The notes beneath the pieces were generated by a model that saw only the letters and a program-made list of their open reading frames with translations, did not search any database and had not been told where the DNA came from. A program made the translations under genes and the position numbers. A stretch of DNA of 64,000 nucleotides, taken from assembly GCA_041649115.1 (NCBI GenBank), contig JBAZNT010000005.1, positions 12,737 through 76,736 on the forward strand. The letters are read 5' to 3'. The DNA comes from Candidatus Omnitrophota bacterium. Its GTDB lineage: Bacteria > Omnitrophota > Gorgyraeia > Gygaellales > Profunditerraquicolaceae. Positions 1-64,000 of this stretch are shown here, one piece after another; the first letter of the stretch is position 1, and each line of letters starts with the position of its first letter.

Positions 1-767
1 ATTCTGGAGTTTTTCCGGGGCGGCATATTTTTAAGTACCGCCTCAGGCGCTTCCAGGTCGCCGCCTTCTCCGCAGAATTCATCCTGGCTGGCGTAGATAT
101 ATTGCGGAGGCCGTGATTTTTCGTCCGTTCCCAGCACAAAATATGAAGCGCGGTCCTTGCGGTGGCCGGATTCATCGAAGAAGAGGGAGGTGGTTGCGAT
201 GACCCCGTGTTTTTCTATTCTTACGCGGTTCAGGAGCGAGCTGACGTGACGGTGGTCACGCAGCCTGTTTGCGGAGCGGCCGAAGACCGGTATGGCTGAG
301 GTGGCGGTGAATCTTATCTTGCGCTGTGATATATTTGTCAAGGTTACCCGCATGATTTCTACCGGTTCATTGCCGGCCGGCACAAAAGAGGTGATTTCGG
401 CTTCAAGGCCGATGCGCGCGTTGCGGCGGGTAACCTTGTGCCATAATATTCCCGCCTCCAGTGAAAATTTATCGCTGCGGATAGCGTTTATGTCCTTGCT
501 TACTCCGGTGGCAGACCAGACTTTTCGCGGATTGACGTAAATCCAGAAGTTACGGCTGGACCTGGAGTTTCTTAAGTCCGGGCGGGAAACCGGTTCGAGC
601 AAAAAATGGTTATTATCGGTTTTTATGTCTCCGTGCAGGTCGGGCGTAATAGAAGACATGAACGGATGGCTGTTAGCGAGAGGGAAATAGAGGGTATTGA
701 CTTTATGCGCGTCTTCCGAGATAAAGGTGCCTTGGTTACCGCTGAATTTCCAGAGAGGTTTCTCCAT
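1..767 (-). CDS. Partial CDS (3' end off window): GH94/'GT36'-type glycan (cellobiose-like) phosphorylase, N-terminal region
   Basis: Absent from the supplied ORF track because it runs off the window edge. My translation of the minus strand from the ATG at 767-765 stays open to position 1: MEKPLWKFSGNQGTFISEDAHKVNTLYFPLANSHPFMSSITPDLHGDIKTDNNHFLLEPVS...RNFWIYVNPRKVWSATG. I recall this N-terminal pattern from cellobiose-phosphorylase-like proteins. Confidence 0.5.
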   Translation of the reverse strand, partial: MEKPLWKFSGNQGTFISEDAHKVNTLYFPLANSHPFMSSITPDLHGDIKTDNNHFLLEPVSRPDLRNSRSSRNFWIYVNPRKVWSATGVSKDINAIRSDKFSLEAGILWHKVTRRNARIGLEAEITSFVPAGNEPVEIMRVTLTNISQRKIRFTATSAIPVFGRSANRLRDHRHVSSLLNRVRIEKHGVIATTSLFFDESGHRKDRASYFVLGTDEKSRPPQYIYASQDEFCGEGGDLEAPEAVLKNMPPRKNSR

Positions 768-810
768 AGTTTACTCAATTTAACACAAGCCACAGGCTTT
801 TGCAATAGAA

Positions 811-855
811 AATAGGCAGGGACGGTTCTGGGGTCGTTCGTAAGGTGTCCACCTT
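811..855. repeat. Half copy of the GGGACGG/AAGGTGTCC nested-hairpin repeat seen at 3744-3823
   Basis: aaaataggcaGGGACGGTTCTGGggtcgttcgtAAGGTGTCCACCTT aligns with the left half of the 3744-3823 element (aaaataGGGACGGCTCTGGaagtgaactAAAGGTGTCCCC). Confidence 0.5.
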
Positions 856-909
856 CAGGAAGATACTTTTGTTTTGACGAAACAGGGCCGTGCGGATATA
901 ATTGATGAG

Positions 910-1128
910 ATGAAAATCAACATTAAGGTAAAGCCGAATTCCAGCCGGGAAAAGATAGAGAGATTGACCTCGGAGGAGTTTATTCTATGGGTAAGGGCTC
1001 CGGCAAAGGAAGGTAAGGCTAACGAAGCGGCGGTGAAAATGTTAAGCGCATATTTCGATATCCCTAAGAGCAGGATCAGGATAATCCGAGGTAATGCCGC
1101 AAGGGATAAGCTCGTAGAGATAATATGA
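910..1128 (+). CDS. DUF167 (YggU-like) family protein
   Basis: MKINIKVKPNSSREKIE...WVRAPAKEGKANEAAVKMLSAYFDIPKSRIRIIRGNAARDKLVEI matches the YggU pattern (KPxA..., ApPveGkAN, G..sR.K.v.I). The ORF track opens at TTG 874; ATG 910 gives the typical N-terminus. Confidence 0.7.
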   Translation: MKINIKVKPNSSREKIERLTSEEFILWVRAPAKEGKANEAAVKMLSAYFDIPKSRIRIIRGNAARDKLVEII

Positions 1129-1138
1129 CGGAGGAGGG

Positions 1139-1402
1139 GTGATGCCAAGGTCGGTAGTTTTGCTCGGTTATTCCGGTTGCCTTATACCGATATTGCTTGT
1201 TTTGAATTCCCTGTTCGGGTGGATGTTTCTGAGCTTTAAATACTGGCTCTTGGGTGAAGCGGTATTATTGCTGCTGCTATTTTTAAATTCGCTTGTATTT
1301 ACCAGAAAGGCCTTCTCGGGCAGCAGGCGCCAGCAGCGCAGTAATATTATAGATGTGGAAGGCGAAGTAGTAGACGAAGACAAGCCCAATAGTAATAGTT
1401 AA
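1139..1402 (+). CDS. Small hypothetical membrane protein (2 predicted TM helices)
   Basis: Shine-Dalgarno GGAGGAGGGG lies immediately upstream of GTG 1139/ATG 1142. Two hydrophobic segments are followed by an acidic tail. No family recognised. Confidence 0.45.
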   Translation: MMPRSVVLLGYSGCLIPILLVLNSLFGWMFLSFKYWLLGEAVLLLLLFLNSLVFTRKAFSGSRRQQRSNIIDVEGEVVDEDKPNSNS

Positions 1403-1548
1403 GAGACGTTTTTCTCGTCAATCTGAAAATTGTCTTTTTCCCAAAGCGGAGACGTTTTCCTCGTCGTTCGGGACAATGTCTTTTCTTAATAAGACACTGT
1501 CCTGATTGGGTAGGAAAACGTCTCCGCTTTGGAGAGGAAAGCGTCTCC
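1403..1548. repeat. Composite nested-palindrome repeat (GAGACGTTTTYC / GACARTGTCTT units)
   Basis: Two direct ~37-nt units (1403-1440, 1449-1485) are followed by an inverted unit (1491-1524) and a partial inverted unit (1531-1548). There is a perfect 19-bp inverted repeat, aaagcggagacgttttcct 1443-1461 with 1512-1530. The inner hairpin is ggacaatgtctt / aagacactgtcc. Confidence 0.8.
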
Positions 1549-1566
1549 ATTCAGATATAAAAATTA

Positions 1567-1595
1567 TTGACTTATTTTTTGCGTTGTGTTATCGT
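1567..1595 (+). promoter_or_regulatory. Putative sigma70-type promoter of hppA
   Basis: TTGACT-17 nt-TATCGT with TGT just upstream of the -10. Shine-Dalgarno AAGGAGG at 1616-1622 precedes ATG 1628. Confidence 0.45.
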
Positions 1596-1627
1596 AGGGA
1601 CTTAATTTTAATTATAAGGAGGAACGC

Positions 1628-3748
1628 ATGAGTGGGTTTGATATTTTATGGTTGGCGCCGATAGGTTCTATCCTGGCGCTTTCGTTTGCTTTTTATTTAG
1701 CTCTTTACATACTAAAGAGTAGCGAAGGAAACGAGAAGATGCGCGAGATAGCTGAGGCGGTAAGGATTGGCGCCAGGGCGTATCTGAAGAGGCAGTACCT
1801 GGGCGTTTCCCTGTTCTTCGCGGTAGTTTTCGTTATTCTCTTGGTTCTGGCGTTTAAAAACTATCTCGTAATTTTTGTGCCTTTTGCATTTTTGACCGGC
1901 GGGTTTTTTTCGGCCCTCGCCGGATTCATCGGGATGACAATTGCTACCCGGGCATCCAGCCGCACTGCCGCAGCAGCCAGCAAGAGCCTAAATTCAGGAT
2001 TACGCATAGCGTTTTCAAGCGGCGCGGTAATGGGATTAAGCGTAGTAGGCCTGGGGCTTTTGGATCTATCTATCTGGTATTATTTTCTCAATTGGTATTA
2101 TTCAATCCATCCCATTCCTATCGGCGGCGATAAGATAGCAGCTATTACTTCCACGATGTTGTGTTTCGGTATGGGTGCCAGCTCCCAGGCATTATTTGCC
2201 AGGGTAGGAGGAGGTATCTTTACCAAGGCCGCTGACGTAGGGGCTGATTTGGTAGGCAAGGTTGAGGCCGGAATCCCGGAAGACGACCCGCGCAACCCCG
2301 CGGTTATCGCGGATAATGTCGGAGATAATGTCGGAGACGTTGCCGGCATGGGCGCCGACCTCTACGAATCTTACGTCGGCTCAATTGTCGCGACCTCGGC
2401 GTTGGGCGTTGCGGCAGGGTTAGGATTGGCCGGCGTTACCGTGCCAATGGTTATGGCGGCGGTGGGAGTTATTTCTTCAATCATCGGGACGTTCTTCGTA
2501 AAAAGCAAGGAACAGGCTACCCAGAACGCGTTGCTTTTTGCCTTAAGGAAAGGAATTTTTGTCAGTTCTATATTAGTGGCGATAGTTTCCTATTTTCTGA
2601 TTAAGGCTGTATTAGGCATTGAACATATCGGTGTTTATTGGTCGGTGCTTGCCGGGCTTCTGGCAGGAGTTTTAATAGGTTTGAGCACGGAATATTTTAC
2701 CTCCAGCCATTTTAAGCCTACGCGTTTTATTTCAGAGCAGTCATTGACAGGACCTGCTACCGTTATTATCGGGGGGATGGCTGTAGGGATGATGTCAACT
2801 GCCGTGCCGGTAATAGTGGTGGGTTTAGCAATATTAGCCAGTTATTTCCTGGCAGGCGGCGCAGCGAATCCGGACGCCGGACTTTACGGCGTTGCCATTT
2901 CGGCCGTAGGCATGCTTTCTACATTAGGCATAACCCTGGCGACCGATGCCTATGGACCGGTAGCGGATAATGCCGGCGGGAACGCCCAGATGGCCGAGCT
3001 CGACCCCGAAGTCAGGAAAAGGACCGATGCCCTGGATGCATTAGGAAATACTACCGCTGCTACCGGAAAGGGGTTTGCTATCGGTTCGGCTGCCTTGACA
3101 GCCTTGGCGCTTATCGCGGCATACAAAGACCAGATATTGCTTATTTCCAAGGAGCGCGGTTTAAATATAGATATGGGGCTGGAGCTTATGGACCCCAGGG
3201 TTCTGGTAGGGGTTTTTATAGGAGGCATGCTGCCGTTTTTGTTTTGTTCAATGACCATGCGTGCCGTCGGAAGAGCGGCGGGAAAAATTGTAGTAGAGGT
3301 ACGCAGGCAGTTCAAGGAGATAATCGGCCTTATGGAGCATAAGGCGAAGCCGGATTATGCCCGTTGCGTGCACATTGCTACTGCCGCAGCGCAAAAGGAA
3401 ATGGTGCTGCCAGCGCTTATGGCGATTATTGCGCCGCTTCTGGTAGGTATCCTGGCAGGCGTTAAAGCCGAAGCGGGACTTTTAGCAGGAGCGACAGTCA
3501 GCGGTTTTGTACTGGCAATCATGATGGCTAATTCCGGAGGTGCCTGGGATAACGCCAAGAAGTATATTGAAGAAGGGCACTACGGAGGCAAAGGGTCTGC
3601 TGCCCACAAGGCCGGAGTGGTCGGAGATACTGTCGGTGACCCCTTTAAGGATACCTCAGGCCCAAGCCTTAATATCCTGATTAAGCTAATGTCCATGGTA
3701 TCCATTGTTTTTGCTGCTTTCATCATATCTAATTCCCTCCTAAAATAG
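1628..3748 (+). CDS. hppA: Membrane-bound proton/sodium-translocating pyrophosphatase
   Basis: 706 aa and polytopic. Signature motifs are [41 protein letters not shown] and [22 protein letters not shown]. Confidence 0.95.
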
Positions 3749-3823
3749 GGACGGCTCTGGAAGTGAACTAAAGGTGTCCCCGAGGGGGGACACCTTTGCT
3801 TTGACTTGAGAACCGTCCCTATT
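3744..3823. repeat. Nested-hairpin repeat (GGGACGGYTCT outer, AAAGGTGTCCCC inner) overlapping the hppA stop; likely also a terminator
   Basis: The outer inverted repeat is aatagggacggctct (3744-3758) with gagaaccgtccctatt (3808-3823). The inner 12-bp stem is aaaggtgtcccc/ggggacaccttt (3770-3797). A T-tract (ttttttctatttttt) follows. Confidence 0.8.
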
Positions 3824-3839
3824 TTTTCTATTTTTTATA

Positions 3840-3867
3840 TTGGCTAGCTCCCCAGCAGTGGTATAAT
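3840..3867 (+). promoter_or_regulatory. Putative promoter of the ECF sigma operon
   Basis: TTGGCT-16 nt-TATAAT with a TG extended -10 (gTGgTATAAT). The -10 ends only 9 nt before ATG 3877. Confidence 0.45.
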
Positions 3868-3876
3868 AAAAGGGCA

Positions 3877-4491
3877 ATGGAGGATCTGCATTTTGTGCAG
3901 AGATGCGTCAAAGGGGACGCTCTGGCTTGGGATGAATTCATCTCTAGGTATTCCCGCTTAATATACAACTATATCCACAGTATCCTCAGATTGCACGGTA
4001 TCAACCACCCCGCACAAGACAGCGTCAGCGATCTCTTCCAGGAAATATTTCTTTCCCTCCTTAAAGATGATTTTAGAAAACTGAGAACCTTCAAGGCCAA
4101 GAACGGATGCAGCCTGGCCAGTTGGCTGCGGCAGGTAACCGTCAACCATACCATTGATTATTTGCGTAAGACCAGGGGCAGCGTGTCTTTGGAGGAAGAG
4201 GATTCCGAAGGCACGGCCCTTAAGGATAGGCTTGTAGATGGTGCTCCAACGCCGCAACATGAGTCTGTGCGGCAGGATAAACTGGCGCATTTAGAAGATT
4301 GTATCTCGCGCCTGGAAATAGATGATAGATATTTTTTGGAACTGCATCTTAACCGCGGTTTTAGTCTGGAGGAACTCAAAGAAATCCTAAAAATAGGCCG
4401 GGGGGCGGTAGATATGCGTAAATTGCGCATTATCGAAAGGTTACGAGATTGCTTTAGAAAAAAAGGTTTTGCGATGCCTCGGAAAGCATAA
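3877..4491 (+). CDS. ECF-type (sigma-24/sigma-70 family) RNA polymerase sigma factor
   Basis: 204 aa. Region-2-like: FISRYSRLIYNYIHSIL...DLFQEIFLSLLKD. Region-4 HTH: FSLEELKEILKIGRGAVDMRKLRIIERLRD. Confidence 0.9.
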   Translation: MEDLHFVQRCVKGDALAWDEFISRYSRLIYNYIHSILRLHGINHPAQDSVSDLFQEIFLSLLKDDFRKLRTFKAKNGCSLASWLRQVTVNHTIDYLRKTRGSVSLEEEDSEGTALKDRLVDGAPTPQHESVRQDKLAHLEDCISRLEIDDRYFLELHLNRGFSLEELKEILKIGRGAVDMRKLRIIERLRDCFRKKGFAMPRKA

Positions 4492-4550
4492 TAAAAAATG
4501 TTAGATTCTATGAGTTTTTACGTCTATTATGTCGGGAGGATACTAATAAA

Positions 4551-5261
4551 ATGCCGGAGAGTCTAGAAGATTTAATCAAGTCGGTTTATCGCGGTTGGAA
4601 GGCAGGGCGGTCCGGGGAACTTCGAGACCATCCTTGCGAGGAAGAGTTGGTTTGTTTAGCCGAAGGCAGGCTTTCTCCAAAAGACGCCAGGGCAGTGAAA
4701 TCGCACCTGGCAGAATGCGATGAATGCGGGAGCAGGTTCAGCGCCTATGTTAAACTACGATTTTTGCCTGAAGGGGTATTGGAGGTGCCTTTGGCTTTGA
4801 GGGAAAAGTTAAAGGGGCTTTTGACTCAGAAGCCGGGTAATCCGGTACTGGAAATATTTTTACGTTTTAAAGAAAAGGTGCTGGAGTTGATCAGCACTAC
4901 CGGGAACGTCTTGGTAGGACAGGAGTTGGTACCCGCGCCTTTATTGCGGGCGCGCAGGATACGGGATTTCAAAGACGGCATTGATATCTTTAATGATTTT
5001 GAAAAAATCAGGGTAGAGGTTAAGATTGAGAAGAAGGGCGGCAATAATTTTAATCTGGAGGTGTCAGTAAAAGAAAAACAAACCCAGAGATGGCTTCGCG
5101 ATATCAGGATAACGCTGGAAAGGGAAGGGTTTGAATTGGAATCCTATATGTCGGATAAAGGCGGCGTTACTTTTGAGAACATCGCTCTCGGGGAATACCG
5201 TATTGAAATAAGCGACGCGCAGAGCGTTCTTGCTTGCGTTGTCTTGGATGTAAGGGCGTAG
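4551..5261 (+). CDS. Putative zf-HC2 anti-sigma factor, apparently soluble
   Basis: Carries the H-x3-C-x2-C motif HLAECDEC in its N-terminal ~60 aa. It lies immediately downstream of the ECF sigma gene. I see no clear TM helix. The C-terminus is beta-rich (GGVTFENIALGEYRIEISD). Confidence 0.65.
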   Translation: MPESLEDLIKSVYRGWKAGRSGELRDHPCEEELVCLAEGRLSPKDARAVKSHLAECDECGSRFSAYVKLRFLPEGVLEVPLALREKLKGLLTQKPGNPVLEIFLRFKEKVLELISTTGNVLVGQELVPAPLLRARRIRDFKDGIDIFNDFEKIRVEVKIEKKGGNNFNLEVSVKEKQTQRWLRDIRITLEREGFELESYMSDKGGVTFENIALGEYRIEISDAQSVLACVVLDVRA

Positions 5262-5263
5262 AT

Positions 5264-7432
5264 ATGTCATCCGAACGCAATGCATTGGTGCTGGATATAT
5301 TGAAGCAGAAACGCAGCCTGGCGATGGGTGTTTTTGAGCGCAAGGGTGTTTCTGCGACCATCAGGCACTACAGTAGTTCCGGAATTTCATTCCGCGAGAT
5401 AGGTAATCTCTGTAAAGAGCAAACCCTCCTGTTGAATCGCAACTCCAGGAAACTCGAATATGACCTGCGGGCAACGGAAGACCTTAAAAAAATCGGCCAG
5501 CTTCTTTGGGATAATCTTTTGAGCGTAGCGGTAAAAGACCGCTTAAAAAGCACTATTATCAAAGACCTGATTTTATCTTTAGACGAAGGCTTGATAAATA
5601 TCCCGTGGGAGCTGCTTTATGACGGCAAGGATTTCCTATGCCTTAAGTTTAACATCGGGAGGCTTATCCGCACCAGCCAGGAGCAACGCCCGCTACAATA
5701 CCGCAGTCCAGCCGGGCCTCTTAGGATGCTTATTCTCGCCAATCCTACCGGCGACCTGAAATCCGCTTATAACGAAGGTCTTTACATCAAGAATCAGTTT
5801 GACCGTCGCCCAAGCGAGGTGAGAATTGATTTTAAATCTACCGCTATCGATACCCTCTATCTAAAAAAGAATATGCGGGATTACGATATTGTGCATTTTG
5901 CCGGGCATTGCGAATATGATGCTGTCCGTCCCGGGGAGAGCGGATGGGTATTGGCTAATGGCCGTTTCACCGCAGTGGATATTATGGCATTGTCGGAAAG
6001 CTCTTCTTTGCCAGCCCTGGTATTTTCGAATGCCTGCTATTCCGCCCCCCGGATATCCGATGAGATAACTCCGGATTACCACGAGAGGACCTATAGCATT
6101 GCCTCGGCATTTTTATTTTCCGGCACCACGCATTACATCGGGGCGATGCGGCGGATAGAAGACGAAACCAGCCGTTTATTTGCGCGCGAGTTTTATGCAC
6201 AATTAATTAAGGGCGAGACGGTCGGAGGTTGCCTGCGCCAGGCGCGCCTGAAGATCATCAAGGAGTACGGCAGAGGGGCGGCGGGATGGATGAGCTATAT
6301 TCTTTACGGAGATCCGAACCTTGTCTTATTTAGACCGCATTCAAAACCCGAGGCGCCGATTTTGGTGTTAAAAAAGAGGGTTTATCATTACCGCAAGAGG
6401 CTATTGCGGCTGGCGATAGCAACAGGAGCAATCCTGGCAGCGCTTCTCGTCTGGGCGCTTGCGCCGAGCATCAACCCCAATACTTATCTTTTATTTTCCA
6501 GAACCCAGAGGCTTTATGCGCGGGGCGATAACGAAGCGACTGTCAAGTCGGCTTTGCGGATTATCGCCAGGGAACCCGCGTTTTTGGGGGCCTATCCTTT
6601 GCTGGCAGATGCCTACCAGAGGCTGGGGATGGGCGAGAAGGCCTTAAAAATTTATTTTGATTATGCGCTTTATGCGCAGAAGAGGCACGACGCTAAACAC
6701 GTGGCATCAAGCTATATCAGTATCGGATGGTGTTATCAGCAGTCCGGCGATTACGAAAGGGCCGTTGATTTCTATAACCGCGCACTCGCCTTAAGCAGGG
6801 CAAAACGCGATAAGTTCAACGAGGCGGTAGCGCTTAGAAGACTGGCGGTATGGCACATTGATAAGGAGGAATATGACCGCGCCCTTGAGTTGTTAACTAA
6901 GAGCTCGGAGATTAACCGCGAAAGACGTCGAATCAGCGCTCACCGTTATAACCTGGGGTGCGATTATTTTGATATCGGCCTTGTCTTCGCCAATAAGGAC
7001 GATTTTAAAGCTGCCAGGGATTTCTATCGTAAGAGCCAGAGAATATTTGAAAAGATGAGATTCGGCAGGGAACTCAGCGACTGCTATTTTAATCTTGGAG
7101 AAATCTATCTTTTTGATAAGGAGTACCATAAGGCAAAGGAATATTATCTTAAAGGTCTTAGGATAGACGAGTCTCATCAGAATAAGCCGAGTATAGCCGC
7201 AGATTACAATATGTTAGGAGAGCTTTGTTTTGAAATGGGGGATGTCAAAGAAGCGGAGGAGTTTTTTAATAAAGGTGTCTTGCTTTCCGCTCAGATAAAC
7301 GCGCAGATGGAGCTGGCCGAGTCTTACGAGAACCTCGGGATTTTATATAAAGCTAAAAAGGATATGGCAAAATCACGGGAGTTTTCCAAGAAGGCCCATG
7401 AGATCTACCGCCGCATGGGTTTCCCCGATTAG
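5264..7432 (+). CDS. CHAT (caspase-like) protease domain - TM helix - TPR-repeat protein
   Basis: The His/Cys dyad context is YDIVHFAGHCEYD ... LPALVFSNACYSA. The TM segment is LLRLAIATGAILAALLVWALAP. About 8 TPR-like repeats follow (AYQRLGMGEKALKIYF..., YNRALALS..., YYLKGLRI..., FFNKGVLL...). ATG 5264 lies 2 nt after the upstream stop; the track's TTG 5234 start is less likely. Confidence 0.85.
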   Translation: MSSERNALVLDILKQKRSLAMGVFERKGVSATIRHYSSSGISFREIGNLCKEQTLLLNRNSRKLEYDLRATEDLKKIGQLLWDNLLSVAVKDRLKSTIIKDLILSLDEGLINIPWELLYDGKDFLCLKFNIGRLIRTSQEQRPLQYRSPAGPLRMLILANPTGDLKSAYNEGLYIKNQFDRRPSEVRIDFKSTAIDTLYLKKNMRDYDIVHFAGHCEYDAVRPGESGWVLANGRFTAVDIMALSESSSLPALVFSNACYSAPRISDEITPDYHERTYSIASAFLFSGTTHYIGAMRRIEDETSRLFAREFYAQLIKGETVGGCLRQARLKIIKEYGRGAAGWMSYILYGDPNLVLFRPHSKPEAPILVLKKRVYHYRKRLLRLAIATGAILAALLVWALAPSINPNTYLLFSRTQRLYARGDNEATVKSALRIIAREPAFLGAYPLLADAYQRLGMGEKALKIYFDYALYAQKRHDAKHVASSYISIGWCYQQSGDYERAVDFYNRALALSRAKRDKFNEAVALRRLAVWHIDKEEYDRALELLTKSSEINRERRRISAHRYNLGCDYFDIGLVFANKDDFKAARDFYRKSQRIFEKMRFGRELSDCYFNLGEIYLFDKEYHKAKEYYLKGLRIDESHQNKPSIAADYNMLGELCFEMGDVKEAEEFFNKGVLLSAQINAQMELAESYENLGILYKAKKDMAKSREFSKKAHEIYRRMGFPD

Positions 7433-7611
7433 AAAATCAAACACGAATCAGGCATAACAATCAATATTCCGCAAGCGGTTGTTTTTTAGGGACGTAACCC
7501 TTTAATATCGTAAGTGTTAAGTTGTTTTAAAAAATTTCTTATTTTACTGGATTTTTTAAAAATAAATGGTATAATCTTTCAATAAGACTTTAATATCAGC
7601 AGGATGATTAC

Positions 7612-8958
7612 ATGAATAATACTTTTTATTTGAACATTTCAACTGCCGAGAACCTGGGGATAGGTCTCTTCAAGTATCAGCTTACCTCGCCGGAGCGGTT
7701 TATCATTACGAATTCTGCCCTGGCACACATGCTGGGTTATCTTTCCAGGGTTGATTTTAAGCGGATTACCCTGGATGACCTTTTTTTGCGTCCATACGAG
7801 AAGGAAAAGTTCATTACGCTTCTTAAAGAGCAAGGGAAGGTAAAGTTCTTTGAGACGCTTTTTAAATCAAAAGACGGCAAACCGGTCTGGGTTGCTATTA
7901 CGGCCTCGCGCGTACTTATCAATAACAAGAGGGACTACGCCGAGGGTATTATCGAGAACATCAGCGAACATAAAGAGACAGAAGAGAAACTGGAACTTGA
8001 AAGGGACTTTATGCAGGGGCTTCTGGATAGCATGCCGGATGCCATCTATTTTAAGGACCGTCAGAATAAGATTATCAAGGTAAATAGATTCTATGCCGAA
8101 GGCTCAAAACTTAAATACGAGGATATTATCGGAAAGACCGATTTCGATTTCTTCCCGCACGAGCAGGCCCGGAAGATGTTCGAGGATGACAATTACGTCC
8201 TGAGCGGAAAGTCTATTATCGGCAAAATAGAGCGCACCCTTCTTCCCAACGGCACCTGGAATCAGGTTATCACTACCAAGATACCCATGTATGACCGCGG
8301 CGGCAATATCATCGGAACCATGGGTATCACCCGCGATATGACGGCTTACGCCAACCTCGAGAGGGAGCGCCTGGAGATGTTGATTAATACCGTCATGGTT
8401 TTAGGCAAGGCCATGGAGATGCGCGACCCGTACACTTTCAGCCACAACCGTAAGGTTGCCGATATCGCCGAGAAGATTGGCAAGGCCTTGAATTGGGATG
8501 AGAACAGGCTCCTGGGCATGAAGCTTGCCGGTGAGCTGCATGACCTGGGAAAGATTAGCATCCCGCTGGATATACTCAACAAGCCGGGGAAGCTCAGCGA
8601 CCTGGAATTTAAGCTTATCCAGGAGCACGTAGTAAAATGTTATGACCTCTTTAAAGATATCAAATTTCCATTTTCATTGGCAGATATTGTTTATCAACAC
8701 CACGAGCGCTTAGACGGTACTGGCTATCCCCGCGGCCTTAAAGGCCAAGACATAAACGAGGAAGCGCGCGTGTTGGCAGTAAGCGATGTCTTAGAAGCAA
8801 TGACCTCGCATCGTCCCTACCGCGAAGCATTAGGGCTGAACAAGGCTATGGATGAGCTCCAAAATGGCAAAGGGAATAAATACGACCCGCAGATAGTAGA
8901 AATAGTGGTTCATCTTGTATCTGATAGCGGCAATAAGATTTTCTGGTCCACGAATTAA
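7612..8958 (+). CDS. PAS sensor - HD-GYP domain c-di-GMP phosphodiesterase
   Basis: Two PAS-like segments are followed by an HD-GYP domain: HSHNRKVA..., ELHDLGKISIP, HHERLDGTGYPRGL. Confidence 0.9.
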   Translation: MNNTFYLNISTAENLGIGLFKYQLTSPERFIITNSALAHMLGYLSRVDFKRITLDDLFLRPYEKEKFITLLKEQGKVKFFETLFKSKDGKPVWVAITASRVLINNKRDYAEGIIENISEHKETEEKLELERDFMQGLLDSMPDAIYFKDRQNKIIKVNRFYAEGSKLKYEDIIGKTDFDFFPHEQARKMFEDDNYVLSGKSIIGKIERTLLPNGTWNQVITTKIPMYDRGGNIIGTMGITRDMTAYANLERERLEMLINTVMVLGKAMEMRDPYTFSHNRKVADIAEKIGKALNWDENRLLGMKLAGELHDLGKISIPLDILNKPGKLSDLEFKLIQEHVVKCYDLFKDIKFPFSLADIVYQHHERLDGTGYPRGLKGQDINEEARVLAVSDVLEAMTSHRPYREALGLNKAMDELQNGKGNKYDPQIVEIVVHLVSDSGNKIFWSTN

Positions 8959-9044
8959 CCCTTCCGTAACATCAATACCAAATAATTAGAAATTCAGGTT
9001 AGATTCATTTTCTCGTTTCGTCTATTATGCCAGGAGGCGAGAAG

Positions 9045-10583
9045 ATGAGAAAAATATTCTGGTTTTGTGTGTTTTTGTTATGCAGCGCAGATTTTTTGCA
9101 GGCAGAACTTGTCTGGAGCGATCTAAGTTGCGGTAATACCGGTATCACCAGTATTTTAATTGATTCCGTCGACCCGGGATTGTTATATGCCGGTTCGAAA
9201 GCCGGGGTTTTAAAGAGCCTGGATGGGGGCAATAGCTGGCATAATGTCCTGTCATTAAGGGGAGGGGATGCCAGAGTTAATCTCCTGTCTTTTGACCCCT
9301 TCAATAATAAGATTGTTTACGCCGCTACCTCCCGCGGATTGTACAGCAGCAGTAACAGGGGCGGGAGTTGGCTGAGGATTTTTAGGCGCAGTAACTACCT
9401 GGAGACGGATTGTACTGCGGTTGCCGTTGTGCCTGGCATTATTTATCTGGGGACGCGGGGAGGCCTTTTTGCAAGCCGGGATAACGGACGCAGTTGGAGC
9501 AGGGAAAGCGGCCGGGTAGGCGGCGAAGATGTCAGGGCAGTAGCTTACTCGGCGATTGATAAAGTTGTTTATGCTGCCTCCTGCGGCGGCATATACCGTG
9601 CAACTCCTGGAGGGAATAGTTGGGAGAGGATCTTTGTAGCTCATGCCCGGGAAGATAAAGAGTATAATGAAGAGCCAGACGAAAAAGAGGAGACAGATAG
9701 CGGGACAGAAATAAACTACCTGGCTGTTGCGCCAGCAAGCGGAGATATTTACATTGCCGCAGGAACGGGGATTTATCAATCCAGCGACAGGGGTAAGAAC
9801 TGGGAAGCCCTTACCGATTACGGGTTGCTTAACCGTAACGTCAAGTTCATTTATGCGGCATGGAATTCCAGGGTTTATGCCGTTACAAGCTCCGGTATAT
9901 TCCTTTATTCCGGCGAACGCTGGCAGGAGTTGTCTTTTGCCCTGGCCGCAGGTGAGCCTTGCGCCGTCAATTACAGTAAAGATGGCAACCTTTATGCTGC
10001 CTGCCAGATGGGGCTTTTCAGGGCGTCTATAAAAGAGAGGGTTTATGATAATAATGGCAATGACGTCGGTCTCCGCTGTCAAGGCGAGCCGTCCATCAAT
10101 GAAGTGCAGCAGGCGGCAATTAAATACGCGGAGGTGGAGCCTGAAAAGATTATGCGCTGGAGAAAACAAGCAACTAAGAAGGCTTTTTTGCCGCAGTTAA
10201 GCTTAAGCGTGGATAGCGATACCGGCGACCTCTGGCACTGGGAGGCGGGTTCTTCCGCTAAAAGCGAAGACGATATTTTACGTAAGGGGCGCAGCAGCGT
10301 AGATTGGAGCGTTACCTGTAAATGGGATTTAGCGGAATTAATCTGGAATTCCGACCAAACCTCCATTGACGTACGCTCCAGATTAATGGTAGAGTTGCGT
10401 AATGACATCCTCGATGAGGTTACCAGGGTTTATTTTGAGAGGATGCGGGTAAAAACGGAATTAGAGGGGTTATCCATTGAGGAGAGTAATAAGAGGCAGG
10501 TAAAGGAGTTAAGGGTTGCTGAACTTACCGCCTTGCTTGATGCTATGACCGGAAGCTACTTTTCCAATTCCTTTAAAAAATAA
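9045..10583 (+). CDS. Secreted BNR/Asp-box repeat beta-propeller protein with an uncharacterised C-terminal domain
   Basis: Signal peptide MRKIFWFCVFLLCSADFLQA. Asp-box repeats: SLDGGNSW, SSNRGGSW, SRDNGRSW, TPGGNSW, SSDRGKNW. Shine-Dalgarno AGGAGG sits 7 nt upstream of ATG 9045; the track's ATG 9027 would overlap that Shine-Dalgarno. Confidence 0.65.
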   Translation: MRKIFWFCVFLLCSADFLQAELVWSDLSCGNTGITSILIDSVDPGLLYAGSKAGVLKSLDGGNSWHNVLSLRGGDARVNLLSFDPFNNKIVYAATSRGLYSSSNRGGSWLRIFRRSNYLETDCTAVAVVPGIIYLGTRGGLFASRDNGRSWSRESGRVGGEDVRAVAYSAIDKVVYAASCGGIYRATPGGNSWERIFVAHAREDKEYNEEPDEKEETDSGTEINYLAVAPASGDIYIAAGTGIYQSSDRGKNWEALTDYGLLNRNVKFIYAAWNSRVYAVTSSGIFLYSGERWQELSFALAAGEPCAVNYSKDGNLYAACQMGLFRASIKERVYDNNGNDVGLRCQGEPSINEVQQAAIKYAEVEPEKIMRWRKQATKKAFLPQLSLSVDSDTGDLWHWEAGSSAKSEDDILRKGRSSVDWSVTCKWDLAELIWNSDQTSIDVRSRLMVELRNDILDEVTRVYFERMRVKTELEGLSIEESNKRQVKELRVAELTALLDAMTGSYFSNSFKK

Positions 10584-10593
10584 ACCGCAGGAA

Positions 10594-10690
10594 GAGACGT
10601 TTTTCTGTCCGATTGAGACAGTGTCTTTTTTACAAGACACTGTCCCGAACGATGAGAAAAACGTCTCCGCTTTAGGCAGGAAAACGTCTC
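10594..10690. repeat. Second copy of the GAGACGTTTTYC / GACAGTGTCTT nested-palindrome repeat
   Basis: A direct unit (10594-10630) and an inverted unit (10634-10667) form nested stems: gagacgtttttct/gagaaaaacgtctc and gacagtgtctt/aagacactgtc. The linker cgctttagg follows, then a third inverted word, ggaaaacgtctc. Confidence 0.8.
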
Positions 10691-10700
10691 TGAAGATAGA

Positions 10701-10729
10701 TTGAATATTTTTTGTTTAGGGGTTATAAT
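10701..10729 (+). promoter_or_regulatory. Putative sigma70-type promoter of the MoxR operon
   Basis: TTGAAT-17 nt-TATAAT, about 45 nt upstream of ATG 10774. Confidence 0.5.
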
Positions 10730-10773
10730 ATCTTTTAATAAGTTAGAGATAATAATAAGAAAGGAGTCTTTTT

Positions 10774-11700
10774 ATGCCCAGGGATAGTTTAAACAAGATA
10801 ATTGAGAATATAGAAAAGGTTATTGTTGGCAAGACCGAAATCGTCAAGCTATTGTTAACGGGGCTTTTAACTAACGGCCATATCTTGATTGAAGATGTCC
10901 CTGGTACCGGCAAGACAATGCTTGCCCTTGCCCTTGCCAAGTCCATTGATGCGGATTTCAAAAGGATTCAATTCACGCCTGACCTTATGCCTTCCGATGT
11001 AACCGGCGGTTCGGTATATAACCCCAAAAAAGGTGAGTTTGATTTTAAGAAAGGCCCGGTCTTTACGCACATCCTTCTGGCGGATGAGATTAACCGTACT
11101 ACTCCCAGGACCCAGTCTGCCCTGCTGGAGTGCATGCAGGAATACAAGGTTTCTTTAGACGGAGAGACCTTCGTGTTGCCCAGGCCTTTTATGGTGGTGG
11201 CGACCCAGAACCCCATTGAATATCAGGGGACCTATCCATTGCCCGAGGCTCAGATTGACAGGTTTCTCATGAAGATCAGCATGGGTTATCTCGGGCCTGC
11301 CGAAGAGGTGGAGGTTATCACCGAGCAGAAGCACGAACATCCTGTAGAAAAATTGCAGCCGGTTGTGAAACTAGAGGAGGTTTTAAAGCTGCAGGATGAG
11401 GTTAAGAATATCCAGGTTTCGGATTCCGTGATGCAGTATATTGTAAAGTTGGTAGTAGCTACCCGCAAAAAGGAAGAGCTTAAGCTCGGGGCCAGCCCCC
11501 GCGCATCCATCGCTTTGATGAAGGCAAGTTCTGCCTGGGCGCTTCTGGAGGGGCGCGATTTTGTTATTCCGGATGACGTAGCAAAACTCCTCCCCTGGGT
11601 GTTAAAACACCGCATTATCCTTCAGGCCAAGGCCATGATTGCGGATAAGACCCCGGAATACGTAATATCCGGCATCCTCAAAGATACCCCCATCCCATAA
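10774..11700 (+). CDS. MoxR-family AAA+ ATPase
   Basis: Walker A IEDVPGTGKT, Walker B ILLADEINR, and VVATQNPIEYQGTYPLPEAQIDRF, typical of MoxR/RavA-like proteins. Confidence 0.92.
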   Translation: MPRDSLNKIIENIEKVIVGKTEIVKLLLTGLLTNGHILIEDVPGTGKTMLALALAKSIDADFKRIQFTPDLMPSDVTGGSVYNPKKGEFDFKKGPVFTHILLADEINRTTPRTQSALLECMQEYKVSLDGETFVLPRPFMVVATQNPIEYQGTYPLPEAQIDRFLMKISMGYLGPAEEVEVITEQKHEHPVEKLQPVVKLEEVLKLQDEVKNIQVSDSVMQYIVKLVVATRKKEELKLGASPRASIALMKASSAWALLEGRDFVIPDDVAKLLPWVLKHRIILQAKAMIADKTPEYVISGILKDTPIP

Positions 11701-11707
11701 GACAAAA

Positions 11708-12934
11708 ATGCTTAAGGCGTCTCTTAAGAAATGGCTGTTCCTGTTTACTATCATTATATTCAATCTACTCATCGCCTTAAGGACCTCCCTGGGGTTCTTT
11801 TATTTTTTCTTTTTCCTGCTCGTTGCAAACTTGATAGTAAGCTTTGCGTGGCTGGCTATAGAGTTTTTTCTTAGCGAGCTGCATCTGGTCCGCTACCTGC
11901 CGGTACAGATAGAAGAGGATGATTACCTCGAGGTAGAGGTCCGGCTGAAAAATAAAAGTTTTATTCCCCTTTTTAATTTTATCTTAGCAGACGAACTGCC
12001 GTGCGCTGAGCCATTCCTGAAACGCAAGCTGGTTTTGGTTTCCTCTCTTGCCTCGCATTCGTATTTAAACCTGAAATACAAATGTTTATGCCCCCGGCGC
12101 GGGAAATACAGGGTAGGGCCGTTTTCGTTGTATCTGTTTGACCCCTGGGGGATATTTTTTATCAAGAAGACTTACCGCGTTTGCTCTGAGCTCTATGTTT
12201 ATCCGCGCGTCTTCAATATCAGAAGGTTCCCGCCTTTGACAAAAGGCAACGTCCCGTGGTTCGGCATAGATACCAGCCGCGTCAGCGGGGATGAGCATGA
12301 TTTTTTCGGGGTGCGCGAATATAAGCCCGGAGACCCCATCAAGAGGATCCACTGGCTTTCTACCGCCCGCAAGAGCAGCCTTATTGTCAAGGAATTCCAG
12401 CAGCGCGCATTTTTTAGCGCCAGCATTATCTTTGGGCTCCAAAAGGATAAGAATTTCGGAGAGGGCAAGCAGACTGTTGCGGAGTATACAATCAAGATAG
12501 CGGCCTCAATAGCAAATTATCTTAGCCAGAGCGGAGCGTCGCTGGAGCTTATCGCGCGTGCCGGCGAGATGATACATCTACCTTCCAATAAGGGGCCGGA
12601 GCACCTTGACGATATCTTCCGCGCCCTGGCAACGGCCCAGCCTGCAGCAACGGCGGGACTGGGTGCGGTACTTGACCAATACGCCGATTTCATCCCCGCC
12701 AACACTACCCTGATAAGCATCATGCTTGATGAGGATTGGAGGTATATCCCGCATCTTTTGGCGATGGAGAAGCGCGACATTTCGTTAATACCGGTAGTGC
12801 TTATCGCTTCTTCGTTTTTTCATCATTCCGCAGGGGAAAGGGTTATCAAGAACGCCCAGTTTCGTTTCCCGAGAGGCTCAAGGTTTACTCCGATATTCGT
12901 ATCCTGCGGCCAGGACCTGCAGAGCACCTTTTAG
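11708..12934 (+). CDS. DUF58 domain protein (MoxR partner, vWA-like)
   Basis: N-terminal TM helices plus the DUF58 hallmark FFGVREYKPGDPIKRIHW. It holds the canonical position after moxR. Confidence 0.85.
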   Translation: MLKASLKKWLFLFTIIIFNLLIALRTSLGFFYFFFFLLVANLIVSFAWLAIEFFLSELHLVRYLPVQIEEDDYLEVEVRLKNKSFIPLFNFILADELPCAEPFLKRKLVLVSSLASHSYLNLKYKCLCPRRGKYRVGPFSLYLFDPWGIFFIKKTYRVCSELYVYPRVFNIRRFPPLTKGNVPWFGIDTSRVSGDEHDFFGVREYKPGDPIKRIHWLSTARKSSLIVKEFQQRAFFSASIIFGLQKDKNFGEGKQTVAEYTIKIAASIANYLSQSGASLELIARAGEMIHLPSNKGPEHLDDIFRALATAQPAATAGLGAVLDQYADFIPANTTLISIMLDEDWRYIPHLLAMEKRDISLIPVVLIASSFFHHSAGERVIKNAQFRFPRGSRFTPIFVSCGQDLQSTF

Positions 12935-12943
12935 GAAAGAGCC

Positions 12944-15415
12944 ATGGAAGAAGGACGGTTAAATATAAAGGAAAAGTATCTTTTGGCAGAGTTTGCCTTT
13001 AGCTTTATCCTATTGTGCGCTGCCGTTTTTCTTTTTGGAGAAGCGCTGGGAGTCCTGAGGAATTATTTTATCCTGGCTCTGGCAGGGGGGTTGTATTTTA
13101 GCTGGGTTCAGCGCGACAAAAAATCCCCGGCGCTCTATGCCGCCATTAATATCGCGTTCCTGGCTGTTTTTATCTGGGTTTTTTACGAGGTTTTTAACTC
13201 CTCGCTATTCTATAAAGACGTCATCCTTCTTTTTGTTAAGGCCGGATTTATCCTGTCGGCTCTTCTTTCGCTGGGAGCGGTTAGCGGGTTTTTGGTGTAC
13301 GTAGAGGTGTTGAGCCTTGCGCTTGTAATGTGTTCCCCGATTTTTATCAATAAGTATAACCCCCAGCACTATCTCTTATTGGCTTTTTGTTTCTTTTCCT
13401 GGGCAGCCCTTTTAAAATTGCGATTTGAAAGGCCTTTTGCATTGGTATCCGCAAGGACATCCGGGCGCAACTATCCCAGGATTTTTGATTTGGCCTTGTT
13501 GCTGTTAATTGCTTTGTTCGCCTGGGCGTTTTTCTACGCAATACCGCTTAGGGGCATTAGGGACAAGGGGTTTTTTATCCATGAGACTGGGGTGTATGGG
13601 GTGCCCGAGGCGCCTTCAGAACAAAAATACTATGCATTGCAGGAGAAGCTGCAGGATGGAATCCTGGAGGCCATACCTGATCTTAAATCCAAAGGCGAGA
13701 TATTAGGGGATCTCAGTTCTCTTATCAAAGAGTCTGCGGACGTAATGGAAATCAAGAGGGCCCGCGATGGGCTGGTGGATAAATTAAGGCGGCCCGGGCC
13801 GGGACTGGAGAAAGGCAAGGATGACAATCTTCTTCTGCTTCTTGATCAATACCTCGACCAGAAGATAAAGCGTAATTTAAAGATAAGCAAAGAAAAGGTT
13901 ATTGAAAGCCTCAAGGGCAACCCATTCAGCATCAGGGATAGGTTTGCGGCTCTCACGCGGCTGAATAAGATGCAATATGATGATTCAGTAGAGAAGGTGG
14001 GGTCTTGGGGCCGGGAACTGAAGATAATCATCGCTAAATCGTCGGTCAGCCCGGGAGCCAAAAGAGAGATTAAAGGTGCCTTAGCGCAGTTTGAGAAGTG
14101 GAAATATTACCAGCTTTATTGCCGTCAATTAGACGCCCTTAAGCAAACTGCCGGTTCGCTCGATAAGGACTCCCGCGAAAAATCAGAGGAACTTATTTCT
14201 GCGCTTGAAAATATATATTCACCCTTGGATTTAAACACGGCCGGCGGAAAAATCAAGATCTTAAGATACAGCGGAGGTAGGGAAATGGATGCCGTAGCAA
14301 ACCAGGCTGATAACGTACTTGATGCTGCTTCCCGCATGGTTGCTGCGGCAGGCAACATGGCCAAAGAAGACAGGGGCGAGCCTGGCCAGAGACAGAAGCC
14401 TGTTGAGACCGGAGGGGGCGGCGATAACGGGGAATACAAGAGATTATCTTCAGTAGAAATACTTCCGGAATACTGCCGGATAGCGCTGGGGGGGACCAAG
14501 GAGCTGCTTGCCATGGGAATCTACGAAGACGGCTCGCACCAAGATGTTACTGCCGAGGCGTTATGGTCAAGCTCAGACGGGGATATTCTTTCCGTTGCGC
14601 AAGGGGTGGTTAGCGCTGCGGGGATCGGCAAGGGCAGGGTTTACGCAGAGATAAATGGCGTAAAAAGCAGGGCAGCCATGGTAGTGGTGGAGGAGCCGCA
14701 ACTGGTGGCGGTTAACATTTTCCCGCCCGGCCTGTCGATACCTGTTAACGGCAGCGCCGCCTTAAAAGCCGAGGGCGTTTTTAGTAACGGCGGGCATAAA
14801 GACATCACCTCTTCGGTTGATTGGAAAGTTGAGGATGAACGTTTAATCAGGGTGTCCAGAGGTAAAATTTACGGGTTGAGGATAGGAAGCACTTCGGTGT
14901 ATGCCGAGTACGCTGCGCTTAGGAGTTCCGGCGTTGAGGTAAAGGTGACCATGACTTTATTTTGGGCAGCCGTATTGCTATTTAAACTTGTCCTGGCCTC
15001 GGCAGTTCTATTAGGAATAGTATTTGCCGTTTTTTATGCCTTGACCGAAGAAAGGAAGAAAAAGATTAAGTCCTGGATGGCTCTTGACCAGCGCCGTTTT
15101 ATTGTTGAGGTTTACAGAAATACCCATGGCGTCTTAGGGGTTTTTGGACCGCGGCCGGAAAAAACGATACCGCCCTTGTCCTACGCTACTGCGGTAGAAG
15201 AACGTTATTCACTAACAAATAATGTTTATACCAGCCTGACACATTTGTTCGAAGAGGCAAAATACAGTAATCATGCCATCAGTGATGATGATGCCAGCGA
15301 AGCGCTGGTAGTTTACAATAGTTTTATCCGCATGGTTCTCGGCCGTTACGGCAAGGGCAGGATTTTTCTGGGCCGCTGCCTGCTTTTATTATTAAAGAAA
15401 CCGCTCTATATCTAA
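12944..15415 (+). CDS. Polytopic membrane protein with 2 Big_2 (bacterial Ig-like) domains and a DUF4129-like C-terminus; takes the place of TgpA-type transglutaminase
   Basis: The N-terminal ~200 aa are multi-TM. A long helical, charged region follows. Two Big_2-like repeats are present (LWSSSDGDILSV...GRVYAEINGVKS; VDWKVEDERLIRV...GSTSVYAEYAALRS). After a TM helix comes the tail ...YTSLTHLFEEAKYSNHAISDDDASEA, resembling DUF4129. I could not find a Cys-His-Asp transglutaminase core. Confidence 0.6.
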   Translation: MEEGRLNIKEKYLLAEFAFSFILLCAAVFLFGEALGVLRNYFILALAGGLYFSWVQRDKKSPALYAAINIAFLAVFIWVFYEVFNSSLFYKDVILLFVKAGFILSALLSLGAVSGFLVYVEVLSLALVMCSPIFINKYNPQHYLLLAFCFFSWAALLKLRFERPFALVSARTSGRNYPRIFDLALLLLIALFAWAFFYAIPLRGIRDKGFFIHETGVYGVPEAPSEQKYYALQEKLQDGILEAIPDLKSKGEILGDLSSLIKESADVMEIKRARDGLVDKLRRPGPGLEKGKDDNLLLLLDQYLDQKIKRNLKISKEKVIESLKGNPFSIRDRFAALTRLNKMQYDDSVEKVGSWGRELKIIIAKSSVSPGAKREIKGALAQFEKWKYYQLYCRQLDALKQTAGSLDKDSREKSEELISALENIYSPLDLNTAGGKIKILRYSGGREMDAVANQADNVLDAASRMVAAAGNMAKEDRGEPGQRQKPVETGGGGDNGEYKRLSSVEILPEYCRIALGGTKELLAMGIYEDGSHQDVTAEALWSSSDGDILSVAQGVVSAAGIGKGRVYAEINGVKSRAAMVVVEEPQLVAVNIFPPGLSIPVNGSAALKAEGVFSNGGHKDITSSVDWKVEDERLIRVSRGKIYGLRIGSTSVYAEYAALRSSGVEVKVTMTLFWAAVLLFKLVLASAVLLGIVFAVFYALTEERKKKIKSWMALDQRRFIVEVYRNTHGVLGVFGPRPEKTIPPLSYATAVEERYSLTNNVYTSLTHLFEEAKYSNHAISDDDASEALVVYNSFIRMVLGRYGKGRIFLGRCLLLLLKKPLYI

Positions 15416-15493
15416 AATCGCTTGCAAATCCAGGATATTTATGATAAGTTATAGATTCGTTGCGTATTTTTTTTAGCCTTTTTATTGAAATCA

Positions 15494-15817
15494 ATGTCCT
15501 TACTACACCTAAACGACAGCAATTTTAAAAAAGAAGTTTTAGAATCCGAGCTTCCGGTGCTGGTGGATTTTTGGGCTCCCTGGTGCGGGCCATGCAAAAT
15601 GATTGCGCCGGTGCTGGAAGAGCTGACCAGCGAATATCAGGGCAGGATAAAGGTCGGTAAGGTTAATATTGACGAGAATTCAGGCGTCGCCACCCAGTAC
15701 GCAGTAATGTCCATTCCCACCATTATGTTTTTTAGCCGGGGCAAGGTAGTAGACCAGGTTGTAGGAGTCCTCAGCAAATCCGACCTGAAGGGCAGGATCG
15801 AAGAGGCCTTTATTTAG
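15494..15817 (+). CDS. trxA: Thioredoxin
   Basis: WCGPC active site in VLVDFWAPWCGPCKMIAP, within a typical ~107-aa fold. The track opens at TTG 15485; ATG 15494 is more likely. Confidence 0.92.
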   Translation: MSLLHLNDSNFKKEVLESELPVLVDFWAPWCGPCKMIAPVLEELTSEYQGRIKVGKVNIDENSGVATQYAVMSIPTIMFFSRGKVVDQVVGVLSKSDLKGRIEEAFI

Positions 15818-15855
15818 TATTTTTCAGGCGCCTCATTTCCTTAAGTCCATTGTAG

Positions 15856-16944
15856 ATGAAGAAGGTATTTGTAGCTGCTACCAAGCAGAACGACGGAAAG
15901 ACTACCGTGTCCCTGGGGCTAATCCGCAACTTCAAGGACAGGTTCCGGAGGGTAGCTTTTATCAAGCCTATCGGCCAGCGCTACCTGCAGGAGGAGGGCG
16001 TCAAGATTGACGAAGACTCCTGGTTGATTGAGGAGGTATGCGGTATCCAGTGCGGGCTTAAGGATACCAGCCCTATTGCGGTAGAGAAGGGGTTTACCGA
16101 GAAATACATCAGCCGGCCCGATAAGGAATCGATTTCCAAGCAGATTAAAGATGCCTATCGGCGCGTTTCCAAAAGGCAGGATCTGGTTATCATTGAAGGC
16201 ACCGGCCACGCCGGCGTGGGTTCGGTATTTGACCATTCTAATGCCTATGTGGCGCGCCTGTTGGGGGCGAAGGCTATTATCATATCTTCCGGCGGCATAG
16301 GCAGGCCCATCGATGAAATTATTCTAAATAAGGCGCTTTTTGACAAAGAGGGGGTCAAGGTATTAGGCGTAATCATCAATAAGGTCCTGCCGTCTAAATT
16401 CGATAAAATCAGCAGTTTGGTTATCAAGGGGCTCAGGCGCAAGGGCATCAAGGTGCTCGGGGTATTGCCTTACAGCCCCATACTGGCAAGGCCGGCAGTC
16501 AGGCAGATACTGGAAGATTCCGATTACGAACTTATGAGCGGCAAGGACGCCCTCGGCAATTATGTTTCCGGGGTAGTGGTGGGGGCGATGAAGCCCTGCG
16601 ATGCGGTAAAATATATAATTGAGGGTAGTTTTATCATTACCCCGGGGGACCGCGAAGATATCATTGAAACCGTGCTTTCCTCCTACCGCGACTCCGAGAA
16701 GAAGACCTTGAAGGCCTCCGGCATAATCCTCACCGGAGGCATGCTTCCGGCTGCGGCGTTAAGGGATGCATTATCGAAGGCGGGTATACCGGTATTAGTG
16801 GCAAAGGAGGATACCTATGCCGTGGCCTCTTACGTCCATGACCTTAATGTGAAGATGAGGCCGAAGGACAGCGATAAAATCAACGAAGCAATCAGGTTAG
16901 TGCGTGAAAAGGTAGACATGAATACCATATTGAAAGGCATATAG
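15856..16944 (+). CDS. Stand-alone Pta N-terminal-type protein (BioD/CobQ-like P-loop + DRTGG domain)
   Basis: MKKVFVAATKQNDGKTTVSLGL... (dethiobiotin-synthase-like P-loop) with a C-terminal DRTGG-like region (IITPGDREDII...GIILTGG). This resembles the N-terminal half of long Pta enzymes. It lies 2 nt upstream of pta. Confidence 0.7.
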   Translation: MKKVFVAATKQNDGKTTVSLGLIRNFKDRFRRVAFIKPIGQRYLQEEGVKIDEDSWLIEEVCGIQCGLKDTSPIAVEKGFTEKYISRPDKESISKQIKDAYRRVSKRQDLVIIEGTGHAGVGSVFDHSNAYVARLLGAKAIIISSGGIGRPIDEIILNKALFDKEGVKVLGVIINKVLPSKFDKISSLVIKGLRRKGIKVLGVLPYSPILARPAVRQILEDSDYELMSGKDALGNYVSGVVVGAMKPCDAVKYIIEGSFIITPGDREDIIETVLSSYRDSEKKTLKASGIILTGGMLPAAALRDALSKAGIPVLVAKEDTYAVASYVHDLNVKMRPKDSDKINEAIRLVREKVDMNTILKGI

Positions 16945-16946
16945 CA

Positions 16947-17876
16947 ATGGATACTATCAGCAAGATACGCCAGAAGTCCAAGTCAAACCCTAAAAATATT
17001 ATCCTGCCGGAATATGAAGATAAGCGCGTGCGGGAGGCCGCCAGGATTATCGAGAAAGAAGGGATTGCCAAGATTGCCTTGCTTTCCAGGGACATGCTTA
17101 ACCCCGATGATAAAGCCAGATACGCCAGGCAATATTACGAATTGCGTAAATACAAGGGGGTAACCGAGGAGGCTGCGGCTAAGTTATTCGAGGATCCTCT
17201 TTACTATTCCGCCATGATGGTAAGAGAGGGTAAGGCTGACGGGGTGGTGGCCGGTGCATCACATACTACTCCGGACGTTGCCCGTTCAACGATACATTGC
17301 CTGGGAGTTGAAAAACGCCTCGGGATTGCCTGCAGCTGTTTTATAATGGCAGTGCCCGATTGTTCCTACGGCGAAAACGGGACCTTCGTTTTTGCCGACT
17401 GCGGCATAGTGCCTGAGCCTAATCCCCGGCAGCTTGCCGCTATTTCAGTGGCCGCGTCGGAATTAGCCAGAAAGGTGCTTGATATCACGCCCCGGGTTGC
17501 AATGTTAAGTTATTCCACTAAAGGGTCTGCCCAGGGCGAGCGCATTGATAAGGTGCGCCAGGCAATAGCTATAGTAAAGGAGATGTCTCCGGAACTAATG
17601 GTGGACGGAGAACTACAGGTGGATGCCGCGATTGTGCCGGAAATTTCGCGCATCAAATACCCCGACAGCGTGTTAGGCGGAGAAGCCAATGTTTTAATAT
17701 TCCCCAATTTAGAGGCAGGTAATATCGCTTATAAATTGGTAGAGAGGCTGGCAAAGGCGCGGGCATTGGGCCCGCTTATCCTGGGTTTAAATAGGCCCTG
17801 CAGCGACCTCTCGCGCGGATGTTCCGCCGAGGATATCGTAGACTGCGTTGCAGTTACCTCTATCAGGGCACAGTGA
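16947..17876 (+). CDS. pta: Phosphate acetyltransferase (PTA_PTB catalytic domain only)
   Basis: IILPEYEDKRVREAARIIEKEGIAKIALL, GASHTTPDVARS, LSYSTKGSA and FPNLEAGNIAYKL are typical of Pta. Confidence 0.9.
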   Translation: MDTISKIRQKSKSNPKNIILPEYEDKRVREAARIIEKEGIAKIALLSRDMLNPDDKARYARQYYELRKYKGVTEEAAAKLFEDPLYYSAMMVREGKADGVVAGASHTTPDVARSTIHCLGVEKRLGIACSCFIMAVPDCSYGENGTFVFADCGIVPEPNPRQLAAISVAASELARKVLDITPRVAMLSYSTKGSAQGERIDKVRQAIAIVKEMSPELMVDGELQVDAAIVPEISRIKYPDSVLGGEANVLIFPNLEAGNIAYKLVERLAKARALGPLILGLNRPCSDLSRGCSAEDIVDCVAVTSIRAQ

Positions 17877-17878
17877 TT

Positions 17879-18955
17879 ATGAAGATACTTGTTATAAATT
17901 GCGGCAGTTCTTCGATCAAGTATAAGCTCTTCCGGATGCCGCATCGCAGGCTTCTCGTTAAGGGCTTACTGGAGCATATCGGAGAGGATGGCGTCCGCAT
18001 CCCTGACCACTACCAGGGGCTTAAACTGATACTCGCCAAGGTTGACGGCGTTGACCTGGTCGGTCACCGCGTAGTGCACGGCGGAGAAGAATTCAAAAAG
18101 CCGGTCCTGGTTGATAATGCCGTAATCAAAAAAATCAGGCAATGTTCAGGCCTGGCGCCCCTGCATAACCCCGCCAATCTTGCCGGGATACTCGCCTGCA
18201 AGAAGTTGCTTCCCGGGATAGAGCAGGTGGCGGTATTTGATACCGCTTTTCATCAAAGCCTTCCGGATTACGCCTATATCTACGGGCTCCCTTATAATTA
18301 TTATGAACGCTTTGGAATACGCAAGTACGGTTTTCACGGCACCAGCCACGAATATGTCTCCCATGAAGCCGCCAGGATTCTCAAAAGGCCCGTTGATAAA
18401 TTGAAACTTATTACCTGTCATCTCGGTAATGGCTGCAGTATCAGCGCCGTGGACCGCGGGAGGTCCGTAGATACCAGCATGGGCTTTACTCCCCTGGAGG
18501 GGCTGGTGATGGGCACGCGCTGCGGGGATATTGATCCTGCGTTAGTTACTTATCTTATGAATAGGCAGAAGCTGGGGGCCCTGGAGATTGATAATATCCT
18601 TAACCGTTTAAGCGGCCTAAAAGGCATATCGGGCGCGAGTAACGATATGCGCGTCCTGGAGCAACGCGCCAGGTCCGGCGACAGGCGTTCAAAGCTGGCA
18701 ATTGAGGTTTTTGCATATCGGGTGAAGAAATATATCGGGGCCTATACCGCAGTGATGTCCGGTTGCGATGCCCTGGTTTTTACGGCAGGAATAGGGGAGA
18801 ATCAGAAGGGCGTCAGGGATAAGGTCTGCCGCGGGCTGTTTTCTTACCTCGGCAAGAAACCGCGCATCCTCGTTATCCCTACCGAGGAAGAGTTAATGAT
18901 TGCTAAACAGGCGTACCATCTCGTAAAAGCCGGACTTAATGGAAAAGCCCTTTAA
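17879..18955 (+). CDS. ackA: Acetate kinase
   Basis: MKILVINCGSSSIKYKLF, HRVVHGG, LAPLHNP, YGFHGTSHEYV, HLGNGCSISA, TAGIGEN. ATG 17879 follows the pta stop (17874-17876). The track's upstream extension from 17819 overlaps pta. Confidence 0.93.
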   Translation: MKILVINCGSSSIKYKLFRMPHRRLLVKGLLEHIGEDGVRIPDHYQGLKLILAKVDGVDLVGHRVVHGGEEFKKPVLVDNAVIKKIRQCSGLAPLHNPANLAGILACKKLLPGIEQVAVFDTAFHQSLPDYAYIYGLPYNYYERFGIRKYGFHGTSHEYVSHEAARILKRPVDKLKLITCHLGNGCSISAVDRGRSVDTSMGFTPLEGLVMGTRCGDIDPALVTYLMNRQKLGALEIDNILNRLSGLKGISGASNDMRVLEQRARSGDRRSKLAIEVFAYRVKKYIGAYTAVMSGCDALVFTAGIGENQKGVRDKVCRGLFSYLGKKPRILVIPTEEELMIAKQAYHLVKAGLNGKAL

Positions 18956-19550
18956 GCGGGTTATCGTTGTTCTCTTGTTTATGTTGGCAGCCGGCGGTAT
19001 TGCTTACGGCAGGAATGAGGCAAGAGGGGAGGCGGCAGGCATGAAGAAGATAGCCATGGTTATTTCCGAAAGCGATTTCCGCGATGAGGAGTTTTTAGAG
19101 CCCAGGGAAATATTCAAGGAGGCCGGTTTTGAGGTTAAGGTCGCTTCCAATTCTCTTGGCGAGGCCAGGGGGGTATTGGGCGCCAAGGTCAAGCCCGATA
19201 TACTTGTCAGCAATATCAAGCCGGAGGATTTCGACGCTATTGTTTTTGTGGGAGGCCGGGGGGCCTCCCGTTACTGGGATGACCAGCCCGTTCATAAATT
19301 GATACGGGATGCCGCTGCGGAAGGAAAGGTAATAGCCGCGATATGCATTGCTCCGGTTACGCTTGCCAACTCGGGGGTGCTTAAAGGAAAGCGCGCTACG
19401 GTCTGGCATTCCGAAGGTTCACAGCTTGAGGCTGCAGGGGCCATTTATACCGGCAAGGGCACGGAGAGGGACGGCAGGGTCATTACGGCATCCGGCCCCG
19501 ATTATGCCGGAGAGTTCGGCCGGGAGATTGTCCTGGTCTTATCGCAATAA
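18939..19550 (+). CDS. DJ-1/PfpI family protein with an N-terminal signal/anchor sequence
   Basis: Hydrophobic N-terminus VIVVLLFMLAAGGIAYG. The nucleophile-elbow Cys is in VIAAICIAPVTLA, followed by FVGGRGA. Confidence 0.8.
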   Translation: MEKPFKRVIVVLLFMLAAGGIAYGRNEARGEAAGMKKIAMVISESDFRDEEFLEPREIFKEAGFEVKVASNSLGEARGVLGAKVKPDILVSNIKPEDFDAIVFVGGRGASRYWDDQPVHKLIRDAAAEGKVIAAICIAPVTLANSGVLKGKRATVWHSEGSQLEAAGAIYTGKGTERDGRVITASGPDYAGEFGREIVLVLSQ

Positions 19551-19582
19551 TCCGTAAAACATAAAAGTTGTAAGGAGAGAAT

Positions 19583-19930
19583 ATGCTTAGGACAATGTTG
19601 AAATCAAAAATCCACCGCGCCCGCGTTACCGGGGCCAACCTTTATTATGAAGGTAGTATCACCATTGACGCCAAGCTTATTAAGGCGGCGGATATACTGG
19701 AGTGGGAGAAGGTGGAGGTGCTTAATCTTAATACCGGCGCGAGGATTGAGACTTACGTGATTAAAGGTAAACCCGGCTCAGGAGATGTCTGCCTTAACGG
19801 CGCGGCAGCGCGCGGGGCAGCAGTCGCAGACGAGGTTATCATTGTTTCCTACGTTGCGGTTGAAGATAAAGATGCCCGCGGCATCAAGCCGAGGATAATA
19901 AAGGTAAATTCCAAAAACCGCATCATCTAA
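19583..19930 (+). CDS. panD: Aspartate 1-decarboxylase (pyruvoyl-dependent)
   Basis: MLRTMLKSKIHRARVTGANLYYEGSITID, including the Gly-Ser self-processing site. Confidence 0.93.
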   Translation: MLRTMLKSKIHRARVTGANLYYEGSITIDAKLIKAADILEWEKVEVLNLNTGARIETYVIKGKPGSGDVCLNGAAARGAAVADEVIIVSYVAVEDKDARGIKPRIIKVNSKNRII

Positions 19931-19937
19931 GTATGCG

Positions 19938-20480
19938 ATGAAAGAAGACGGCTTAAAGATTAAGATTCTGGGGGATCCTTTATTGCGCCGCAGGTCCAGG
20001 CCCATAAAGAGCGTCAGCGAACGTCACCGCAAGGCCCTGAGCCAGATGGCGCAACTGATGTATGAGAGCTCCGGTATCGGTCTGGCTGCTCCGCAGGTGG
20101 GGATAGGCGAACGCATGATAGTGGTGGATATCGGAAACGGGCTTTATAAATTAATAAATCCCCGCATCGTGATGAAGCAGGGCTGTCAGGCCGTACAGGA
20201 GGGTTGCCTGAGCGTTCCGGGGGCCTGCATTAAGGTGAAGCGCTCCAGGACAGTACGGCTGGAGGCGTTGGATGAAAACGCCAAGCCTGTATGTGTTGAG
20301 GCAAAGGATCTTCTTGCATGCGTATTGCAGCATGAGATCGACCATCTTGACGGCAAGCTCATCGTAGATTACGTATCGTTACTGGAAAGGCTTAAGATAC
20401 GCCGCCGGTTAGAGGGGTTAAGTAAAAACATCCGCAATGAAGAATTGCCAAAATCAGAGCCAGAATCTCGAAAATTGTAA
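19938..20480 (+). CDS. def: Peptide deformylase
   Basis: The three PDF motifs are present: [18 protein letters not shown] and QHEIDHLDG. Confidence 0.93.
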
Positions 20481-20637
20481 TTGTAGTTATGACCCCTGTC
20501 CGAGAAAGGGTATCTGTTGCGAGTGTATCGCTTACCACCGCAGGAGGCATGAGCTCCCCGCCTGTTTTTTTAGTTCCTCTGCCGAGAAAAGTTACGACCG
20601 TTCCGTGAAGAAATTCATGAAGGATAGCCAGAGATAA
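20437..20637 (+). CDS. Small Cys-rich protein (CNC-x4-CPRKG-CCEC type), family uncertain
   Basis: 66 aa with 7 Cys: [33 protein letters not shown]. It overlaps the def 3' end by 44 nt in another frame. I recall similar small proteins annotated as DUF6485 but cannot verify this. Confidence 0.5.
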
Positions 20638-20674
20638 TTATTCTGCGCCTGAGAGATTCGCGAGGAAAACTTTT

Positions 20675-21592
20675 ATGCACGAGCTTATTATCATAGGGGC
20701 GGGCCCGGCAGGATTGACCGCCGGGATATACGCCGGCAGATACCGGATAGACTCCTTGATTTTGGAAAAACTTGGCGTCGGAGGACAGATTGTGCTTTCG
20801 GAGACAATCGAGAATTTCCCGGGGTTTCCGCAGCCAATTACTACCATGGAGTTGATGGAAAGGTTTAAGAAGCAGCTGGATAATAGCGGCGTGCCGATAC
20901 GGGAAGGGGAGGCAACGGATATCCTGGAAGCCGGAGGAGGTTCCTACGTCATCAATACTTCCGCCGGCAGCTACGAGACAAAGAGCGTTATCGTCGCAAG
21001 CGGAGCTTCTCCCAGGAGGCTGGGGATACCCGGAGAGGAACAATTTACCGGCCGCGGCGTATCTTATTGCGCTACCTGCGACGGGCCGCTTTTTAAGGAT
21101 AAGGAAGTTGCAGTGGTAGGAGGGGGCGATAGGGCGCTGGAAGAGGCGTTGTTTTTGGCGCGTTATTGCCGCCGCGTAACGCTTATCCACCGCCGCCGGG
21201 AGTTGCGCGCTTCGCGCATCATGCAGGAGAAGGTGGCGAGAGAAAAAAAGATAGAGTTGTTGCTTGAGAGCGTAGTTGAGAAAATTTCAGGGGGAGCCAA
21301 GGTTGAGTCGCTGTCGGTAAAAAACAACAAGGGCTCCAAGGTAGGCGATTTCAAATGTGACGGCGTATTCATATTCGTAGGCATAAGGCCCAACACCGAT
21401 TTTGTAAAAAAACTATTGCATACCGATGAAGCCGGTTTTATAATGACAGACCAAGAATCGAAGACCCGCCGGGAAGGCGTATTTGCCTGCGGCGATTGCT
21501 GCAAAAAGGAGCTTTACCAGGTTATTACTGCCTCTGCGGAAGGAGCAACGGCGGCATCCGCGGCGCATAGATACCTGCTGAAGAGCAAATGA
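20675..21592 (+). CDS. trxB: Thioredoxin-disulfide reductase
   Basis: FAD motif IIIGAGPAGLTAG, redox-active CATCDG, NADPH motif VVGGGDRALEEA, and C-terminal GVFACGD. Confidence 0.93.
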   Translation: MHELIIIGAGPAGLTAGIYAGRYRIDSLILEKLGVGGQIVLSETIENFPGFPQPITTMELMERFKKQLDNSGVPIREGEATDILEAGGGSYVINTSAGSYETKSVIVASGASPRRLGIPGEEQFTGRGVSYCATCDGPLFKDKEVAVVGGGDRALEEALFLARYCRRVTLIHRRRELRASRIMQEKVAREKKIELLLESVVEKISGGAKVESLSVKNNKGSKVGDFKCDGVFIFVGIRPNTDFVKKLLHTDEAGFIMTDQESKTRREGVFACGDCCKKELYQVITASAEGATAASAAHRYLLKSK

Positions 21593-23397
21593 AAGATATG
21601 AACTGCCCGGTTACGCGTAATAAAAAACTGGAAGAATGGATTGCGCAGATGGCAAAACTCTGCCAGCCGGATGATATCATTTGGATTGACGGCTCAGAGG
21701 ATCAGAAAAGACAACTGGAGAATGAATGCGTTTATAGTTCGGAATTGCTTGAGCTTGACCAGGAGAAGCTCCCGGGATGTTACCTGCATCGCACCGCCGT
21801 AAATGACGTCGCCCGCACAGAACACCTCACCTACATCTGCACCAAGAAGAAGCGCGATGCCGGGCCTACCAATAACTGGATGGCTCCCCGGGTTGCTTAT
21901 GAGAAGGCGCGGGGGTATTTCAGGGGGGCCATGAAGGGGAGGGTTATGTATGTGATACCCTTTTCGATGGGGCCGGTGGGTTCGCCTTTTGCCAAAATGG
22001 GGGTGGAGTTGACGGATTCGCGTTACGTAGTCCTGAATATGATGATTATGACGCGGGTAGGCCGTTGCGTACTTGAGCACCTTGACAATAACGCCAGTTT
22101 TACGAAATGCCTGCATTCCAAAGCCGACCTTGATATAGACAAGAGGCTTATCCTGCATTTTCCAGAGGATAATACCATCTGGAGCGTAGGTTCTGGTTAC
22201 GGGGGCAACGTATTACTCGGCAAAAAATGCCTTTCTTTGCGCATCGCCAGTTTTGTCGCGCACAAGGAAAGGTGGCTTGCTGAACACATGCTTATTATGG
22301 GAGTGGAGAGGCCTAACGGCCAGATCCAGTATGTGGCTGCGGCATTCCCCAGTTCCTGCGGTAAAACCAACCTTGCCATGCTTGTCCCTCCCGAAGGCCT
22401 GAAGCGCAAAGGTTACCGCATCTGGACATTAGGGGATGATATCGCATGGATGCGCGTTGATTCCGACGGTGCGCTCTGGGCGATAAATCCGGAGACGGGA
22501 TTCTTCGGGGTAGCCCCCGGCACCAACAGCCATACTAACCCGGCAATGGTAGAGACCATCAAGAAAAACACCATTTATACTAACGTGCTTTTGAAGCCCG
22601 ATAGTACTGTTTGGTGGGAGGGGGCTGACGGCGAAATCCCGGCAAGCGGTATTGACTGGCAGGGGAGGCCCTGGAGGCCCGGGATAAAGGATAATAACGG
22701 AAAGCCTATCCTCGGCGCCCATCCTAACAGTCGTTTTACCACTCCGATTTCCCAGTGTCCTTCAGCTTCTTTCAGGATGGAGCACCACCACGGCGTGCCT
22801 ATCTCTGCGATTATCTTCGGCGGACGCAGGCAGCAGGTGGCCCCCCTGGTATATGAGGGTTTTGGCTGGGCGCACGGGGTGTTTATCGGAGCGACAATGG
22901 CCTCGGAGCGCACCTCGGCGCAGGTAGGCAAGCTTGGGGAGGTGCGGCGCGACCCAATGGCAATGCTTCCGTTTTGCGGTTATAATATGGGTGATTATTT
23001 CAGGCATTGGCTGGCAATGGGGAAACGCATGAACAGGCAGCCCCGCATATTCCACGTGAATTGGTTCCGCAGCGATAAAAACGGCAGGTTCCTTTGGCCC
23101 GGTTACCGGGAGAACCTAAGGGTATTGGAGTGGGTATTGGACCGTTGTAATAATACGGTAGGGGCAGTGCGTACCCCCATCGGTTATGTCCCGCAGGCCT
23201 CGGATATCGATATGACAGGGCTTAAACTTGATTCCCGCATAATGGAGGAGCTCCTTAGCGTTGACCCTCTTGCCTGGCAGGAGGAATTAAAGGGTATCAG
23301 GAAATTCTTCAAGCAGTTCGGCAGGGACCTCCCCGGGGAATTGTGGGAGGAATACGAGGGGCTTATAAAACGCCTAAAATCTCAAGATGAGCGATAA
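21589..23397 (+). CDS. pckG: Phosphoenolpyruvate carboxykinase (GTP)
   Basis: 602 aa. Kinase-1a FPSSCGKTN, plus [21 protein letters not shown], and [23 protein letters not shown]. Confidence 0.95.
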
Positions 23398-24286
23398 GGT
23401 TTTGCTTTCTACGGATTTTAAGGATTTGAAGCTATTCAAGAGAGGCAAGGTCAGGGATGTTTATGACCTGGGAGATAAGCTTTTGATTGTTTCCAGCGAC
23501 CGCGTCTCGGCATTCGACGTAGTATTGCCTTGCGGCATCCCCAATAAGGGCAAGGTATTGACGGCTATCTCTGTTTTTTGGTTTGCGTTTACGAAGGACA
23601 TTATGCCAAACCATTTTGTAACCGCGGATGTCAATGAATACCCCCAACAGCTGCATAAATATAAAGACGAGCTTGCCGGGCGCTCCATGCTGGTTTTAAA
23701 AACCAAGTCGATACCCGTAGAATGCGTAGTCCGCGGTTACCTTTCGGGTTCAGGGTGGAAAGAGTACCGTCAGACGCAGTCAGTCTGCGGCATTGATTTG
23801 CCGGCGGGCCTTAGAGAGTCTGCTAAGCTCCCGGAGGTAATATTTACCCCCTCGACCAAAGCCGATTCCGGACATGACATAAATGTCAATATGGTTTACG
23901 TTGAAGATAAAATCGGCAGGGAAACCGCCCATAAGATACGGGATATCAGCATCGCTATTTACCGCAAGGCAAGCGATTACGCCCGTTCCAGAGGCATAAT
24001 CATCGCCGATACCAAGTTTGAATTCGGCATACACCAGGCAACGCCTATAGTTATCGATGAATTGCTTACTCCGGACTCTTCGCGTTTCTGGCCGCTGGAC
24101 CAATACCGTCCCGGCATGCCGCAGCCGAGTTTTGACAAGCAGTTCGTGCGCGATTATCTTGCAGGACTCGATTGGAACAAGACCCCGCCAGCGCCAAATC
24201 TGCCGGACGATATCATAGCTAACACCAGCCGGAAATACCTTGAGGCCTATGAACGCCTTACCGGCAAAGACCCCCAGACCATCTAA
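23387..24286 (+). CDS. purC: Phosphoribosylaminoimidazole-succinocarboxamide (SAICAR) synthase
   Basis: [58 protein letters not shown]. Confidence 0.93.
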
Positions 24287-25282
24287 ATGGCATTTCTTAA
24301 GAAAGTCGCATCGCTGTTAATACGGCTGGCAATAAGTGCCGTTTTATTATTGCTGCTTTTTAGGTCCCAGAAGATAGATGCCCCGGCGCTCTTGGATAAT
24401 ATCATGCGCGCCAACAAACCCCTGCTTGCCGTTTCCTTTACGATAGGGTTCTTAAATTATATCCTCTGTTTTTACCGCTGGAAGATGCTGCTGGACGCCA
24501 GCGGCATCCGCCCCCCATTAAAGAAAATAATCTCTTCCTTTTCGGGGGGGATTTTCTTTAATTCCCTTCTGCCCTCTACGGTGGGAGGGGATGTAGTGCG
24601 CAGCATCGACCTCTCGGCGCATACCCGCAGGCCAAAAGAGGTTATTGCAACGGTGCTTCTGGACAGGCTAAGCGGATACGTCGGGATGGTAATAGTGATC
24701 CTATTATGGTTATTGTGGGGATGGAAGCTTGTCTGCAACAGCCCGGTAGTGCTATGGTCTATTGCCGTCATCGCGCTGCTATTGGCCGTAATACTCCTGG
24801 TTCTATTCAATAGGTTTTTATTCTCCAAGATTAATTTCATGTTGCATTCCCAGCGTGCCGGCAGGATCCGCGAGTCTTTGAAGAACCTGCATCAGGAGCT
24901 TCATTATTTCAGGAATCGCAAGCGGGTGTTGTTTAAAAACGTAATGCTCTCCGCGCTTATCCAGGCCGTTTATCCGTTATCCAGTTATTTCGTAGCGTTG
25001 TCGCTGGGGGTCAAGGTGAGCATCATTTATTTTTTGGTTTTTATCCCCATCATCGGCACGATTACGCTTTTACCGATTGCCATCGGAGGGCTGGGCCTGA
25101 GAGAAAACATGTTTGTTTTTTATTTCAGGCAGGCAGGAGTGCCGGAAGGGCTCAGCATTGCCGTTTCGCTCCTCGGTTTTGGATTTCTGGTAATCCACGC
25201 CGCCATCGGAGGAATTATCTATGTCCTTACGGTTCATCATAGACGGATACAACGTCATTCGTCACCGGTCGTTTCCGGTTAA
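24287..25282 (+). CDS. Flippase-like / lysyl-PG-synthase TM-region family (UPF0104) membrane protein
   Basis: About 8 TM helices. The motif LLPSTVGGDVVR is typical of this family. Confidence 0.6.
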   Translation: MAFLKKVASLLIRLAISAVLLLLLFRSQKIDAPALLDNIMRANKPLLAVSFTIGFLNYILCFYRWKMLLDASGIRPPLKKIISSFSGGIFFNSLLPSTVGGDVVRSIDLSAHTRRPKEVIATVLLDRLSGYVGMVIVILLWLLWGWKLVCNSPVVLWSIAVIALLLAVILLVLFNRFLFSKINFMLHSQRAGRIRESLKNLHQELHYFRNRKRVLFKNVMLSALIQAVYPLSSYFVALSLGVKVSIIYFLVFIPIIGTITLLPIAIGGLGLRENMFVFYFRQAGVPEGLSIAVSLLGFGFLVIHAAIGGIIYVLTVHHRRIQRHSSPVVSG

Positions 25283-25703
25283 CATTACCGGCAAGACCAT
25301 GCCCCACCAGGCACTTCTTAAATATATTAGAAACAACAGGCTATGCGGCAGCGCAAAAAACAGGGTTACGGTGGTGCTGGACGGTTTTGCTCCGGCGGGC
25401 CGGCATTCTGCTTTGCTGCCGTCGGCGGAGATAGTCTATTCGGGAGAGGAAAATGCGGACGAGAGGATCAAGGGGATGGTAGAGGAGTCCCAAGACCCGC
25501 GCAACCTGATAGTAGTCTCTGATGACAGGGAGATAAGATTTTTCGTGCGTTCTAAAGGGGTCAAGGTTTTGAAGGTGGAGGATTTTATTACTCCCCGCCG
25601 CATCCGCATCGGCTCAAGGGAGGAATTAGCCAAGCCCGAGCTGAGCACCGAAGAGCTTTCCTTCATCAATGAAGAGTTGAGGGGGTTATGGTTAAAAGAG
25701 TAA
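25221..25703 (+). CDS. NYN/PIN-like YacP-family (DUF901) predicted RNase
   Basis: N-terminus MSLRFIIDGYNVIRH, followed by VTVVLDG and LIVVSDDREI. It overlaps the upstream gene by 62 nt. Confidence 0.65.
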   Translation: MSLRFIIDGYNVIRHRSFPVNITGKTMPHQALLKYIRNNRLCGSAKNRVTVVLDGFAPAGRHSALLPSAEIVYSGEENADERIKGMVEESQDPRNLIVVSDDREIRFFVRSKGVKVLKVEDFITPRRIRIGSREELAKPELSTEELSFINEELRGLWLKE

Positions 25704-26488
25704 AGCCAAAAGAAAATAGGCACGCCGGGCCGGCAGGCTACTTAAAGTTTCTGGGGACTGCCGGGGCGCGTTTTGTGATGATCAGGCAGCTGCGCGCCTC
25801 CGGAGGGCTCTGGATATCAGCGGCAGGGCGCAATATCCTGATAGACCCCGGGCCGGGTAGCATAGTCCGCTGTGCCATGAGCAGGCCGAGGATTGACCCC
25901 TCGCAATTAGACGCCGTTATCCTGACTCATCGCCACCTTGACCACGCCGGAGACATTAATGTGATGATTGAGGCCATGACCGAGGGGGGATTTAAGAAGA
26001 GGGGGACGGTGTTTTGCCCGGCGGATGCCATAGAGGATGACCCCGCGATACTCAGATACGCGATGGGGTTTCCGCAAAAGATAGAGGTATTGAAGGCGCT
26101 GGGGAGTTATACGGTGGGAGATTTTTCTTTTCAGACCTCGATGCGGCATATCCATCCCAGCGAGACATACGGGTTGAAATTCAGGATTAATAAGACCGCA
26201 GTTTCTCTGCTTACGGACACCCGCTATTTTCCCGAATTGGCGGATTTTTATAAAAGCGATATCCTGATAATCTCCGTGGTATTTTTTAAGCCCCGGACGG
26301 ATATCGATCACTTGAGCCTCGTAGATGCCGAAAACCTTATAGGGCAGATGCGCCCCAAAAAGGCAATCCTTACGCATTTCGGGATGACGATGCTGGCTGC
26401 TAAGCCTCATATTCAGGCAGAGGCATTATCGAAAAGGCTGGGGATTGAGGTCCTGGCTGCCTATGACGGCATGACCATGGATTTTTAG
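25688..26488 (+). CDS. MBL-fold metallo-hydrolase
   Basis: ILTHRHLDHAGD (HxHxDH motif) and a later ILTHFG. Confidence 0.8.
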   Translation: MVKRVKPKENRHAGPAGYLKFLGTAGARFVMIRQLRASGGLWISAAGRNILIDPGPGSIVRCAMSRPRIDPSQLDAVILTHRHLDHAGDINVMIEAMTEGGFKKRGTVFCPADAIEDDPAILRYAMGFPQKIEVLKALGSYTVGDFSFQTSMRHIHPSETYGLKFRINKTAVSLLTDTRYFPELADFYKSDILIISVVFFKPRTDIDHLSLVDAENLIGQMRPKKAILTHFGMTMLAAKPHIQAEALSKRLGIEVLAAYDGMTMDF

Positions 26489-26573
26489 AACAGATTTATT
26501 ATTCTTGACATAACCCTCTAATCATGATAGAGTTAGAGAAATAGTCCTTAACCCCTAAAAAGGAGGTGGAGCA

Positions 26574-27236
26574 ATGGACTTGTTTATGCCTCAGAAGGAC
26601 CTGTTGCTGCGGAGTTGGGATTTTTTCCTGAAACTCATAGCTGCGATAGTTATTTTTGTCATCGGTTGGCTGGTGGCAAAATTGATAAAGGCAGCGGTAG
26701 TAAAGGTGCTTAAGGTGTTAAAGCTTGATTCTATTGCTGAGCAGTTGAAGATTTCCGATTTTCTGTCTAAAGGGGGGATAAAGTACACCCTTTCCGAGAT
26801 TATCGGGGTAGTAATCTACTGGATATTCCTGCTGGGGGTGCTTATTTCTTCGCTGAACGTCCTGGAACTCACCGGCGTCTCAGGCCTCTTGGACAGGCTG
26901 CTGTTTTATGTGCCTAACGTGATAGGCGCCATGATTATCCTTATTGTCGGTATCTTCGTCGCTACCTTCGTAGCTTCGGTAGCGCGCACCGCAGCAGTCA
27001 ACGCCGGCTTGAGCCAGGCGGAGATGTTAGGCAAACTGATTCAGGCGGTGGTAGTCATCTTTACCGTCATCATCGTCCTTGACGAACTAAGGGTAGGGGC
27101 GGTGCTGATTTCGGCAATGAACATTATCCTGGCCAGCATAGGCCTGGCTGTGGCATTGGCATTCGGTTTAGGGTGCAAGGAGATTGCAGCAAAATACGTT
27201 TCGGAGTTGATAGATAAATTCAAGTCTAAAAAATAA
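26574..27236 (+). CDS. Membrane protein with repeated conserved TM-helix modules (mechanosensitive-channel-like N-terminal type)
   Basis: Four to five TM helices, each followed by short amphipathic segments. GGAGG Shine-Dalgarno lies upstream. The family call is tentative. Confidence 0.5.
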   Translation: MDLFMPQKDLLLRSWDFFLKLIAAIVIFVIGWLVAKLIKAAVVKVLKVLKLDSIAEQLKISDFLSKGGIKYTLSEIIGVVIYWIFLLGVLISSLNVLELTGVSGLLDRLLFYVPNVIGAMIILIVGIFVATFVASVARTAAVNAGLSQAEMLGKLIQAVVVIFTVIIVLDELRVGAVLISAMNIILASIGLAVALAFGLGCKEIAAKYVSELIDKFKSKK

Positions 27237-27263
27237 AAGTAGTGCCGTCAGTTGAAGAGGACC

Positions 27264-27306
27264 AAATAACCCCGCACCACGTAGAGCCGTGCGGGGTTAT
27301 TTATTA
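27264..27306 (+). terminator. Rho-independent terminator
   Basis: Perfect 13-bp stem aataaccccgcac (27264-27276) / gtgcggggttatt (27288-27300), an 11-nt loop, then a T/A-rich tail tattattt. Confidence 0.75.
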
Positions 27307-27326
27307 TTTAAAGCCCAGCACCGGCA

Positions 27327-28946
27327 ATGCATAATAAAGAACGCTATATTTTATTTTTTGTTCTCGTCGCGGCTTTCCTGTTGAGGGTGCCCCATCTTGA
27401 TTTCCCCGCCATCGGTTACCATAACATGAAAGAGAATGAATATATAAGCATGGCAAAAAATATGGCGGCCAGCGGAGATTTTGTATCCAGGGATGTATAT
27501 TTCTATAATGCCTTCAGCGGCAAGAAGGATTTCGGGCTTTACCCCCAGATACCATTTGTAGCCTATCAGGTCCTCCTCGGATACAGGCTTTTCGGGGATA
27601 ATCTCTGGTTCCCGCGCCTGCTAAACATCATCCTGATGCTTTTGTCGGTCGTCGTAATTTACCGGCTGGCAGTCTTTTTCCTGAAAGAAAGAATTTACGC
27701 TTTAATGGTCGCTGTCCTGGTGGGCATACTGCCGTTGGGGGTATATTGTTCCAGGAACCTTCAGCCCGAGAGCGGCGCATTTTTATTTATGAGCTTAGGC
27801 AATCTCTTTCTCATCAGATTTATGGACGGTTTTAAACGCAGGCACTTAGTCGCAGCGTCCTGCTGTGTTTTAATGACCGCCGCTTATAAGATTTCTTTTT
27901 TGACGGGGTTCGCCCCGCTGGCATTGATTTTTCCTTATCCCAAATACCTGCGTGAAAAAAGAGCAAGGTACGCAGTAAGGGAAGCGCTTATTCTGGCCTT
28001 GCCCCTTTTGTTATTGCTCGGATATTTGCTCCTGATATCCCAGCTGTCGTTTTCCGCTTCCTGGAAAGGGAGGGTGGAGCCCTGGAGGGCATTTTCGGCG
28101 TCATACTGGCGTAGCTATGCTTCTATTCTTTGGCATTATGCGAAAAACGAAAATTTCACCTCTCTCTACATCTTATTGTTTGCGGCCGGGACCTTAAGCC
28201 TCTGGATAGGCTATAAAAAAGACCGCAGTTTATTTGCCGGGTATCTGCGGGCATGGTTTTTGGTGCTGATTGCGTATTTTGCGTTTTTTTCAGACTACCT
28301 CAACCAGCACAGCTATTATCAGTTGCCGTTTTTGGGTTTTGTCTCTTTTGTGATTGTATATTTTATGCGGCAGCTAAGCCGTTACATCGTAAAATTCCTG
28401 AGGCGCCCTTTCAAGGAGCACTATATAGGGGCAGCCGTTTTCGCGGCGTTGCTTTTGATTTCGCGCCCGGAGTTGAAAGCCAATATCGACAGTCATTTTG
28501 ACGTAATCTATGCCGGTACCGACGAGGTAGGCAGGATATTAGGCAGCTTAACCTCCAAAGACGACCGCCTATTTATTTATACCTTTGCCCAGGGGTACGC
28601 TCCCTGCGTATACGCCGAGCGCAGATGCGGCTGGTGCGGTTCGCTTGAGGAACTAAAAGAGAACGAGAGAAAATTCAATGTGCAATACCTTATCGTCTAC
28701 CCCTATTATTATATTTATAGCATCCCCACGGACATCTGGCATTACATTTCCGGCAGCTACCATATCAACTTAGTAGGATTCAGCCTTGTTAAGAAGACTA
28801 TCATCCCGGTAATTCTTGTTCTTAAAAAAGGAGGGGTTTTTGACGAGAAGGAATTCTACAGGAAGAACAGCGCCATTGAATTGGATAAGGTTTATCGCAC
28901 CCCTTCCGGGGCAGTGCCGTTTTATCTGATGAGGGATGCTAATTGA
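27327..28946 (+). CDS. Polytopic ArnT/PMT-like (GT39/GT83-type) lipid-carrier-dependent glycosyltransferase
   Basis: 539 aa with more than 10 TM helices. The early loop GYHNMKENEYISMAKNM resembles the first periplasmic loop of this family. The C-terminus is a soluble domain. Confidence 0.55.
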   Translation: MHNKERYILFFVLVAAFLLRVPHLDFPAIGYHNMKENEYISMAKNMAASGDFVSRDVYFYNAFSGKKDFGLYPQIPFVAYQVLLGYRLFGDNLWFPRLLNIILMLLSVVVIYRLAVFFLKERIYALMVAVLVGILPLGVYCSRNLQPESGAFLFMSLGNLFLIRFMDGFKRRHLVAASCCVLMTAAYKISFLTGFAPLALIFPYPKYLREKRARYAVREALILALPLLLLLGYLLLISQLSFSASWKGRVEPWRAFSASYWRSYASILWHYAKNENFTSLYILLFAAGTLSLWIGYKKDRSLFAGYLRAWFLVLIAYFAFFSDYLNQHSYYQLPFLGFVSFVIVYFMRQLSRYIVKFLRRPFKEHYIGAAVFAALLLISRPELKANIDSHFDVIYAGTDEVGRILGSLTSKDDRLFIYTFAQGYAPCVYAERRCGWCGSLEELKENERKFNVQYLIVYPYYYIYSIPTDIWHYISGSYHINLVGFSLVKKTIIPVILVLKKGGVFDEKEFYRKNSAIELDKVYRTPSGAVPFYLMRDAN

Positions 28947-28999
28947 GCACCCCGGAGGGCTTCCGTAAAGAAAAAGAGGCGGCGTAAGGCAATAGCACT

Positions 29000-29689
29000 A
29001 TGAGAGAAAAGGTAATTTTTGCCTGGAGCGGCGGCAAGGACAGCTCCATGGCTCTCTATGAATTGAAAAAAAATAAAAACCTGGAAATATCTGCCCTGCT
29101 TACCACGATGACGCAGGATTACAAAAGGGTCAGTATCCACGGCGTAAGGAGCGTCCTTCTCGAGCGGCAGGCCGACGCCTTGGGGTTGCCTTTGGAACAG
29201 GTCAACATTACAAAGGATTTCTCGAGCGAGGAATATGAGGTTAAGATGCGCGATAAGCTGGGTTATTACAAGAAACGGGGCGTATCTACGGTTGCCTTCG
29301 GGGATATTTTTCTGGAGGACTTAAGAAAATACCGCCAGGAGAAGCTTGCAGGTATGATGAAGGCGGTATTCCCGATTTGGAAGAGAGACACCGGCCTGCT
29401 CGCCCATGATTTTATAGATTTGGGTTTTAAGGCGATTACCACTTGCGTTGACTCAAATTTTCTGAGTCAGGATTTTGCAGGGAGGGAATTTGACGGCAGG
29501 TTTCTCTCTGAGCTCCCCCGGGGAGTTGACCCCTGCGGGGAGAACGGCGAATTCCATACCTTCGTATATGACGGCCCGATATTTAAGAATAGCATAGGAT
29601 GCCAGAAGAAAGATGTCATCTTAAGAGACAGCCGTTTTTATTACTGCGAGTTATTGCCTGTCGGCCAAGCTATAGACGCCGCGGTTTGA
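29000..29689 (+). CDS. Dph6/MJ0570-type ATP pyrophosphatase (PP-loop) family protein
   Basis: PP-loop FAWSGGKDSSMAL, followed by FGDIFLEDLRKYR and GENGEFHTFV. Confidence 0.65.
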   Translation: MREKVIFAWSGGKDSSMALYELKKNKNLEISALLTTMTQDYKRVSIHGVRSVLLERQADALGLPLEQVNITKDFSSEEYEVKMRDKLGYYKKRGVSTVAFGDIFLEDLRKYRQEKLAGMMKAVFPIWKRDTGLLAHDFIDLGFKAITTCVDSNFLSQDFAGREFDGRFLSELPRGVDPCGENGEFHTFVYDGPIFKNSIGCQKKDVILRDSRFYYCELLPVGQAIDAAV

Positions 29690-29704
29690 TGGGCAGGAGC
29701 TGAT

Positions 29705-31984
29705 ATGCCAAGAGACCCTGTTTGTGCAATGGAAGTAAAGGAGGACGAGGCCCTGAAACTGGAGAAAGGCGGGAGGGTGTATTTTTTCTGCAGCAGCCAT
29801 TGCATGGAAAAATTCCTCAAGAGAGAATCCGGGGGCGGCATTGCCCATGGGGGCCCTTCGGGAAAGGGGCGCATTTATGTTTGTCCGATGCATCCGCAAG
29901 TCGAACGCAATAACCCGGGAGACTGCCCGAAATGCGGTATGCCGCTTGAGCCAAAAGGCATCCCCGCTGATTCAGGAGAGGAAAACGCAGAGGCAGTGAT
30001 TTTACGGCGCAAATTTTTAGTCGGCCTGCTATTGACGGTTCCCGTTTTTTTGCTTGCGCTCGCTCAGATGCTTCCGGGATTGAATGTAGAGGAGCTTATT
30101 CCCTACTGGGCCTCAGGCTGGGCACAGTTTTTATTCACAACACCCGTTGTGTTATGGTCCGGCAGCATATTTTTCGTTAAGGCCTGGAGGTCGCTTTTAA
30201 ATAAGAGCCTGAATATGTTCAGTCTTATTGCAATGGGAGTGGGCGCTGCCTACGGTTATAGCGCGGCAGCGATTCTCCTGCCCGGGATATTCCCTCAGTC
30301 CATGAGAGGGGCTGGCGGACCTGCCTTGTATTTTGAATCAGCAGCGGTTATTACGGTGCTGGTGCTTTTCGGGCAATTATTGGAGGCCAGGGCGCGTCGG
30401 AAGACGGGGCAGGCAATAAAGGCACTGCTTAGCCTTGCAGCCAAGGAGGCGCACCGTATAACTAACGGCAGAGAAGAAGACGTTTCTATTGAAGGCATTC
30501 AGAAAGGCGAGCTTTTGCGCGTGCGGCCCGGAGAGAAAATCCCTCTGGATGGCGTTATTGTCGAGGGGGTCAGCTTTGTTGACGAATCGATGCTTTCCGG
30601 AGAGCCGGTCCCGGTTATGAAAAAAGAAGGCGATCCGGTTATCGGGGCTACCGTTAATCAGACAGGGACTTTTTTGATGCGCACAGAGAAGATTGGCTTC
30701 GAAACGCTTCTCTCCCGGATTGTGAGCATGGTAGCTGAGGCGCAACGCAGTCGCGCCCCTATACAGGGCATTGCCGATAAGGTCTCCGGTTATTTTGTCC
30801 CTTTGGTATTGACGGTAGCGGTGGCTGCTTTTTTTATCTGGTATATCCTGGGGCCGGCATCGGCTTTAGCGCATGCCTTGGTAAGCGCTATCTCGGTTTT
30901 GATTATTGCCTGTCCGTGCGCCTTAGGCCTGGCAACTCCGGTTTCGGTGATGGTAGGCATTGGTAGAGGCGCTCGCTCCGGCATCCTCGTTAAAAATGCC
31001 GAGGCGCTCCAGAAGAGCGAAAAGATTACCCATATCCTTACAGATAAGACCGGCACGCTGACAGAGGGGAAGCCGCGGGTCACTGCAGTTATGGCGGTAG
31101 ATGGGTGGCGAGAGCAGGAATTCTTAAATATGGCAGCCTCTATCGAAGCTAACAGCGAGCACCCCTTAGCGCGTGCCGTGGTTGAATATGCAAAAGCAAA
31201 AGGAGCTACGCCCGGACCCCTTGATGATTTTCAGTCCGTGACAGGAGAAGGCGTAAAAGGTAAAATAAAGGGGAAGGTATTTTTGCTTGGTAAGCAGATG
31301 TTTATTGAGGATGCGGGGGTAATCCTTCCCGAGGACCTAAGAAACAAGGCAGCCGCATGGCAGGATAATGCCCAGACAGTTATCTGGGTGGCTTTTGAGA
31401 AGCGCGTTGCGGGAATCCTGGGCATATCCGATTCCATAAAAGAGACGACCCCGCAGGCCATCCGTCTTTTGCGTGCGATGGGGCTTAAGATAGCCATGCT
31501 TACCGGAGATAACGTCAAAACCGCAGGGGCCATTGCCAGGACGCTTGGTATTTCGGAGGTGTATGCGGGGCTTAAGCCGAAAGACAAGTCGGAGATAGTA
31601 AAAAGATTGAAGCGCGAAGGAGCAAAGGTTATGTTTGCCGGTGACGGTATTAATGATGCCCTTGCCTTGGCAGAGGCGGAGGTGGGCGTTGCAATGGGCA
31701 CAGGCACGGACATAGCCATTGAGAGTGCCGGTATTATTTTGGTAAAAGGAGACTTAAGCGGCATCCTTAAGACGCTGCGCCTTAGCCGCGGGGTTATGAG
31801 AAATATCCGCCAGAACCTGTTTTTCGCTTTTGTTTATAACGCCTTAGGGATCCCCATCGCTGCCGGGGCGCTTTATCCTTTTGTGGGGCTATTCCTAAGC
31901 CCCATGATTGCAGGAGCAGCAATGAGTTTTAGCTCGGTATCGGTGGTAGGTAATTCTTTAAGGTTGCGCAGGTTGAGGTTGTAG
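29705..31984 (+). CDS. copA: Copper-translocating P1B-type ATPase with N-terminal YHS/TRASH and CxxC-type metal-binding modules
   Basis: DPVCAMEV...[12 protein letters not shown] (YHS/TRASH), CPMHPQV...[18 protein letters not shown] motif [32 protein letters not shown]. Confidence 0.93.
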
Positions 31985-32079
31985 AAACTTATTGAGCGCG
32001 CCATATTTTAAATCCCGGATACCCAAAAGCGATGCCCCTATCAAAAAGGGAGGGGCGTTAATGAGAAAGGGATGTTTTA

Positions 32080-33924
32080 ATGGAGAGAAGCTTAAAAAAA
32101 GAACTTAGCCTCCTGGATATTTTCTGCGTGGCAACCGGCGCAATGATTAGCTCCGGGCTGTTTATCCTTCCGGGTCTGGCCTTCGGCATGGCAGGTCCGG
32201 CGGTCATCCTTTCATATATAATAGCGGGTATTTTGTGCATACCGACGCTTCTGAGCATGGCTGAATTGTCTACTGCCATGCCTCGCGCAGGAGGGGATTA
32301 TTTTTATATCATGAGAGGCTTTGGCCCTCTTTTCGGAACCGTGGCGGGTTTTAGTACCTGGTTCTCTTTAAGCTTAAAGGGGGCTTTCGCGCTTTTAGGG
32401 ATGGGAGCTTATTTGACGCTGATAACACGGCTCCCTTTAAATATGATCGCATTAGCCTGTTGCCTGATTTTTATTTTTTTGAACCTGATAGGAGCCAAGG
32501 AGGCCGGAAAACTGCAGGTTTTTTTAGTATTAGGGCTTTTGGGTGTCCTGTTTATCTATATTATCTGGGGGGTTAAGACCGTTAACCCCATGAATCTTTC
32601 TCCTTTCTTTTCCGAAGGCCTGGCTCCGATTTTTTCCACGGCGAGTTTTGTGTTTATTTCCTACGGCGGCTTATCCAAGGTAGCGGCGTTATCGGAGGAG
32701 ATAAAGAACCCCGGTAAAAACTTACCGCTGGGAATGATTTTTTCTCTCCTGGTTACATCCGTATTATACGCATTTATCATATACGTAACCATAGGGGTTA
32801 TGCCTGCGGAAGGCCTTAAGTATACCCTTACCCCGATTTCAGACGGCGCTGCAGTCTTCGGAGGGGGGCTGCTTAAGATAGTTATAAGTATCGGAGCATT
32901 TTTAGCTTTTATTTCAACCGCAAACGCGGCGATAATGACTGCTTCGCGTTACCCGCTGGGGATGAGCAGGGATAAACTTCTGCCGCCGGTCTTTCAGAAG
33001 ATAAGTCTTAGGTTTAAGACCCCGCATTTTTCCATCCTTGCCACGGGCTCTTTTATGATTGCGGTCATCCTGTTTTTGAAGCTGGAATTACTGGTGAAGG
33101 TCGCCTCAAGCGTATTAATCCTGCTTTATATTTTCGCCAATCTGACCCTGATTTTATTCAGAGAAAGCAGGATTTTGAGTTACAGGCCGAAATTCCGGTC
33201 TCCGTTATACCCCTATATGCAGATTTTCGGAATCCTGGGAGGGGCATTTCTTCTTATTGAGATGGGGTCGTTCATTCTTTTTCTAACCGGCCTATTTCTC
33301 TTCCTGGGGGTCGCCTGGTATAAGGCTTATGCACAGAAAAGAGCAACGCAGGACTCCGCCCTTATATACGCGTTGGAAAAACTGGTCGCCGGTGATAAAG
33401 GGCTTGCTTCGGAAAGCCTCCTTACCGAATTGAAGGATATCGTTATCCAGCGCGACGAGGTTATAGAGGACAAGTTTCATAAATTAATCGAGACAAGCCC
33501 CATCCTGGACATAGATGTTCCTTTGGGGGCGGAAGATTTCTTCAGGGAGGCCTCAGCCGTTTTGGCACGGGAATTAAATATGGGGCCGCAGGAATTATTG
33601 AGTAAGTTTATGGAAAGAGAGCGCGAGAGCAGCACCGTTCTAAGGAAAGGCTTGGCGATCCCCCATATCATCGTGGAGGGCAAGGGGGTCTTTAAAATAG
33701 TCCTGGTAAGGGCGAAAGCCGGTATTATCTTTCCCGGAGATAATGTTGCGCATATCGCCTTTATCCTTGCGGGGTCTTTTGACGAACGCAACCTGCATTT
33801 AAAATCCCTGGCCGCCATTGCCCAGATTACCCAGCAGCCGGAGTTTGACAAAAAGTGGCTGTCGGCAGGAGGCAAGGAAGATTTAAGGAATATCGTGCTT
33901 TTAGCAGAGAGAAGAAGGGGATAG
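32080..33924 (+). CDS. APC-family amino-acid permease fused to a C-terminal PTS EIIA(Ntr)-like (PTS_EIIA_2) domain
   Basis: About 12 TM helices with an N-terminus LSLLDIFCVATGAMISSGLF. The C-terminal 150 aa carry RERESSTVLRKGLAIPH...HIAFILAG...HLKSLAAIAQ, matching the PtsN-type pattern (GiAiPH phospho-His context). Confidence 0.8.
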   Translation: MERSLKKELSLLDIFCVATGAMISSGLFILPGLAFGMAGPAVILSYIIAGILCIPTLLSMAELSTAMPRAGGDYFYIMRGFGPLFGTVAGFSTWFSLSLKGAFALLGMGAYLTLITRLPLNMIALACCLIFIFLNLIGAKEAGKLQVFLVLGLLGVLFIYIIWGVKTVNPMNLSPFFSEGLAPIFSTASFVFISYGGLSKVAALSEEIKNPGKNLPLGMIFSLLVTSVLYAFIIYVTIGVMPAEGLKYTLTPISDGAAVFGGGLLKIVISIGAFLAFISTANAAIMTASRYPLGMSRDKLLPPVFQKISLRFKTPHFSILATGSFMIAVILFLKLELLVKVASSVLILLYIFANLTLILFRESRILSYRPKFRSPLYPYMQIFGILGGAFLLIEMGSFILFLTGLFLFLGVAWYKAYAQKRATQDSALIYALEKLVAGDKGLASESLLTELKDIVIQRDEVIEDKFHKLIETSPILDIDVPLGAEDFFREASAVLARELNMGPQELLSKFMERERESSTVLRKGLAIPHIIVEGKGVFKIVLVRAKAGIIFPGDNVAHIAFILAGSFDERNLHLKSLAAIAQITQQPEFDKKWLSAGGKEDLRNIVLLAERRRG

Positions 33925-34154
33925 CCTTAAGTGCGGCTAGGCAGGATTTAGAGGCGTTGCCGTAAAGAGGCTGCCGCAGCATGAGGTCTTCGGGGTAATT
34001 ATAACCAAGAAGCCATGATTCAATAAAAGAGCTAAAAAAATTTTTTTACGACCTTTGGCTGGCCGTTGGTATAAATATCTAGAGATGATTCTGGGGACGA
34101 TAAAGCGGGCAAATAATTTGTAATGATTAAATTAAGATAAAGGAGACATCGAAA

Positions 34155-34916
34155 ATGAAACAGTGGTACGAGTCGTTATTTGAGAATTATGCGCATAAAT
34201 ACGATCAAGAGCGCTATGTCCACGGGACATCCGGGGAATGTGATTCTATTGAGCAGGAGATAAACCGCGATAAGTCGATAAAGATTCTAGATATCGGCTG
34301 CGGTACCGGCCGCCACGCTATTGAACTGGCAAAAAGAGGGTACCAGGTAACGGGAATCGATTTATCCGAGTCACAGCTTAAGAGGGCGGGAGAAAAAGCG
34401 AAAGAGCAGGGAGTGGAGGTTGACTTCCGGAGGCATGACGCAAGAAACCTTCCTTTTAAAGGCGATTTCGACCTGGCAATCATGCTCTGCGAGGGCGGTT
34501 TTTCATTGATGGAAACGGATGAAATGAATTTTGAAATACTCAAGAGTGCAACCAAGTCATTAAAAAATAACGGGAAGTTTATATTCACCGCATTAAACGG
34601 GTTATTTCCGCTGCTCCACTCGGTAAAGGAATTTTATGAGTCGGCGGGTAAAGAAGGCGGATCGGTTTGTAAAAGCATCTCCTTTGACCTGATGACCTTC
34701 CGCGATTATAACCGCGTTGAATTTGAAGATGACGCGGGAAATAGAAAAGTATTGGAATGCAATGAGCGATGTTACGTTCCAAGCGAAATCACCTGGCTGC
34801 TCCATTCGCTTGGGTATAAGAAGATAGAGATCTTTGGAGCCAAGCTCGGGGTTTATTCAAGGAAAGATAAATTAAGCCCGGAAGATTTTGAAATGCTGGT
34901 TATCGCGGAAAAATAA
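34155..34916 (+). CDS. Class I SAM-dependent methyltransferase
   Basis: Motif I ILDIGCGTGRHAIELA, post-I TGIDLSE, and motif II/III DLAIMLC. Confidence 0.85.
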   Translation: MKQWYESLFENYAHKYDQERYVHGTSGECDSIEQEINRDKSIKILDIGCGTGRHAIELAKRGYQVTGIDLSESQLKRAGEKAKEQGVEVDFRRHDARNLPFKGDFDLAIMLCEGGFSLMETDEMNFEILKSATKSLKNNGKFIFTALNGLFPLLHSVKEFYESAGKEGGSVCKSISFDLMTFRDYNRVEFEDDAGNRKVLECNERCYVPSEITWLLHSLGYKKIEIFGAKLGVYSRKDKLSPEDFEMLVIAEK

Positions 34917-34984
34917 AGTAAGAGGCGCAACACGTAGGATATCAACCCTTTGTTTTATCTCAACGAAAATCAAAGGAGGCGGGT

Positions 34985-36526
34985 ATGCGTAAAGATGTCC
35001 GGTTATCTGCTGAAGTCCAGCTGGCCTGGAAGGTAATGACCTGCAGGGGATTAAGGACGACTTATGATAAGAACAGCCCATGCCAGTGGTTCAACCTTCA
35101 TTACGGTCCTTATCCCGCCTATACGACCGGGGAGCTGCCGATTGACATAGTGAAGGAAGGCGGATCGCGTTCTATAAAAGGCAAATGCGCCGGAAAGCGC
35201 TATAACATCCCGGAATTGATGAGCGGCTGCCGCAAAGCTCCCATAATGAGCATAGGGATAAATCCGAACCTGACCGCATATCAGATCAGTGTTAACGGGG
35301 CAACGTGGTGTTATCCCTATTTCGACGACATAGAAAAATACGCCCATTATTTCCGTTATCGCACCGTGAACCAGGAACGTTTTGACGTCGCTTTCGTCAA
35401 GAAATACGTTGTGCTCGGCACGGCAGTCAAAACCGCCGCTAAAGGTTATATTGTGAGCATCTCGCGCGGTACGGATAACATTACCATAAACCTTAAATAT
35501 GCTAAATCGGGGAGCCGCACTTTGCGCGTTCCCATGAGTTATAATGTCTTCTACGATGCCAACGAAGCAAACAGGAATTTTGCAAAAGGCGATGTCCTTG
35601 CCGGGCTCGTAGAATTGCCTGATGACGCCGCGGCAGAGGTAATCCAGGAGCCGGTAGGCTATTACAGGCAATTCAATGCTTTCCTGGAGAGGTTTAAACA
35701 GCTCGCCGGGAAACCGCTGGCGGATTCTAAGTTCCAGATTGGGGAAGATGCCTGTCAGGCGGATATGGTGCCGTGCGCAAGCCCGGGATGGAATGCTTAT
35801 TTCCCGGATAGCGTATGTGATGATATCGTAGAAGAATGCGTCAAGAAGAGGCTGTATCTTGCCCAGCAGCTGATTCAGACCCGTCCGGCAATAATTATTT
35901 TTGCGGGAAACGCCGCGCTGAATATGTTCCTGCGGGTTTTTAACGGCAAGGTGGTTCCTGCCATAGACTCTTCCGAAGATACGCTGCAATTGCTTAAGAA
36001 AGCCCTGAAAACCCCTTATTGGCTTAGTGTCGGCAAAGGGAGGCATTCTTTTAAATCCAGGCTTGTCTTCTCGCCGCATTTCTCTTACGGGGATAATTTT
36101 CTCGCCGGGTGCAGGATGGCCGCTAAACAGTGGGAGGAATTCAGCGCTAAATTCCCGGCTGATGTAAAGCTGGTTGAATCCCGCAAGAGAGAGGTTTTTG
36201 GAGGGGTTATCCTGGTGCTTGATCCCTCTAAAAAGCCCTGGGCGGATACCTTAACTGCCGGTGCAGTGAAGATGCTGACCCCCATTTATATGGACCCCGT
36301 TGACCTGATAGCGAGGATAATCCTGCAGGAATATGAAGCGGGAAGGATCAGGCTGGATGAGCGGACCGGACACCTTGTAAGGACCGCCGGCCCGTGTCGG
36401 TTCTGCGGAAACGAACTCTTCCGTTTTAAGGAAGCATGCCCATACGGGAAACTGGGCATTGTTTCCAAAGCAAAAGATTCAGCGCGGGAAATTGCCAGGG
36501 CCGCAAAATTGGCAGTGCGCGGATGA
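34985..36526 (+). CDS. Hypothetical 513-aa protein; possible divergent uracil-DNA-glycosylase-superfamily fold
   Basis: GGAGG Shine-Dalgarno lies 7 nt upstream. APIMSIGINPNL resembles the GINPG motif of MUG/TDG-type UDGs. IIIFAGNAA...RLVFSPHFSYG resembles the late HPS/NPS motif. Many Cys are present, including the C-terminal CRFCGN...CPYGK. The function call is weak. Confidence 0.5.
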   Translation: MRKDVRLSAEVQLAWKVMTCRGLRTTYDKNSPCQWFNLHYGPYPAYTTGELPIDIVKEGGSRSIKGKCAGKRYNIPELMSGCRKAPIMSIGINPNLTAYQISVNGATWCYPYFDDIEKYAHYFRYRTVNQERFDVAFVKKYVVLGTAVKTAAKGYIVSISRGTDNITINLKYAKSGSRTLRVPMSYNVFYDANEANRNFAKGDVLAGLVELPDDAAAEVIQEPVGYYRQFNAFLERFKQLAGKPLADSKFQIGEDACQADMVPCASPGWNAYFPDSVCDDIVEECVKKRLYLAQQLIQTRPAIIIFAGNAALNMFLRVFNGKVVPAIDSSEDTLQLLKKALKTPYWLSVGKGRHSFKSRLVFSPHFSYGDNFLAGCRMAAKQWEEFSAKFPADVKLVESRKREVFGGVILVLDPSKKPWADTLTAGAVKMLTPIYMDPVDLIARIILQEYEAGRIRLDERTGHLVRTAGPCRFCGNELFRFKEACPYGKLGIVSKAKDSAREIARAAKLAVRG

Positions 36527-36553
36527 TTGCAGGAGGCAAGTCCTCCGTCTGGT

Positions 36554-36583
36554 TTGACATTATGGCGGCCTAAGTGTTAATAT
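36554..36583 (+). promoter_or_regulatory. Putative promoter of the miaB-like operon
   Basis: TTGACA-18 nt-TAATAT, about 35 nt upstream of ATG 36619. Confidence 0.35.
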
Positions 36584-36618
36584 GATGCAAGACGGTAATC
36601 GACTTGGATGGATCTATT

Positions 36619-37770
36619 ATGTCTAAAGTTTATGTTAGGACTTTCGGATGTCAGATGAATGTGCGGGATTCGGAGGTGATCTCCGGGCTCCTTCATAAGG
36701 AGGGCTATCGGCTGGTTGATGAGGCTTCAGACGCAGACATCGTGATATTCAATACCTGTTCGGTCAGGCAGCATGCCGAGGATAAGGTCTGGAGTGAGGT
36801 AGGCCGTATTGCCAAAGCCGGCGGCAGGAACCGAAGGCCTATTATCGGGATTATAGGGTGCATGGCGCAGACGCACAAGGAGGGAGTGTTTACGTGCGCT
36901 CCGGAAGTGGATTTTGCGGCCGGACCTTCGGATATTCACCGGATTCCCGCGATCGTTAAGAGGTTATTGGAGAATAAAAAGACGCCGGCAGCAGGCAGGC
37001 TCTTTGAAGTGAAGATTTGGGAAACGGATTCGGCTTCGAGGCCGGAAGAAATCTATCATACTGCCTTGCGCCAGGATAAAGAGCATTCCTTCGTAGTGAT
37101 ATCGGAGGGTTGTTCTAATTTCTGTTCTTATTGCGTTGTGCCGTATGCCCGGGGTAGCCTGCGTCACAGGAGGCACGTGGATATCCTGCGAGAGATAAGG
37201 GAAATGCTTGATTCCGGCGTAAAGCTCATAACGCTGCTGGGTCAGAATGTGAATTCTTATTGTGACGATAATGTGGGGTTTATCGGGCTCTTGGAAGAAG
37301 TTAACCGCCTCAAAGGGCTTAAGGAATTTAGCTTTGTGACCTCCCACCCCCGCGATGCTACTCCGCGTTTGTTTGAGGCTATTGCCGGGCTGGATAAGCT
37401 CAAGAAATGCCTGCATCTTCCGGTGCAGTCCGGTTCAGACCGTATCCTTTCTCTGATGAACCGCGGCTACAGCAGATTTTTTTATTTGGATTTAGTGGAT
37501 AATTATCGTAAGATAGTAACAAAGGGGACTCTTACTACCGATATCATTGTGGGCTTCCCCGGGGAGACCGATAAGGATTTTAAGGATACCTATAATCTGG
37601 TAAAAGAGGTTGGTTTTGACTCCGCCTACATCTTTAAGTATTCCCCGCGCCCGCATACAAAGGCATTGGAGTTTGAAGATAACGTAGCCCAGCAAGAAAA
37701 GGAGAGGAGGCACCGCTTGGTTTTAGAATTACAGAAAGATATCTCCCGCAAGAAAAGCAGGAAGATATGA
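36619..37770 (+). CDS. miaB: MiaB-like radical-SAM methylthiotransferase lacking the C-terminal TRAM domain
   Basis: MSKVYVRTFGCQMN (UPF0004 domain), radical-SAM CSNFCSYCVVP, and FKYSPRPHT. The protein ends ~25 aa later, where TRAM normally begins. Confidence 0.85.
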   Translation: MSKVYVRTFGCQMNVRDSEVISGLLHKEGYRLVDEASDADIVIFNTCSVRQHAEDKVWSEVGRIAKAGGRNRRPIIGIIGCMAQTHKEGVFTCAPEVDFAAGPSDIHRIPAIVKRLLENKKTPAAGRLFEVKIWETDSASRPEEIYHTALRQDKEHSFVVISEGCSNFCSYCVVPYARGSLRHRRHVDILREIREMLDSGVKLITLLGQNVNSYCDDNVGFIGLLEEVNRLKGLKEFSFVTSHPRDATPRLFEAIAGLDKLKKCLHLPVQSGSDRILSLMNRGYSRFFYLDLVDNYRKIVTKGTLTTDIIVGFPGETDKDFKDTYNLVKEVGFDSAYIFKYSPRPHTKALEFEDNVAQQEKERRHRLVLELQKDISRKKSRKI

Positions 37771-38525
37771 AAAAAACGCTTTGCCTGGCAGTCATTATCT
37801 TTGCGCTATTCATTTCGGATGCATACGCCATTAACCTGGATAAGATGAAGGTTTATCTTATGAGCGGGGATTATAAATCCGCGATTTCCGAAGGCGAAAG
37901 GCTCATAGCCGTCAGCGGGCGCGGCTACGGCGCAGACGAATTATATTATCTTTTGGGCTTAAGTTATCTAAAAGACGGCAACTACCTGCGCGCCTCGGAT
38001 ATTTTTGAAATCATCATTAAGGAATTCAATAAAAGCAGCTTCAAGGAGGCTGCCATGGTAGGGGCAGGGGATTCTTATTTCCTGAAAGGCGATTATCGCC
38101 TGGCCATGGAAAATTATCGCAGGATAGTATCGGATTATCCGCATGGTAAATTCAAGGCCCTCGCCTATTCAAGATTAGCGCAATGCGCTGCCAAGAGCGG
38201 AGATATTGCCCTTGCCAGCGATTACGAGGAGAAGTTGAAGCAGGAATTCCCGCTGCATAAGCCATCAGCGCTTTCCTGCGATTTCCCTCTCTCGGGAGAG
38301 TTTTATTATTGCGTACAGACCGGTTCATTTTTAAGCAAGGCCAACGCCAGCAATCTCGTCAGCAGGCTTAAGCAAAAGGGTTATCCCGCGTACCTTGAGG
38401 CCTCGTCGCTTGATAATAAAACCATATACCGCGTTAAGGTAGGTAAGCTTCAGAGTCGCCAAGAGGCATTGAAACTGGAAGATAAACTTTCCGGCGAAGG
38501 ATATCCCACGAAGGTATGCCCTTAA
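37767..38525 (+). CDS. Secreted TPR (YbgF-like) + SPOR domain protein
   Basis: Signal peptide MKKTLCLAVIIFALFISDAYA and TPR-like helices. The C-terminal SPOR region is YYCVQTGSFLSKANASNLVSRLKQKGYPAYL...YRVKVGKLQSRQEALKLEDKL. Confidence 0.75.
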   Translation: MKKTLCLAVIIFALFISDAYAINLDKMKVYLMSGDYKSAISEGERLIAVSGRGYGADELYYLLGLSYLKDGNYLRASDIFEIIIKEFNKSSFKEAAMVGAGDSYFLKGDYRLAMENYRRIVSDYPHGKFKALAYSRLAQCAAKSGDIALASDYEEKLKQEFPLHKPSALSCDFPLSGEFYYCVQTGSFLSKANASNLVSRLKQKGYPAYLEASSLDNKTIYRVKVGKLQSRQEALKLEDKLSGEGYPTKVCP

Positions 38526-39436
38526 AAAAAATTATTTTTCTGGTAGGCCCTACTGCCAGCGGCAAGAGCGCGGCAGCTGTTTGCCTGGCCAGGCAGCTGG
38601 GCGCCGAAATTATCTCCTGCGATTCCATGCAGGTCTATCGCGGGATGGACATCCTTACCTCCAAGCCTTCCCTCGCGTTAAGAAGGCAGATACCCCACCA
38701 TCTTATCGGATTCCTGGCTCCTTCAGAGGGGTATGATGTTTCAGAATACCGCCGCGATGCGCTTGCCGCAATAAAGACAATTTTTAAAAATGGCAAAACG
38801 CCGCTTTTTGCAGGAGGCACGGGACTCTACCTTTCGGTACTGGTTGACGGTATATTTAAGCTAAAGCCGCCAAAGATCTCTTTGCGCAAGGGACTCTACC
38901 GGCAGGCAGAAATAAAAGGCAGCCTTTATCTATATAACCGCCTTAAAAAGATTGACCCTGAAGCAGCCGCGCGTATCCACCCTAATGATACGCGCAGGCT
39001 GGTGCGGGCACTCGAGATTTTTGAGGCTACCGGTAAGCCTATCTCGGAATTGCAGAAACAGAGGAGGGGCCTGGATAAAGAATATGATATCAGGATTTTC
39101 TGCCTTGATATGCCGCGGGATGAGCTTTATCGTAGGATTGACAGGCGGGTAGAGGATATGTTTAAAAACGGCGCGTTGAAGGAAGCCAAGAAACTCCTGG
39201 CTTTAAAATTAAGCCGTACCGCCGGGGTAGCAATAGGATTAAAGGAGATAAAAGGATATCTTGATGGCCTCTATGATCTGGAGGAAGCCAAGCGCCTGAT
39301 GCAGCGCAACAGCAGGCGTTATGCCAAGAGGCAATTGACTTGGTTTCGAAAAGACAGGCGCATCAGGTGGATTAAGATAAAGGGCAGCGAGCGGGCCTGC
39401 GATGTTGCCCGGCGCATATTAAAGGAGATTAAATAG
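38516..39436 (+). CDS. miaA: tRNA dimethylallyltransferase
   Basis: P-loop LVGPTASGKS, followed by ISCDSMQVYRGMDILTSKP, PHHLIGF and GGTGLY. Confidence 0.93.
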   Translation: MPLKKIIFLVGPTASGKSAAAVCLARQLGAEIISCDSMQVYRGMDILTSKPSLALRRQIPHHLIGFLAPSEGYDVSEYRRDALAAIKTIFKNGKTPLFAGGTGLYLSVLVDGIFKLKPPKISLRKGLYRQAEIKGSLYLYNRLKKIDPEAAARIHPNDTRRLVRALEIFEATGKPISELQKQRRGLDKEYDIRIFCLDMPRDELYRRIDRRVEDMFKNGALKEAKKLLALKLSRTAGVAIGLKEIKGYLDGLYDLEEAKRLMQRNSRRYAKRQLTWFRKDRRIRWIKIKGSERACDVARRILKEIK

Positions 39437-40695
39437 TGGAGCGTGCACTCCTGGTAAGCATAAAGATGGATCCCGTAAATAAGGGCTGGCGGCTGGATGA
39501 TATTGCCATGGAGCTAGAGGAGCTTGTAGGGGCATGCGGGGTTGAGATCGTTGATAACATTACCTATGTCTGTAGGGCGCCTACGCCTGACCTTCTAATC
39601 GGCAGGGGAAAATGCCAGGAGATAGCCTTGTTTTGCGAGGAGAAAGGCGTTGATACGGTAATTTTTAGCCATGACCTTTCCGGGGTGCAGCAGCGCAACC
39701 TTGAAGAGATTATATCCCGTAAGACCATTGACCGCACGCAGCTTATTCTTGATATCTTTGCCCGCCGCGCCAAGAGCATTGAGGGGAGGATGCAGGTAGA
39801 GTTGGCGCAGTTAAAATACCTCCTGCCGCGTTTGACCGGCAAAGGCGTTATACTTTCGCGCCTGGGAGGAGGCATTGGAACGCGCGGGCCGGGGGAGCAG
39901 AAACTGGAGGTTGACCGCCGCTCTATCAGGAGGAAGATAGACAAGCTCAATGACGACCTGAAGCACTTAATGATACACCGCCAGACATTACGGAAGAAGA
40001 GGCAGAGCAACTCCGTGCCTTCGGTGGTATTGGTAGGTTATACCAATGCCGGTAAATCCACGCTCTTAAACGCCCTTACCAGCGCAGGCCAGGTTACTGC
40101 CGATACTCTCTTTACTACTCTCGACCCCTTATCGCGCAGCCTGGTTTTGGGTAACGGCGAGCATGTTGTAATCTCAGATACCGTAGGGTTCCTGCATGAG
40201 CTCCCTCATCATCTTATCGAGGCATTCAGGGCGACGTTAGAGGAGGTAACCGAAGCGGATCTATTGATACATGTCCTGGACGTAAGCCACCATAAGGTTT
40301 ACGACCACTATCAGTCAGTAATTGAGGTATTAAGGGAGCTTGACTCCAATAAAAAGCCGGTCATCATTGCTCTTAACAAGACCGACCTGGTAGATGATAG
40401 TATATGGCTTAACAAGCTTTCGCAGGATTTTCATGATTCGGTCTTGATTTCGGCAAAGATGAAAAACGGGCTGGATTCTTTGCTTCATAGGATAGCGCAG
40501 AAATTTACCAGCCGGATGATTTGTTTTGACGGGATTGTCCAGCATGACCGCATGGAATTGATAGACCTGTTTTATCGTGAGGGGAAGGTGGAGGAAATAG
40601 AATACCTTGAAAAAGGGGTTAAAGTAAAAGCACACTTGCCAAAAGCCCTTTATAATAAGTTGTTTAATAACAATAACTTAAAACATCAAAAATGA
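39436..40695 (+). CDS. hflX: GTPase HflX
   Basis: HflX N-domain RTQLILDIFARRAKSIEGRMQVELAQLKYLLPRL and GPGEQKLEVDRR. G-domain motifs GYTNAGKST, DTVGF, NKTD. GTG start. Confidence 0.93.
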   Translation: MERALLVSIKMDPVNKGWRLDDIAMELEELVGACGVEIVDNITYVCRAPTPDLLIGRGKCQEIALFCEEKGVDTVIFSHDLSGVQQRNLEEIISRKTIDRTQLILDIFARRAKSIEGRMQVELAQLKYLLPRLTGKGVILSRLGGGIGTRGPGEQKLEVDRRSIRRKIDKLNDDLKHLMIHRQTLRKKRQSNSVPSVVLVGYTNAGKSTLLNALTSAGQVTADTLFTTLDPLSRSLVLGNGEHVVISDTVGFLHELPHHLIEAFRATLEEVTEADLLIHVLDVSHHKVYDHYQSVIEVLRELDSNKKPVIIALNKTDLVDDSIWLNKLSQDFHDSVLISAKMKNGLDSLLHRIAQKFTSRMICFDGIVQHDRMELIDLFYREGKVEEIEYLEKGVKVKAHLPKALYNKLFNNNNLKHQK

Positions 40696-40732
40696 TAACT
40701 ATTAGATTATCTAATAAAAAATATCAATTTAC

Positions 40733-40761
40733 TTGACAAAAAGATTATTTTATGTTATAGT
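40733..40761 (+). promoter_or_regulatory. Putative sigma70-type promoter of the hspR-like gene / clpB
   Basis: TTGACA-17 nt-TATAGT. The perfect palindrome ATTAGAT-T-ATCTAAT lies at 40701-40715, just upstream. Confidence 0.55.
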
Positions 40762-40786
40762 TTGTTCTATGTATGAGGAGTAAGAT

Positions 40787-41047
40787 ATGCCTCTTTTTGA
40801 TATCTACATTAGCCCGGATGAGCCGGTTTATGTAATCAGCGTCGTAAGCAAGTTGGTCAGTTTGCCGGTCTGGACATTGCGGCAGCTCGATAAAAAAGGG
40901 GTTGTTTGTCCTAAAAGGGCAGGCAGAAAAAGCAGGCTTTATTCTTTGAAGGATGTAAAAAAATTGGAATACGTTCATTACCTTATGAATGAAAAGGGCG
41001 TCAATATCCACGGAGTAAAGATTATTCTGCAAAAGGAAGGGGAGTAA
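40787..41047 (+). CDS. MerR-family HTH regulator, HspR-like (short, 86 aa)
   Basis: MerR-type HTH YVISVVSKLVSLPVWTLRQLDKKGVVCPKR..RLYSLKDVKKLEYVHYLMNEKGVNIHGVKIIL. It sits directly upstream of clpB, as HspR does in several phyla. Confidence 0.7.
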   Translation: MPLFDIYISPDEPVYVISVVSKLVSLPVWTLRQLDKKGVVCPKRAGRKSRLYSLKDVKKLEYVHYLMNEKGVNIHGVKIILQKEGE

Positions 41048-41065
41048 TATTTTTTTGTCTTATCT

Positions 41066-41092
41066 TTAGCGCTCTTCGGCAGTGAGTGCTAA
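41066..41092 (+). promoter_or_regulatory. CIRCE operator (HrcA binding site) upstream of clpB
   Basis: TTAGCGCTC-ttcggcagt-GAGTGCTAA has 1 mismatch to the consensus TTAGCACTC-N9-GAGTGCTAA. It lies 20 nt before ATG 41112. Confidence 0.8.
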
Positions 41093-41111
41093 TTAAGCGG
41101 GGAGAGGCGTT

Positions 41112-43697
41112 ATGAAGATCGATAAGCTTACCGTAAAATTACAGGAGGCGATCCAGGCCGCAATCGAATTGGCTTTAGAAAAAGGCCACCAGCAACTGGA
41201 GCCGGAACATCTCCTCTATGCCTTGTTAAGGCAGGAGGATAGTATCGTGACCGCAGTATTTGACGAGAGCGGGATGCCGACTTTTACGGTCTTGAAGGTA
41301 ATTGAGGGATACCTGTCCGGTTTGCCTTCGGTGCGCGGGACGGCCGGGGATGTCCGTTTTTCCGGACGCACCAATGCGCTTTTTCTGGCCGCCAAGAAGG
41401 AGGCCCTGGCGCTGCGCGATGAGTTTATCTCCGGAGAGCACGTCTTTTTGGCTTTATTTTCGGATTCCCAATCAGCGGTGATTGCGGAATTTAAAAAGTT
41501 GGGCATTGACCGTGAAAGAGTCCTTTTGGCAATCAGCCGGGTGCGGGGCGACCATCGCATTACTGACGAGAATCCCGAAGCTAAATTTAAGGCCTTGGAT
41601 AGATACGGCCATGATATTACCGAGTTGGCGCGCAGAATGAAGCTTGATCCGGTTATCGGAAGGGACAGGGAAATACGCAGGCTGATGCAGGTATTGTCGC
41701 GGCGCACCAAGAATAATCCTGTCCTGATAGGAGAGGCCGGCGTCGGTAAAACCGCGATAGTGGAGGGCCTGGCGCAACGTATCGCATCCAGCGATGTCCC
41801 CGAAGGGTTAAAGAATAAGCGCATAATCTCCCTGGATCTGGGGAGCCTGGTTGCCGGAACCAAATTCCGCGGAGAATTTGAAGACCGCCTTAAGGCAGTA
41901 TTGAAAGAGGTGCAGAACAGGAGCGGAGAGGTAATCATTTTTATAGATGAGTTGCACACTATTGTCGGAGCCGGTGCGGCAGAAGGCGCTATCGACGCAT
42001 CGAATATGTTAAAGCCGATGCTTGCGCGGGGGCAGTTGCGTTGTATCGGAGCTACTACCCTTGAAGAGTACCGCAAATACATAGAGAAGGACCGCGCCCT
42101 GGAGAGGAGGTTCCAGCCGGTATTCATAGAGGAGCCGACGGTAGAAGATACCATTGCCATACTGCGCGGCTTAAAAGAGAAATACGAATTGCACCACGGG
42201 GTGCGCATCAAAGATTCTGCCTTGATTGCTGCGGCAACGCTTTCCAACCGCTATATTAGCGAACGCCGTCTTCCGGATAAAGCAGTGGATCTTGTGGATG
42301 AGGCTGCCTCAAGGATACGCATTGAGATTGACAGCATGCCTCTTGAGATTGACAGCGTTCAGAGAAAGGTTATGCAGCTTGAGATTGAGCGGCAGGCGCT
42401 CAAGAAAGAAAAAGATAAGGCCTCGGAGGAGAAGCTTAAAAAAATAGAAACCGAGTTGGATGTCCTTAGGAATAAGCTTGAACACAGCAAGAAGCAGTGG
42501 GAAAAAGAAAAGGCCCAGATACTGAAGATACAGGAGGCCAAGGCCGGGATAGAAGAATTAAAAAACGAGGCCCAGGCCGCGGAAAAGGTCGGGGATTTGG
42601 ATAGGGTAGCCGAAATAAAATACGGCAGGTTAAGAGATTTAGAAAAAGAGCTCCACAAATATAACCAGGCCCTGGAGAAGGATTCGGTAATGCTCAGGCA
42701 GGAGGTCGGGGATGAAGATATCGCTTCCGTAGTCTCGGAATGGACCGGTATTCCATTGACAAAGCTTATGGAGGCAGAGGCGCAAAAGCTGATTCGCATG
42801 GAGGATGAGCTTAAGGCGCGGGTAATAGGGCAGGATGAGGCGGTTAAAACCGTCTCCGCTGCCATAAGAAGGGCGCGTTCCGGGCTCGGGGACGAAAACA
42901 GGCCGATGGGGTCGTTTATATTCCTCGGTCCTACCGGCGTAGGCAAGACCAAGCTTGCCAAGACATTGGCCTGGTTTTTATTTGACGATGAGGATGCCCT
43001 TTTGCGCTTTGACATGTCGGAGTATATGGAAAAATTCAGCGTCTCGCGCCTCATCGGAGCCCCTCCGGGATATGTCGGTTACGAGGAAGGGGGCCAGCTT
43101 ACGGAAAAAGTCAGGCGCAGGCCTTATTCCGTCATCCTGCTGGATGAAATAGAGAAGGCGCATCCCGATGTCTTTAACGTGCTTTTGCAAATCTTAGACG
43201 AAGGCAGACTCACCGACGGACAGGGGCGCACCGTTAATTTCAAGAATACGGTAATCATCATGACCTCGAATATCGGACAGGAGCTTATCCAGGATAATAT
43301 TGATGCCGCTCAGGAGAGTTCTTATAAAGAGCTCAGGGATAAGTTGATGCTGGAGGTCAGAAAATTCTTCCGGCCGGAGTTCATCAACCGCATTGACGAT
43401 ACCGTTATCTTCAATCCATTGTCCAGGGATGATATTTACAGAATTCTGGAATTGGAGCTGGAGTCTGTTTACCGCAGGTTATCCCAGCGCGGGGTTAAAC
43501 TGGAATTGACTAAAAAGGCCAAGGATTTTCTGGTGGCAGAGGGCTTTGACAGTCATTTCGGCGCCCGGCCTTTAAAGAGGGCAGTGCAGAGATACGTGCA
43601 GGATCCCTTAGCGATTAGGCTCCTGGAGGGCGCATTCCGCGAAGGTGATAAAGTCAAGGTTGATGCCGATTCGCACGGCGCACTCTCCTTTAAGTAG
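41112..43697 (+). CDS. clpB: ATP-dependent chaperone/disaggregase ClpB
   Basis: 861 aa with a Clp_N domain and two AAA+ modules ([17 protein letters not shown]; [19 protein letters not shown]). A long coiled-coil middle domain is present. Confidence 0.97.
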
Positions 43698-43753
43698 AAA
43701 CACTTTCCCGATTAGCTCGGAAAGTGTTTTCGCTTTGGGTTGGAAAGTGTTTC
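43697..43753. repeat. Hairpin plus third-copy repeat (GAAACACTTTCC word) abutting the clpB stop; same architecture as the GAGACG repeats; likely terminator
   Basis: gaaacactttcc (43697-43708) pairs with ggaaagtgtttt (43719-30). The linker cgctttggg follows, then a second ggaaagtgtttc (43742-53). The linker CGCTTTRGG is shared with the elements at 1525-1533 and 10668-10676. Confidence 0.7.
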
Positions 43754-43758
43754 TGTGG

Positions 43759-43786
43759 TTGACAAAGCAGGCAGTTGTGTTAAAAT
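43759..43786 (+). promoter_or_regulatory. Putative sigma70-type promoter of hrcA-grpE-dnaK-dnaJ
   Basis: TTGACA-16 nt-TAAAAT, immediately followed by a CIRCE element. Confidence 0.6.
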
Positions 43787-43792
43787 GACCAC

Positions 43793-43819
43793 TTAGCATT
43801 CTTCTCTTGAGAGTGCTAA
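43793..43819 (+). promoter_or_regulatory. CIRCE operator upstream of hrcA
   Basis: TTAGCATTC-ttctcttga-GAGTGCTAA has 1 mismatch to the consensus. It overlaps the predicted transcription start region. Confidence 0.85.
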
Positions 43820-43843
43820 CCACATAAATAAGAGAGGGTTTAT

Positions 43844-44581
43844 ATGGTAAGGAGCACGGATTACGAGTCGCGGCGCAGGGCAGTTCTGGCAGCAACCATC
43901 AACCGCTATATCAAAGACGCTACGCCTGTGGCATCCGATAATATTGCAGAAGAATTCCACGTAAGCCCGGCTACCATCAGGAACATCTTCGCGGAGCTGG
44001 AAGGGGACGGTTATATCACGCATCCCTATACCTCCGGCGGAAGGATACCTACCAATAAGGGGTACCGTTATTACGTTGATTTTCTGCTTTCGGAGATACA
44101 TCTTTTAGGCGAAGAGAAGGATAGCATTGTAAAGGAATACCGCAGCCAGATCAGAAAGCTGGAAGATGTGCTGGAGAAGACCTCGGAGATTATTTCCAGC
44201 ATTACCCATTACGCCGGGATTGTATCTTTCCTGGAATGGCATGATAGACTTTTTTATCGCGGGATAAGTTTTATCCTGGAGCAGCCGGAGTTTCAGGACG
44301 TCACCCGGATGCGCCTTCTCATCAATATGATTGAAGGCAAGAAAAGCCTCCTGGATATCGTAAACCGCGATTTTGAAGGTAAGGTTAAGGTGTATATCGG
44401 AGAAGAGTTAGGCCACCCCGAGATAAAAAATTGTTCCCTTGCGGTTTCGAGTTATTCCGTCAAGAAGAAGCCTTCCGGGAGAGTGGCGGTTCTCGGCCCG
44501 ATGCGAATGGAATATCGGCACATCATACCGACCCTGGAATACGTCTCGGATGTTTTGACGGAGGCGCTGGAGGATATCTGA
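43844..44581 (+). CDS. hrcA: Heat-inducible transcription repressor HrcA (short form, 245 aa)
   Basis: ESRRRAVLAATINRYIKDATPVASDNIAEEFHVSPATIRNIFAELEGDGYITHPYTSGGRIPTNKGYRYYVD. It lies upstream of grpE-dnaK-dnaJ and downstream of a CIRCE element. Confidence 0.85.
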   Translation: MVRSTDYESRRRAVLAATINRYIKDATPVASDNIAEEFHVSPATIRNIFAELEGDGYITHPYTSGGRIPTNKGYRYYVDFLLSEIHLLGEEKDSIVKEYRSQIRKLEDVLEKTSEIISSITHYAGIVSFLEWHDRLFYRGISFILEQPEFQDVTRMRLLINMIEGKKSLLDIVNRDFEGKVKVYIGEELGHPEIKNCSLAVSSYSVKKKPSGRVAVLGPMRMEYRHIIPTLEYVSDVLTEALEDI

Positions 44582-44585
44582 TATT

Positions 44586-45185
44586 ATGCAGGACCATGCT
44601 AAGGAGCACGGCGATAACGCCAGACACAAGAAAGACGAGGCCCTTAAGGAAGAGAAGGGCTTAAAGGAAGATAGGTCCGTTACCATCAAGGAAGAGGATT
44701 ACCTCAAACTCAAGGAGGAAGCGGAGAAGTCCAGGGAGTATTGGGATAGGCTGCTTAGGCTGCAGGCGGATTTTGACAATACCCGCAAGCGCCTTGAAAG
44801 AGAAAAACAGGATTTTGTTAAGTTTGCCAACGAGGGGCTGATACTTGAGCTCCTTAATGTATTGGATGACCTGGAGCGCACCGTAGAATCGGCGCAATCC
44901 AGGCATCAGGATGTCACGGCATTCCTCAAAGGCGTGGAGATGATACTGGCGCATCTCTACGAGATGCTTAAGGAACACGGCGTCAGGCCGATGGAGTCGC
45001 TGGGCAAGGTCTTTGACCCCGATTATCATGAGGCGTTGATGCAGGCAGAAGACAAGGATCTGCCGGAACACACAATTGTTGAAGAGTTGCAAAAGGGTTA
45101 TCTTTTAAACGACAGGGTCATCAGGACCGCGAAGGTAAAGGTTTCCAAAAATACATCCGTGCCCGGCGAGGGCGATAAAAAATAA
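44586..45185 (+). CDS. grpE: Nucleotide exchange factor GrpE
   Basis: RLQADFDNTRKRLEREK, LLNVLDDLERT, and FDPDYHEALMQ...VIRTAKVKV. Confidence 0.93.
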   Translation: MQDHAKEHGDNARHKKDEALKEEKGLKEDRSVTIKEEDYLKLKEEAEKSREYWDRLLRLQADFDNTRKRLEREKQDFVKFANEGLILELLNVLDDLERTVESAQSRHQDVTAFLKGVEMILAHLYEMLKEHGVRPMESLGKVFDPDYHEALMQAEDKDLPEHTIVEELQKGYLLNDRVIRTAKVKVSKNTSVPGEGDKK

Positions 45186-45297
45186 ATTAAAGCATCCCGC
45201 GCTAAGGGGCACCTGGCCCGGATAGGAATTTGGCCAGTATCCCCCCCGTGGCGAAAATTGCGCGGGTGTTGTCTACGTGGATAAGGAGGACTAAGAG

Positions 45298-47238
45298 ATG
45301 GCAAAGATAATCGGAATTGATTTGGGTACTTCAAACTCGGCAGCCGCGGTAATGGAGGGCGGCAGGCCGGTAATCATCCCTTCGGCAGAAGGGGCAGGGG
45401 TGGCTTCCGGAAAGGCGTTCCCTTCCTTCGTGGCTTTTACTAAAGAAGGGCAGCGGCTGGTGGGAGAGCCGGCAAGGCGCCAGGCAGCCATTAACCCCGA
45501 AGGGACAATCCAGGCTGCCAAACGCAAGATGGGCAGCGATTACAAATTCAAGGTTTATGGCAAGGAGTATACCCCCCAGCAGATATCGGCTTTTATCCTG
45601 CAGAAGATAAAACAGGATGCCGAGGCTTATCTCGGGGATAAGGTTGAAGAGGCAGTAATAACCTGCCCCGCGTACTTTGATGATAATCAGAGGACCGCTA
45701 CCAAAGACGCAGGCGAGATTGCGGGATTAAAGGTTTTAAGGATTATTAATGAGCCTACGGCAGCCTGCCTCGCTTACGGCCTGGAGAAAGCCGGTAAGGA
45801 ATTAAAGATACTGGTTTTTGATTTCGGAGGCGGCACGCTCGATGTTACCATTATGGAAATGTGGAAAGAGGGGGGCTTTAAGGTCATGGCCACCAGCGGA
45901 GATACCCAGCTGGGAGGCACGGATATGGATAACGCCTTAATCGACCATATCGCCGGGCAGTTTAAACGCGAGACAGGCATAGACCTTAAGAATGACAGGA
46001 TGGCGATGCAGCGCCTGCGCGAAGCAGCTGAGAAAGCCAAGGTAGAGTTATCCAGCACCCTGACCACTGATATCAACCTTCCTTTTATTACCGCTGATGC
46101 CGGAGGGCCTAAACACCTTACGATGTCCATCAACCGCGCCAAACTCGAGGAGTTGGTAGGCCCTATCGTTGAAAGGTGCCGCCAGCCGTTGGAGAGGGCG
46201 TTATCCGATGCCAAGGCTGCATTTGAAAAAGAAGGCATTGCCTTCGGCGATAAGGTGGTAGACAAGATTATCATGGTAGGCGGACCTACCCGCATGCCGA
46301 TTGTGCAGAAGTTCGTGGAGGACTATTTCGGCAAGAAGATTGAACGCGGGGTAGACCCCATGGAATGCGTGGCAATGGGCGCTGCTATCCAGGCCGCCAT
46401 TATCAAGGGGGATGTTAAGGACGTGTTGCTTTTAGACGTTACTCCGCTTTCGCTCGGGATTGAGACCTTGGGAGGAGTTAATACAAAGCTCATTGAGAGA
46501 AATACCACTATACCTACCAGGAAAGGGCAGGTTTTTTCAACCGCCGCAGACAATCAGACCGCGGTCACCATACGGGTTATCCAGGGCGAGAGACCGATGG
46601 CTGATGCCGAGGGTAACGTGGAGTTGGGGAGGTTTGACCTGGTGGGTATCCCGGCTGCTCCGCGCGGGGTCCCGCAGGTTGAGGTTGCCTTTGACATCGA
46701 TGCCAACGGCATCGTGCATGTTTCAGCCAAGGACCTTGGCACCGGCAAGGAGCAATCCATCCGCATTACCGCTCCCAAGAAGCTTTCCAAGGAGGAGATA
46801 GACAAGATGGTGCGCGATGCCGAGAAGTTCGCCGGAGAAGATGCCAGGAAAAAGGAAGAGGTTGAAGTTATCAATCAGGCGGATAACCTCGTTTATGCCA
46901 CCGAGAAGTCCCTGAAGGACTACGGTGATAAGGTCAGCCAGGCAGAGCGCGCGGATATTGAAGCCAAGCTCAATGACCTCAAGTCCGCCATCAAGGATAA
47001 AAACACCGAGAGGATTAAGAAGGGCATGGAAGACCTTACCAAGTCTGCCCATAAACTTGCGGAGGAAATTTACAAGCAGGCCGCAGCAAATAAACAGCAG
47101 GCGGGAGCCCAGCAGGGGCAGGGGCCTTCGGGGGATACGGCCGCCAAAGATGACGCAGGCTCCGGACAAGGCCAAAAGGAAAAAAACGAAGACATCATCG
47201 ACGCCGAATATAAAGAAGAGGACGATAACAAGAAATAA
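45298..47238 (+). CDS. dnaK: Molecular chaperone DnaK (Hsp70)
   Basis: [32 protein letters not shown], and [18 protein letters not shown]. Confidence 0.98.
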
Positions 47239-47267
47239 GGTTTCAGAGATTACGCCAAGAGACGTCG

Positions 47268-47295
47268 AATCCCTGCATTAATACCTGCAGGGATT
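47268..47295 (+). terminator. Hairpin between dnaK and dnaJ (possible partial terminator/attenuator)
   Basis: 10-bp perfect stem aatccctgca/tgcagggatt with an 8-nt loop, followed by ttgacgttttt. Confidence 0.4.
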
Positions 47296-47313
47296 TTGAC
47301 GTTTTTAACGAAC

Positions 47314-48429
47314 GTGACCACTAAACGGGATTATTACGAGATACTGGGTGTTAAGAAGAGCGCTTCGCTGGATGAGATAAGGAAGGCTTATCGCGAGCTG
47401 GCCTTGCGCTATCATCCTGACCGCGTTCCTGCCGAGCAGAAGAAAGAGGCGGAAGAGAAGTTCAAGGAGATATCCGAGTCTTACGCCGTTCTTTCGGATT
47501 CGCAGAAACGCGCCCTCTATGACCAGTATGGCCACTCCGGCATAGACCAGAGGTATGCCCAGGAAGATATATTCAAGGGCGCTGATTTTAGCAGCGTATT
47601 CCAGGACCTCTCGGATTTTGGATTCGGCGGAGGCCTCTTTGACGAGATATTCGGCGACTTGGGATTTAATATGTTCAGGGGCACTTCCAGAAGAGGAGGG
47701 CGCCAGAGGCGCGGACGCGACCTGGAGATTACCACCGAGATAGGCCTGGAAGAAGCAGCCAGTGGTATTGAGCAGACGATTACCATACCGCGTTACGAGA
47801 TTTGCGTTGCCTGTTCCGGAAGCGGCGCAAAGCCCGGCTCCAAAAAAACCACCTGTCCGCAATGCCGGGGCTCCGGCCGCATGGTTAGTTCTAACGGTTA
47901 TTTTCAGGTTGCTACGACCTGTTCGCGCTGCGGTGGGGAAGGGTATATAGTCACTGCCCCCTGTCAGGACTGCCGCGGGGAAGGGCGCACCAAGATTACG
48001 CGCCACCTAAAGATAAAGATCCCTGCCGGCGTTGATAACGGCTCGCACCTGCGCATCCGCGGAGAGGGAGAGTCAGGCGCTGCCGGCAAGGGGGACCTTT
48101 ACGTTATCCTCCAAGTGCGACCGCATCCTGTTTTTCAGAGGCACGGCAGGGATATTTTTACGGAAGTCAAGGTGAGCATGGTAAAGGCTATTCTTGGAGG
48201 CGAGATAGAGGTCCCGACCTTAAGCGGCAATGTTAAGATGAAGATCCCTGCCGGCACCCAGAGCAATAAGATATTTCGTCTCAAGAATAAGGGGGTAGTT
48301 GACCTGCACGGCGGACCGGCCGGAGACGAACTGGTGAGGGTTAATGTCGAGATACCAGCGCGCCTTAATTCACAGCAGCGCAGGTTGATTGAGGAATTTG
48401 CAAGATTATCCAGAGAGGAGATATTTTAG
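47314..48429 (+). CDS. dnaJ: Molecular chaperone DnaJ
   Basis: J-domain [10 protein letters not shown]...YHPDR, a G/F region, and four CxxCxGxG repeats ([32 protein letters not shown]). The start is ambiguous: GTG 47314 gives [13 protein letters not shown], and TTG 47296 is also open. Confidence 0.93.
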
Positions 48430-48430
48430 C

Positions 48431-48706
48431 ATGCCTACCTATGAATATGAATGCAGGAGCTGCGGATACAAATTTGAGGCATTCCAGAAGATGACCGATA
48501 AGCCGCTCGCGGAATGCCCCAAATGCAAAAAGGTCCTGCGCCGCCTCATAGGCAGCGGCATGGGTATCATTTTCAAAGGATCCGGTTTTTACGCCACTGA
48601 TTACCGCAAAGGCAAGCCCGAAAGCGATTCTTCCAAGAAAAAAGATCCCTCATCCGCTGCCTGCGCCGCTAAAAAAGAAGGGTGCGATGGCTGCGGTTGT
48701 AAATAG
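48431..48706 (+). CDS. FmdB-family zinc-ribbon protein
   Basis: MPTYEYECRSCGYKFE...CPKC (CxxC...CxxC). ATG 48431 lies 2 nt after the dnaJ stop. The track's upstream extension from 48389 overlaps dnaJ. Confidence 0.8.
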   Translation: MPTYEYECRSCGYKFEAFQKMTDKPLAECPKCKKVLRRLIGSGMGIIFKGSGFYATDYRKGKPESDSSKKKDPSSAACAAKKEGCDGCGCK

Positions 48707-49073
48707 TAGCGGCCCGCGGAAGCAGTTTGCGGTATACTGGCTGCCTGTTGTTGCCTGGGCAATAGCGATTTTCGTTTTTTCATCTATACCCGGCGGTAAG
48801 ATAGCGAGCCTGTTTCCTTATCAGGACGCAGTTTTTCATTTCCTGGAATACCTGGTATTCGCCGTTTTAATCAACCGTGCCTGGAAGGTTTATTACCGGC
48901 GGTGTTCTGGATGCCGGCGTTTCTTTTTGATATTTACTTTTACGCTGATATATGCGATAATCGATGAACTGCACCAGTCTTGTGTCCCGGGCCGTAATGC
49001 CTCGCTTGCGGACATAGGGTTTGATGCGCTGGGCATAGCGGCGGCAGGCATCTTTTACTTATGGCAAAAATAA
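48687..49073 (+). CDS. VanZ-like family membrane protein
   Basis: Four TM helices and DELHQSCVPGRNASLADIGFDALG, typical of VanZ. Confidence 0.75.
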   Translation: MAAVVNSSGPRKQFAVYWLPVVAWAIAIFVFSSIPGGKIASLFPYQDAVFHFLEYLVFAVLINRAWKVYYRRCSGCRRFFLIFTFTLIYAIIDELHQSCVPGRNASLADIGFDALGIAAAGIFYLWQK

Positions 49074-50353
49074 AGCCTTTCAAGGCAATCAGTTACAATA
49101 AAGAGAAAATCAGAGACCTCTCCAAGGTTGTCTGTCCTCCCTATGACGTGATTTCCCCTCTTAAGCAGGAATACCTGCACCGGCTGGACCCTCATAATTT
49201 TATCCACATTATTTTCGGCAAGGACATACCCGGCCAGGACAAATACCGCCGCGCAGCGGGTTATTTTAAAGAGTGGCAGAGCGACGGGGTGTTTCTGGAA
49301 GACGCCTCGCCGGCAATTTATTTCTACAGCCATCAGTATTATTTAAGAGGCGAAAGGAAGACGCGGCTGGGATTTATCGCGCTTCTGCATCTGGGCGATA
49401 AGAATGCCTCTGCCTTTGCCCACGAGAATACCCGTAGCGCCGCCAAGGAAGACAGGCTGAAATTAATACGCCGCCTGAAGGCGAACCTCAGCCCTATCTT
49501 TGTATTATTCTGGGACCGCAAGCGCATTATCCCGCGCTTATACGAACAGCGCATCCGTGACAAGGAGCCTTTTATCGAGGTTACCTCTGAGGATAAGGAA
49601 GTACACAAGCTCTGGAGGATTGATGATCCGGCGGTCCTGGCGGATATGCAGGCCAAGATGGCCGGCGAGGATATCTTTATCGCCGACGGACATCACCGTT
49701 ATGAGGTAGCCTGTGCCTTCCGCGATGAGATGAAGGAAAGGATGGGGGGGGTTCCGGAGGATTCAAGTTTTAATTATGTGCTGGCCTATTTTACCAATAT
49801 AGAGTCTCTGGGGTTGGTAGTGCTGCCTATCCACCGCCTGGTGAAACTCCAATCCGCTTTTAAGATGGAGGATTTCATCGCGCGACTCAAGGCGAACTTT
49901 GACGTTGAGGAGGTAAAGGATAAGACGCGTTTCTTCTTCCTGTTAGAGAAGGCCGGCAGGAGCGAACACGTCATCGGAATGTATAAAAACAGGAAATTCT
50001 GGCTGGTACGTTTAAAAAACGTAAAACTGCTTGATAAGATGATTAAAGACAAGCCCAAGGAGTACCGCTCGCTTGACGTATCCATACTGAATTACCTTAT
50101 TCTAAAAGAAGTCCTGGGTATACCCCTGGAAGATAAACAGCGCATTAGTTTTAGCAGCGATGCCGATGAATTCATGCGCGAGGTTGACCGCGACGATGCC
50201 AATATTGCTTTTTTCCTGAATCCCGTAAAGGTTAAGCAGATTATTTCGGTAGCCTTGAGCGGACATAAGATGCCCGCAAAATCTACCTATTTCTACCCTA
50301 AGGTCCTCTCGGGAATGGTAATCAATAAACACTCCGAAGATAAAAGCGCATAA
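49061..50353 (+). CDS. DUF1015 domain protein
   Basis: MAKIKPFKAISYN...VCPPYDVIS...FIADGHHRYE...LPIHRL matches the DUF1015 pattern. Confidence 0.85.
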   Translation: MAKIKPFKAISYNKEKIRDLSKVVCPPYDVISPLKQEYLHRLDPHNFIHIIFGKDIPGQDKYRRAAGYFKEWQSDGVFLEDASPAIYFYSHQYYLRGERKTRLGFIALLHLGDKNASAFAHENTRSAAKEDRLKLIRRLKANLSPIFVLFWDRKRIIPRLYEQRIRDKEPFIEVTSEDKEVHKLWRIDDPAVLADMQAKMAGEDIFIADGHHRYEVACAFRDEMKERMGGVPEDSSFNYVLAYFTNIESLGLVVLPIHRLVKLQSAFKMEDFIARLKANFDVEEVKDKTRFFFLLEKAGRSEHVIGMYKNRKFWLVRLKNVKLLDKMIKDKPKEYRSLDVSILNYLILKEVLGIPLEDKQRISFSSDADEFMREVDRDDANIAFFLNPVKVKQIISVALSGHKMPAKSTYFYPKVLSGMVINKHSEDKSA

Positions 50354-50359
50354 TAAGTT

Positions 50360-51199
50360 ATGGCTCTGTTTGGAAAACCAAAATATACTATCGTCCGGCT
50401 TAAAAAAAAGGATATACCTGACGGCCTCTGGATTAAGTGCGAGGAGTGTTCCGAGGTGCTCTACAGCAAGACCCTTGAGGAGAACCTCAAGGTTTGTCCT
50501 AAGTGCAATTATCACTTCACCTTAAATTCCTACGAAAGAATAAACGCCATCCTTGATGCGGGAACTTTCCGGGAGTATGACCCGGATATGATTTCAACCG
50601 ATCCCCTGAGTTTCCAGGGACCTAAGACCTACAAGGAGAAATTAGCTCAGGACCAGGCTGCCACCGGCCTAAAAGATGCCGCTGTCACGGGGGAAGGCCT
50701 TTTGGAGAATAAGAGAGTTATGATTGCTGTTACAGATTCGCGTTTTATCATGGGTTCCATGGGGTCGGTGGTAGGAGAGAAGATTACCCGTGTAATAGAG
50801 GCCGCTACCAGCAACAACTCCCCCGTCATTATTGTTTCCGGTTCCGGGGGGGGAGCAAGAATGTACGAGGGTATGTATAGCCTGATGCAGATGGCAAAGA
50901 CCTCGGCAGCGCTTAGTTATCATCATAAGGCCGGCCTGGCTTTTATCTCGGTTCTGACCAATCCTACCATGGCGGGGGTAATGGCTTCATTCGCAGGCCT
51001 GGGGGATGTGATCATTGCGGAACCCAAGGCCTTGATAGGATTTACCGGGCCCAGGGTAATAGAGCAGACCATTCGTCAGAAGTTGCCTGCCGGTTTTCAG
51101 CGTTCGGAGTTTTTGCTGGAGCACGGCCTGATAGATATGGTTGTCCACCGCAAGAATCTTAAGGGGACCATCAGCCAGTTGCTTGACTATTTGGACTAG
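50360..51199 (+). CDS. accD: Acetyl-CoA carboxylase carboxyltransferase beta subunit
   Basis: N-terminal Zn ribbon CEECSEVLY...CPKCNYH, followed by FIMGSMGSVVGEK, SGGARMYEG and IGFTGPRVIEQT. Confidence 0.93.
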   Translation: MALFGKPKYTIVRLKKKDIPDGLWIKCEECSEVLYSKTLEENLKVCPKCNYHFTLNSYERINAILDAGTFREYDPDMISTDPLSFQGPKTYKEKLAQDQAATGLKDAAVTGEGLLENKRVMIAVTDSRFIMGSMGSVVGEKITRVIEAATSNNSPVIIVSGSGGGARMYEGMYSLMQMAKTSAALSYHHKAGLAFISVLTNPTMAGVMASFAGLGDVIIAEPKALIGFTGPRVIEQTIRQKLPAGFQRSEFLLEHGLIDMVVHRKNLKGTISQLLDYLD

Positions 51200-51255
51200 C
51201 GATGTATAATGAAAAAATAACATCACGTTATCCTCTGACAGGGGAGTAATCCCTT

Positions 51256-52359
51256 ATGGCGCAGGTAAGCTTGAATGAGGTTTCCAAGATTTACTCCGGC
51301 GGCATCAAGGCGGTTGACGGCATAAGCCTGGGTGTCGAGAATAAGGAGTTCATGATTTTAGTCGGCCCTTCGGGTTGCGGCAAGTCCACTACCTTAAGGA
51401 TGATCGCGGGGCTGGAAGACATAAGCGCGGGAAGGATATATATCGGCGATAAACTGGTCAACGAAGTGCCGCCCAAGGACCGCGATATTGCGATGGTCTT
51501 TCAGAATTATGCCCTCTATCCGCACATGACGGTCTTTGAAAACATGTCTTTCGGATTGCGCCTGAGGCGTTACCCCAAAATGGAAATCGTGCAGCGCGTC
51601 AACGAAGCGGCGGACATCCTGGGTATAAAGAGCCTTCTTTTCCGCCGTCCGCGTGAACTTTCCGGAGGCGAGAGGCAGCGCGTGGCAGTCGGGAGGGCAA
51701 TCGTGCGCAAGCCGATGGTATTCCTTTTTGACGAACCCCTGAGCAACCTTGACGCAAAGCTGCGCGTGCAGATGCGCACCGAAATCCATAAGCTGCACAT
51801 CCGCCTGCAGAGCACCATCATCTATGTTACCCACGACCAGACCGAGGCTATGACGATGGGAGACAGGATTGCCGTAATGAAGGGTGGCATACTGCAGCAG
51901 GTGGGCGAGCCCATCTCTATCTATGACCATCCCAGGAATAAATTTGTCGCAGGTTTTATCGGTTCTCCCCCCATGAATTTCATGAACGGCAGGATCATCA
52001 AGAAGGACGGCCGCGTCTATTTTGACGAAGGCAAGATCCGCGCCAAGCTCGTTGAAGACATGTTTGATAAGATACTTCCTTACCTGGGTAAGGAAGTGAT
52101 ATTCGGTATCCGCGCCGAGGATATATACGACAAGCTTTTTGTTTCCAATGCGCCGCCCGAAAACGTGGTAAGGGTAAATTGCGAGGTGGTCGAGCCGATG
52201 GGGTCGGAGATCTACCTGTACCTTAATACCGGCATCAATACCTTTATTGCCCGCGTAGGAGCCCATAACAAACCGCAGGTGAATCAGGACATGGACGTGG
52301 TGTTTGATATGAGCAAGGTGCATTTTTTTGACAAGGATACCGAAGAGACGATAGTCTAA
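51256..52359 (+). CDS. MalK/UgpC/MsmX-type sugar ABC transporter ATP-binding protein (no cognate permease in window)
   Basis: Walker A GPSGCGKST, signature LSGGERQRVAVGRA, Walker B VFLFDEPLSNLD, H-loop YVTHDQ, and a C-terminal TOBE-like regulatory domain. Confidence 0.92.
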   Translation: MAQVSLNEVSKIYSGGIKAVDGISLGVENKEFMILVGPSGCGKSTTLRMIAGLEDISAGRIYIGDKLVNEVPPKDRDIAMVFQNYALYPHMTVFENMSFGLRLRRYPKMEIVQRVNEAADILGIKSLLFRRPRELSGGERQRVAVGRAIVRKPMVFLFDEPLSNLDAKLRVQMRTEIHKLHIRLQSTIIYVTHDQTEAMTMGDRIAVMKGGILQQVGEPISIYDHPRNKFVAGFIGSPPMNFMNGRIIKKDGRVYFDEGKIRAKLVEDMFDKILPYLGKEVIFGIRAEDIYDKLFVSNAPPENVVRVNCEVVEPMGSEIYLYLNTGINTFIARVGAHNKPQVNQDMDVVFDMSKVHFFDKDTEETIV

Positions 52360-52587
52360 TTTATAAACAAATAGAGACATAGTCCTACGGATATCGCCAT
52401 CCTTAAAAAATCTTTAAGAATAGTTGGTTTCGTAGCAGTTTTATTTGGTGCCTACATTATCCTGCCGGTCTATCTTTACATCCTCCTGCATCATCCTTTT
52501 CGCCTGCCGCTACTCCTGTGTTTTTACCTCGTAAATATCGTTCTGGGGGGGTGCCTTTTTAACAAATACCTCAAGATAAAGGGCGGT

Positions 52588-53682
52588 TTGAATTTTGAGA
52601 TTGAAGGCCTGCAGGAGAAAATCAATATCGTCGCCGAAGAGAACGCCCAGGAATCAAAGAACAAGATTGCCTTTCAGGAAAAGATAAGGCGTTACCGCAG
52701 CCTGAAGGAAATAATCGAGAACATTAACCAGAATCTTGACCTGGAATACATCGCCAATAGCCTTACCTCTACCGCTTTTTCGTTTATCGCCAAGAATAAA
52801 GGAACATGCATTTTTTATCTGTCGGATAAGCACGGCAGGCTTACCCTTTATAAAGCTAAAAAGGAAGACAAGGGCCTGATCATCAAAGACAAGGAAGGCG
52901 ATACCTTTGATTCCTGGGTGGTCCGTCATGTCGCACCGCTTTTTATAGAGGACATCAAGAGGGATTTCCGTTTTGACCTTGATAAGCTGGCAGAGGAAGA
53001 CGTCCGCTCCATCTCTTCCCTTATCAGTTCTCCTTTAGTCAGCGACCACCGGATGATGGGGGTTTTGAGGCTTGACAACCAATTGCCCGCATTTTATTCG
53101 CAGGACGACTTGAGGTTTTTGACGATTATCTCTGACCTCGGCGCGGTAGCGCTGGAGAACGGGGAACTTTTCCAGAAGACACAGGACCTTGCCATCCATG
53201 ACGGCCTGACCGCGCTATACACCAAAGGTTATTTTATGGAGCGCCTGAAGGAAGAGTGCAAGAGGAGCATGAGGCAGAATTCAAGCTTTACGCTCCTGAT
53301 GTTGGATATAGATTATTTCAAGAAATACAACGACCAGTTCGGCCACACCGCCGGAGACCTGGTGCTAAAGACCATCAGCTCCACCATGGCGGATTACCTC
53401 AAGGAATTTAACACCATTATCAGCCGTTTCGGAGGAGAGGAATTTTGCGTGATATTGTCGCACATGGACAAGAGGAAGGCCCGCGCCATTGCCGAGGACC
53501 TGCGCGCCAGGATAGAGAATACCAAGGTTATCCTGCGGCGCCAGGAGACTAACATTACCGTTTCAATCGGCCTGGCGAATTTCCCCGCTGACGCCAAAGA
53601 CGAAATAGAACTAATCCTGAAGTCCGATAAGGCAATGTATGAAGCCAAGCAAAAAGGAAGAAACCAGGTATGCTCTATTTAG
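52588..53682 (+). CDS. GAF - GGDEF diguanylate cyclase (N-terminus probably longer, see findings)
   Basis: Coiled coil, then a GAF-like region (...LISSPLVSDHRMMGVLRLDN...), then GGDEF: DGLTALYTKGYF, DIDYFKKYNDQFGH, GGEEF. The track start is TTG 52588. Confidence 0.85.
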   Translation: MNFEIEGLQEKINIVAEENAQESKNKIAFQEKIRRYRSLKEIIENINQNLDLEYIANSLTSTAFSFIAKNKGTCIFYLSDKHGRLTLYKAKKEDKGLIIKDKEGDTFDSWVVRHVAPLFIEDIKRDFRFDLDKLAEEDVRSISSLISSPLVSDHRMMGVLRLDNQLPAFYSQDDLRFLTIISDLGAVALENGELFQKTQDLAIHDGLTALYTKGYFMERLKEECKRSMRQNSSFTLLMLDIDYFKKYNDQFGHTAGDLVLKTISSTMADYLKEFNTIISRFGGEEFCVILSHMDKRKARAIAEDLRARIENTKVILRRQETNITVSIGLANFPADAKDEIELILKSDKAMYEAKQKGRNQVCSI

Positions 53683-54659
53683 CGGCGCTGATAGTGCTAA
53701 TATTCTGTTTCTACCGGGGGTTTAAAAAAATCCTGGCAGGTTTCCTGGTCAGGGACTTTTTGGATGTCAAGGAGCAGCTCAAGGGGAATCACCAGCGGCT
53801 TCTTAAGTTAAATACGCAACTGAAGGATGAAAACCTCGTCCTTCACAAGGAACTCGAACAGACTATCGCGCTTTATGATATCAGCAAGCAGATATGCAGG
53901 ACGCTGGAAGAGGACGCCGTATTTAATCATTTCAAGGAGGAGATAGATAAGTATATCGATATCGGCAGCTGTAAGTTTGTTAAGGGCGCTGTCGACATCT
54001 CGCAATACAATGATAAGGCGGTCCTGAACCTTGAGATAGATAAGAACCTCATCGGTCATTTGATTGCCGACGGCATCAGGCCGCAAGAGCAGGAGAAGTT
54101 CAATATTCTTGCCCAGCAGTTCCTGTTAGGGATCAAGAGGGCAATCCTCTACCAGCAGGTGCAGGAGCTTTCGGTTACCGATACCCTGACCGGAGCCTTC
54201 AGCCGCCGGCACTACCTGGAGAGGTTCGGGGAGGAGTTGGAGCGTTCCAACAAATTCAAATATCATTTTTCCTGCCTGATGGTTGATATCGATCACTTCA
54301 AGGATTACAACGACCGGTATGGGCATCTGGTAGGGGATGCCATACTCAAGGAGATAGCCGGACTTATTAAAGAGAGCATCCGCCAGATAGATTTGATGGG
54401 GCGCTACGGAGGAGAGGAGTTTTCGCTTGTGCTTACCGAGACCGGAAAGGAAGATGCCCGCTATGTTGCAGAGCGTATCAGGCGCGCCATTGAGGATGCG
54501 CGTATAAGGGTTTATGACGAAGACCTCAAGGTTACTATCAGTATCGGCATCTCCGGTTTTCCCGCTGACGGCCAGGATACGCGCAGCCTGATTGAAAAAG
54601 CCGACCAGGCCCTTTACCAGGCCAAGCAGACCGGCAGGAACAGGGTCTGCGTTTCCTAA
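53670..54659 (+). CDS. TM-anchored GGDEF diguanylate cyclase (paralogue of the upstream gene)
   Basis: N-terminal TM LYLAALIVLIFCFY and a coiled coil. GGDEF motifs: DTLTGAFSRRHY, DIDHFKDYNDRYGH, GGEEF, with an I-site-like RRAIED. Confidence 0.85.
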   Translation: MLYLAALIVLIFCFYRGFKKILAGFLVRDFLDVKEQLKGNHQRLLKLNTQLKDENLVLHKELEQTIALYDISKQICRTLEEDAVFNHFKEEIDKYIDIGSCKFVKGAVDISQYNDKAVLNLEIDKNLIGHLIADGIRPQEQEKFNILAQQFLLGIKRAILYQQVQELSVTDTLTGAFSRRHYLERFGEELERSNKFKYHFSCLMVDIDHFKDYNDRYGHLVGDAILKEIAGLIKESIRQIDLMGRYGGEEFSLVLTETGKEDARYVAERIRRAIEDARIRVYDEDLKVTISIGISGFPADGQDTRSLIEKADQALYQAKQTGRNRVCVS

Positions 54660-54701
54660 ATATATTGAAATAAACGGGATTTTAATATAAAATACAGCGA
54701 A

Positions 54702-55628
54702 ATGGTTAAAAAGTTTATCATTGCCGTTGATCTCGGGGGAACTAATTTAAGGGTGGCGCTGCTTGATTTGCGCTATCGTATTGTATTGAGGCATTCCTTT
54801 AGCACGCGTACGCTACTAAATAAAGATAGATTGATACGGGTAATTATAAAAGCGGTTAATGATATACTGGAGAGTCAAAACATAAATAAACGCAATATCT
54901 TGGGGGCAGGACTGGGTTTGCCAGGTTCAATTGATTATGAAAAAGGAATAGTGCATTCCCTTACCAATATACCCGGCTGGAAGGATGTGCGCTTGGGCCG
55001 GTTGCTTAAGAAAGAACTCAGCATACCCGTTTTCATGGATAATGACGCTAATCTGATGTGTTTGGCAGAGTACCGCCTGGGAGCGGCTGGCGGCTCGCGT
55101 TATGCCGTTTGCCTTACCTTGGGCACCGGCGTGGGTGCAGGCGTAATTTCAGAGGGCAGGCTTTACCGCGGCGCAAATAATGCTGCCGGCGAGGTAGGGC
55201 ACATCCCTCTTAATGAGCACGGCCCAAGGTGCAATTGCGGCGGCAGAGGGTGCCTGGAGACATATGTCGGCAATAACAGGATTTTGGCAGAGGCAAGGAA
55301 GGCGTTCGGACACAACATTACTCTCGAAGGCATAAGCCGGTTGGCCGGAAACGGTAATGCCAGGGCCTTGCGGTTCTGGTCGGCCGTGGGCCGGCACCTG
55401 GGAATCGGCCTGACAGGGGTAACCAATCTTCTAAACCCCGATGTTATTGTTATCGGAGGAGGAGTGGCGAATGCCGGTAAGGCGTTGTTGGATGAGGTAA
55501 AAAAAGTCATCAGGAACCGGGCAATGAAGGTGCAGGCCCGCCACGTCAAGGTTTGTATGGCCAGCCTGGGCAGCGATGCCGGTTTGATAGGCGCGGCGGT
55601 AATGGTAAAGGATGGGGTTAAAGGATGA
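54702..55628 (+). CDS. ROK-family glucokinase
   Basis: [14 protein letters not shown], the DNDAN motif ([13 protein letters not shown]), and the Zn-Cys motif [21 protein letters not shown]. Confidence 0.85.
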
Positions 55629-56272
55629 AGATATTCATAGACAGCGCGAACATAAAAGAAATAAAAGGGGCGAATAGCCTCGGTGTGATAGACGGGGTTA
55701 CTACTAACCCCAGCTTGATAGCAAGAGAGGGCCGGCAGGCAGAGGAGATTTTAAGAGAGATCTGTTTTATTGTGAAAGGCCCGGTGAGCGCTGAGGTAAT
55801 CAGCCTTGAAAGCGAAGGCATGCTTCGCGAGGCGCGGGCATTAGCGGCCCTTGCTGAAAACATCGTAATAAAAATCCCCATTACCAAGGAAGGCCTGATT
55901 GCGGTGAGGGCCTTGTCAGCGGAAGGCATCAAGACCAATACCACGCTTTGTTTTTCTTCTATGCAGGCATTGCTGGTAGCCAAGGCAGGCGCTACCTATG
56001 TCTCGCCGTTTGTAGGCAGGCTTGATGATACCGGGGCCGTTGGCATGGAGCTAATCCGCGAGATCAGGCAGATTTACTCAAATTATGGCTTTAAGACCGA
56101 GATTATCGTAGCTTCGGTGCGCAACCCGCTGCATGTGATTGAGGCGGCCAGGATAGGAGCCGATATCGCCACCATTCCCTTTGCGGTTATTGAGCAGCTG
56201 TTGAAGCACCCCCTGACAGATATCGGCATCAACCGTTTCTTAGAGGACTACAAGAAGATCCCCAAAAAATAA
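55625..56272 (+). CDS. tal: Short-type transaldolase / fructose-6-phosphate aldolase family enzyme
   Basis: 215 aa. [14 protein letters not shown]...GVTTNPSL...VIKIPIT...[11 protein letters not shown]...[11 protein letters not shown]. Confidence 0.9.
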
Positions 56273-58444
56273 ATGAAGGCCCGCCTGATTATTATCGGAG
56301 TCGTATTCATATTTTCCTCGGCAGTCATCCTTTCAGCCGATGATAAAGAGAAGAGGAGTAATACCGTACAGGAACCCGTAGTGGTAAACGGCGATGTAGT
56401 GGAATATTCCTCCGAGAACAAAAACGTTACTGCCAGCGGAGACGTCTCCGTAGAATATAAAGGCGCTAAGTTGACCTGCGAAAAGCTTACCGTGAATACC
56501 GAAACCAAGCAAGGATGGGTCGAGGGCAACGTCAAGATTGAGGACGAGAAGGGTGTGATTGAGGCTAAAAAGGGGACTTATAATTTCCAGGATAAGTCCG
56601 GGGTCCTGGATGACGCGGAGTTTCGCTCCGAGCCGTATTTCGGAAGAGCCAAGAGCGTAAAAAAAGTAAGCGATAAGGAATTTATCGCTTCCCACGGTTA
56701 TGTCTCCACCTGCAGCATGGATACCCCCCATTATCGCATCAAATCCCGCAGGGTAAATTTTTTCCCGAAGAATAAGGTCGAGACCAAGGACGATATCCTT
56801 TATCTGGGCCAGGTCCCCGTGGCGTATATACCGGAGTTCAGCCGCAGCTTTGCCGACCCTTTAATGCACGTGCAGCTTAGCCCCGGGAAAAGGAAGGAAT
56901 GGGGGGCATACATGCTTTCTGCCTGGCGCTACAGCCTCAGCGATAATGCGCAGGGGAGGGTTTATTTTGATTACCGCAATAAACTCGGAACCGCCGAAGG
57001 GTTCGGGCTGAATTACCAGAGCGAGAACTTCGGCAGGGGAGATTTTAAGTTTTACTATACCGACGAAGAGAATGATAACAGCCAGGATAACGGTTATAAT
57101 GATTTCCAGAGGTATCTGGTGCGCTGGCGGCACAAGTGGGATATCGATGAACGCACCAATTTTACCTCCGAGCTCTATAAGATATCCGACCAGAAAAGAA
57201 AAAAGCTCGGTTCCGACGATAATTTCCTGAGGGATTATTTTTACCGCGAATACGAGAAAGAGGCAGAACCTTTATCCTACGGTTTATTGCACCACTCCTT
57301 TGATTATTCCAGCCTGGATATCCTGGTGCAAAAACGCGTGAACCACTGGTTTACCGACCAGGATGAGAGCCTCCCCCGGATACAATACAGCATGCCGAGT
57401 ATCCAGCTGGGAGATTCCCCATTTTACCTGCAGGATACCACCTCTTACGTGAATTATTCCTACAATGATTCGACCTCTGCCGCAGCGGATCAGGATGTTA
57501 CCTATAGCAAATTCGACAGCGCCAATAAATTATCCCTTCCTTTAAAGGTGTCCTTTTTGAAGGTGACCCCCTTTGCTTCGGCGGAGGGGGCTTACTACAA
57601 TAAGAATACCTACGGCGCAACCTCTCAGGTATTGCTGGGCACCGGTTCCGATATCAGCACCAAATTCTACCGCCTGTTTAACGTTAATTCTAATTTTTTA
57701 GGCCTTGATATCCACGGGCTTCGCCATATATTTGCGCCTAGCGTGGGTTACTCTTATATCAATACCTCTACCATGCCTGCAAGCAAGGCCAGGTTCGGAG
57801 GGGGGGCTTCTGTCGGAGATTCTTCCGTGACGATGGAGCTGGCTAACAGGCTGCAGACTAAGCGCAAAGGCCAGACGGCGCTTTTGGCTGATTTCAGGAT
57901 TAACACCAGTTACGACATCAAGCCCAAGACGACTACCGGAAAAACGGGGAGCAGTTTAGGGGACATAGTCTTTGACCTGGACCTCTGGCCTTATTCCTGG
58001 ATGTCGATCGTAGGCGATGCCACCTATACGCATTCAGGGTTGCGCAGCGACCCGAATTACAATACCTTTTCCAATGCCAATATCGATCTCAATTTTAACC
58101 TAAGCGAAGATCGAAGCATCGGTATCGGCCAGCGTTATCAGCGCAAGGCCGGGAAGGAATTGACCTTTGGCACTAAGTGGCGCATAAACCCTAAATGGAA
58201 ATTCGGGATTTATGAAAGATACCAGTTTGCCGATACCGCCGATTATCCATCCGGGTTAAGGGAGCAGGAATATTCCATCATACGCGACCTGCACTGCTGG
58301 ACAGTAGAGCTTACCTACAACGTAGAAAAGAACCACGGCAATAGCATCTGGGTGGTTTTTAGATTAAAGGCCTTCCCGGAGAACGAATTCAGCCTTGAGC
58401 AGAGCTATCATGAGCCCAAGCCTGGATCGCAAAACAATTATTGA
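56273..58444 (+). CDS. lptD: LPS-assembly outer-membrane protein LptD (OstA family)
   Basis: Signal peptide and an OstA_N-like beta-jellyroll (GDVVEYSSENKNVTASGDVSVEYKGAKLTCEKLTVN...). The C-terminal beta-barrel region is large and rich in aromatic/Gly residues. Confidence 0.8.
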   Translation: MKARLIIIGVVFIFSSAVILSADDKEKRSNTVQEPVVVNGDVVEYSSENKNVTASGDVSVEYKGAKLTCEKLTVNTETKQGWVEGNVKIEDEKGVIEAKKGTYNFQDKSGVLDDAEFRSEPYFGRAKSVKKVSDKEFIASHGYVSTCSMDTPHYRIKSRRVNFFPKNKVETKDDILYLGQVPVAYIPEFSRSFADPLMHVQLSPGKRKEWGAYMLSAWRYSLSDNAQGRVYFDYRNKLGTAEGFGLNYQSENFGRGDFKFYYTDEENDNSQDNGYNDFQRYLVRWRHKWDIDERTNFTSELYKISDQKRKKLGSDDNFLRDYFYREYEKEAEPLSYGLLHHSFDYSSLDILVQKRVNHWFTDQDESLPRIQYSMPSIQLGDSPFYLQDTTSYVNYSYNDSTSAAADQDVTYSKFDSANKLSLPLKVSFLKVTPFASAEGAYYNKNTYGATSQVLLGTGSDISTKFYRLFNVNSNFLGLDIHGLRHIFAPSVGYSYINTSTMPASKARFGGGASVGDSSVTMELANRLQTKRKGQTALLADFRINTSYDIKPKTTTGKTGSSLGDIVFDLDLWPYSWMSIVGDATYTHSGLRSDPNYNTFSNANIDLNFNLSEDRSIGIGQRYQRKAGKELTFGTKWRINPKWKFGIYERYQFADTADYPSGLREQEYSIIRDLHCWTVELTYNVEKNHGNSIWVVFRLKAFPENEFSLEQSYHEPKPGSQNNY

Positions 58445-58467
58445 GGAAATAGGTTAGGGGAGAAATA

Positions 58468-59784
58468 ATGAAGATATCCATTATCGGTTCGGGATATGTA
58501 GGATTGGTGAGCGGGGCGTGTTTTGCGGAATTAGGCAATAGCGTAGTTTGCGCCGATAATAACGCCCGCAAGATCTCCCAGCTTCAGAAGGGCGTCATTC
58601 CTATATATGAGCCGGGGCTGGAAGAGCTTGTCGTAAAGAACGCTGCCAAGAGAAGGCTGAGATTTACCTCAAGCATCAAAGAGGCCGTGAAGGCTTCGGA
58701 GGTAATTTTCATCGCAGTAGGCACTCCTTCTTTAGACAACGGCGAGGCGGACCTCACCGGGATAGAGAACGTGGCCCGCAATATCGCATTATATATGGAC
58801 GGCTACCGCCTGATTGTGGAAAAATCTACTGTCCCGGTTGAGACCGGCTATTGGGTGAAACAGACTATTTCTACCTATATAAAGCGCAAGGAGAAATTTG
58901 ACGTTGCCTCAAATCCCGAATTCCTGAAGGAGGGCGTAGCCATAAATGATTTTATGCGCCCTGACCGTATTGTTATCGGAGTAGAGTCTAAAAAGGCCGA
59001 GGCCATCCTGACAGGCCTCTACAGGCCTCTTAATGCCCCTTTGGTAATTACGGATATCAGATCCGCAGAATTAATCAAGCACGCTTCAAATTCTTTCCTG
59101 GCAACCAAGATTTCCTTTATCAATGCCGTTTCGCGTATCTGCGATAAGGTCGGCGCAGATATTAAAGAGGTGGCTTTGGGGGTAGGATTGGACAAGAGGA
59201 TCGGCGGGGATTTTTTAAATGCCGGCCTTGGCTACGGAGGCTCATGTTTTCCAAAAGACCTCGACGCCTTCATTGAGATATCAGCGAAGCTAGGGCATGA
59301 TTTCCACATTCTTAAGTCGGTACGCGACACCAACGAGGAACAGCTTAGCGCTTTCCTTGCGAAGATCAAGGATGAGCTCTGGATAATTAAGGATAAGAAT
59401 ATTGCGGTATTGGGTTTGTCTTTTAAGCCTAATACCGATGACCTCCGCAACGCCCCTTCAATCGGGATCATCAAGGCATTGAAATCGGACGGGGCAAGGA
59501 TGAGGGTCTATGATCCCTCTGCCATGAAGAATGCAAAGGAATTGTTCGTTGATGGGCGCGGCATCACTTTTTGCAAGGACCCTTATCAGGCCTGCCGTCA
59601 GGCGGACTGCCTTTTGATTATTACCGAATGGGATGAATTCAAGGAGTTGGATTTCGCAAGGATAAGAAAACTGATGCGCCGCCGCCTTATCATTGACGGC
59701 CGCAATATCTATGAGCCGAAACATATGAAGAAGTTAGGCTTTAGCTATATCGGTGTCGGCAGGAAGAGCACGCCCAACAGGTAG
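58468..59784 (+). CDS. ugd: UDP-glucose 6-dehydrogenase
   Basis: MKISIIGSGYVGLVSG, with catalytic Cys in GLGYGGSCFPKDL, plus GLSFKPNTDDLRNAP. Confidence 0.93.
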   Translation: MKISIIGSGYVGLVSGACFAELGNSVVCADNNARKISQLQKGVIPIYEPGLEELVVKNAAKRRLRFTSSIKEAVKASEVIFIAVGTPSLDNGEADLTGIENVARNIALYMDGYRLIVEKSTVPVETGYWVKQTISTYIKRKEKFDVASNPEFLKEGVAINDFMRPDRIVIGVESKKAEAILTGLYRPLNAPLVITDIRSAELIKHASNSFLATKISFINAVSRICDKVGADIKEVALGVGLDKRIGGDFLNAGLGYGGSCFPKDLDAFIEISAKLGHDFHILKSVRDTNEEQLSAFLAKIKDELWIIKDKNIAVLGLSFKPNTDDLRNAPSIGIIKALKSDGARMRVYDPSAMKNAKELFVDGRGITFCKDPYQACRQADCLLIITEWDEFKELDFARIRKLMRRRLIIDGRNIYEPKHMKKLGFSYIGVGRKSTPNR

Positions 59785-59791
59785 CTTAAAT

Positions 59792-62524
59792 ATGAATAAT
59801 GCCGTTAAGGAATTCAATCGCAGGGTAAAATCTAAAAAGCTTCTGATAGCGGTAGTGGGCCTGGGTTATGTGGGATTGCCTCTGGCAATGCAATTTTCCA
59901 GAAAGGGGTTCCGCACGCTTGGGATAGAGATAGACCGGGATCGCCTCAACCGCCTCAAGAAAAGGCAATCCTATATCAGCGACGTCAGGGCGGGAGAATT
60001 AAAGAAGGTTGTAGCCTCCGGTAATTTTGTGCCGTGCGGCGAGTTCAGCGCCTTGCGGGAAGCGGACGCGGTTATTATCTGCGTCCCTACTCCGTTAAAA
60101 CGCAAGTATCACCCGGATATTTCCTATATCAGGGAGGCTGTCAGAGGTATAGGGCGTAATATCAAAAAAGGCACCCTGGTGGTGCTGGAGAGTACCACTT
60201 ATCCTGGGACGACTGAAGAGGTTATCCTGCCGCTTTTGGAAAAGGGCGGGTTGAGGCACAACCGGGATTTTTACCTCAGTTTTTCCCCCGAGCGGATAGA
60301 CCCCGGGAATAAAACCTATCCTGTCGGGAGGATACCCAAGATCGTCGGCGGGGTTAGCAGCGACGCCTCTCTTATGACAGTTGCGTTATACCGTAGCGTT
60401 ATCAGTAATGTCATACCGGTTTCAAGCGCCCGCACTGCCGAGGCCGTTAAATTACTGGAGAATACCTTTCGCCTTATCAATATCGCTCTCATAGATGAGA
60501 TAGCGATGATGGCGCATAAGATGGGTATTGATGTCTGGGAGGTGATAAGGGGGGCCAGCACCAAGCCCTTTGGTTTTATGCCTTTTTATCCCGGGCCCGG
60601 GGTCGGCGGGCACTGTTTGAGCAGCAAGGAGACTGTTTGCGTTAAAGAAGGAAACGCCTTAAAGGTAATGGCGATGCCTGATTTAATCAAGCATCTTGAG
60701 AGTTCCCCCGGCGCCGATAGCGTGGAGGTTTTGTCTTTTGACCCCATGGCAAAAAAAGGGGTTTTTAAGAGGGTTACCGCGGCTTCAGCAAGGCCTTACA
60801 GCGGAGAGATGATTAATATTGTAACCGAGGACGGAAGGCATCTTAGAGTGACAAACCTTCACCCGATGTTCATTTACCATGATGGTAAATGGCGGCTTCG
60901 CTATGCCAGGGACTTGAGGCCCGGGGATTCGCTGCCGATATGCTTAAACCTGCCTTTCTTTAATGACGGCGTCGGCAACGCCGTAGATCTTATTGAAGAG
61001 ATTCAGCGTCAAGGGCGTTGGTTGATTGATAAGGTCAGAGTAGAACCTTTGGATTTTAGCTGGCGCGACTATGCCGGAGCGATCAAGGATATATTGCGCC
61101 GTCGGTCCAAAGGTGGCATCCCGGATTGCTGTTGGGATTATCTTAGCGATAACAAGCTCCCCCTGAGATATTTTTATGAATTAGATAAATTTACCGCTAT
61201 TGACCACCGCAGGTTGAAGCTGGTTACCGGACGCGGCCCAAGCAGGAGTAGCATCCCGGCTGTAATAGAACTCGATAGTGATTTTTGCCGTCTTATCGGT
61301 TATTACCTGAGCGAAGGTTGCTATACTAAAGACAAGTCCGCCAGGATAAGGTTTAGTTTTAACCGTTGCGAAAAGGATTATATTGAAGACGTCAAAGCTA
61401 TCTTGGCGCGCTTAGGTATCAGGGCTTCTGTTTATGAGTCCAGGGCCTGGTATAGTTCGTGCTTAAAGGTGTCTTCCGATATCTTCGGTTTTCTGCTGTA
61501 TAAAGTCTTAGGCTGCGGGAGAAACTGCTATGATATGAAAATACCCTCTCGGCTTTTTAGTTTTGACAGCGAAAGGAAAAGGGCTTTGGTATCGGGCTTA
61601 TTCCGGGGCGACGGCAGCGTAGAGCATTTCTTCGGTAAATGGCGTTACCGCAGGAACGAGAAGGAATATCTGCATAACGTCAATACCGCCAACATCAGCT
61701 TTTTTACCTCCAGCAGGAAGCTTTTTCAGCAGTTGATTATATTGCTTCATGACTTAGGTATTGTGTGCACTTTCCGTAAACGTAAATACAGCCTTTCTAT
61801 ATTCGGCTGGCGGCAGTTAGAGTTTTTTAAGGATTTCTTTGCAGGAAAGAAAAAGGAGATTATCCTCAGGTACCTGGAGCTTAATAAAAACAGGCCGCGT
61901 AATAAGACTTTCCGGAAATTTGAGAATTTCGCTACGGTAAAGGTACGTTCGACCTCTGTCTCTAAGGGGGGTTGGGTTTATTCCATAGAAACCGAAAAGC
62001 CGCATGCCTTTGTAACATCTTACGGCATTGCGGTGCATAACTGCATTCCCAAGGATCCGCTTTACCTTTACTGGAAGGCGCGGCATTATGGTTTCCGTTC
62101 GCGTTTTATCAGGTTAGCCTCCGATACTATTTCTGGGATGCCGCAATATATTACCGAGAGGGTCATGCATTTGTTAAAGCACAAGGCGGCTTCTAAATCA
62201 AAGGTATTGGTAATAGGCGCCACTTATAAAAAAGATATCAAGGATTTAAGGCAGTCGCCGGCCCTGGATATCATCTCGGCCTTCCATAGGAGAGGGGTGT
62301 TGGTTTCCTACTACGATCCCCTTATACCTTATTTAAAAATTAACGGGATTAACCTTAAGGGCATCAGGCTCAATAGCGCCAACCTTAAAGGTTTTGATTG
62401 CGTTGTAATAGCTACCGACCATTCGGCCCTTGATTATTCCCTTATCCTGAAGAATTCCAGGCTTATCTTTGATACCCGTAACGCCTACGCCCGCACCAAT
62501 AACCCCAAGGTGGTAAGATTATGA
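59792..62524 (+). CDS. TviB/WbpO/WecC-type UDP-N-acetylhexosamine (nucleotide-sugar) dehydrogenase interrupted by an intein
   Basis: Extein is 434 aa: VVGLGYVGLPLA Rossmann fold, ...FYPGPGVGGH|intein|CIPKDPLYL..., and C-terminal GATYKKDIKDLRQSPA. ATG 59792 follows the ugd stop; the track start 59753 overlaps ugd. Confidence 0.9.
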   Translation: MNNAVKEFNRRVKSKKLLIAVVGLGYVGLPLAMQFSRKGFRTLGIEIDRDRLNRLKKRQSYISDVRAGELKKVVASGNFVPCGEFSALREADAVIICVPTPLKRKYHPDISYIREAVRGIGRNIKKGTLVVLESTTYPGTTEEVILPLLEKGGLRHNRDFYLSFSPERIDPGNKTYPVGRIPKIVGGVSSDASLMTVALYRSVISNVIPVSSARTAEAVKLLENTFRLINIALIDEIAMMAHKMGIDVWEVIRGASTKPFGFMPFYPGPGVGGHCLSSKETVCVKEGNALKVMAMPDLIKHLESSPGADSVEVLSFDPMAKKGVFKRVTAASARPYSGEMINIVTEDGRHLRVTNLHPMFIYHDGKWRLRYARDLRPGDSLPICLNLPFFNDGVGNAVDLIEEIQRQGRWLIDKVRVEPLDFSWRDYAGAIKDILRRRSKGGIPDCCWDYLSDNKLPLRYFYELDKFTAIDHRRLKLVTGRGPSRSSIPAVIELDSDFCRLIGYYLSEGCYTKDKSARIRFSFNRCEKDYIEDVKAILARLGIRASVYESRAWYSSCLKVSSDIFGFLLYKVLGCGRNCYDMKIPSRLFSFDSERKRALVSGLFRGDGSVEHFFGKWRYRRNEKEYLHNVNTANISFFTSSRKLFQQLIILLHDLGIVCTFRKRKYSLSIFGWRQLEFFKDFFAGKKKEIILRYLELNKNRPRNKTFRKFENFATVKVRSTSVSKGGWVYSIETEKPHAFVTSYGIAVHNCIPKDPLYLYWKARHYGFRSRFIRLASDTISGMPQYITERVMHLLKHKAASKSKVLVIGATYKKDIKDLRQSPALDIISAFHRRGVLVSYYDPLIPYLKINGINLKGIRLNSANLKGFDCVVIATDHSALDYSLILKNSRLIFDTRNAYARTNNPKVVRL
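60614..62041 (+). mobile_element. Intein (476 aa) with LAGLIDADG homing-endonuclease domain
   Basis: Block A is CLSSKETVCV (Cys1) and block B is RVTNLHPMF (TxxH). The LAGLIDADG motifs are LIGYYLSEGC and LVSGLFRGDGS. Block F is GWVYSIETEKPHAFV and block G is GIAVHN, followed by the +1 Cys (CIPKDP). The element is in frame (1428 nt). Confidence 0.9.
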
Positions 62525-63453
62525 GGAAGTTTTTGGTTACCGGCGGAGCCGGTTTTATCGGTTCGCATATCGTTGAGCTATTAGTCGGCAAGGGGCATAG
62601 CGTTAGGGTGCTGGATAATTTTTCAAGCGGCAAGATAGAAAATATCAGGCCGTTTCTAAAGAAGCTTGAAGTATTAAGAGGGGATGTCCGCTCCATATCT
62701 GATTGCAAAAAGGCTGCCAGGGGCATTGAAGTAGTGCTGCACCATGCAGCATTGAGGAGCGTCCCAAAATCCATACTTAATCCCCATGGTTATAACGAGG
62801 TTAACATCGAAGGTACCCTTAATATGCTGGAGGCGTCCCTTAAAAACAATGTTAAGTCTTTTGTATTCGCTTCCTCCAGTTCAGTTTACGGAGACGTAAG
62901 AAGCTTCCCGGAGAAAGAAGATTTCCCGCCCCAGCCGATTTCGCCTTACGCCCTTACTAAATTAAGCGGGGAATACTACTGCCGTATGTTCAACTTACAC
63001 TACGGTCTGCCGACGGTATCACTGCGTTACTTTAATGTTTTTGGCCCGCGCCAGAACCCCGATGACGAGTACGCTGTAGTAATACCTAAATTTATCAAGC
63101 TGATGCTCGCCGGTAAGCGCCCGCCCATATTCGGCACGGGTAGGCAGTCGCGCGATTTTGTTTATGTCAGGGATGTGGCGGAAGCGAATATTCTCGCTTC
63201 TGGCAGGCTCGGCTTAAGGGGGAGCGTTATTAACATCGGCTCGGGGCATAATTATACTGTGATAGAACTGACGAGGCTGCTTAATAAGATATTGCACAGC
63301 GGTATCAGGCCGAGGTTCCTGGGAAGGCGCCCCGGGGATGTGTTTAAGACGCACGCGGATTTAAGCATGGCCAGGAGATTGTTGGGATTTAAGCCGCGGG
63401 TAAGCCTTGAGCAAGGACTGAAGTCAACCGTGGAGTATTTTAAAAATGTCTAA
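62521..63453 (+). CDS. NAD-dependent sugar-nucleotide 4-epimerase (WbpP/TviC-like SDR)
   Basis: [17 protein letters not shown], and catalytic YALTK. It directly follows the TviB-like dehydrogenase with a 4-nt overlap. Confidence 0.88.
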
Positions 63454-64000
63454 AAAAACAGCTGTTATTACGGGGGGCGCGGGTTTTATAGGTTCGCACC
63501 TGTGCGAACGGCTTATACGCGAGGGGCTCAGGGTTATCTGTCTCGATAACCTTAAGACCGGCGCGCTTGGAAACATATCATCGTTATTTAAGGATAGGAA
63601 TTTCAGTTATCGTAAGCATGACGTATCGGAGTATATTTCCGTATCCGGGAAGGTAAATTATGTCTTGCATTTTGCATCTTTGGCTTCTCCTCAGGATTAC
63701 CTGAGGTTTCCTATCCACACATTAAAAGTCGGATCTCTTGGTACGCATAATGCCTTGGGCCTGGCCAGGAAGAAAGGGGCTGTATTTTTGCTTGCTTCTA
63801 CCTCCGAGGTTTACGGCGACCCCCTGGTGCATCCGCAGAATGAAGAGTACTGGGGTAACGTTAATCCGGTAGGGGTGCGCGGGTGTTACGACGAATCAAA
63901 GCGTTTTGCCGAAGCAATCACCATGGCTTATCAGCGGTTCCATAAAATGGATACCCGTATCGCGCGCATCTTTAATACCTACGGCCCGCGCATGCGGGTA
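63446..64000 (+). CDS. UDP-glucuronate decarboxylase (UDP-xylose synthase), partial (3' end off window)
   Basis: My translation from ATG 63446: [23 protein letters not shown]...[41 protein letters not shown]...[12 protein letters not shown]. This is the classic UXS signature. It is absent from the ORF track because it runs off the window edge. Confidence 0.88.

Follow-up and report, generated by a model that had tools for sequence, protein, structure and literature searches.

Three adjacent genes in a Candidatus Omnitrophota MAG, encoding an ECF sigma factor, a soluble zinc-finger anti-sigma factor and a single-pass CHAT-TM-TPR protein, may form a self-contained transmembrane signalling unit, and on balance we think it probable that this three-protein module controls the sigma factor by cleavage of the anti-sigma (Table 1). 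The module looks like an undescribed route from a signal outside the cell to transcription, by way of the putative cutting of an anti-sigma inside it. The locus was analysed within a stretch of 64 kb, referred to herein as the window. An earlier note had described three ORFs, co-oriented on the + strand, and had assigned ECF sigma, zf-HC2, CHAT and TPR domains to them; an ORF check confirmed the genes and profile scans confirmed the domains. The suggestion that the system is independent of CRISPR was likewise borne out, as we found neither a tandem array nor an Rfam match in the 64-kb window, and no Cas domain in the 46 window ORFs scanned.

Table 1. Features of the module and of its predicted output gene (positions in the window).
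Feature	Positions (strand)	Description	Basis
Sigma-gene promoter	3840-3867 (+)	-35 TTGGCT (3840-3845), 16-nt spacer, extended -10 TGgTATAAT (3859-3867)	Conservation
Sigma gene	3877-4491 (+)	204 aa; group 4 ECF sigma factor	ORF, profile matches
ECF-type promoter	4500-4526 (+)	GTTAGA-N15-CGTCTA in the sigma/anti-sigma spacer	Exact match, conservation
Anti-sigma gene	4551-5261 (+)	236 aa; zinc-finger domain, linker motif, beta-sandwich	zf-HC2 match
Predicted zinc ligands	4629-4727 (+)	H27, H52, C56, C59 (H...HxxxCxxC)	Conservation
Linker motif	4899-4970 (+)	aa 117-140, TTGnVLVGQELVPAPLLRARRIRDF; R133 at 4947-4949
CHAT-TM-TPR gene	5264-7432 (+)	722 aa	Pfam CHAT, TPR_12
CHAT module		aa 1 to ~372; predicted cytoplasmic
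Catalytic dyad	5906-5908, 6035-6037 (+)	His215 in VHFAGHCEYD (from aa 210), Cys258 in VFSNACYSA (from aa 253)
TM helix	6401-6472 (+)	aa ~380-403; single	Kyte-Doolittle 2.17
TPR array	6476-7417 (+)	aa 405-718; 8 TPRs, predicted extracytoplasmic
ECF-type promoter, second copy	8998-9024 (+)	GTTAGA-N15-CGTCTA upstream of the BNR gene
BNR gene	9045-10583 (+)	BNR/sortilin-Vps10-like beta-propeller; 512 aa from the corrected start, ORF opens at 9027

A conserved triad of sigma, anti-sigma and CHAT genes

The sigma factor matched NCBIfam TIGR02937 (sigma70-ECF) over aa 17-192 (85.4 bits; cut-off 42.9) and Pfam Sigma70_r2 (1.7e-8); the match to Sigma70_r4 (0.0016) lies under that profile's cut-off. Its nearest solved structures are SigW (3.6e-6) and SigH. 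Sigma orthologues with 47-88% identity were present in each triad locus. In CHAT-anchored loci, both the sigma and the anti-sigma gene were found in 53/53 loci with room for both, and an anti-sigma gene in 66/67 with room for one, the lone exception holding an anti-sigma fragment. All Omnitrophota loci anchored on the anti-sigma (40-78% identity) carried sigma, anti-sigma and CHAT genes in one order, so that the triad noted in a single genome proved to be a conserved neighbourhood from either anchor. The CHAT gene here begins with an ATG 2 nt past the anti-sigma stop, and across loci this junction is a gap of 2-14 nt or an overlap. Searches returned 767 CHAT homologues, the top 120 of them all ~730 aa long, and 96 anti-sigma homologues, all ~234 aa; across Omnitrophota the module proteins are uniform in length and 50-60% identical. 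Judged by these comparisons, the module is no oddity of one locus but represents a large family that spans nearly the whole phylum Omnitrophota, and the comparative evidence supports a functional module.

Promoters of the module and its predicted output

The promoter-like site ahead of the sigma gene agrees with consensus at 10/12 positions. As a scan of the region gave 8 sites versus 6.4 expected, this site taken alone is at chance level; it was validated by its conservation across orthologous upstream regions, since TATAAT with at most one mismatch lies upstream of sigma in 49/52 distinct regions, 37 of them TG-extended. The promoter ends 9 nt 5' of the sigma ATG (32 loci share this 9-nt spacer, and 9 have one of 6 nt), so the sigma mRNA should be leaderless or nearly so. 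An SD-like motif precedes 5/59 sigma genes versus 56/59 anti-sigma genes. These features indicate a housekeeping-type promoter giving a leaderless or near-leaderless transcript, and not the autoregulated promoter that the earlier note had envisaged; the sigma-type sites are the two ECF-type promoters in Table 1. The note had also placed all three genes behind this one promoter: the site itself stands, but it is not the only one, with a second located between the sigma and anti-sigma genes.

Exact matches to GTTAGA-N15-CGTCTA number 2 in the 64 kb, where 0 are expected. Upstream of the anti-sigma gene the motif was exact in 45/52 loci and within one mismatch per hexamer in 48/52, with a spacer of invariably 15 nt and a -10 ending ~24 nt before the start codon. 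Over all loci, 67 of 110 exact matches precede anti-sigma genes and 31 precede BNR genes. To judge by motif position and conservation, this sigma factor probably reads the motif. From the copy in the sigma/anti-sigma spacer, transcription of the anti-sigma and CHAT genes is predicted, which would give sigma-dependent negative feedback. The second copy precedes a BNR gene, which 31/47 loci carry downstream of the triad; the motif is kept there in most of 38 loci, both where 79 nt separate the BNR gene from the CHAT gene and where 3590 nt do. After its start had been corrected by aligning SD motifs and starts across loci, the BNR protein was seen to open with a signal-like N-terminus, MRKIFWFCVFLLCSADFLQA. 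It matches Pfam Sortilin-Vps10 (5e-10) as well as PSII_BNR and BNR_6, and this exported protein is likely the output of the sigma regulon.

The anti-sigma linker, the CHAT protein and the proposed switch

The zinc-finger call on the anti-sigma is marginal by profile (zf-HC2, 22.3 bits; cut-off 22.2), with HLAECDEC at aa 52-59. All four predicted zinc ligands are invariant in 94 orthologues, and H52, C56 and C59 are also invariant in 44 relatives with a mean identity of 27%; distant members have Cys in place of His as the first ligand. No TM helix was found in the protein, the highest 19-residue Kyte-Doolittle mean being 1.12, and it is thus soluble as first described. In the AF2 model, helices at aa 30-71 (pLDDT 65-80) are followed by a beta-sandwich at aa 143-234 (pLDDT ~90). 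The family profile found DdvA ASD (0.0089) and RsiW (0.01) as its best solved matches, and weak NCBIfam matches were to RsrA and ChrR. We infer that the protein binds this sigma factor. Its best-conserved block, aa 117-135 (with the segment LVGQELVPAPxLRSR; mean column conservation 0.94 over aa 121-135), lies in the linker, and the motif modelled alone was predicted to be disordered (pLDDT 34-42). Among 123 representatives of the family, 95% retain R133, and none of the 44 most diverged has lost it. At 27% mean identity only five residues are invariant: this Arg, one Phe and the three zinc ligands. We take the linker motif as a candidate for where the CHAT protease docks and cuts.

The third protein matched Pfam CHAT over aa 76-350 (1.2e-30) and TPR_12 (5e-33). 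The TPR region was modelled as 16 helices, equal to 8 TPRs, with pLDDT >90; the model of the CHAT domain was poor (pLDDT 26-50). Thus the single TM helix, the number of TPRs and the positions of His and Cys agree with what had been noted. The dyad, whose conservation had been named as a check, proved invariant in 121/121 orthologues and is kept in distant CHAT partners (loci L102, L104, L106 and L107), which suggests an active enzyme under selection. In all 121 orthologues the N-side of the TM helix is richer in K+R (mean 5.56 in the 15 flanking residues versus 2.19 on the C-side), and the protein has no N-terminal signal sequence. By the positive-inside rule, the CHAT domain is predicted to be cytoplasmic, in the same compartment as the anti-sigma, with the TPR array facing outward.

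Distant relatives of the anti-sigma were sampled at 10 loci, one in Nitrospinota. A CHAT gene lies directly downstream in 10/10, and all match one CHAT-module profile (1e-42 to 1e-139). What is fused to this module differs (TM-TPR, TM-CsgG-like, TM-2x discoidin, TM-trypsin-like or TM only), and one variant carries an N-terminal nucleotide cyclase. This pattern indicates that anti-sigma and CHAT form the core and that the sensor is interchangeable; swapping of sensor-like outer domains between relatives is typical of inputs rather than outputs. Topology and domain swapping both support the earlier suggestion that the TPR array is the sensor end.

We propose that a leaderless mRNA for the sigma factor is transcribed constitutively from the housekeeping extended -10 promoter, and that the anti-sigma encoded alongside would hold the factor inactive. 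The third protein would have its caspase-like domain on the cytoplasmic side of the membrane and its array of 8 TPRs outside the cell, where the array may sense a signal or bind a partner and so activate CHAT; caspase-type proteases are commonly activated by oligomerisation or conformational change. We infer that active CHAT then cuts the anti-sigma at the invariant unstructured linker, most likely after R133 (...PAPxLR|S). Freed sigma would transcribe from the two GTTAGA-N15-CGTCTA promoters, one yielding the exported BNR beta-propeller and the other the anti-sigma and CHAT protein, resetting the switch. Arg as P1 is a guess. Several clan-CD proteases cleave after Arg, for example separase, metacaspases and gingipain R, and Csx29 enzymes cleave after Met or Leu. 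Separase specificity is given as ExxR in work cited in PMC11506125.

Alternative explanations and comparison with known systems

Since regulators are hard to tell from targets by genetic context (PMC7826278), the CHAT-TM-TPR protein could instead be an output of the sigma regulon, co-transcribed with the anti-sigma merely through the feedback promoter directly upstream of both. The anti-sigma would then be inactivated otherwise, for example by general proteases of the cytoplasm or, like RsrA and ChrR, by oxidation or zinc loss at HHCC; its invariant zinc ligands would allow redox-type control without a protease, and its weak NCBIfam matches are to those same two proteins. We regard this as unlikely, as it leaves unexplained the close or overlapping anti-sigma/CHAT junctions, the conservation of an Arg in a disordered linker equally to the zinc site, and the pairing of the anti-sigma family with one CHAT module in 10/10 distant loci while all else varies. 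The swapped outer domains, too, are those of an input. Pseudo-enzymes usually lose their catalytic residues, and the dyad invariant in every orthologue and kept in distant partners speaks against a non-proteolytic partner switch, in which CHAT would bind the linker and beta-sandwich, hold sigma and anti-sigma at the membrane, and release sigma uncut upon a TPR signal. A conserved disordered motif could serve purely for docking, and catalytic mutants of the DdvA CHAT domain had no phenotype in the conditions tested (PMC11506125), but we give this tether model little credence.

Nor do we expect that CHAT cuts only other targets, such as itself, sigma or unrelated cytoplasmic proteins, with the anti-sigma sharing no more than a stress operon with it. 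For DdvA, autoproteolysis in trans has been proposed (PMC11506125), and PCaspase cleaves numerous substrates, one of them a sigma factor (10.1101/2023.06.23.546230). The invariant, family-specific linker Arg sits in the anti-sigma, however, and the juxtamembrane region of the CHAT protein showed no unstructured segment conserved to a similar degree; aa 361-400 there have the lowest conservation of the protein (0.55). Least probable is an anti-phage or abortive-infection module resembling CRISPR-associated CHAT systems without the CRISPR partner, even though every CHAT/sigma pairing known from bacteria (Csx29, DdvA, SAVED-CHAT) is linked to defence (PMC10028731, PMC11506125, 10.1101/2023.06.23.546230). 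PADLOC found no defence match except a generic TPR, the profile scan of ORFs placed housekeeping genes alone in the window outside the module, and an H+-PPase gene lies upstream of the module in 31/38 loci. Defence islands are as a rule patchy, in contrast to the wide and uniform conservation of this module in Omnitrophota.

Anti-sigma cleavage by CHAT, the reading we prefer, has precedents in protease-released ECF sigma factors: Csx29-Csx30-CASP-sigma (PMC10028731), DdvA (PMC11506125) and, as cited in 10.1101/2023.06.23.546230, CalpL-CalpT-CalpS. Csx29-Csx30-RpoE had been offered as the analogue, but the nearest published precedent is Myxococcus DdvA, an anti-sigma carrying its own TPR-CHAT in one fused protein of the order anti-sigma-TM-TPR-CHAT, whose CHAT domain lacks a three-helix element and has not so far shown activity (PMC11506125). 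No Csx30 chain was among the profile or fold matches of the Omnitrophota anti-sigma, a ZAS protein of the zf-HC2 type that ends in a beta-sandwich. In keeping with the earlier suggestion, this module and Csx29/Csx30 thus appear to have arisen by independent assembly.

Gene content and conservation of the triad

ORF, Pfam and hydropathy analyses bore out the earlier note's description of three plus-strand ORFs, in both coordinates and domains: an ECF sigma factor, a soluble zf-HC2 anti-sigma factor and a CHAT-TM-TPR protein. The sigma factor is placed in the ECF (group 4) sigma-70 family by its family model and by a Pfam region 2 match above the cut-off, the region 4 match lying below it (18.4 versus 24.1). 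The anti-sigma factor, identical (100%) to the NCBI MAG protein WC559_02650, carries the HxxxCxxC motif, the upstream His/Cys and the N-terminal helical domain of ZAS/zf-HC2 class I proteins, although its Pfam score is marginal, and a hydropathy scan found no hydrophobic segment in it (KD19 maximum 1.12). Its AlphaFold model has helices at aa 30-71 and a confident C-terminal beta-sandwich at aa 143-234 (pLDDT ~90). A fold search with this model gave nothing at E<1e-3; it returned Ig-like or prealbumin-like sandwiches of a generic kind, so no name can be given to the C-terminal domain.

The third protein joins the CHAT/clan CD proteases through its PF12770 match and conserved His-Cys dyad. It combines the predicted dyad H215/C258 with one strong TM helix (approximately aa 380-403) and TPRs that run up to the C-terminus, modelled as 16 helices, or 8 TPRs, at pLDDT >90. 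Confidence over CHAT is too low (pLDDT 26-50) for that part of the model to be relied on, and a CHAT profile gave only marginal matches to solved structures (8tl0, E 0.059; DdvA 8rot, E 0.62). The gene begins 2 nt past the anti-sigma stop codon. An alternative TTG start at 5234 was set aside in favour of ATG 5264, because the N-termini of orthologues align there.

Features of the window considered in this part
Feature	Position	Strand	Details
Long compound hairpin, then T-run	3745-3830		3' of the H+-pyrophosphatase gene; arms GGGACGG/CCGTCCC and GGTGTCCCC/GGGGACACC
Housekeeping extended -10	3859-3867	+	TGgTATAAT; ends 9 nt 5' of sigma ATG
ECF sigma factor	3877-4491	+	TIGR02937 85.4 bits (cut-off 42.9), aa 17-192; Sigma70_r2 1.7e-8
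GTTAGA-N15-CGTCTA, copy 1	4500-4526	+	spacer between sigma and anti-sigma genes
Anti-sigma factor, 236 aa	4551-5261	+	zf-HC2 22.3 bits (cut-off 22.2, marginal); HLAECDEC, aa 52-59
CHAT-TM-TPR protein	5264-7432	+	CHAT aa 76-350 at 1.2e-30; PF12770 107.4 bits (cut-off 24)
PAS-PAS-HD-GYP gene	7612-8958		between CHAT and BNR genes
GTTAGA-N15-CGTCTA, copy 2	8998-9024	+	5' of exported BNR/sortilin-like beta-propeller gene
BNR/sortilin-Vps10-like beta-propeller gene, with promoter	8998-10583		likely start ATG 9045; signal-like N-terminus
Large ORF, 823 aa	12944-15415		3' of MoxR-DUF58 pair; several hydrophobic segments
Large ORF, 539 aa	27327-28946
Large ORF, 513 aa	34985-36526
Large ORF, 723 aa	56273-58444
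Intact dehydrogenase paralogue, 438 aa	58468-59784		directly 5' of intein-bearing ORF
Intein-bearing dehydrogenase-like ORF, 923 aa	59753-62524		splicing-domain and LAGLIDADG homing-endonuclease matches

The three genes were found together in both sets of related loci. In loci anchored on the anti-sigma factor, obtained by exact-protein look-up of homologues 40-46% identical, the order sigma, anti-sigma, CHAT-TM-TPR was kept in all, with 3' flanks that differ. In a CHAT-anchored metagenome scan using the best 80 of 360 relatives, the sigma and anti-sigma genes both lay upstream of CHAT in 53/53 loci with room for both, and the anti-sigma gene did so in 66 of the 67 with room for it. The conserved neighbourhood on which the earlier note had staked its proposal is therefore present. 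The gap between the anti-sigma and CHAT genes is 2-14 nt. One locus, L024, was considered as a linkage exception and rejected as such; a C-terminal anti-sigma fragment sits just 5' of its CHAT gene.

Homologue searches returned proteins of uniform size. There were 767 homologues of the CHAT-TM-TPR protein, and among the 120 matches listed all are ~730 aa long and 54-99% identical. The 96 anti-sigma homologues found are mostly ~234 aa, and the 94 that were aligned are all of about that length with an identical layout. A contig scan with the single anti-sigma sequence recovered three true relatives together with generic zf-HC2 proteins that lack CHAT neighbours. An exhaustive profile search for the anti-sigma family, with clusters defined at 50% identity, yielded 124 clusters at E<=1e-30 and 597 at E<=1e-10, nearly all of 220-245 aa; the taxonomy of the distant members comes from a few named clusters. 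A profile search with the distant relatives returned 3 proteins. Together, these data make a strong case that sigma, anti-sigma and CHAT form a functional unit, and the module is conserved near phylum-wide in Omnitrophota.

The neighbours of the triad are housekeeping genes (H+-pyrophosphatase, MoxR/DUF58, Pta-AckA, PEPCK, ClpB and HrcA-GrpE-DnaK-DnaJ). The PAS-PAS-HD-GYP gene, which is c-di-GMP phosphodiesterase-like, is limited to the window and its close relatives; its occurrence in only 6 of 47 loci sets it outside the conserved module. Many related loci carry, 5' of the sigma gene, GTCCC-bearing hairpins similar to the one in the window; these may be a lineage-specific terminator or repeat element. 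All family-matched ORFs of the window (1-64000) are on the plus strand, and no 2-kb bin departs from a positive GC skew, a strand bias that is unusually complete across 64 kb. The four large ORFs of 823, 539, 513 and 723 aa had no Pfam match at E<=1e-8. Towards the 3' end of the window, the intein interrupts an ORF that resembles UDP-glucose/GDP-mannose dehydrogenases.

Conserved residues, topology and outer domains

Both predicted catalytic residues, H215 and C258, are retained by 121/121 CHAT orthologues, so that the dyad the earlier note had read from a single sequence is upheld across the family. What follows the catalytic His is variable: most orthologues have GHC and some GHS, GHG or GHA (L003, L095 and L058 among the related loci). 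The anti-sigma factor shows no variation at its predicted zinc ligands, H27, H52, C56 and C59. Distant relatives have Cys rather than His as the first ligand, giving CHCC, as in DdvA, instead of HHCC.

The most conserved part of the anti-sigma factor is the motif TTGxVLVGQELVPAPxLRSRxIxDF (aa 117-140), which joins the anti-sigma domain to the C-terminal domain. This block is modelled by AlphaFold at pLDDT 34-42, that is, as unstructured by itself. Disorder combined with the highest conservation in the protein would be expected of a motif used for docking or cleavage. An Arg equivalent to R133 within the motif is retained in 95% of 123 full-length family representatives, and across the 44 members that diverge most (mean identity 27%) just five columns stay invariant: this Arg, a Phe and three of the zinc ligands. 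Cutting after Arg has been seen in several clan-CD proteases, which makes R133 a reasonable candidate for the P1 residue of CHAT cleavage.

No N-terminal signal sequence was found in the CHAT-TM-TPR protein. Among its orthologues, the 15 residues before the TM helix contain on average 5.56 Lys and Arg, versus 2.19 in the 15 after it, and the N-terminal side is the richer in 121/121. By the positive-inside rule, this bias predicts that CHAT shares the cytoplasm with the soluble anti-sigma factor and that the TPR array lies outside.

Distant anti-sigma relatives were examined in nine context look-ups, which yielded ten loci (L101-L110); in each of these a CHAT gene lies directly 3' (10/10), often overlapping. 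The Omnitrophota CHAT-module profile picks up every one of these CHAT partners at 1e-42 to 1e-139, and none that covers the dyad region has lost the dyad. The remainder of the protein differs from locus to locus. CHAT and the TM helix are followed by TPRs in L104 and L109, by a CsgG-like domain in L106, by two discoidin domains in L107 and by a trypsin-like domain in L108 (Nitrospinota), and L110 encodes CHAT-TM only (412 aa); L101 and L105 are fragments at contig ends. In L102 (3022-4767) and L103 (2880-4583), which form one distant branch and whose contigs stop within the gene, an N-terminal adenylate/guanylate-cyclase domain replaces the TM-anchored outer domain, which suggests a cytoplasmic, nucleotide-linked form of the switch. 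Since the CHAT module is the same everywhere and the rest of the protein varies, the conserved core consists of sigma, anti-sigma and CHAT module. Judged by these architectures, the outer domain acts as if it were an exchangeable sensor.

Promoters and a proposed circuit

The promoter-like site that the earlier note had placed ahead of the triad proved real and conserved, but it is of the housekeeping type, and a second promoter, of ECF type, lies inside the module. The -10 element of the sigma gene is kept in 49 of 52 distinct loci and is TG-extended in 37 of those. No Shine-Dalgarno sequence precedes the sigma ATG in the window, and SD-like motifs were found ahead of 5/59 sigma genes versus 56/59 anti-sigma genes. 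With a -10 element only 9 nt from the ATG and no Shine-Dalgarno sequence, the sigma mRNA appears to be leaderless or nearly so. Sigma expression is probably constitutive, as this type of promoter would suggest.

The ECF-type promoter GTTAGA-N15-CGTCTA occurs exactly twice in the window, where 0 copies are expected by chance. It is exact 5' of the anti-sigma gene in 45/52 loci, with a spacer that is invariably 15 nt, and it is kept 5' of the BNR gene whether this lies 79 nt or 3.6 kb from CHAT. Across all fetched loci the exact motif has 110 matches, 67 ahead of anti-sigma genes and 31 ahead of BNR genes, and a CGTCTA-type -10 lies between sigma and anti-sigma in several of the distant loci too. 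An anti-sigma gene 3' of the sigma gene in every locus, with a promoter motif kept at two genes, is the pattern of an ECF sigma factor encoded with its cognate inhibitor. We infer that the triad sigma factor reads these promoters. The exact motif was also seen ahead of IS200/RAYT-like tyrosine-transposase-like ORFs (MPRGPRILL...CYHIINRGNQ) on the minus strand of three related loci (L039, L063 and L093).

In the circuit that we propose, sigma would be produced constitutively and, once active, would switch on its own inhibitor and the protease, giving negative feedback, along with the BNR protein as output. The BNR gene accompanies the triad in 31 of 47 loci; its product is the probable output of the regulon and might also partner the outward TPR array. 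Binding of sigma by the anti-sigma factor, cleavage of the latter by CHAT and the signal itself are the steps that we infer from this arrangement.

Comparison with protease-controlled sigma switches

Classical regulated intramembrane proteolysis (RIP), as in DegS/RseP-RseA-sigmaE and PrsW/RasP-RsiW-sigmaW, acts on a membrane-spanning anti-sigma factor that site-1 and site-2 proteases cut in turn, and these proteases are not encoded in the sigma operon. By analogy, the triad would likewise turn an envelope signal into an ECF sigma response through proteolysis of a ZAS/class I anti-sigma factor, and SigW and RsiW are the closest solved sequence relatives of its sigma and anti-sigma factors. RIP nevertheless does not fit, because it requires a single-pass TM anti-sigma factor with an extracytoplasmic domain and the one here, with a KD19 maximum of 1.12, is soluble; the membrane-spanning element is instead a dedicated cysteine protease encoded in the operon.

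The earlier note had likened the triad to the Csx29-Csx30 switch. Its genomic predictions all hold, as does the independence from CRISPR, and its interpretation finds partial support, but along with the promoter assignment the closest analogue has to be revised, since the nearest published concept is DdvS/DdvA of Myxococcus (PMC11506125). DdvA of M. xanthus carries a zinc-finger anti-sigma domain (ASD), a TM helix and a periplasmic TPR-CHAT in one polypeptide; it is proposed to cut itself, RseP then being needed, has a CBASS/CRISPR island under its control and occurs only in Myxococcota (PMC11506125). Both systems have an ECF sigma factor, a zinc-finger class I ASD, a TPR array, a CHAT domain with a His/Cys dyad and one TM helix, together with the idea that CHAT cuts the anti-sigma factor and frees sigma. 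Of the solved structures, the DdvA ASD also comes closest to the anti-sigma family, though the match is weak (E 0.0089), and the two CHAT sequences are barely related (E 0.62). In contrast to the fused DdvA, the triad divides these parts over two genes in the order CHAT-TM-TPR and lies among housekeeping genes in Omnitrophota; its anti-sigma factor is soluble, with a linker motif and beta-sandwich of its own, and its CHAT is predicted to be cytoplasmic rather than periplasmic, so that one cytoplasmic cut could suffice without an intramembrane step.

Craspase, of type III-E systems, uses the TPR-CHAT protease Csx29 with Cas7-11 to cleave Csx30, the inhibitor of CASP-sigma, and Csx29 cleaves after Met or Leu (PMC10028731). 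The analogy with the triad would extend to a TPR-bearing CHAT protease, a soluble inhibitor that holds back an ECF-like sigma factor, and a site-specific linker cut that frees it. Unlike Craspase, the triad has no Cas7-11, crRNA, Csx31 or CRISPR array: neither a tandem array nor an Rfam match was found in the window, and no Cas domain in the 46 of its ORFs that were scanned or in the flanks of related loci. Csx30 is not among the profile or fold matches of the anti-sigma factor, the protease is membrane-anchored with a domain order (CHAT-TM-TPR) that reverses that of Csx29, and the proposed activator is an extracytoplasmic signal rather than target RNA. In CalpL-CalpT-CalpS, the SAVED-Lon serine protease CalpL is cytosolic, linked to type III CRISPR and activated by cyclic tetra-adenylate via SAVED, with CalpT as anti-sigma factor and CalpS as ECF-like sigma factor (10.1101/2023.06.23.546230, PMC11417357). 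Here too a dedicated protease, a soluble anti-sigma factor and a sigma factor of ECF-like type are co-encoded, and anti-sigma cleavage would be the signalling step. Csx29-Csx30-CASP-sigma and CalpL-CalpT-CalpS thus follow the same logic, but are CRISPR-dependent and have unrelated inhibitor proteins.

For ECF54 of Actinobacteria, protease control has been hypothesised from nearby CHAT, subtilase and carboxypeptidase genes, and no anti-sigma factor is recognised (PMC8999054, PMC7826278). A conserved ECF sigma gene beside a CHAT-domain gene is common to both, whereas the triad has an anti-sigma factor and belongs to another phylum. CHAT is absent from the main text of the ECF reclassification paper. 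A full-text literature search, incomplete in its coverage, gave no publication that combines zf-HC2 with CHAT or describes the split architecture. Searched against the PADLOC-DB defence models, the three triad proteins gave generic TPR matches only, which does not place them in a known anti-phage defence system.

Bacteria rely on ECF sigma factors as one of their major signal-transduction routes, and to our knowledge trans-membrane ECF activation runs in all known cases through a membrane-spanning anti-sigma factor and a general-protease cascade. The triad may represent an unrecognised class of one-pass protease receptors, a reading that we regard as a serious possibility while stopping just short of calling it probable. 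In such a receptor, an outer sensor (TPR, discoidin, CsgG-like or trypsin-like) would be joined through a TM helix to a cytoplasmic CHAT protease that cuts a dedicated soluble anti-sigma factor after an invariant Arg; this single step would free the ECF sigma factor, with no need for intramembrane proteolysis. Such a modular family would serve Omnitrophota as their principal ECF-type switch, would extend to Nitrospinota, and would be the housekeeping equivalent of the CRISPR-linked Csx29 and CalpL switches. If so, a dedicated caspase-like protease would span the membrane with the anti-sigma factor as its soluble substrate, a simpler and mechanistically different solution, in what is, as far as we know, a phylum without a cultured model. 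The candidate cleavage motif, promoter and output gene are all testable in E. coli, and the swappable outer domains would make an attractive scaffold for engineered sensors. The logic by which CHAT frees sigma, recently found in CRISPR-associated systems, would then also serve as an ordinary housekeeping sensory device. By class, we place the module with the protease-controlled ECF sigma switches, where it stands out for its inverted split architecture, modular sensors and near phylum-wide conservation.

What the first reader, a model, noticed from the sequence alone, without database searches (positions are those of the whole stretch)
34155..36526. Orphan 513-aa Cys-rich protein with UDG-superfamily-like motifs, paired with a SAM methyltransferase
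**Seen in sequence**
- The ORF at 34985-36526 has a strong Shine-Dalgarno and protein-like composition. The long antisense ORF at 35051-36079 does not.
- I cannot place it in a named family.
- APIMSIGINPNL resembles motif 1 (G-I-N-P-G) of MUG/TDG family-2 uracil-DNA glycosylases.
- AIIIFAGNAA...RLVFSPHFSYG resembles the late beta-strand plus the H/N-P-S loop of UDG-fold enzymes.
- The two motifs are separated by a ~250-aa insertion that includes a beta-rich segment.
- Several Cys (C20, C33, C68, C82, C109 and CRFCGN...CPYGK) could bind a metal or an Fe-S cluster, as in family 4/5 UDGs.
- A class-I SAM methyltransferase gene lies 68 nt upstream, on the same strand.

**Inference (weak)**
- This may be a two-gene nucleic-acid modification, repair or base-excision module.
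- It is flanked by unrelated transport and tRNA-modification genes, so it looks like an inserted accessory pair.
Basis: inference. Interest (0 to 1): 0.55.

Follow-up and report, generated by a model that had tools for sequence, protein, structure and literature searches.

The report
New iron-sulfur UDG-superfamily glycosylase family
The 513-aa gene is real and is a lone copy of a rare, unnamed branch of the uracil-DNA-glycosylase superfamily that probably holds an iron-sulfur cluster; it is not functionally tied to the neighbouring methyltransferase, and in other bacteria it sits in a conserved, undescribed cluster with a nucleosidase, DNase II, phosphodiesterases and oxygenase-like proteins.

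Summary
The ORF (34985-36526, +), its Shine-Dalgarno, its motifs and the methyltransferase gene 68 nt upstream are all present.

**Not an orphan.** The protein has at least 370 relatives, found in 166 species across many phyla. All are labelled hypothetical, and no Pfam, NCBIfam or PADLOC model covers the family.

**UDG-superfamily membership is supported.**
- 27 of 61 members hit Pfam UDG.
- Profile-profile alignment to family-4 UDGs gives E about 1e-4.
- The best fold matches of a pLDDT-93 model are family-4 UDG, UdgX and TDG.
- Motif A is GINPN, as in MUG/SMUG. Four invariant Cys align with the family-4 [4Fe-4S] ligands. An invariant Asp replaces the uracil-reading Asn. Four further invariant Cys suggest a second metal site.

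**The methyltransferase pairing is not supported.**
- The methyltransferase is a core Candidatus Omnitrophota gene.
- One relative has it without the UDG-like gene, and another has the UDG-like gene without it. Both sit in the same variable slot upstream of miaB.

**Partners elsewhere.** The recurrent partners are an ABM-like tandem-ferredoxin protein, an MTAN-like nucleosidase (often fused), a GDPD phosphodiesterase, DNase II, a metallophosphoesterase and a ferritin-like protein.

**Best reading:** an Fe-S N-glycosylase acting on a non-uracil base.

The parts
34972..34979 (+). Shine-Dalgarno AAAGGAGG, 5 nt upstream of the ATG
   Evidence: Read directly from the sequence.
34985..36526 (+). 513-aa ORF: a lone member of an unnamed UDG-superfamily family (called 'UDGL' here)
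   Evidence: ORF. Homologs. Pfam UDG in 27 of 61 members. AF2 model pLDDT 93.3, pTM 0.92. Foldseek top hits are UDG-family enzymes.
35042..35083 (+). N-terminal cysteine pair C20...C33. It is CxxC in most relatives; here an 11-residue insert separates the two. These are the proposed first two [4Fe-4S] ligands.
   Evidence: C33 invariant and C20 in at least 90% of members. A global hhalign pairs them with C13 and C16 of Thermus UDG 1UI0 (ni2 -glob, E 7e-5).
35225..35269 (+). G81-C-R-K-A-P-I-M-S-I-G-I-N-P-N95: strand beta-1 plus motif A (GINPN). N93 sits at the catalytic Asp/Asn position, and C82 is invariant.
   Evidence: Invariant columns. Aligns to AKLMIVGEGP of 1UI0. Strand 87-91 in the model. 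Family motifs taken from PMC4787834.
35369..35659 (+). Beta-rich insertion (about residues 129-225) between beta-1/helices and beta-2 of the UDG core
   Evidence: DSSP strands 129-133, 154-183 and 204-223. Foldseek partial hits to Mop/ModE and RNAP beta' barrel-sandwich elements. Removing it lengthens the UDG profile alignment.
35744..35839 (+). E254-C285: strand beta-2, with invariant D260 at the position of the uracil-reading Asn, and C264 and C285, the proposed third and fourth [4Fe-4S] ligands
   Evidence: hhalign pairs D260 with N80 and C264 with C84 of 1UI0. C285 pairs with C100 in the ni1 -loc alignment and lies 3 residues off in the alignment. All three are invariant in 61 sequences.
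36059..36088 (+). R359-L-V-F-S-P-H-F-S-Y368: strand beta-4 plus a motif-B-like loop with invariant H365
   Evidence: Invariant R359, H365, F366 and S367. Strand 356-363. The Pfam UDG match on the query ends at residue 366, which is profile position 118 of 141.
36380..36445 (+). C-terminal Cys knuckle R466...C471-x-x-C474-x-N476...C485-x-Y487. Together with C82 it is proposed to form a second metal site.
   Evidence: R466, C471, C474, N476 and C485 are invariant.
36532..36546 (+). Terminator-like hairpin just after the stop codon, followed by a promoter-like site (36554-36583) before miaB
   Evidence: These are consensus matches at the frequency expected by chance, so this is weak evidence.
34155..34916 (+). 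Adjacent class-I SAM methyltransferase. It is a neighbour and possibly co-transcribed, but it is not a conserved partner.
   Evidence: Pfam Methyltransf_25/31/11. Core Omnitrophota gene. Found without UDGL in L094 and L096. No terminator-like site lies in the 68-nt gap.

Best explanation
The ORF encodes a stand-alone member of a rare, previously unnamed family of the uracil-DNA-glycosylase (UDG) superfamily.

**Shown**
- It has the four-strand alpha/beta UDG core.
- Motif A (GINPN) is of the MUG/SMUG type, with Asn93 at the water-activating position.
- His365 follows beta-4, where motif B lies.
- Four invariant cysteines (C20, C33, C264, C285) align with the [4Fe-4S] ligands of family-4 UDGs.
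- The core carries a beta-rich insertion of about 100 residues and a C-terminal extension of about 145 residues that holds three more invariant cysteines.
- The gene is not functionally linked to the upstream methyltransferase.

**Inferred**
- The protein binds a [4Fe-4S] cluster. It also binds a second metal through C82, C471, C474 and C485.
- It flips a base out of nucleic acid, most probably DNA, and hydrolyses the N-glycosidic bond as a monofunctional glycosylase.
- The invariant Asp260 sits where family-4 and family-1 enzymes have the uracil-reading Asn. The target is therefore probably not uracil but a base that offers hydrogen-bond donors, such as an amino-bearing, modified or damaged base.
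- In most other genomes the enzyme works inside a conserved cytoplasmic cluster. The cluster contains an MTAN/PNP-like nucleosidase (often fused to it), a GDPD phosphodiesterase, DNase II, a metallophosphoesterase, an ABM-like tandem-ferredoxin protein and a ferritin-like protein.
- That cluster would cut nucleic acid, release a base, and then oxidise or dispose of it.
- The window's Omnitrophota copy has lost, or never had, those partners and acts alone.
For: **Real, conserved gene**
- At least 370 homologs and 37 invariant columns.

**UDG homology**
- Pfam PF03167 is hit by 27 of 61 members (best E 5.4e-6), while every other Pfam family is hit by at most 1 member.
- hhalign against family-4 UDG/UdgX gives E 8e-4. 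With the insertion removed it gives E 1.3e-4 to 3.2e-4 over 108-117 columns.
- hhalign against MUG/TDG gives E 4e-4.

**Fold**
- AF2 model pLDDT 93.3, pTM 0.92.
- Foldseek PDB rank 1, 3 and 4 are family-4 UDGs (1ui1, 4zby, 1ui0), followed by UdgX, TDG and TM0511. Probabilities are 0.85-0.96 and TM-scores normalised to the target are about 0.45.
- In the viral structure library, COG1573 UDGs are among the top named matches.

**Residue equivalences**
- APIMSIGINP aligns with AKLMIVGEGP.
- D260 aligns with N80, C264 with C84, C285 with C100, and C20/C33 with C13/C16.

**Independence from the methyltransferase**
-.

**Partner genes**
- HMM counts in 93 loci: A4 53, A2 36, A5 36, A3 25, ferritin-like 21, metallophosphoesterase 18, DNase II 16.
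- Fusions: the nucleosidase-like domain is fused N-terminally in 12 loci, and the ferritin-like domain is fused C-terminally in 2.
- A2 matches MTA/SAH nucleosidases at E 1.9e-7. A3 matches GDPD at 2.6e-14. DNase II matches PF03265 at 1e-73 to 1e-83. A4 has an ABM-like tandem-ferredoxin fold.
- Bacterial DNase II is an active, non-secreted DNase (PMC5449587).
Against: - No fold match reaches E<=1e-3. hhalign probabilities are only 24-57%. The query itself is below Pfam's gathering score.
- Motif B could not be aligned by profile methods. The H365 equivalence rests on its position after beta-4.
- The family's median pI is acidic, about 5.6. Only the Omnitrophota clade is basic, at 8.3-9.3. This gives no family-wide support for DNA binding.
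- The commonest partners (an ABM-like protein, a nucleosidase, a ferritin-like protein, and LysR regulators in 6 loci) look like small-molecule metabolism rather than DNA repair.
- No partner is present in the window, so context from other genomes may not carry over.
Confidence: 0.55

Rival explanations
1. The UDG fold has been re-purposed for a non-DNA substrate. The enzyme would be an N-glycosidase, or a binding protein, for a nucleoside-, nucleotide- or oligonucleotide-like metabolite. It would sit in a catabolic or biosynthetic pathway whose other steps are phosphodiester cleavage, nucleoside hydrolysis and oxidation of the released heterocycle.
For: - The most frequent partner is an ABM-like tandem-ferredoxin protein, present in 53 of 93 loci.
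- The domain is fused to an MTAN/PNP-like nucleosidase.
- Ferritin-like (VioB-related) and DyP-like partners occur.
- LysR regulators lie next to the cluster in 6 loci.
- The family pI is acidic.
- No defence or repair genes recur nearby.
Against: - To my knowledge, every characterised UDG-superfamily member acts on a base in a nucleic-acid backbone.
- DNase II, a true DNase (PMC5449587), is a partner in 16 loci.
- The catalytic-type Asn and His and the Fe-S ligands typical of DNA glycosylases are invariant.
Confidence: 0.2
2. It is an anti-phage defence glycosylase like Brig1 and Brig2, which excise modified phage bases. DNase II and the phosphoesterases would finish off the damaged phage DNA.
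For: - UDG-fold enzymes have been co-opted for defence more than once (PMC11078745 and bioRxiv 10.1101/2025.10.29.685425).
- The family is rare and patchily distributed over many phyla.
- In Omnitrophota it occupies a variable slot.
- A nuclease is a partner in 16 loci.
- One or two solo loci lie near type I restriction or AbiE genes.
Against: - No PADLOC model matches it or any partner.
- No recurrent defence or mobile-element neighbours were found.
- The gene's GC (0.508) and GC3 (0.570) match the window means of 0.496 and 0.582.
- The partners are metabolic-type enzymes with LysR regulators.
- There are no viral relatives or obvious counter-defence context.
Confidence: 0.15
3. One reading: the methyltransferase and the UDG-like protein form a two-gene modification/excision module.
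For: - The two genes are on the same strand with a 68-nt gap and no terminator-like site between them.
- A class-I methyltransferase is also directly adjacent to the UDG-like gene in two distant loci, L007 and L042.
Against: - The methyltransferase is a core Omnitrophota gene that occurs without the UDG-like gene.
- The 81%-identical UDG-like gene lacks the methyltransferase.
- The 76-78% relatives have an A4-family gene upstream, not a methyltransferase.
- The three adjacent methyltransferases are only 25-31% identical to one another.
- Only 3 of 93 loci have one, roughly what chance would give for so common a domain.
- The methyltransferase resembles small-molecule UbiE/TehB types, not DNA methyltransferases.
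Confidence: 0.05
4. It is a catalytically inactive UDG-fold protein that binds or marks a lesion, like UdgX, or that serves as an Fe-S scaffold or sensor.
For: - UdgX shows that close relatives of family 4 can bind without turnover (PMC4787834).
- The large extra domains could mediate protein-protein contacts.
Against: - Residues at the catalytic positions (N93, H365) and around the pocket (D260, Y110/P111) are invariant across phyla. That pattern is what an active enzyme would show.
- The UdgX KRRIH loop is absent from the alignment.
Confidence: 0.05

Closest known systems
Family 4 UDG (Thermus thermophilus UDGA 1UI0, Thermotoga TM0511, Sulfolobus tokodaii UDG) and its relative UdgX
   Same: - These give the best profile-profile alignment (E about 1e-4, 108-117 columns) and the best fold matches.
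- The beta-1/motif A, beta-2 and beta-3 regions all align.
- All four [4Fe-4S] cysteine positions are matched: CxxC at the N-terminus plus two Cys after beta-2.
   Different: - Motif A is GINPN, not GE(A/G)PG.
- Asp replaces the uracil-reading Asn80.
- Motif B reads SPHFSY, not HPAAVL or HPAYLL.
- The protein is 2.5 times larger, with a beta-rich insertion of about 100 aa and a C-terminal extension of about 145 aa carrying three extra invariant Cys.
- An HMM of the family does not reach canonical UDGs in 1.84 billion representatives.
Family 2 (MUG/TDG) and family 3 (SMUG1) UDGs
   Same: - Motif A is G-I-N-P-x with Asn at the catalytic position (GINPG in family 2, GMNPG in family 3; PMC4787834).
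- hhalign against MUG/TDG gives E 4e-4.
- TDG is among the fold hits.
   Different: - Families 2 and 3 have no Fe-S cluster.
- Family 2 has no His in motif B (MPSSAR).
- Those enzymes are small single-domain proteins.
Brig1/Brig2 defence glycosylases (UDG fold)
   Same: They are divergent UDG-fold enzymes that act on non-uracil, modified bases and are patchily distributed.
   Different: - No sequence or PADLOC link was found.
- This family is not enriched near defence or mobile genes in the loci examined.
- It has conserved metabolic-type partners.
- A direct structural comparison with Brig1 was not run.
Bacterial DNase II (Burkholderia thailandensis, PDB 5I3E/5UNB)
   Same: It is a partner, not a homolog. 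Cytoplasmic DNase II homologs without a signal peptide lie in the same clusters in 16 of 93 loci.
   Different: The literature treats bacterial DNase II as a rarity in a few genera and does not discuss an operon context (PMC5449587). Here it is one component of a multi-phylum cluster. It is absent from the window.

Membership tests
UDG superfamily (Pfam PF03167 / UDG-like alpha-beta-alpha fold) | Sequence match to the superfamily profile | tested here: inconclusive
   The query scores 17.3 bits, below the 24.3-bit cut-off, with E 0.005. However, 27 of 61 family members hit PF03167 (best E 5.4e-6) and no other family recurs. hhalign against family 4 gives E 1e-4 to 8e-4.
UDG superfamily (Pfam PF03167 / UDG-like alpha-beta-alpha fold) | [quoted passage not shown] | tested here: met
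UDG superfamily (Pfam PF03167 / UDG-like alpha-beta-alpha fold) | Motif A loop after beta-1 and motif B loop after beta-4 | tested here: met
   GINPN follows strand 87-91 and aligns with GEGPG of 1UI0. SPHFSY, with invariant His, follows strand 356-363. Motif B is placed by position only, not by profile alignment.
UDG family 4 | Motif A GE(A/G)PG and motif B HPAAVL-type (PMC4787834) | tested here: not met
   Motif A is GINPN and motif B is SPHFSY, both invariant in 61 sequences.
UDG family 4 | Four cysteines that ligate a [4Fe-4S] cluster | tested here: met
   C20 and C33 align with C13 and C16. C264 aligns with C84. C285 aligns with, or within 3 residues of, C100 of 1UI0. All are invariant or nearly so. 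Actual metal content cannot be tested with these tools.
UDG family 4 | Asn after beta-2 that reads uracil (N80 in 1UI0; named from my own knowledge of family 1/4 structures) | tested here: not met
   The aligned residue is the invariant D260.
UDG family 2 (MUG/TDG) | Motif A GINPG with catalytic Asn | tested here: met
   GINPN matches four of five positions, including the Asn (motif from PMC4787834).
UDG family 2 (MUG/TDG) | Motif B MPSSAR/NPSGLS without His; no Fe-S cluster; compact protein of about 170-200 aa | tested here: not met
   The family has an invariant His365, eight conserved Cys and a length of 513 aa. hhalign against MUG/TDG gives E 4e-4 to 1e-3, no better than against family 4.
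   Orthologs of the methyltransferase are absent from all 92 other loci, and only 2 of them hold an unrelated class-I methyltransferase. The methyltransferase occurs without the UDG-like gene, and the UDG-like gene occurs without the methyltransferase.
Known anti-phage defence systems (PADLOC) | Match of the protein or its partners to a defence-system model | tested here: not met
   There are no hits for the UDG-like protein or for 10 partner proteins. The methyltransferase's 'mad2' hit covers only the generic methyltransferase domain.

The most novel reading that the evidence does not exclude
This is the founding example of a new UDG family defined by Fe-S ligands, an Asn-type motif A and Asp-type base reading. 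Its normal role would be in an undescribed cytoplasmic pathway. In that pathway DNase II, GDPD and metallophosphoesterase enzymes cut nucleic acid. The UDG-like enzyme and a fused MTAN-like nucleosidase release a particular non-canonical base. Cofactor-independent oxygenase-like (ABM-type) and ferritin-like di-iron proteins then destroy or transform that base. The system would dispose of, or defend against, modified or damaged nucleic acid, and it would be the first link between a UDG-fold enzyme and downstream base oxidation.
Probability: 0.3. Interest if true: 0.8.

Novelty: new variant of a known kind. Interest (0 to 1): 0.6.

Why it matters
- The UDG superfamily is usually described as six families plus UdgX (PMC4787834). 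New branches such as UdgX and Brig1/Brig2 have each revealed new chemistry or biology.
- This family mixes hallmarks that are normally separate: the MUG/SMUG Asn motif, the family-4/5 Fe-S ligands, and an Asp where uracil-specific enzymes have Asn. It also adds two new modules.
- It should therefore have a new substrate specificity and could be a useful base-excision tool.
- Its conserved clustering and fusion with a nucleosidase, bacterial DNase II, phosphodiesterases and oxygenase-like proteins points to an unstudied nucleic-acid processing pathway present in many phyla.
- That clustering also gives a first functional context for bacterial DNase II.
- For the window itself, the practical result is a corrected annotation. 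The gene is a lone accessory UDG-like glycosylase sitting next to, but not partnered with, a core Omnitrophota methyltransferase.

Tried and rejected
1. A single-sequence PDB search returned designed armadillo-repeat proteins (E 4e-5). No individual stretch was significant, and the match came from one short LPDDAAAEVIQEPV-like segment repeated in the target. The family profile found nothing. I rejected this as spurious.
3. PADLOC and NCBIfam gave no model for the protein or its partners.
4. The IMG/VR scan found no viral relatives. The BFVD fold search gave only weak hits.
5. Neighbours of 15 solo loci showed no recurrent Pfam family.
6. Four literature searches found no description of this family or cluster.
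7. The A4 and A5 partner families gave no PDB sequence hit. A4 and an A5 representative gave no Pfam hit.
8. Protein pI as a proxy for DNA binding was uninformative. The basic pI is a feature of the Omnitrophota clade, not of the family.
9. A profile alignment of motif B alone failed.
10. I considered and rejected the antisense ORF 35051-36079 as a gene.
Full report
**1. What is in the window**

The + strand ORF 34985-36526 encodes 513 aa. A strong Shine-Dalgarno (AAAGGAGG, 34972-34979) lies 5 nt before the ATG. A 253-aa class-I SAM methyltransferase gene (34155-34916) ends 68 nt upstream on the same strand. No terminator-like hairpin lies between the two genes. One follows the ORF's stop codon (36532-36546), and a promoter-like site precedes miaB. 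Those matches occur at chance frequency, so they are weak evidence. The 342-aa antisense ORF lies inside a + strand ORF whose product is conserved in hundreds of proteins, so it is not coding. GC and GC3 of the ORF (0.508 and 0.570) are typical of the window (means 0.496 and 0.582). The methyltransferase gene is lower in both (0.448 and 0.512).

**2. Not an orphan, but a rare unnamed family**

- A word-indexed search found 370 proteins at E<=1e-3, down to about 30% identity over 94-100% of the length. All are 'hypothetical protein'.
- A scan of one genome per species (185,579 species) found relatives in 166 species. The phyla include Desulfobacterota, Acidobacteriota, Bacteroidota, Proteobacteria, Spirochaetota, Lentisphaerota, Verrucomicrobiota and Actinomycetota.
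- An exhaustive HMM search of 1.84 billion 50%-identity representatives found only 240 matches, 113 of them at E<=1e-30. Many were fragments. Canonical UDGs were not reached.
- The family has no relatives in IMG/VR.
- NCBIfam and PADLOC have no model for it.

**3. Evidence for the UDG superfamily**

- The query hits Pfam PF03167 below threshold (E 0.005; residues 283-366 against profile positions 66-118).
- Scanned individually, 27 of 61 diverse members hit PF03167 (best E 5.4e-6). Every other Pfam family was hit by one member only.
- I recovered true family-4 UDG and UdgX sequences from the PDB and aligned them (A6).
- hhalign of the family profile against A6 gives E 8.4e-4. After deleting the insertion it gives E 1.3e-4 to 3.2e-4 over 108-117 columns, running from beta-1/motif A to beyond beta-3.
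- hhalign against MUG/TDG gives E 4.4e-4 to 1.1e-3.
- An AlphaFold2 model built on the 61-sequence alignment is confident (pLDDT 93.3, pTM 0.92).
- Its best Foldseek matches in the PDB are Thermus family-4 UDG (1ui1, 1ui0), Sulfolobus family-4 UDG (4zby), UdgX, human TDG and Thermotoga TM0511. Probabilities are 0.85-0.96 and TM-scores normalised to the target are about 0.45, but E values are only about 1e-2.
- Among viral models, the named hits are again COG1573 UDGs.

No single line is decisive. Together they make homology to the UDG superfamily very likely; I put it at about 0.85-0.9.

**4. Anatomy**

Invariant or nearly invariant residues map as follows.

- *N-terminal cysteines.* C20 and C33 are a CxxC in most members. 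The Omnitrophota clade has 11 extra residues between them. They pair with C13 and C16 of 1UI0 in the global alignment.
- *Motif A.* G81-C-R-K-A-P-I-M-x-I-G-I-N-P-N95 is beta-1 plus motif A. APIMSIGINP aligns with AKLMIVGEGP, which places N93 at the position of the catalytic Asp/Asn of families 1-3.
- *Motif definitions.* According to PMC4787834: family 1 GQDPY/HPSPLS; family 2 GINPG/MPSSAR; family 3 GMNPG/HPSPRN; family 4 GE(A/G)PG/HPAAVL; family 5 GLAPA/HPSPLN; family 6 GSLPG/SSSGAN. GINPN is therefore family-2/3-like.
- *Insertion.* Residues about 129-225 form a beta-rich insertion. Its partial fold matches are Mop/ModE-type and RNAP beta' barrel-sandwich elements.
- *Beta-2 and the second cysteine pair.* E254-D255...D260-M-V-x-C264 is beta-2. 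D260 aligns with N80 of 1UI0 and C264 with C84. C285 aligns with C100 in one alignment and lies three residues away in another.
- *Fe-S ligands.* C13, C16, C84 and C100 are the only cysteines conserved among the three family-4 sequences, and UdgX has His at the C84 position (A6). PMC4787834 states that the conserved family-4 cysteines form the Fe-S cluster and that UdgX has one Cys replaced by His. This matches.
- *Motif B.* R359-x-x-x-S-P-H365-F-S-Y is beta-4 plus a motif-B-like loop. The equivalence to HPxx rests on position and on the end of the Pfam match, not on a profile alignment.
- *C-terminal extension.* Residues 369-513 carry invariant R466, C471, C474, N476 and C485. Together with invariant C82, these are four further cysteines. 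I infer a second metal site (Zn or Fe-S) that ties the extension to the loop before beta-1. This could not be checked because model coordinates are not exposed.

**5. The methyltransferase is not a partner**

- From the UDG-like side:
  - The 81%-identical relative P0001 lies upstream of the same miaB-TPR/SPOR-miaA-hflX block. It is flanked by flavodoxin-like, thioredoxin and DsbD-like genes and has no methyltransferase.
  - The 78% and 76% relatives have an A4-family gene directly upstream (hmmsearch about 1e-94), and both also carry an A5-family gene.
  - The 50-55% relatives have GDPD-like, A4 and (in P0013) DNase II genes downstream.
  - tblastn of the methyltransferase against 92 loci gave only two weak hits of 25-31% identity.
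- From the methyltransferase side:
  - It is a core gene of Candidatus Omnitrophota, with more than 120 clusters at 77-100% identity. This also identifies the window's phylum.
  - In L094 the methyltransferase is 91% identical at the protein level and 86% at the DNA level. The order there is methyltransferase, 194 aa, 306 aa, GIY-YIG, miaB, SPOR, miaA, with no UDG-like gene or partner.
  - L096 is similar.
- The slot upstream of miaB is therefore variable, and the two genes are distributed independently.
- Caveat: unrelated class-I methyltransferases lie directly next to the UDG-like gene in L007 and L042. Three adjacent cases in 93 loci is about what chance would give for so common a domain, but a loose association cannot be excluded.

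**6. What the family keeps company with elsewhere**

I clustered the neighbours in 80 genome loci and ran HMM searches over 93 loci. The recurrent partners are listed below.

| Partner | Loci (of 93) | What it is |
|---|---|---|
| A4 | 53 | About 255 aa. No Pfam or PDB sequence match. AF2 pLDDT 92. Foldseek matches tandem ferredoxin-like ABM-type monooxygenases, anthrone oxidase, sulfur oxygenase reductase and chlorite dismutase/DyP at E 3e-7 to 1e-3 |
| A2 | 36 | About 370 aa. PDB profile hits to MTA/SAH nucleosidases and DeoD-type PNP, E 1.9e-7. Fused to the N-terminus of the UDG-like domain in 12 loci |
| A5 | 36 | About 310 aa, no match |
| A3 | 25 | About 515 aa. N-terminal GDPD domain (E 2.6e-14) plus a very conserved C-terminal domain of unknown family |
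| Ferritin-like | 21 | PF12902, VioB-related. Fused C-terminally in L016 and L035 |
| Metallophosphoesterase | 18 | Calcineurin-like phosphoesterase |
| DNase II | 16 | PF03265, E 1e-73 to 1e-83 |
| DyP-like peroxidase set | 7 | DyP-type peroxidase with two small partner families |

- None of the partners shows an obvious signal peptide. This agrees with the report that Burkholderia DNase II is an active, non-secreted DNase (PMC5449587).
- About 20 loci, including the window, carry the UDG-like gene alone. Those loci share no recurrent neighbour.
- The window encodes none of the partners anywhere in its 64 kb.
- PADLOC and NCBIfam do not recognise the cluster, and I found no paper describing it.

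**7. Most likely mechanism**

Shown: a UDG-type core, Asn93 in motif A, His365 after beta-4, four cysteines at the family-4 Fe-S positions, and Asp260 at the position of the uracil-reading Asn.

Inferred:
- The protein is a monofunctional N-glycosylase that flips a base into the pocket formed by motif A, beta-2 and motif B.
- Asn93 positions the water and His365 stabilises the leaving base.
- The [4Fe-4S] cluster plays the structural or DNA-contact role it has in families 4 and 5.
- From my own knowledge (Kavli et al. 1996, EMBO J), changing the equivalent Asn204 of human UNG to Asp converts it into a cytosine-DNA glycosylase. An invariant Asp here therefore argues for a non-uracil target that offers hydrogen-bond donors.
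- The fusions with a nucleosidase, and the clustering with DNase II and two kinds of phosphoesterase, suggest breakdown of nucleic acid to bases. The ABM-like, ferritin-like and DyP-like proteins suggest that the released heterocycle is then oxidised.
- The Omnitrophota copy acts alone.

I put about 0.55 on 'Fe-S N-glycosylase acting on a non-uracil base in nucleic acid, unrelated to the methyltransferase'.

**8. Rivals**

- (a) The UDG fold acts on a nucleoside- or nucleotide-like metabolite rather than on polymeric DNA (0.2). This is favoured by the small-molecule character of the commonest partners and by the acidic family pI, median about 5.6. Only the Omnitrophota clade is basic, at 8.3-9.3.
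- (b) A Brig-like defence glycosylase (0.15). The patchy distribution and the nuclease partner fit. The lack of defence or mobile-element context and the metabolic partners do not.
- (d) A non-catalytic binder like UdgX (0.05).

**9. Comparison and novelty**

The family works like, and descends from, the UDG superfamily. It fails the defining motifs of both family 4 and family 2. It is about equally distant from each in profile comparisons. It adds two modules and a second set of cysteines. It is best treated as a new family within the UDG superfamily, that is, a new variant of a known kind. Its gene-cluster context appears to be undescribed.

**10. Limits**

- Metal sites, substrate and activity are all inferred.
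- My gene calls in the loci are simple longest-ORF calls.
- Context from other phyla may not apply to the lone Omnitrophota gene.

Noticed in passing
L059:3641-13003 (also L053, L057, L058, L074, L075, L079, L032, L036): A conserved co-directional cluster in Acidobacteriota and Bacteroidota. It contains DNase II, an MTAN-like nucleosidase (fused or adjacent to the UDG-like domain), one or two A4 (ABM-like) genes, a metallophosphoesterase, the A5 family (unknown) and a ferritin-like PF12902 gene. No PADLOC or NCBIfam system matches it, and I found no paper describing it.
   Followed up: partly
L088:2314-10961, L001, L002, L084:9342-12300, L086:5444-9006: In Desulfobacterota the UDG-like/GDPD/A4/DNase II genes are flanked by a FIST-domain protein plus either a GGDEF diguanylate cyclase (upstream) or a class-III nucleotide cyclase (downstream). 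An old-yellow-enzyme flavoprotein is often present too. This hints at second-messenger control.
   Followed up: no
window 36604-37770: The MiaB-like gene (UPF0004 + radical SAM) is only 388 aa, starts with TTG and shows no TRAM domain in Pfam. The orthologs in L081 (388 aa) and L094 (383 aa) are equally short.
   Followed up: no
window 34916-36604 compared with L081:5310-9395 and L094:5762-8010: The stretch upstream of miaB is a variable slot in Omnitrophota genomes. In the window it holds the UDG-like gene. In L081 it holds a 168-aa gene, the UDG-like gene, thioredoxin, a DsbD-like gene and an HTH gene. In L094 it holds a 194-aa gene, a 306-aa gene and a GIY-YIG gene.
   Followed up: partly
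window 34155-34916: The methyltransferase matches the PADLOC model 'mad2' (mads_2) at E 9e-23, over its methyltransferase domain only. It is in fact a core Candidatus Omnitrophota gene with more than 120 clusters at 77-100% identity. Its substrate is unknown, and its best NCBIfam similarities (CpaM, UbiG, TehB) are all far below their cut-offs.
   Followed up: partly
window 32080-33924: An amino-acid permease (AA_permease_2) is fused to a C-terminal PTS EIIA-2 domain.
   Followed up: no
window 1-64000: The 44 longest non-nested ORFs of at least 200 aa are all on the + strand. The six minus-strand ORFs of that size lie inside them. ARAGORN finds no tRNA gene in the 64 kb.
   Followed up: no
L042:7467-9552: In a Cellvibrionaceae genome the UDG-like gene is followed by a class-I methyltransferase and then a 466-aa ORF containing FEHVFVGE...GGYHFW. 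From memory this resembles the EndoU/XendoU nuclease motif. I did not test it.
   Followed up: no
alignment A1 and loci WIN, L081, L083, L090-L092: UDG-like proteins of the Omnitrophota clade are strongly basic (pI 8.3-9.3), whereas the family median is about 5.6 whatever the gene context. I did not determine whether this reflects proteome-wide bias or a functional shift in the lone copies.
   Followed up: partly
16 loci with DNase II (e.g. L001, L002, L024, L048, L088): Bacterial DNase II is described in the literature as confined to a few genera and probably acquired from eukaryotes. Here it appears in Desulfobacterota, Acidobacteriota, Bacteroidota, Verrucomicrobiota and Burkholderia, always next to this UDG-like family.
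   Followed up: partly

Follow-up and report, generated by a model that had tools for sequence, protein, structure and literature searches.

Inteins in nucleotide-sugar dehydrogenases have been described before. The 'udp' intein allele was listed in 2014 by Soucy et al. for M. jannaschii, Methanothermococcus, Halobacteria and two bacteria, Dictyoglomus and Fervidibacteria (PMC4071816), and UDP-GlcDH inteins were counted by Novikova et al. in 2016 (PMC4760082). These inteins share with the one reported here a host of the same superfamily, an insertion immediately before the catalytic Cys, which becomes the +1 residue, and a full-size architecture with a LAGLIDADG endonuclease. The name of the M. 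jannaschii member in InBase is Mja UDP GD. By both sequence and fold, the best matches in the PDB are PI-PkoII (Thermococcus kodakarensis Pol, 2cw7) and PI-PfuI (1dq3), which have in common with our intein the Hint domain, an extra middle domain and a two-motif LAGLIDADG endonuclease, but whose hosts (DNA polymerase and ribonucleotide reductase) and target sites differ, with an identity of only 12-18%. PI-SceI from yeast VMA1, the textbook bifunctional intein and homing endonuclease, also gives a significant fold match and carries Cys1, the terminal HN and Cys+1 as here; however, it is eukaryotic, resides in a V-ATPase host, superposes more poorly (TMq ~0.4), and its +1 Cys does not serve the host as a catalytic nucleophile, unlike that of the present element.

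The element analysed here lies in a 64-kb window (the whole stretch of DNA under study) from an Omnitrophota MAG. We conclude with high confidence that the insert is a canonical class-1 intein with an embedded two-motif LAGLIDADG homing endonuclease, located in a nucleotide-sugar 6-dehydrogenase gene and belonging to the 'udp' (InBase 'UDP GD') allele family. The intein is real but ordinary, being one more example of a type already catalogued in archaea and bacteria. The 910-aa ORF extends from 59792 to 62524 on the plus strand, in a frame that is open from 59753, and its ATG at 59792 is 7 nt downstream of the ugd stop. An earlier note on this DNA had proposed this ORF, an insert of 476 aa and both junctions, all of which match to the base: the N junction reads FYPGPGVGGH/CLSSKETV (nt 60613/60614) and the C junction YGIAVHN/CIPKDPLYL (nt 62041/62042), placing the insertion point exactly between the His and the catalytic Cys of GVGGH/CIPKDP. 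The genes and gene segments of the locus are as follows.

58468 to 59784, plus strand: ugd, an intein-free UDP-glucose 6-dehydrogenase paralogue (TIGR03026, 463.7 bits; TuaD model, 560.7 bits, below its cut-off of 700).
59792 to 60613, plus strand: N-extein, aa 1-274, comprising the NAD-binding domain and the first part of the central domain and ending in ...PGPGVGGH (PF03721 at aa 19-193, PF00984 from aa 214).
60614 to 62041, plus strand: intein, 476 aa, precursor residues 275-750 (TIGR01445, TIGR01443, PF14890 and PF14528 above cut-offs; absent from the syntenic locus L001; AF2 model with PI-PkoII as top PDB match).
62042 to 62044, plus strand: Cys+1, the first C-extein residue and the catalytic Cys of GGHCIPxDP.
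62042 to 62524, plus strand: C-extein, aa 751-910 and the stop, comprising the rest of the central domain and the UDP-binding domain (PF03720 at aa 806-900).
62521 to 63453, plus strand: NAD-dependent sugar epimerase, overlapping the dehydrogenase stop (best match the TviC model NF011728, 206 bits, below its cut-off of 760).

Removal of the 476 residues in silico restores the active-site motif, as had been claimed, in the form GVGGHCIPKDP, and the host then becomes collinear with its family from end to end. The spliced product of 434 aa matches TIGR03026 over positions 3-413 of 413 in one stretch (415.9 bits), while the unspliced 910-aa protein matches it in two. The predicted reconstituted junction reads ...GVGGH-CIPKDPLYLYWK. 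Cys+1 aligns with the GVGGHCLPKDP of 4r16, the solved P. horikoshii UDP-ManNAcA dehydrogenase; its catalytic role is one that we take from the established knowledge of the UDP-glucose/GDP-mannose dehydrogenase family, to which the host belongs by its matches to PF03721, PF00984, PF03720 and TIGR03026. The upstream ugd, which the earlier note had pointed out as the uninterrupted equivalent, does indeed read GYGGSCFPKD.

The same note had assigned the host to the TviB/WecC-type N-acetylhexosamine dehydrogenases, and this stands only in part. The motif GGHCIPxDP is that of the WbpA/WecC-like branch, and the spliced extein aligns end to end with the Cap5O/WecC/WbpA/TviB 6-dehydrogenases (PDB 3ojl, 4r16), including GVGGHC(I/L)PKDP; in addition, the neighbouring epimerase resembles TviC. 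The characterised enzymes of this group are intein-free, unlike the host here. However, the spliced extein did not reach any of the equivalog cut-offs for TviB, WecC or archaeal UDP-ManNAc dehydrogenase, scoring 286.3 with NF040825 (cut-off 750), 224 with NF008286 (459) and 210.5 with NF011729 (592), and of the models scored only the subfamily model TIGR03026 passes. The sequence allows no finer assignment of the host than to the nucleotide-sugar dehydrogenases with GGHCIPxDP, the WbpA/WecC-like branch.

The profile searches that had been suggested for the insert, with Hint/intein and LAGLIDADG models, all scored above the curated cut-offs: TIGR01445 (intein_Nterm) gave 36.2 bits against 24.5, TIGR01443 (intein_Cterm) 26.5 against 15.6, PF14890 (Intein_splicing) 39.8 against 35.8 and PF14528 (LAGLIDADG_3) 55.3 against 22.5. 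The parts of the intein are these, with the boundaries of the middle and endonuclease domains being approximate.

60614 to 60616, plus strand: Cys1, the N-terminal splicing nucleophile, block A (invariant in alignment A1 and in all 118 homologues).
60851 to 60862, plus strand: block B, T80-N-L-H83 (TxxH), with T80 and H83 invariant in A1 and a family consensus VTDxHP.
60974 to 61261, plus strand: middle domain, intein residues ~121-216, lying after Hint-N and before the endonuclease (modelled with secondary structure at high pLDDT; whole-length superposition on 2cw7 with TMq 0.66).
61262 to 61897, plus strand: LAGLIDADG homing-endonuclease domain, intein residues ~217-428 (PF14528; fold matches; lowest pN of any segment).
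61292 to 61321, plus strand: LAGLIDADG motif 1, LIGYYLSEGC, with catalytic Glu234 (G229, Y230, L232, E234, G235 and C236 invariant in A1; at least 90% conserved in 114 inteins).
61583 to 61618, plus strand: LAGLIDADG motif 2, LVSGLFRGDGS, with catalytic Asp333 (G328, R331 and G332 invariant; D333 at least 90% conserved).
61898 to 62041, plus strand: C-terminal part of Hint, blocks F and G, ...VYSIETEKPHAFVTSYGIAVHN (TIGR01443; HN in 118/118 homologues; Ser of 'VYS' family-wide).
62036 to 62041, plus strand: His475-Asn476, the terminal HN before Cys+1, both invariant.

All the intein blocks noted at first reading (Cys1, TNLH, the terminal HN and the +1 Cys) are thus present and conserved in the homologues, and so are both LAGLIDADG motifs, with E234 and D333 at least 90% conserved in 114 inteins. 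At C1, T80, H83, E234, H475 and N476 there is no variation at all, and D333 is conserved to at least 90% (alignment A1; 114 full-length inteins). One position departs from the common pattern: the block-F residue is Asp in many class-1 inteins and Ser in this one. This raises the question of whether the intein is a decaying relic that has lost splicing or whose endonuclease is dead, in which case the gene would effectively be a pseudogene with its function supplied elsewhere. Since the Ser is kept across the whole intein family, it seems a trait of the family and not a sign of decay. The second argument for a relic is that endonuclease loss happens in this intein family, as four of the relatives carry mini-inteins without the endonuclease domain, with three different deletion breakpoints. 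Against it, the frame is unbroken through its 910 codons, the operon keeps its structure, the catalytic residues for splicing and for the endonuclease are all present and family-invariant, and both the exteins and the intein show pN far below pS in the comparison with L002, a 75%-identical allele. Taken together, these observations make a relic very improbable.

The same comparison bears on the endonuclease. Its pN against L002 is 0.106, compared to 0.141 and 0.171 for the exteins, and so, by this measure, the endonuclease domain is changing less than the host enzyme; note that pS (~0.7) is saturated against L002, making dN/dS rough, and that the comparisons are made by pN only for this reason. 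The AF2 model of the intein (pLDDT 91.7, pTM 0.90) retrieved PI-PkoII as the top Foldseek match (E 8.6e-28, TMq 0.66), along with the TliVMA intein, PI-PfuI and PI-SceI, while the endonuclease domain also matched the fold of I-DmoI, I-SceI, I-Tsp061I and the I-OnuI-family meganucleases. By these matches the domain has the pseudo-dimeric alpha-beta-beta-alpha-beta-beta-alpha LAGLIDADG fold. From the model, the middle domain is probably an extra DNA-binding domain, as its counterparts in PI-PkoII and PI-PfuI are.

An orthologous empty site exists. In L001, from a related Omnitrophota genome, the protein P0121 is an uninterrupted 434-aa orthologue, 85% identical to the spliced product, in a fully syntenic locus (GGDEF, ROK, transaldolase, 723-aa OMP, ugd, dehydrogenase, epimerase, epimerase), and exactly these 476 aa are absent from it. 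The uninterrupted site of L001 agrees with the reconstituted site of the window at 79/90 nt, and the same epimerase neighbour was found in both L001 and L002. This observation bears directly on whether the 476 aa could instead be a segment that is not excisable, either an accessory domain peculiar to the dehydrogenase of this lineage or a chimera of the assembly. That the insertion is in frame is the only point that such a reading accounts for, and it is contradicted by the syntenic orthologue without precisely this segment, by the collinearity of the family HMM and the solved structures across the junction, by the strong intein HMM and fold matches, and by the recurrence of this architecture in over 100 independent assemblies, one of them the complete genome of a cultured organism, Desulfonema magnum 4be13. 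We therefore regard this reading as refuted, with next to no probability left to it, and return to the insert as an intein.

More than 118 public homologues carry an intein at the same site, some of them already named 'intein/homing endonuclease' by JGI, and in all those with both junctions readable (118/118) the pattern is GG[H]/C...HN/C. The insertion falls at one and the same site in Woesearchaeota, Methanosarcinales, Bathyarchaeia, Micrarchaeota and many bacterial phyla, and the distribution is patchy, with at least 22 gains or losses needed on the extein tree across 238 taxa. Even within the immediate relatives, P0121-P0123, the closest exteins, all three lack the intein.

Splicing competence, endonuclease activity and homing are predictions from these features. 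In the proposed scheme, the 910-aa precursor would be translated with its active site split between His274 and the catalytic Cys. An N-S acyl shift at Cys1 would form a thioester, to be attacked by Cys+1, the enzyme's own catalytic thiol; cyclisation of Asn476 would then release the intein, and an S-N shift would yield the 434-aa dehydrogenase, with GVGGHCIPKDP restored, and a free intein of ~55 kDa. It is a reasonable inference that the sugar-acid pathway would depend on splicing; the analysis covered the 64-kb window, and a second, intein-free copy of the enzyme may lie elsewhere in the genome. The endonuclease of the free intein would cut intein-less alleles at the site coding for GGH/CIP, and the intein would be copied in by repair; such homing at empty alleles would account for the scattered occurrence of the intein in near relatives. 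The empty site of L001, ...GGGGTTGGCGGGCAC/TGCATCCCAAAAGACCCG..., centred on GGCGGGCAC/TGCATCCCA, is a candidate target. The adjacent ugd was also considered as a second homing target and is an unlikely one, its equivalent site agreeing at only 29/60 nt.

The relation to the archaeal UDP-GD intein that the earlier note had suggested was compared through Methanothermococcus sp. Ax23, and it proved to include both the site and the full length. The Ax23 host reads GYGGS/C...HN/CFPKD, the same insertion point, and its intein is 30% identical to ours over residues 1-460 against 1-476 (full length; E 1.4e-56), with a profile E-value of 1.7e-77. The link to Mja UDP GD runs through Methanothermococcus Ax23, other archaeal loci and the allele list of PMC4071816. 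The insert had further been presented as a bacterial allele, and the carrier is indeed a bacterium, an Omnitrophota MAG, but bacterial alleles are not new, those of Dictyoglomus and Fervidibacteria having been listed in 2014. What does differ from the described alleles is the carrier organism and the host paralogue: GGHCIPxDP (WbpA/WecC-like N-acetylhexosamine) here and GGSCFPKD of the UDP-glucose type in Methanococcales, whose exteins are only 23% identical to the extein of the window.

Because the identity to Ax23 is higher for the intein (30%) than for the extein (23%), spread across paralogues is suggested. On a broader and unlikely reading, a single intein lineage would have moved repeatedly among GGH/CIPxDP, LVGGH/CIGVDPYY and GYGGS/CFPKD paralogues and between Bacteria and Archaea, always on the catalytic Cys and with its endonuclease under purifying selection, and in Omnitrophota, since the catalytic thiol is consumed as a splicing nucleophile, it might also act as a redox or condition switch on uronic-acid sugar synthesis. 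Domestication as a conditional switch was also weighed by itself: splicing would respond to redox, for example through a Cys1/Cys+1 disulfide trap, or to another signal, and would gate uronic-acid sugar-nucleotide production post-translationally. Both junction nucleophiles are Cys, the +1 Cys is the catalytic thiol, and the intein has persisted over a long divergence within Omnitrophota, with intein and extein both ~75% identical to P0002; a discussion of other inteins that splice conditionally is given in PMC4760082. However, the closest orthologues, P0121-P0123, work in an identical operon setting with no intein at all, conservation is strong in the endonuclease, which is what a selfish element would lead one to expect, and no sequence feature specifically indicates regulation, all of which renders the switch decidedly improbable.

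The bifunctional intein favoured here is a further case of an intein that has settled on a catalytic residue of its host, in an enzyme that is not one of the replication and repair proteins in which inteins usually sit. The filled window allele, the filled L002 and the empty L001 share one gene order and so offer a clean setting, provided by nature, in which to study homing and intein loss in a phylum that is uncultured. The endonuclease, being conserved and having a defined target, is a candidate meganuclease. In practical terms the value of all this is modest, and the current understanding of inteins is unchanged.

The base composition of the intein was inspected for a foreign signature. Its GC (0.461) and GC3 (0.53), against 0.45-0.52 and 0.55-0.60 in the exteins and neighbouring genes, show no clear anomaly, and therefore composition gives no evidence of recent arrival. 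Across the 64-kb window the intein profile matched this ORF only, and a search for tRNAs and Rfam RNA genes found none. Finally, NCBI already has an entry for this exact protein, from a Candidatus Omnitrophota MAG, which names it only 'nucleotide sugar dehydrogenase'; the record should state the intein and the mature 434-aa product.

The dehydrogenase gene is an intact ORF, whose ATG start lies 7 nt past the ugd stop and gives a protein of 910 aa. NCBI holds an identical protein, likewise of 910 aa, as 'MAG: nucleotide sugar dehydrogenase [Candidatus Omnitrophota bacterium]'. The features discussed here are as follows:

58468-59784, + strand, ugd, an intein-free UDP-glucose 6-dehydrogenase paralogue
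59753 (GTG) or 59792 (ATG) to 62524, + strand, nucleotide-sugar dehydrogenase ORF
60614-62041, + strand, intein of 476 aa (residues 275-750 of the dehydrogenase protein)

Both junction strings and the 476-aa insert reported in the earlier note were located in the translated ORF: FYPGPGVGGH/CLSSKETV at nt 60613/60614 and YGIAVHN/CIPKDPLYL at nt 62041/62042 (slashes mark the junctions). The neighbouring upstream ugd, described there as uninterrupted, does read straight through as GYGGSCFPKD. Nearly all long ORFs of the window are on the + strand; counted stop to stop, those of 150 aa or more total 20,095 aa there vs 4,485 aa on the - strand, where most overlap + genes. No tRNA genes or Rfam families were found in the 64-kb window.

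We then searched the 476-aa segment with curated models, each with its own cut-off. Four models passed, bearing out the intein and LAGLIDADG domains proposed earlier.

Curated models matching the 476-aa segment
TIGR01445, intein N-terminal region (residues 1-87): 36.2 bits, cut-off 24.5
TIGR01443, intein C-terminal region: 26.5 bits, cut-off 15.6
PF14890, Intein_splicing: 39.8 bits, cut-off 35.8
PF14528, LAGLIDADG_3: 55.3 bits, cut-off 22.5

The intein parts of NCBI intein-containing archaeal models also aligned to nearly the whole segment (Tes, 108 bits; PolII large subunit, 96 bits). TIGR03026, a model of nucleotide-sugar dehydrogenases, matched the unspliced protein in two pieces but the 434-aa product spliced in silico in a single one (positions 3-413 of 413, 415.9 bits). 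This product was also collinear, GVGGHC(L/I)PKDP included, with solved enzymes, among them Pyrococcus horikoshii UDP-ManNAcA dehydrogenase 4r16 and Staphylococcus aureus Cap5O. Homologues are therefore not collinear across the 476 aa, as they would be if these formed a domain of the enzyme; the segment is an insertion, as had been claimed. The intein is real, precisely delimited and canonical.

Both junctions could be read in 118 homologues that carry the intein; in all of these they followed GG(H)/C...HN/C(I/L)PxDP, and the intein measured 475-493 aa in 114 of them. Position -1 varies, the N-extein junction of homologue P0096 being GIGGE/C. C1, T80 and H83 of block B, H475 and N476 are invariant or nearly so, as are E234 (GYYLSEGC) and D333 (RGDG), the two LAGLIDADG catalytic acids. 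The Cys1, TxxH, terminal HN, +1 Cys and two LAGLIDADG motifs first read from this one sequence are present and conserved in the family. Block F, VYS(I/L/V)E, carries a Ser in place of the Asp of many class-1 inteins; this Ser is conserved throughout and is therefore a family trait. From established intein chemistry, it is very likely that the intein would splice with the catalytic Cys of the dehydrogenase as +1 nucleophile, and that the LAGLIDADG enzyme would mediate homing.

An AlphaFold2 model built from a 16-sequence alignment was confident (mean pLDDT 91.7, pTM 0.90) and had PI-PkoII (2cw7) as its top PDB match (E 8.6e-28, TMq 0.66). The further best matches were all intein endonucleases (the TliVMA and PhoVMA inteins, PI-PfuI and PI-SceI), with free-standing LAGLIDADG enzymes and mini-inteins ranking lower. 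As in PI-PkoII and PI-PfuI, an extra folded domain of ~95 residues, with a probable DNA-binding role, separates the Hint N-part from the endonuclease.

The nearest relative of the spliced extein (P0121; 434 aa, 85% identical), from a Candidatus Omnitrophota MAG, carries no intein. Its locus, L001, has the gene order of the window (GGDEF protein, ROK kinase, transaldolase, 723-aa LptD-like outer-membrane protein, ugd, dehydrogenase, two epimerases), and its uninterrupted site matches the joined flanks of the window at 79 of 90 nt. In L002 (protein P0002, 75% identical), another syntenic locus, the intein is present at the identical place. L001 on one side, and L002 and the window on the other, are a direct contrast of empty and filled alleles. 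The 723-aa protein (56273-58444 in the window) matches LptD weakly (47.7 bits, far under the cut-off); in L001 and L002 too it adjoins the sugar-dehydrogenase genes, and its homologues in the syntenic loci have no recorded Pfam family. The contigs L002/L004 (CAYWCX010000013.1) and L005, syntenic with and 67-75% identical to this Omnitrophota locus, are recorded as 'uncultured Planctomycetales bacterium', a label that may name the wrong taxon.

Between the window and L002, where synonymous sites are saturated (pS ~0.7), pN was lowest in the endonuclease domain (0.106), followed by N-extein (0.141), C-extein (0.171) and Hint-N (0.184); the endonuclease is therefore kept under constraint at least as tight as that on the host enzyme. 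The intein is patchily distributed among relatives: it is missing from the three nearest exteins but present in the fourth, and a neighbour-joining extein tree (n=238) required at least 22 gains or losses, compared with ~80 when labels were shuffled. Four relatives (P0071, P0074, P0081 and P0082) have, at the same site, mini-inteins of 175-190 aa. These lack the middle and endonuclease domains, which were deleted at three different breakpoints, and the endonuclease has therefore been lost independently. Such a pattern is typical of a homing cycle. No sign of a recent arrival was seen in base composition.

UDP-glucose dehydrogenase inteins are mentioned in InBase-based reviews (PMC2874743), and Novikova et al. 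counted 10 UDP-GlcDH inteins in Euryarchaeota (PMC4760082). The 'udp' allele of Soucy et al. 2014, which they remark spans domains, comprises 7 halobacterial, 6 other euryarchaeal (including Methanocaldococcus jannaschii NP_248048.1 and Methanothermococcus okinawensis) and 2 bacterial members, Dictyoglomus thermophilum and Fervidibacteria (PMC4071816). We compared the insertion site with this archaeal allele, as proposed earlier, and found the intein of the Methanothermococcus sp. Ax23 representative (P0295) at the same site. The two inteins are 30% identical over their full length (E 1.4e-56) and the exteins only 23%, the P0295 extein being closer to the intein-free ugd of the window (44%). 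A single intein lineage sits at one codon position across three paralogous branches (L082, Micrarchaeota; P0295; L047, Desulfonema magnum; L033, Woesearchaeota). The higher identity of inteins than of exteins between the window and Methanothermococcus hints at movement between dehydrogenase paralogues. At the ugd site of the window itself, only 29 of 60 nt agree with the putative homing site, the GGH/CIP-coding insertion point. Rather than a new kind of element, the intein is a further member of a known allele family, of which public data already contain many examples.

The earlier description of the host as 'TviB/WecC-type' is acceptable for the branch, but assigns no substrate, since the spliced extein reached no equivalog cut-off: archaeal UDP-ManNAc dehydrogenase, 286 bits (cut-off 750); WecC, 224 (459); TviB, 210 (592). 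JGI names the intein-less orthologues UDP-N-acetyl-D-glucosamine dehydrogenase, and some homologues 'UDP-N-acetyl-D-mannosaminuronate dehydrogenase/intein/homing endonuclease'. The epimerase gene downstream, which overlaps that of the dehydrogenase, gives a protein that resembles TviC most but scores under its cut-off.

Scanning one genome for each GTDB species with the intein profile gave 162 relatives. Of these, the best 80 belong to bacteria (Omnitrophota, Planctomycetota, Chloroflexota, Desulfobacterota, including the complete genome of cultured Desulfonema magnum 4be13, Cyanobacteria, Aquificota, Acidobacteriota, Gemmatimonadota, Eisenbacteria and CPR) and archaea (Woesearchaeota, Nanoarchaeia, Methanosarcinales, Bathyarchaeia and Micrarchaeota). 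In every complete locus the intein lies directly ahead of the catalytic Cys, in three host branches: GGH/CIPxDP, LVGGH/CIGVDPYY (TviB/WbpO-like) and GYGGS/CFPKD (Ugd-like). A profile search of 1.84 billion cluster representatives returned 245 clusters at E <= 1e-30, with dehydrogenase hosts in ~70 of the best 150; PurL and NrdD were the nearest other hosts among the matches listed. The PurL carriers (P0272, P0283, P0284, P0302, P0301) have the junction HYGN/C...HN/C(V/I)GVPTV, and those of NrdD, the anaerobic ribonucleotide reductase (P0303, P0310), LRPF/C...HN/CFSHDLRFF; both sets of inteins match the profile full-length (E 1e-112 to 1e-61).
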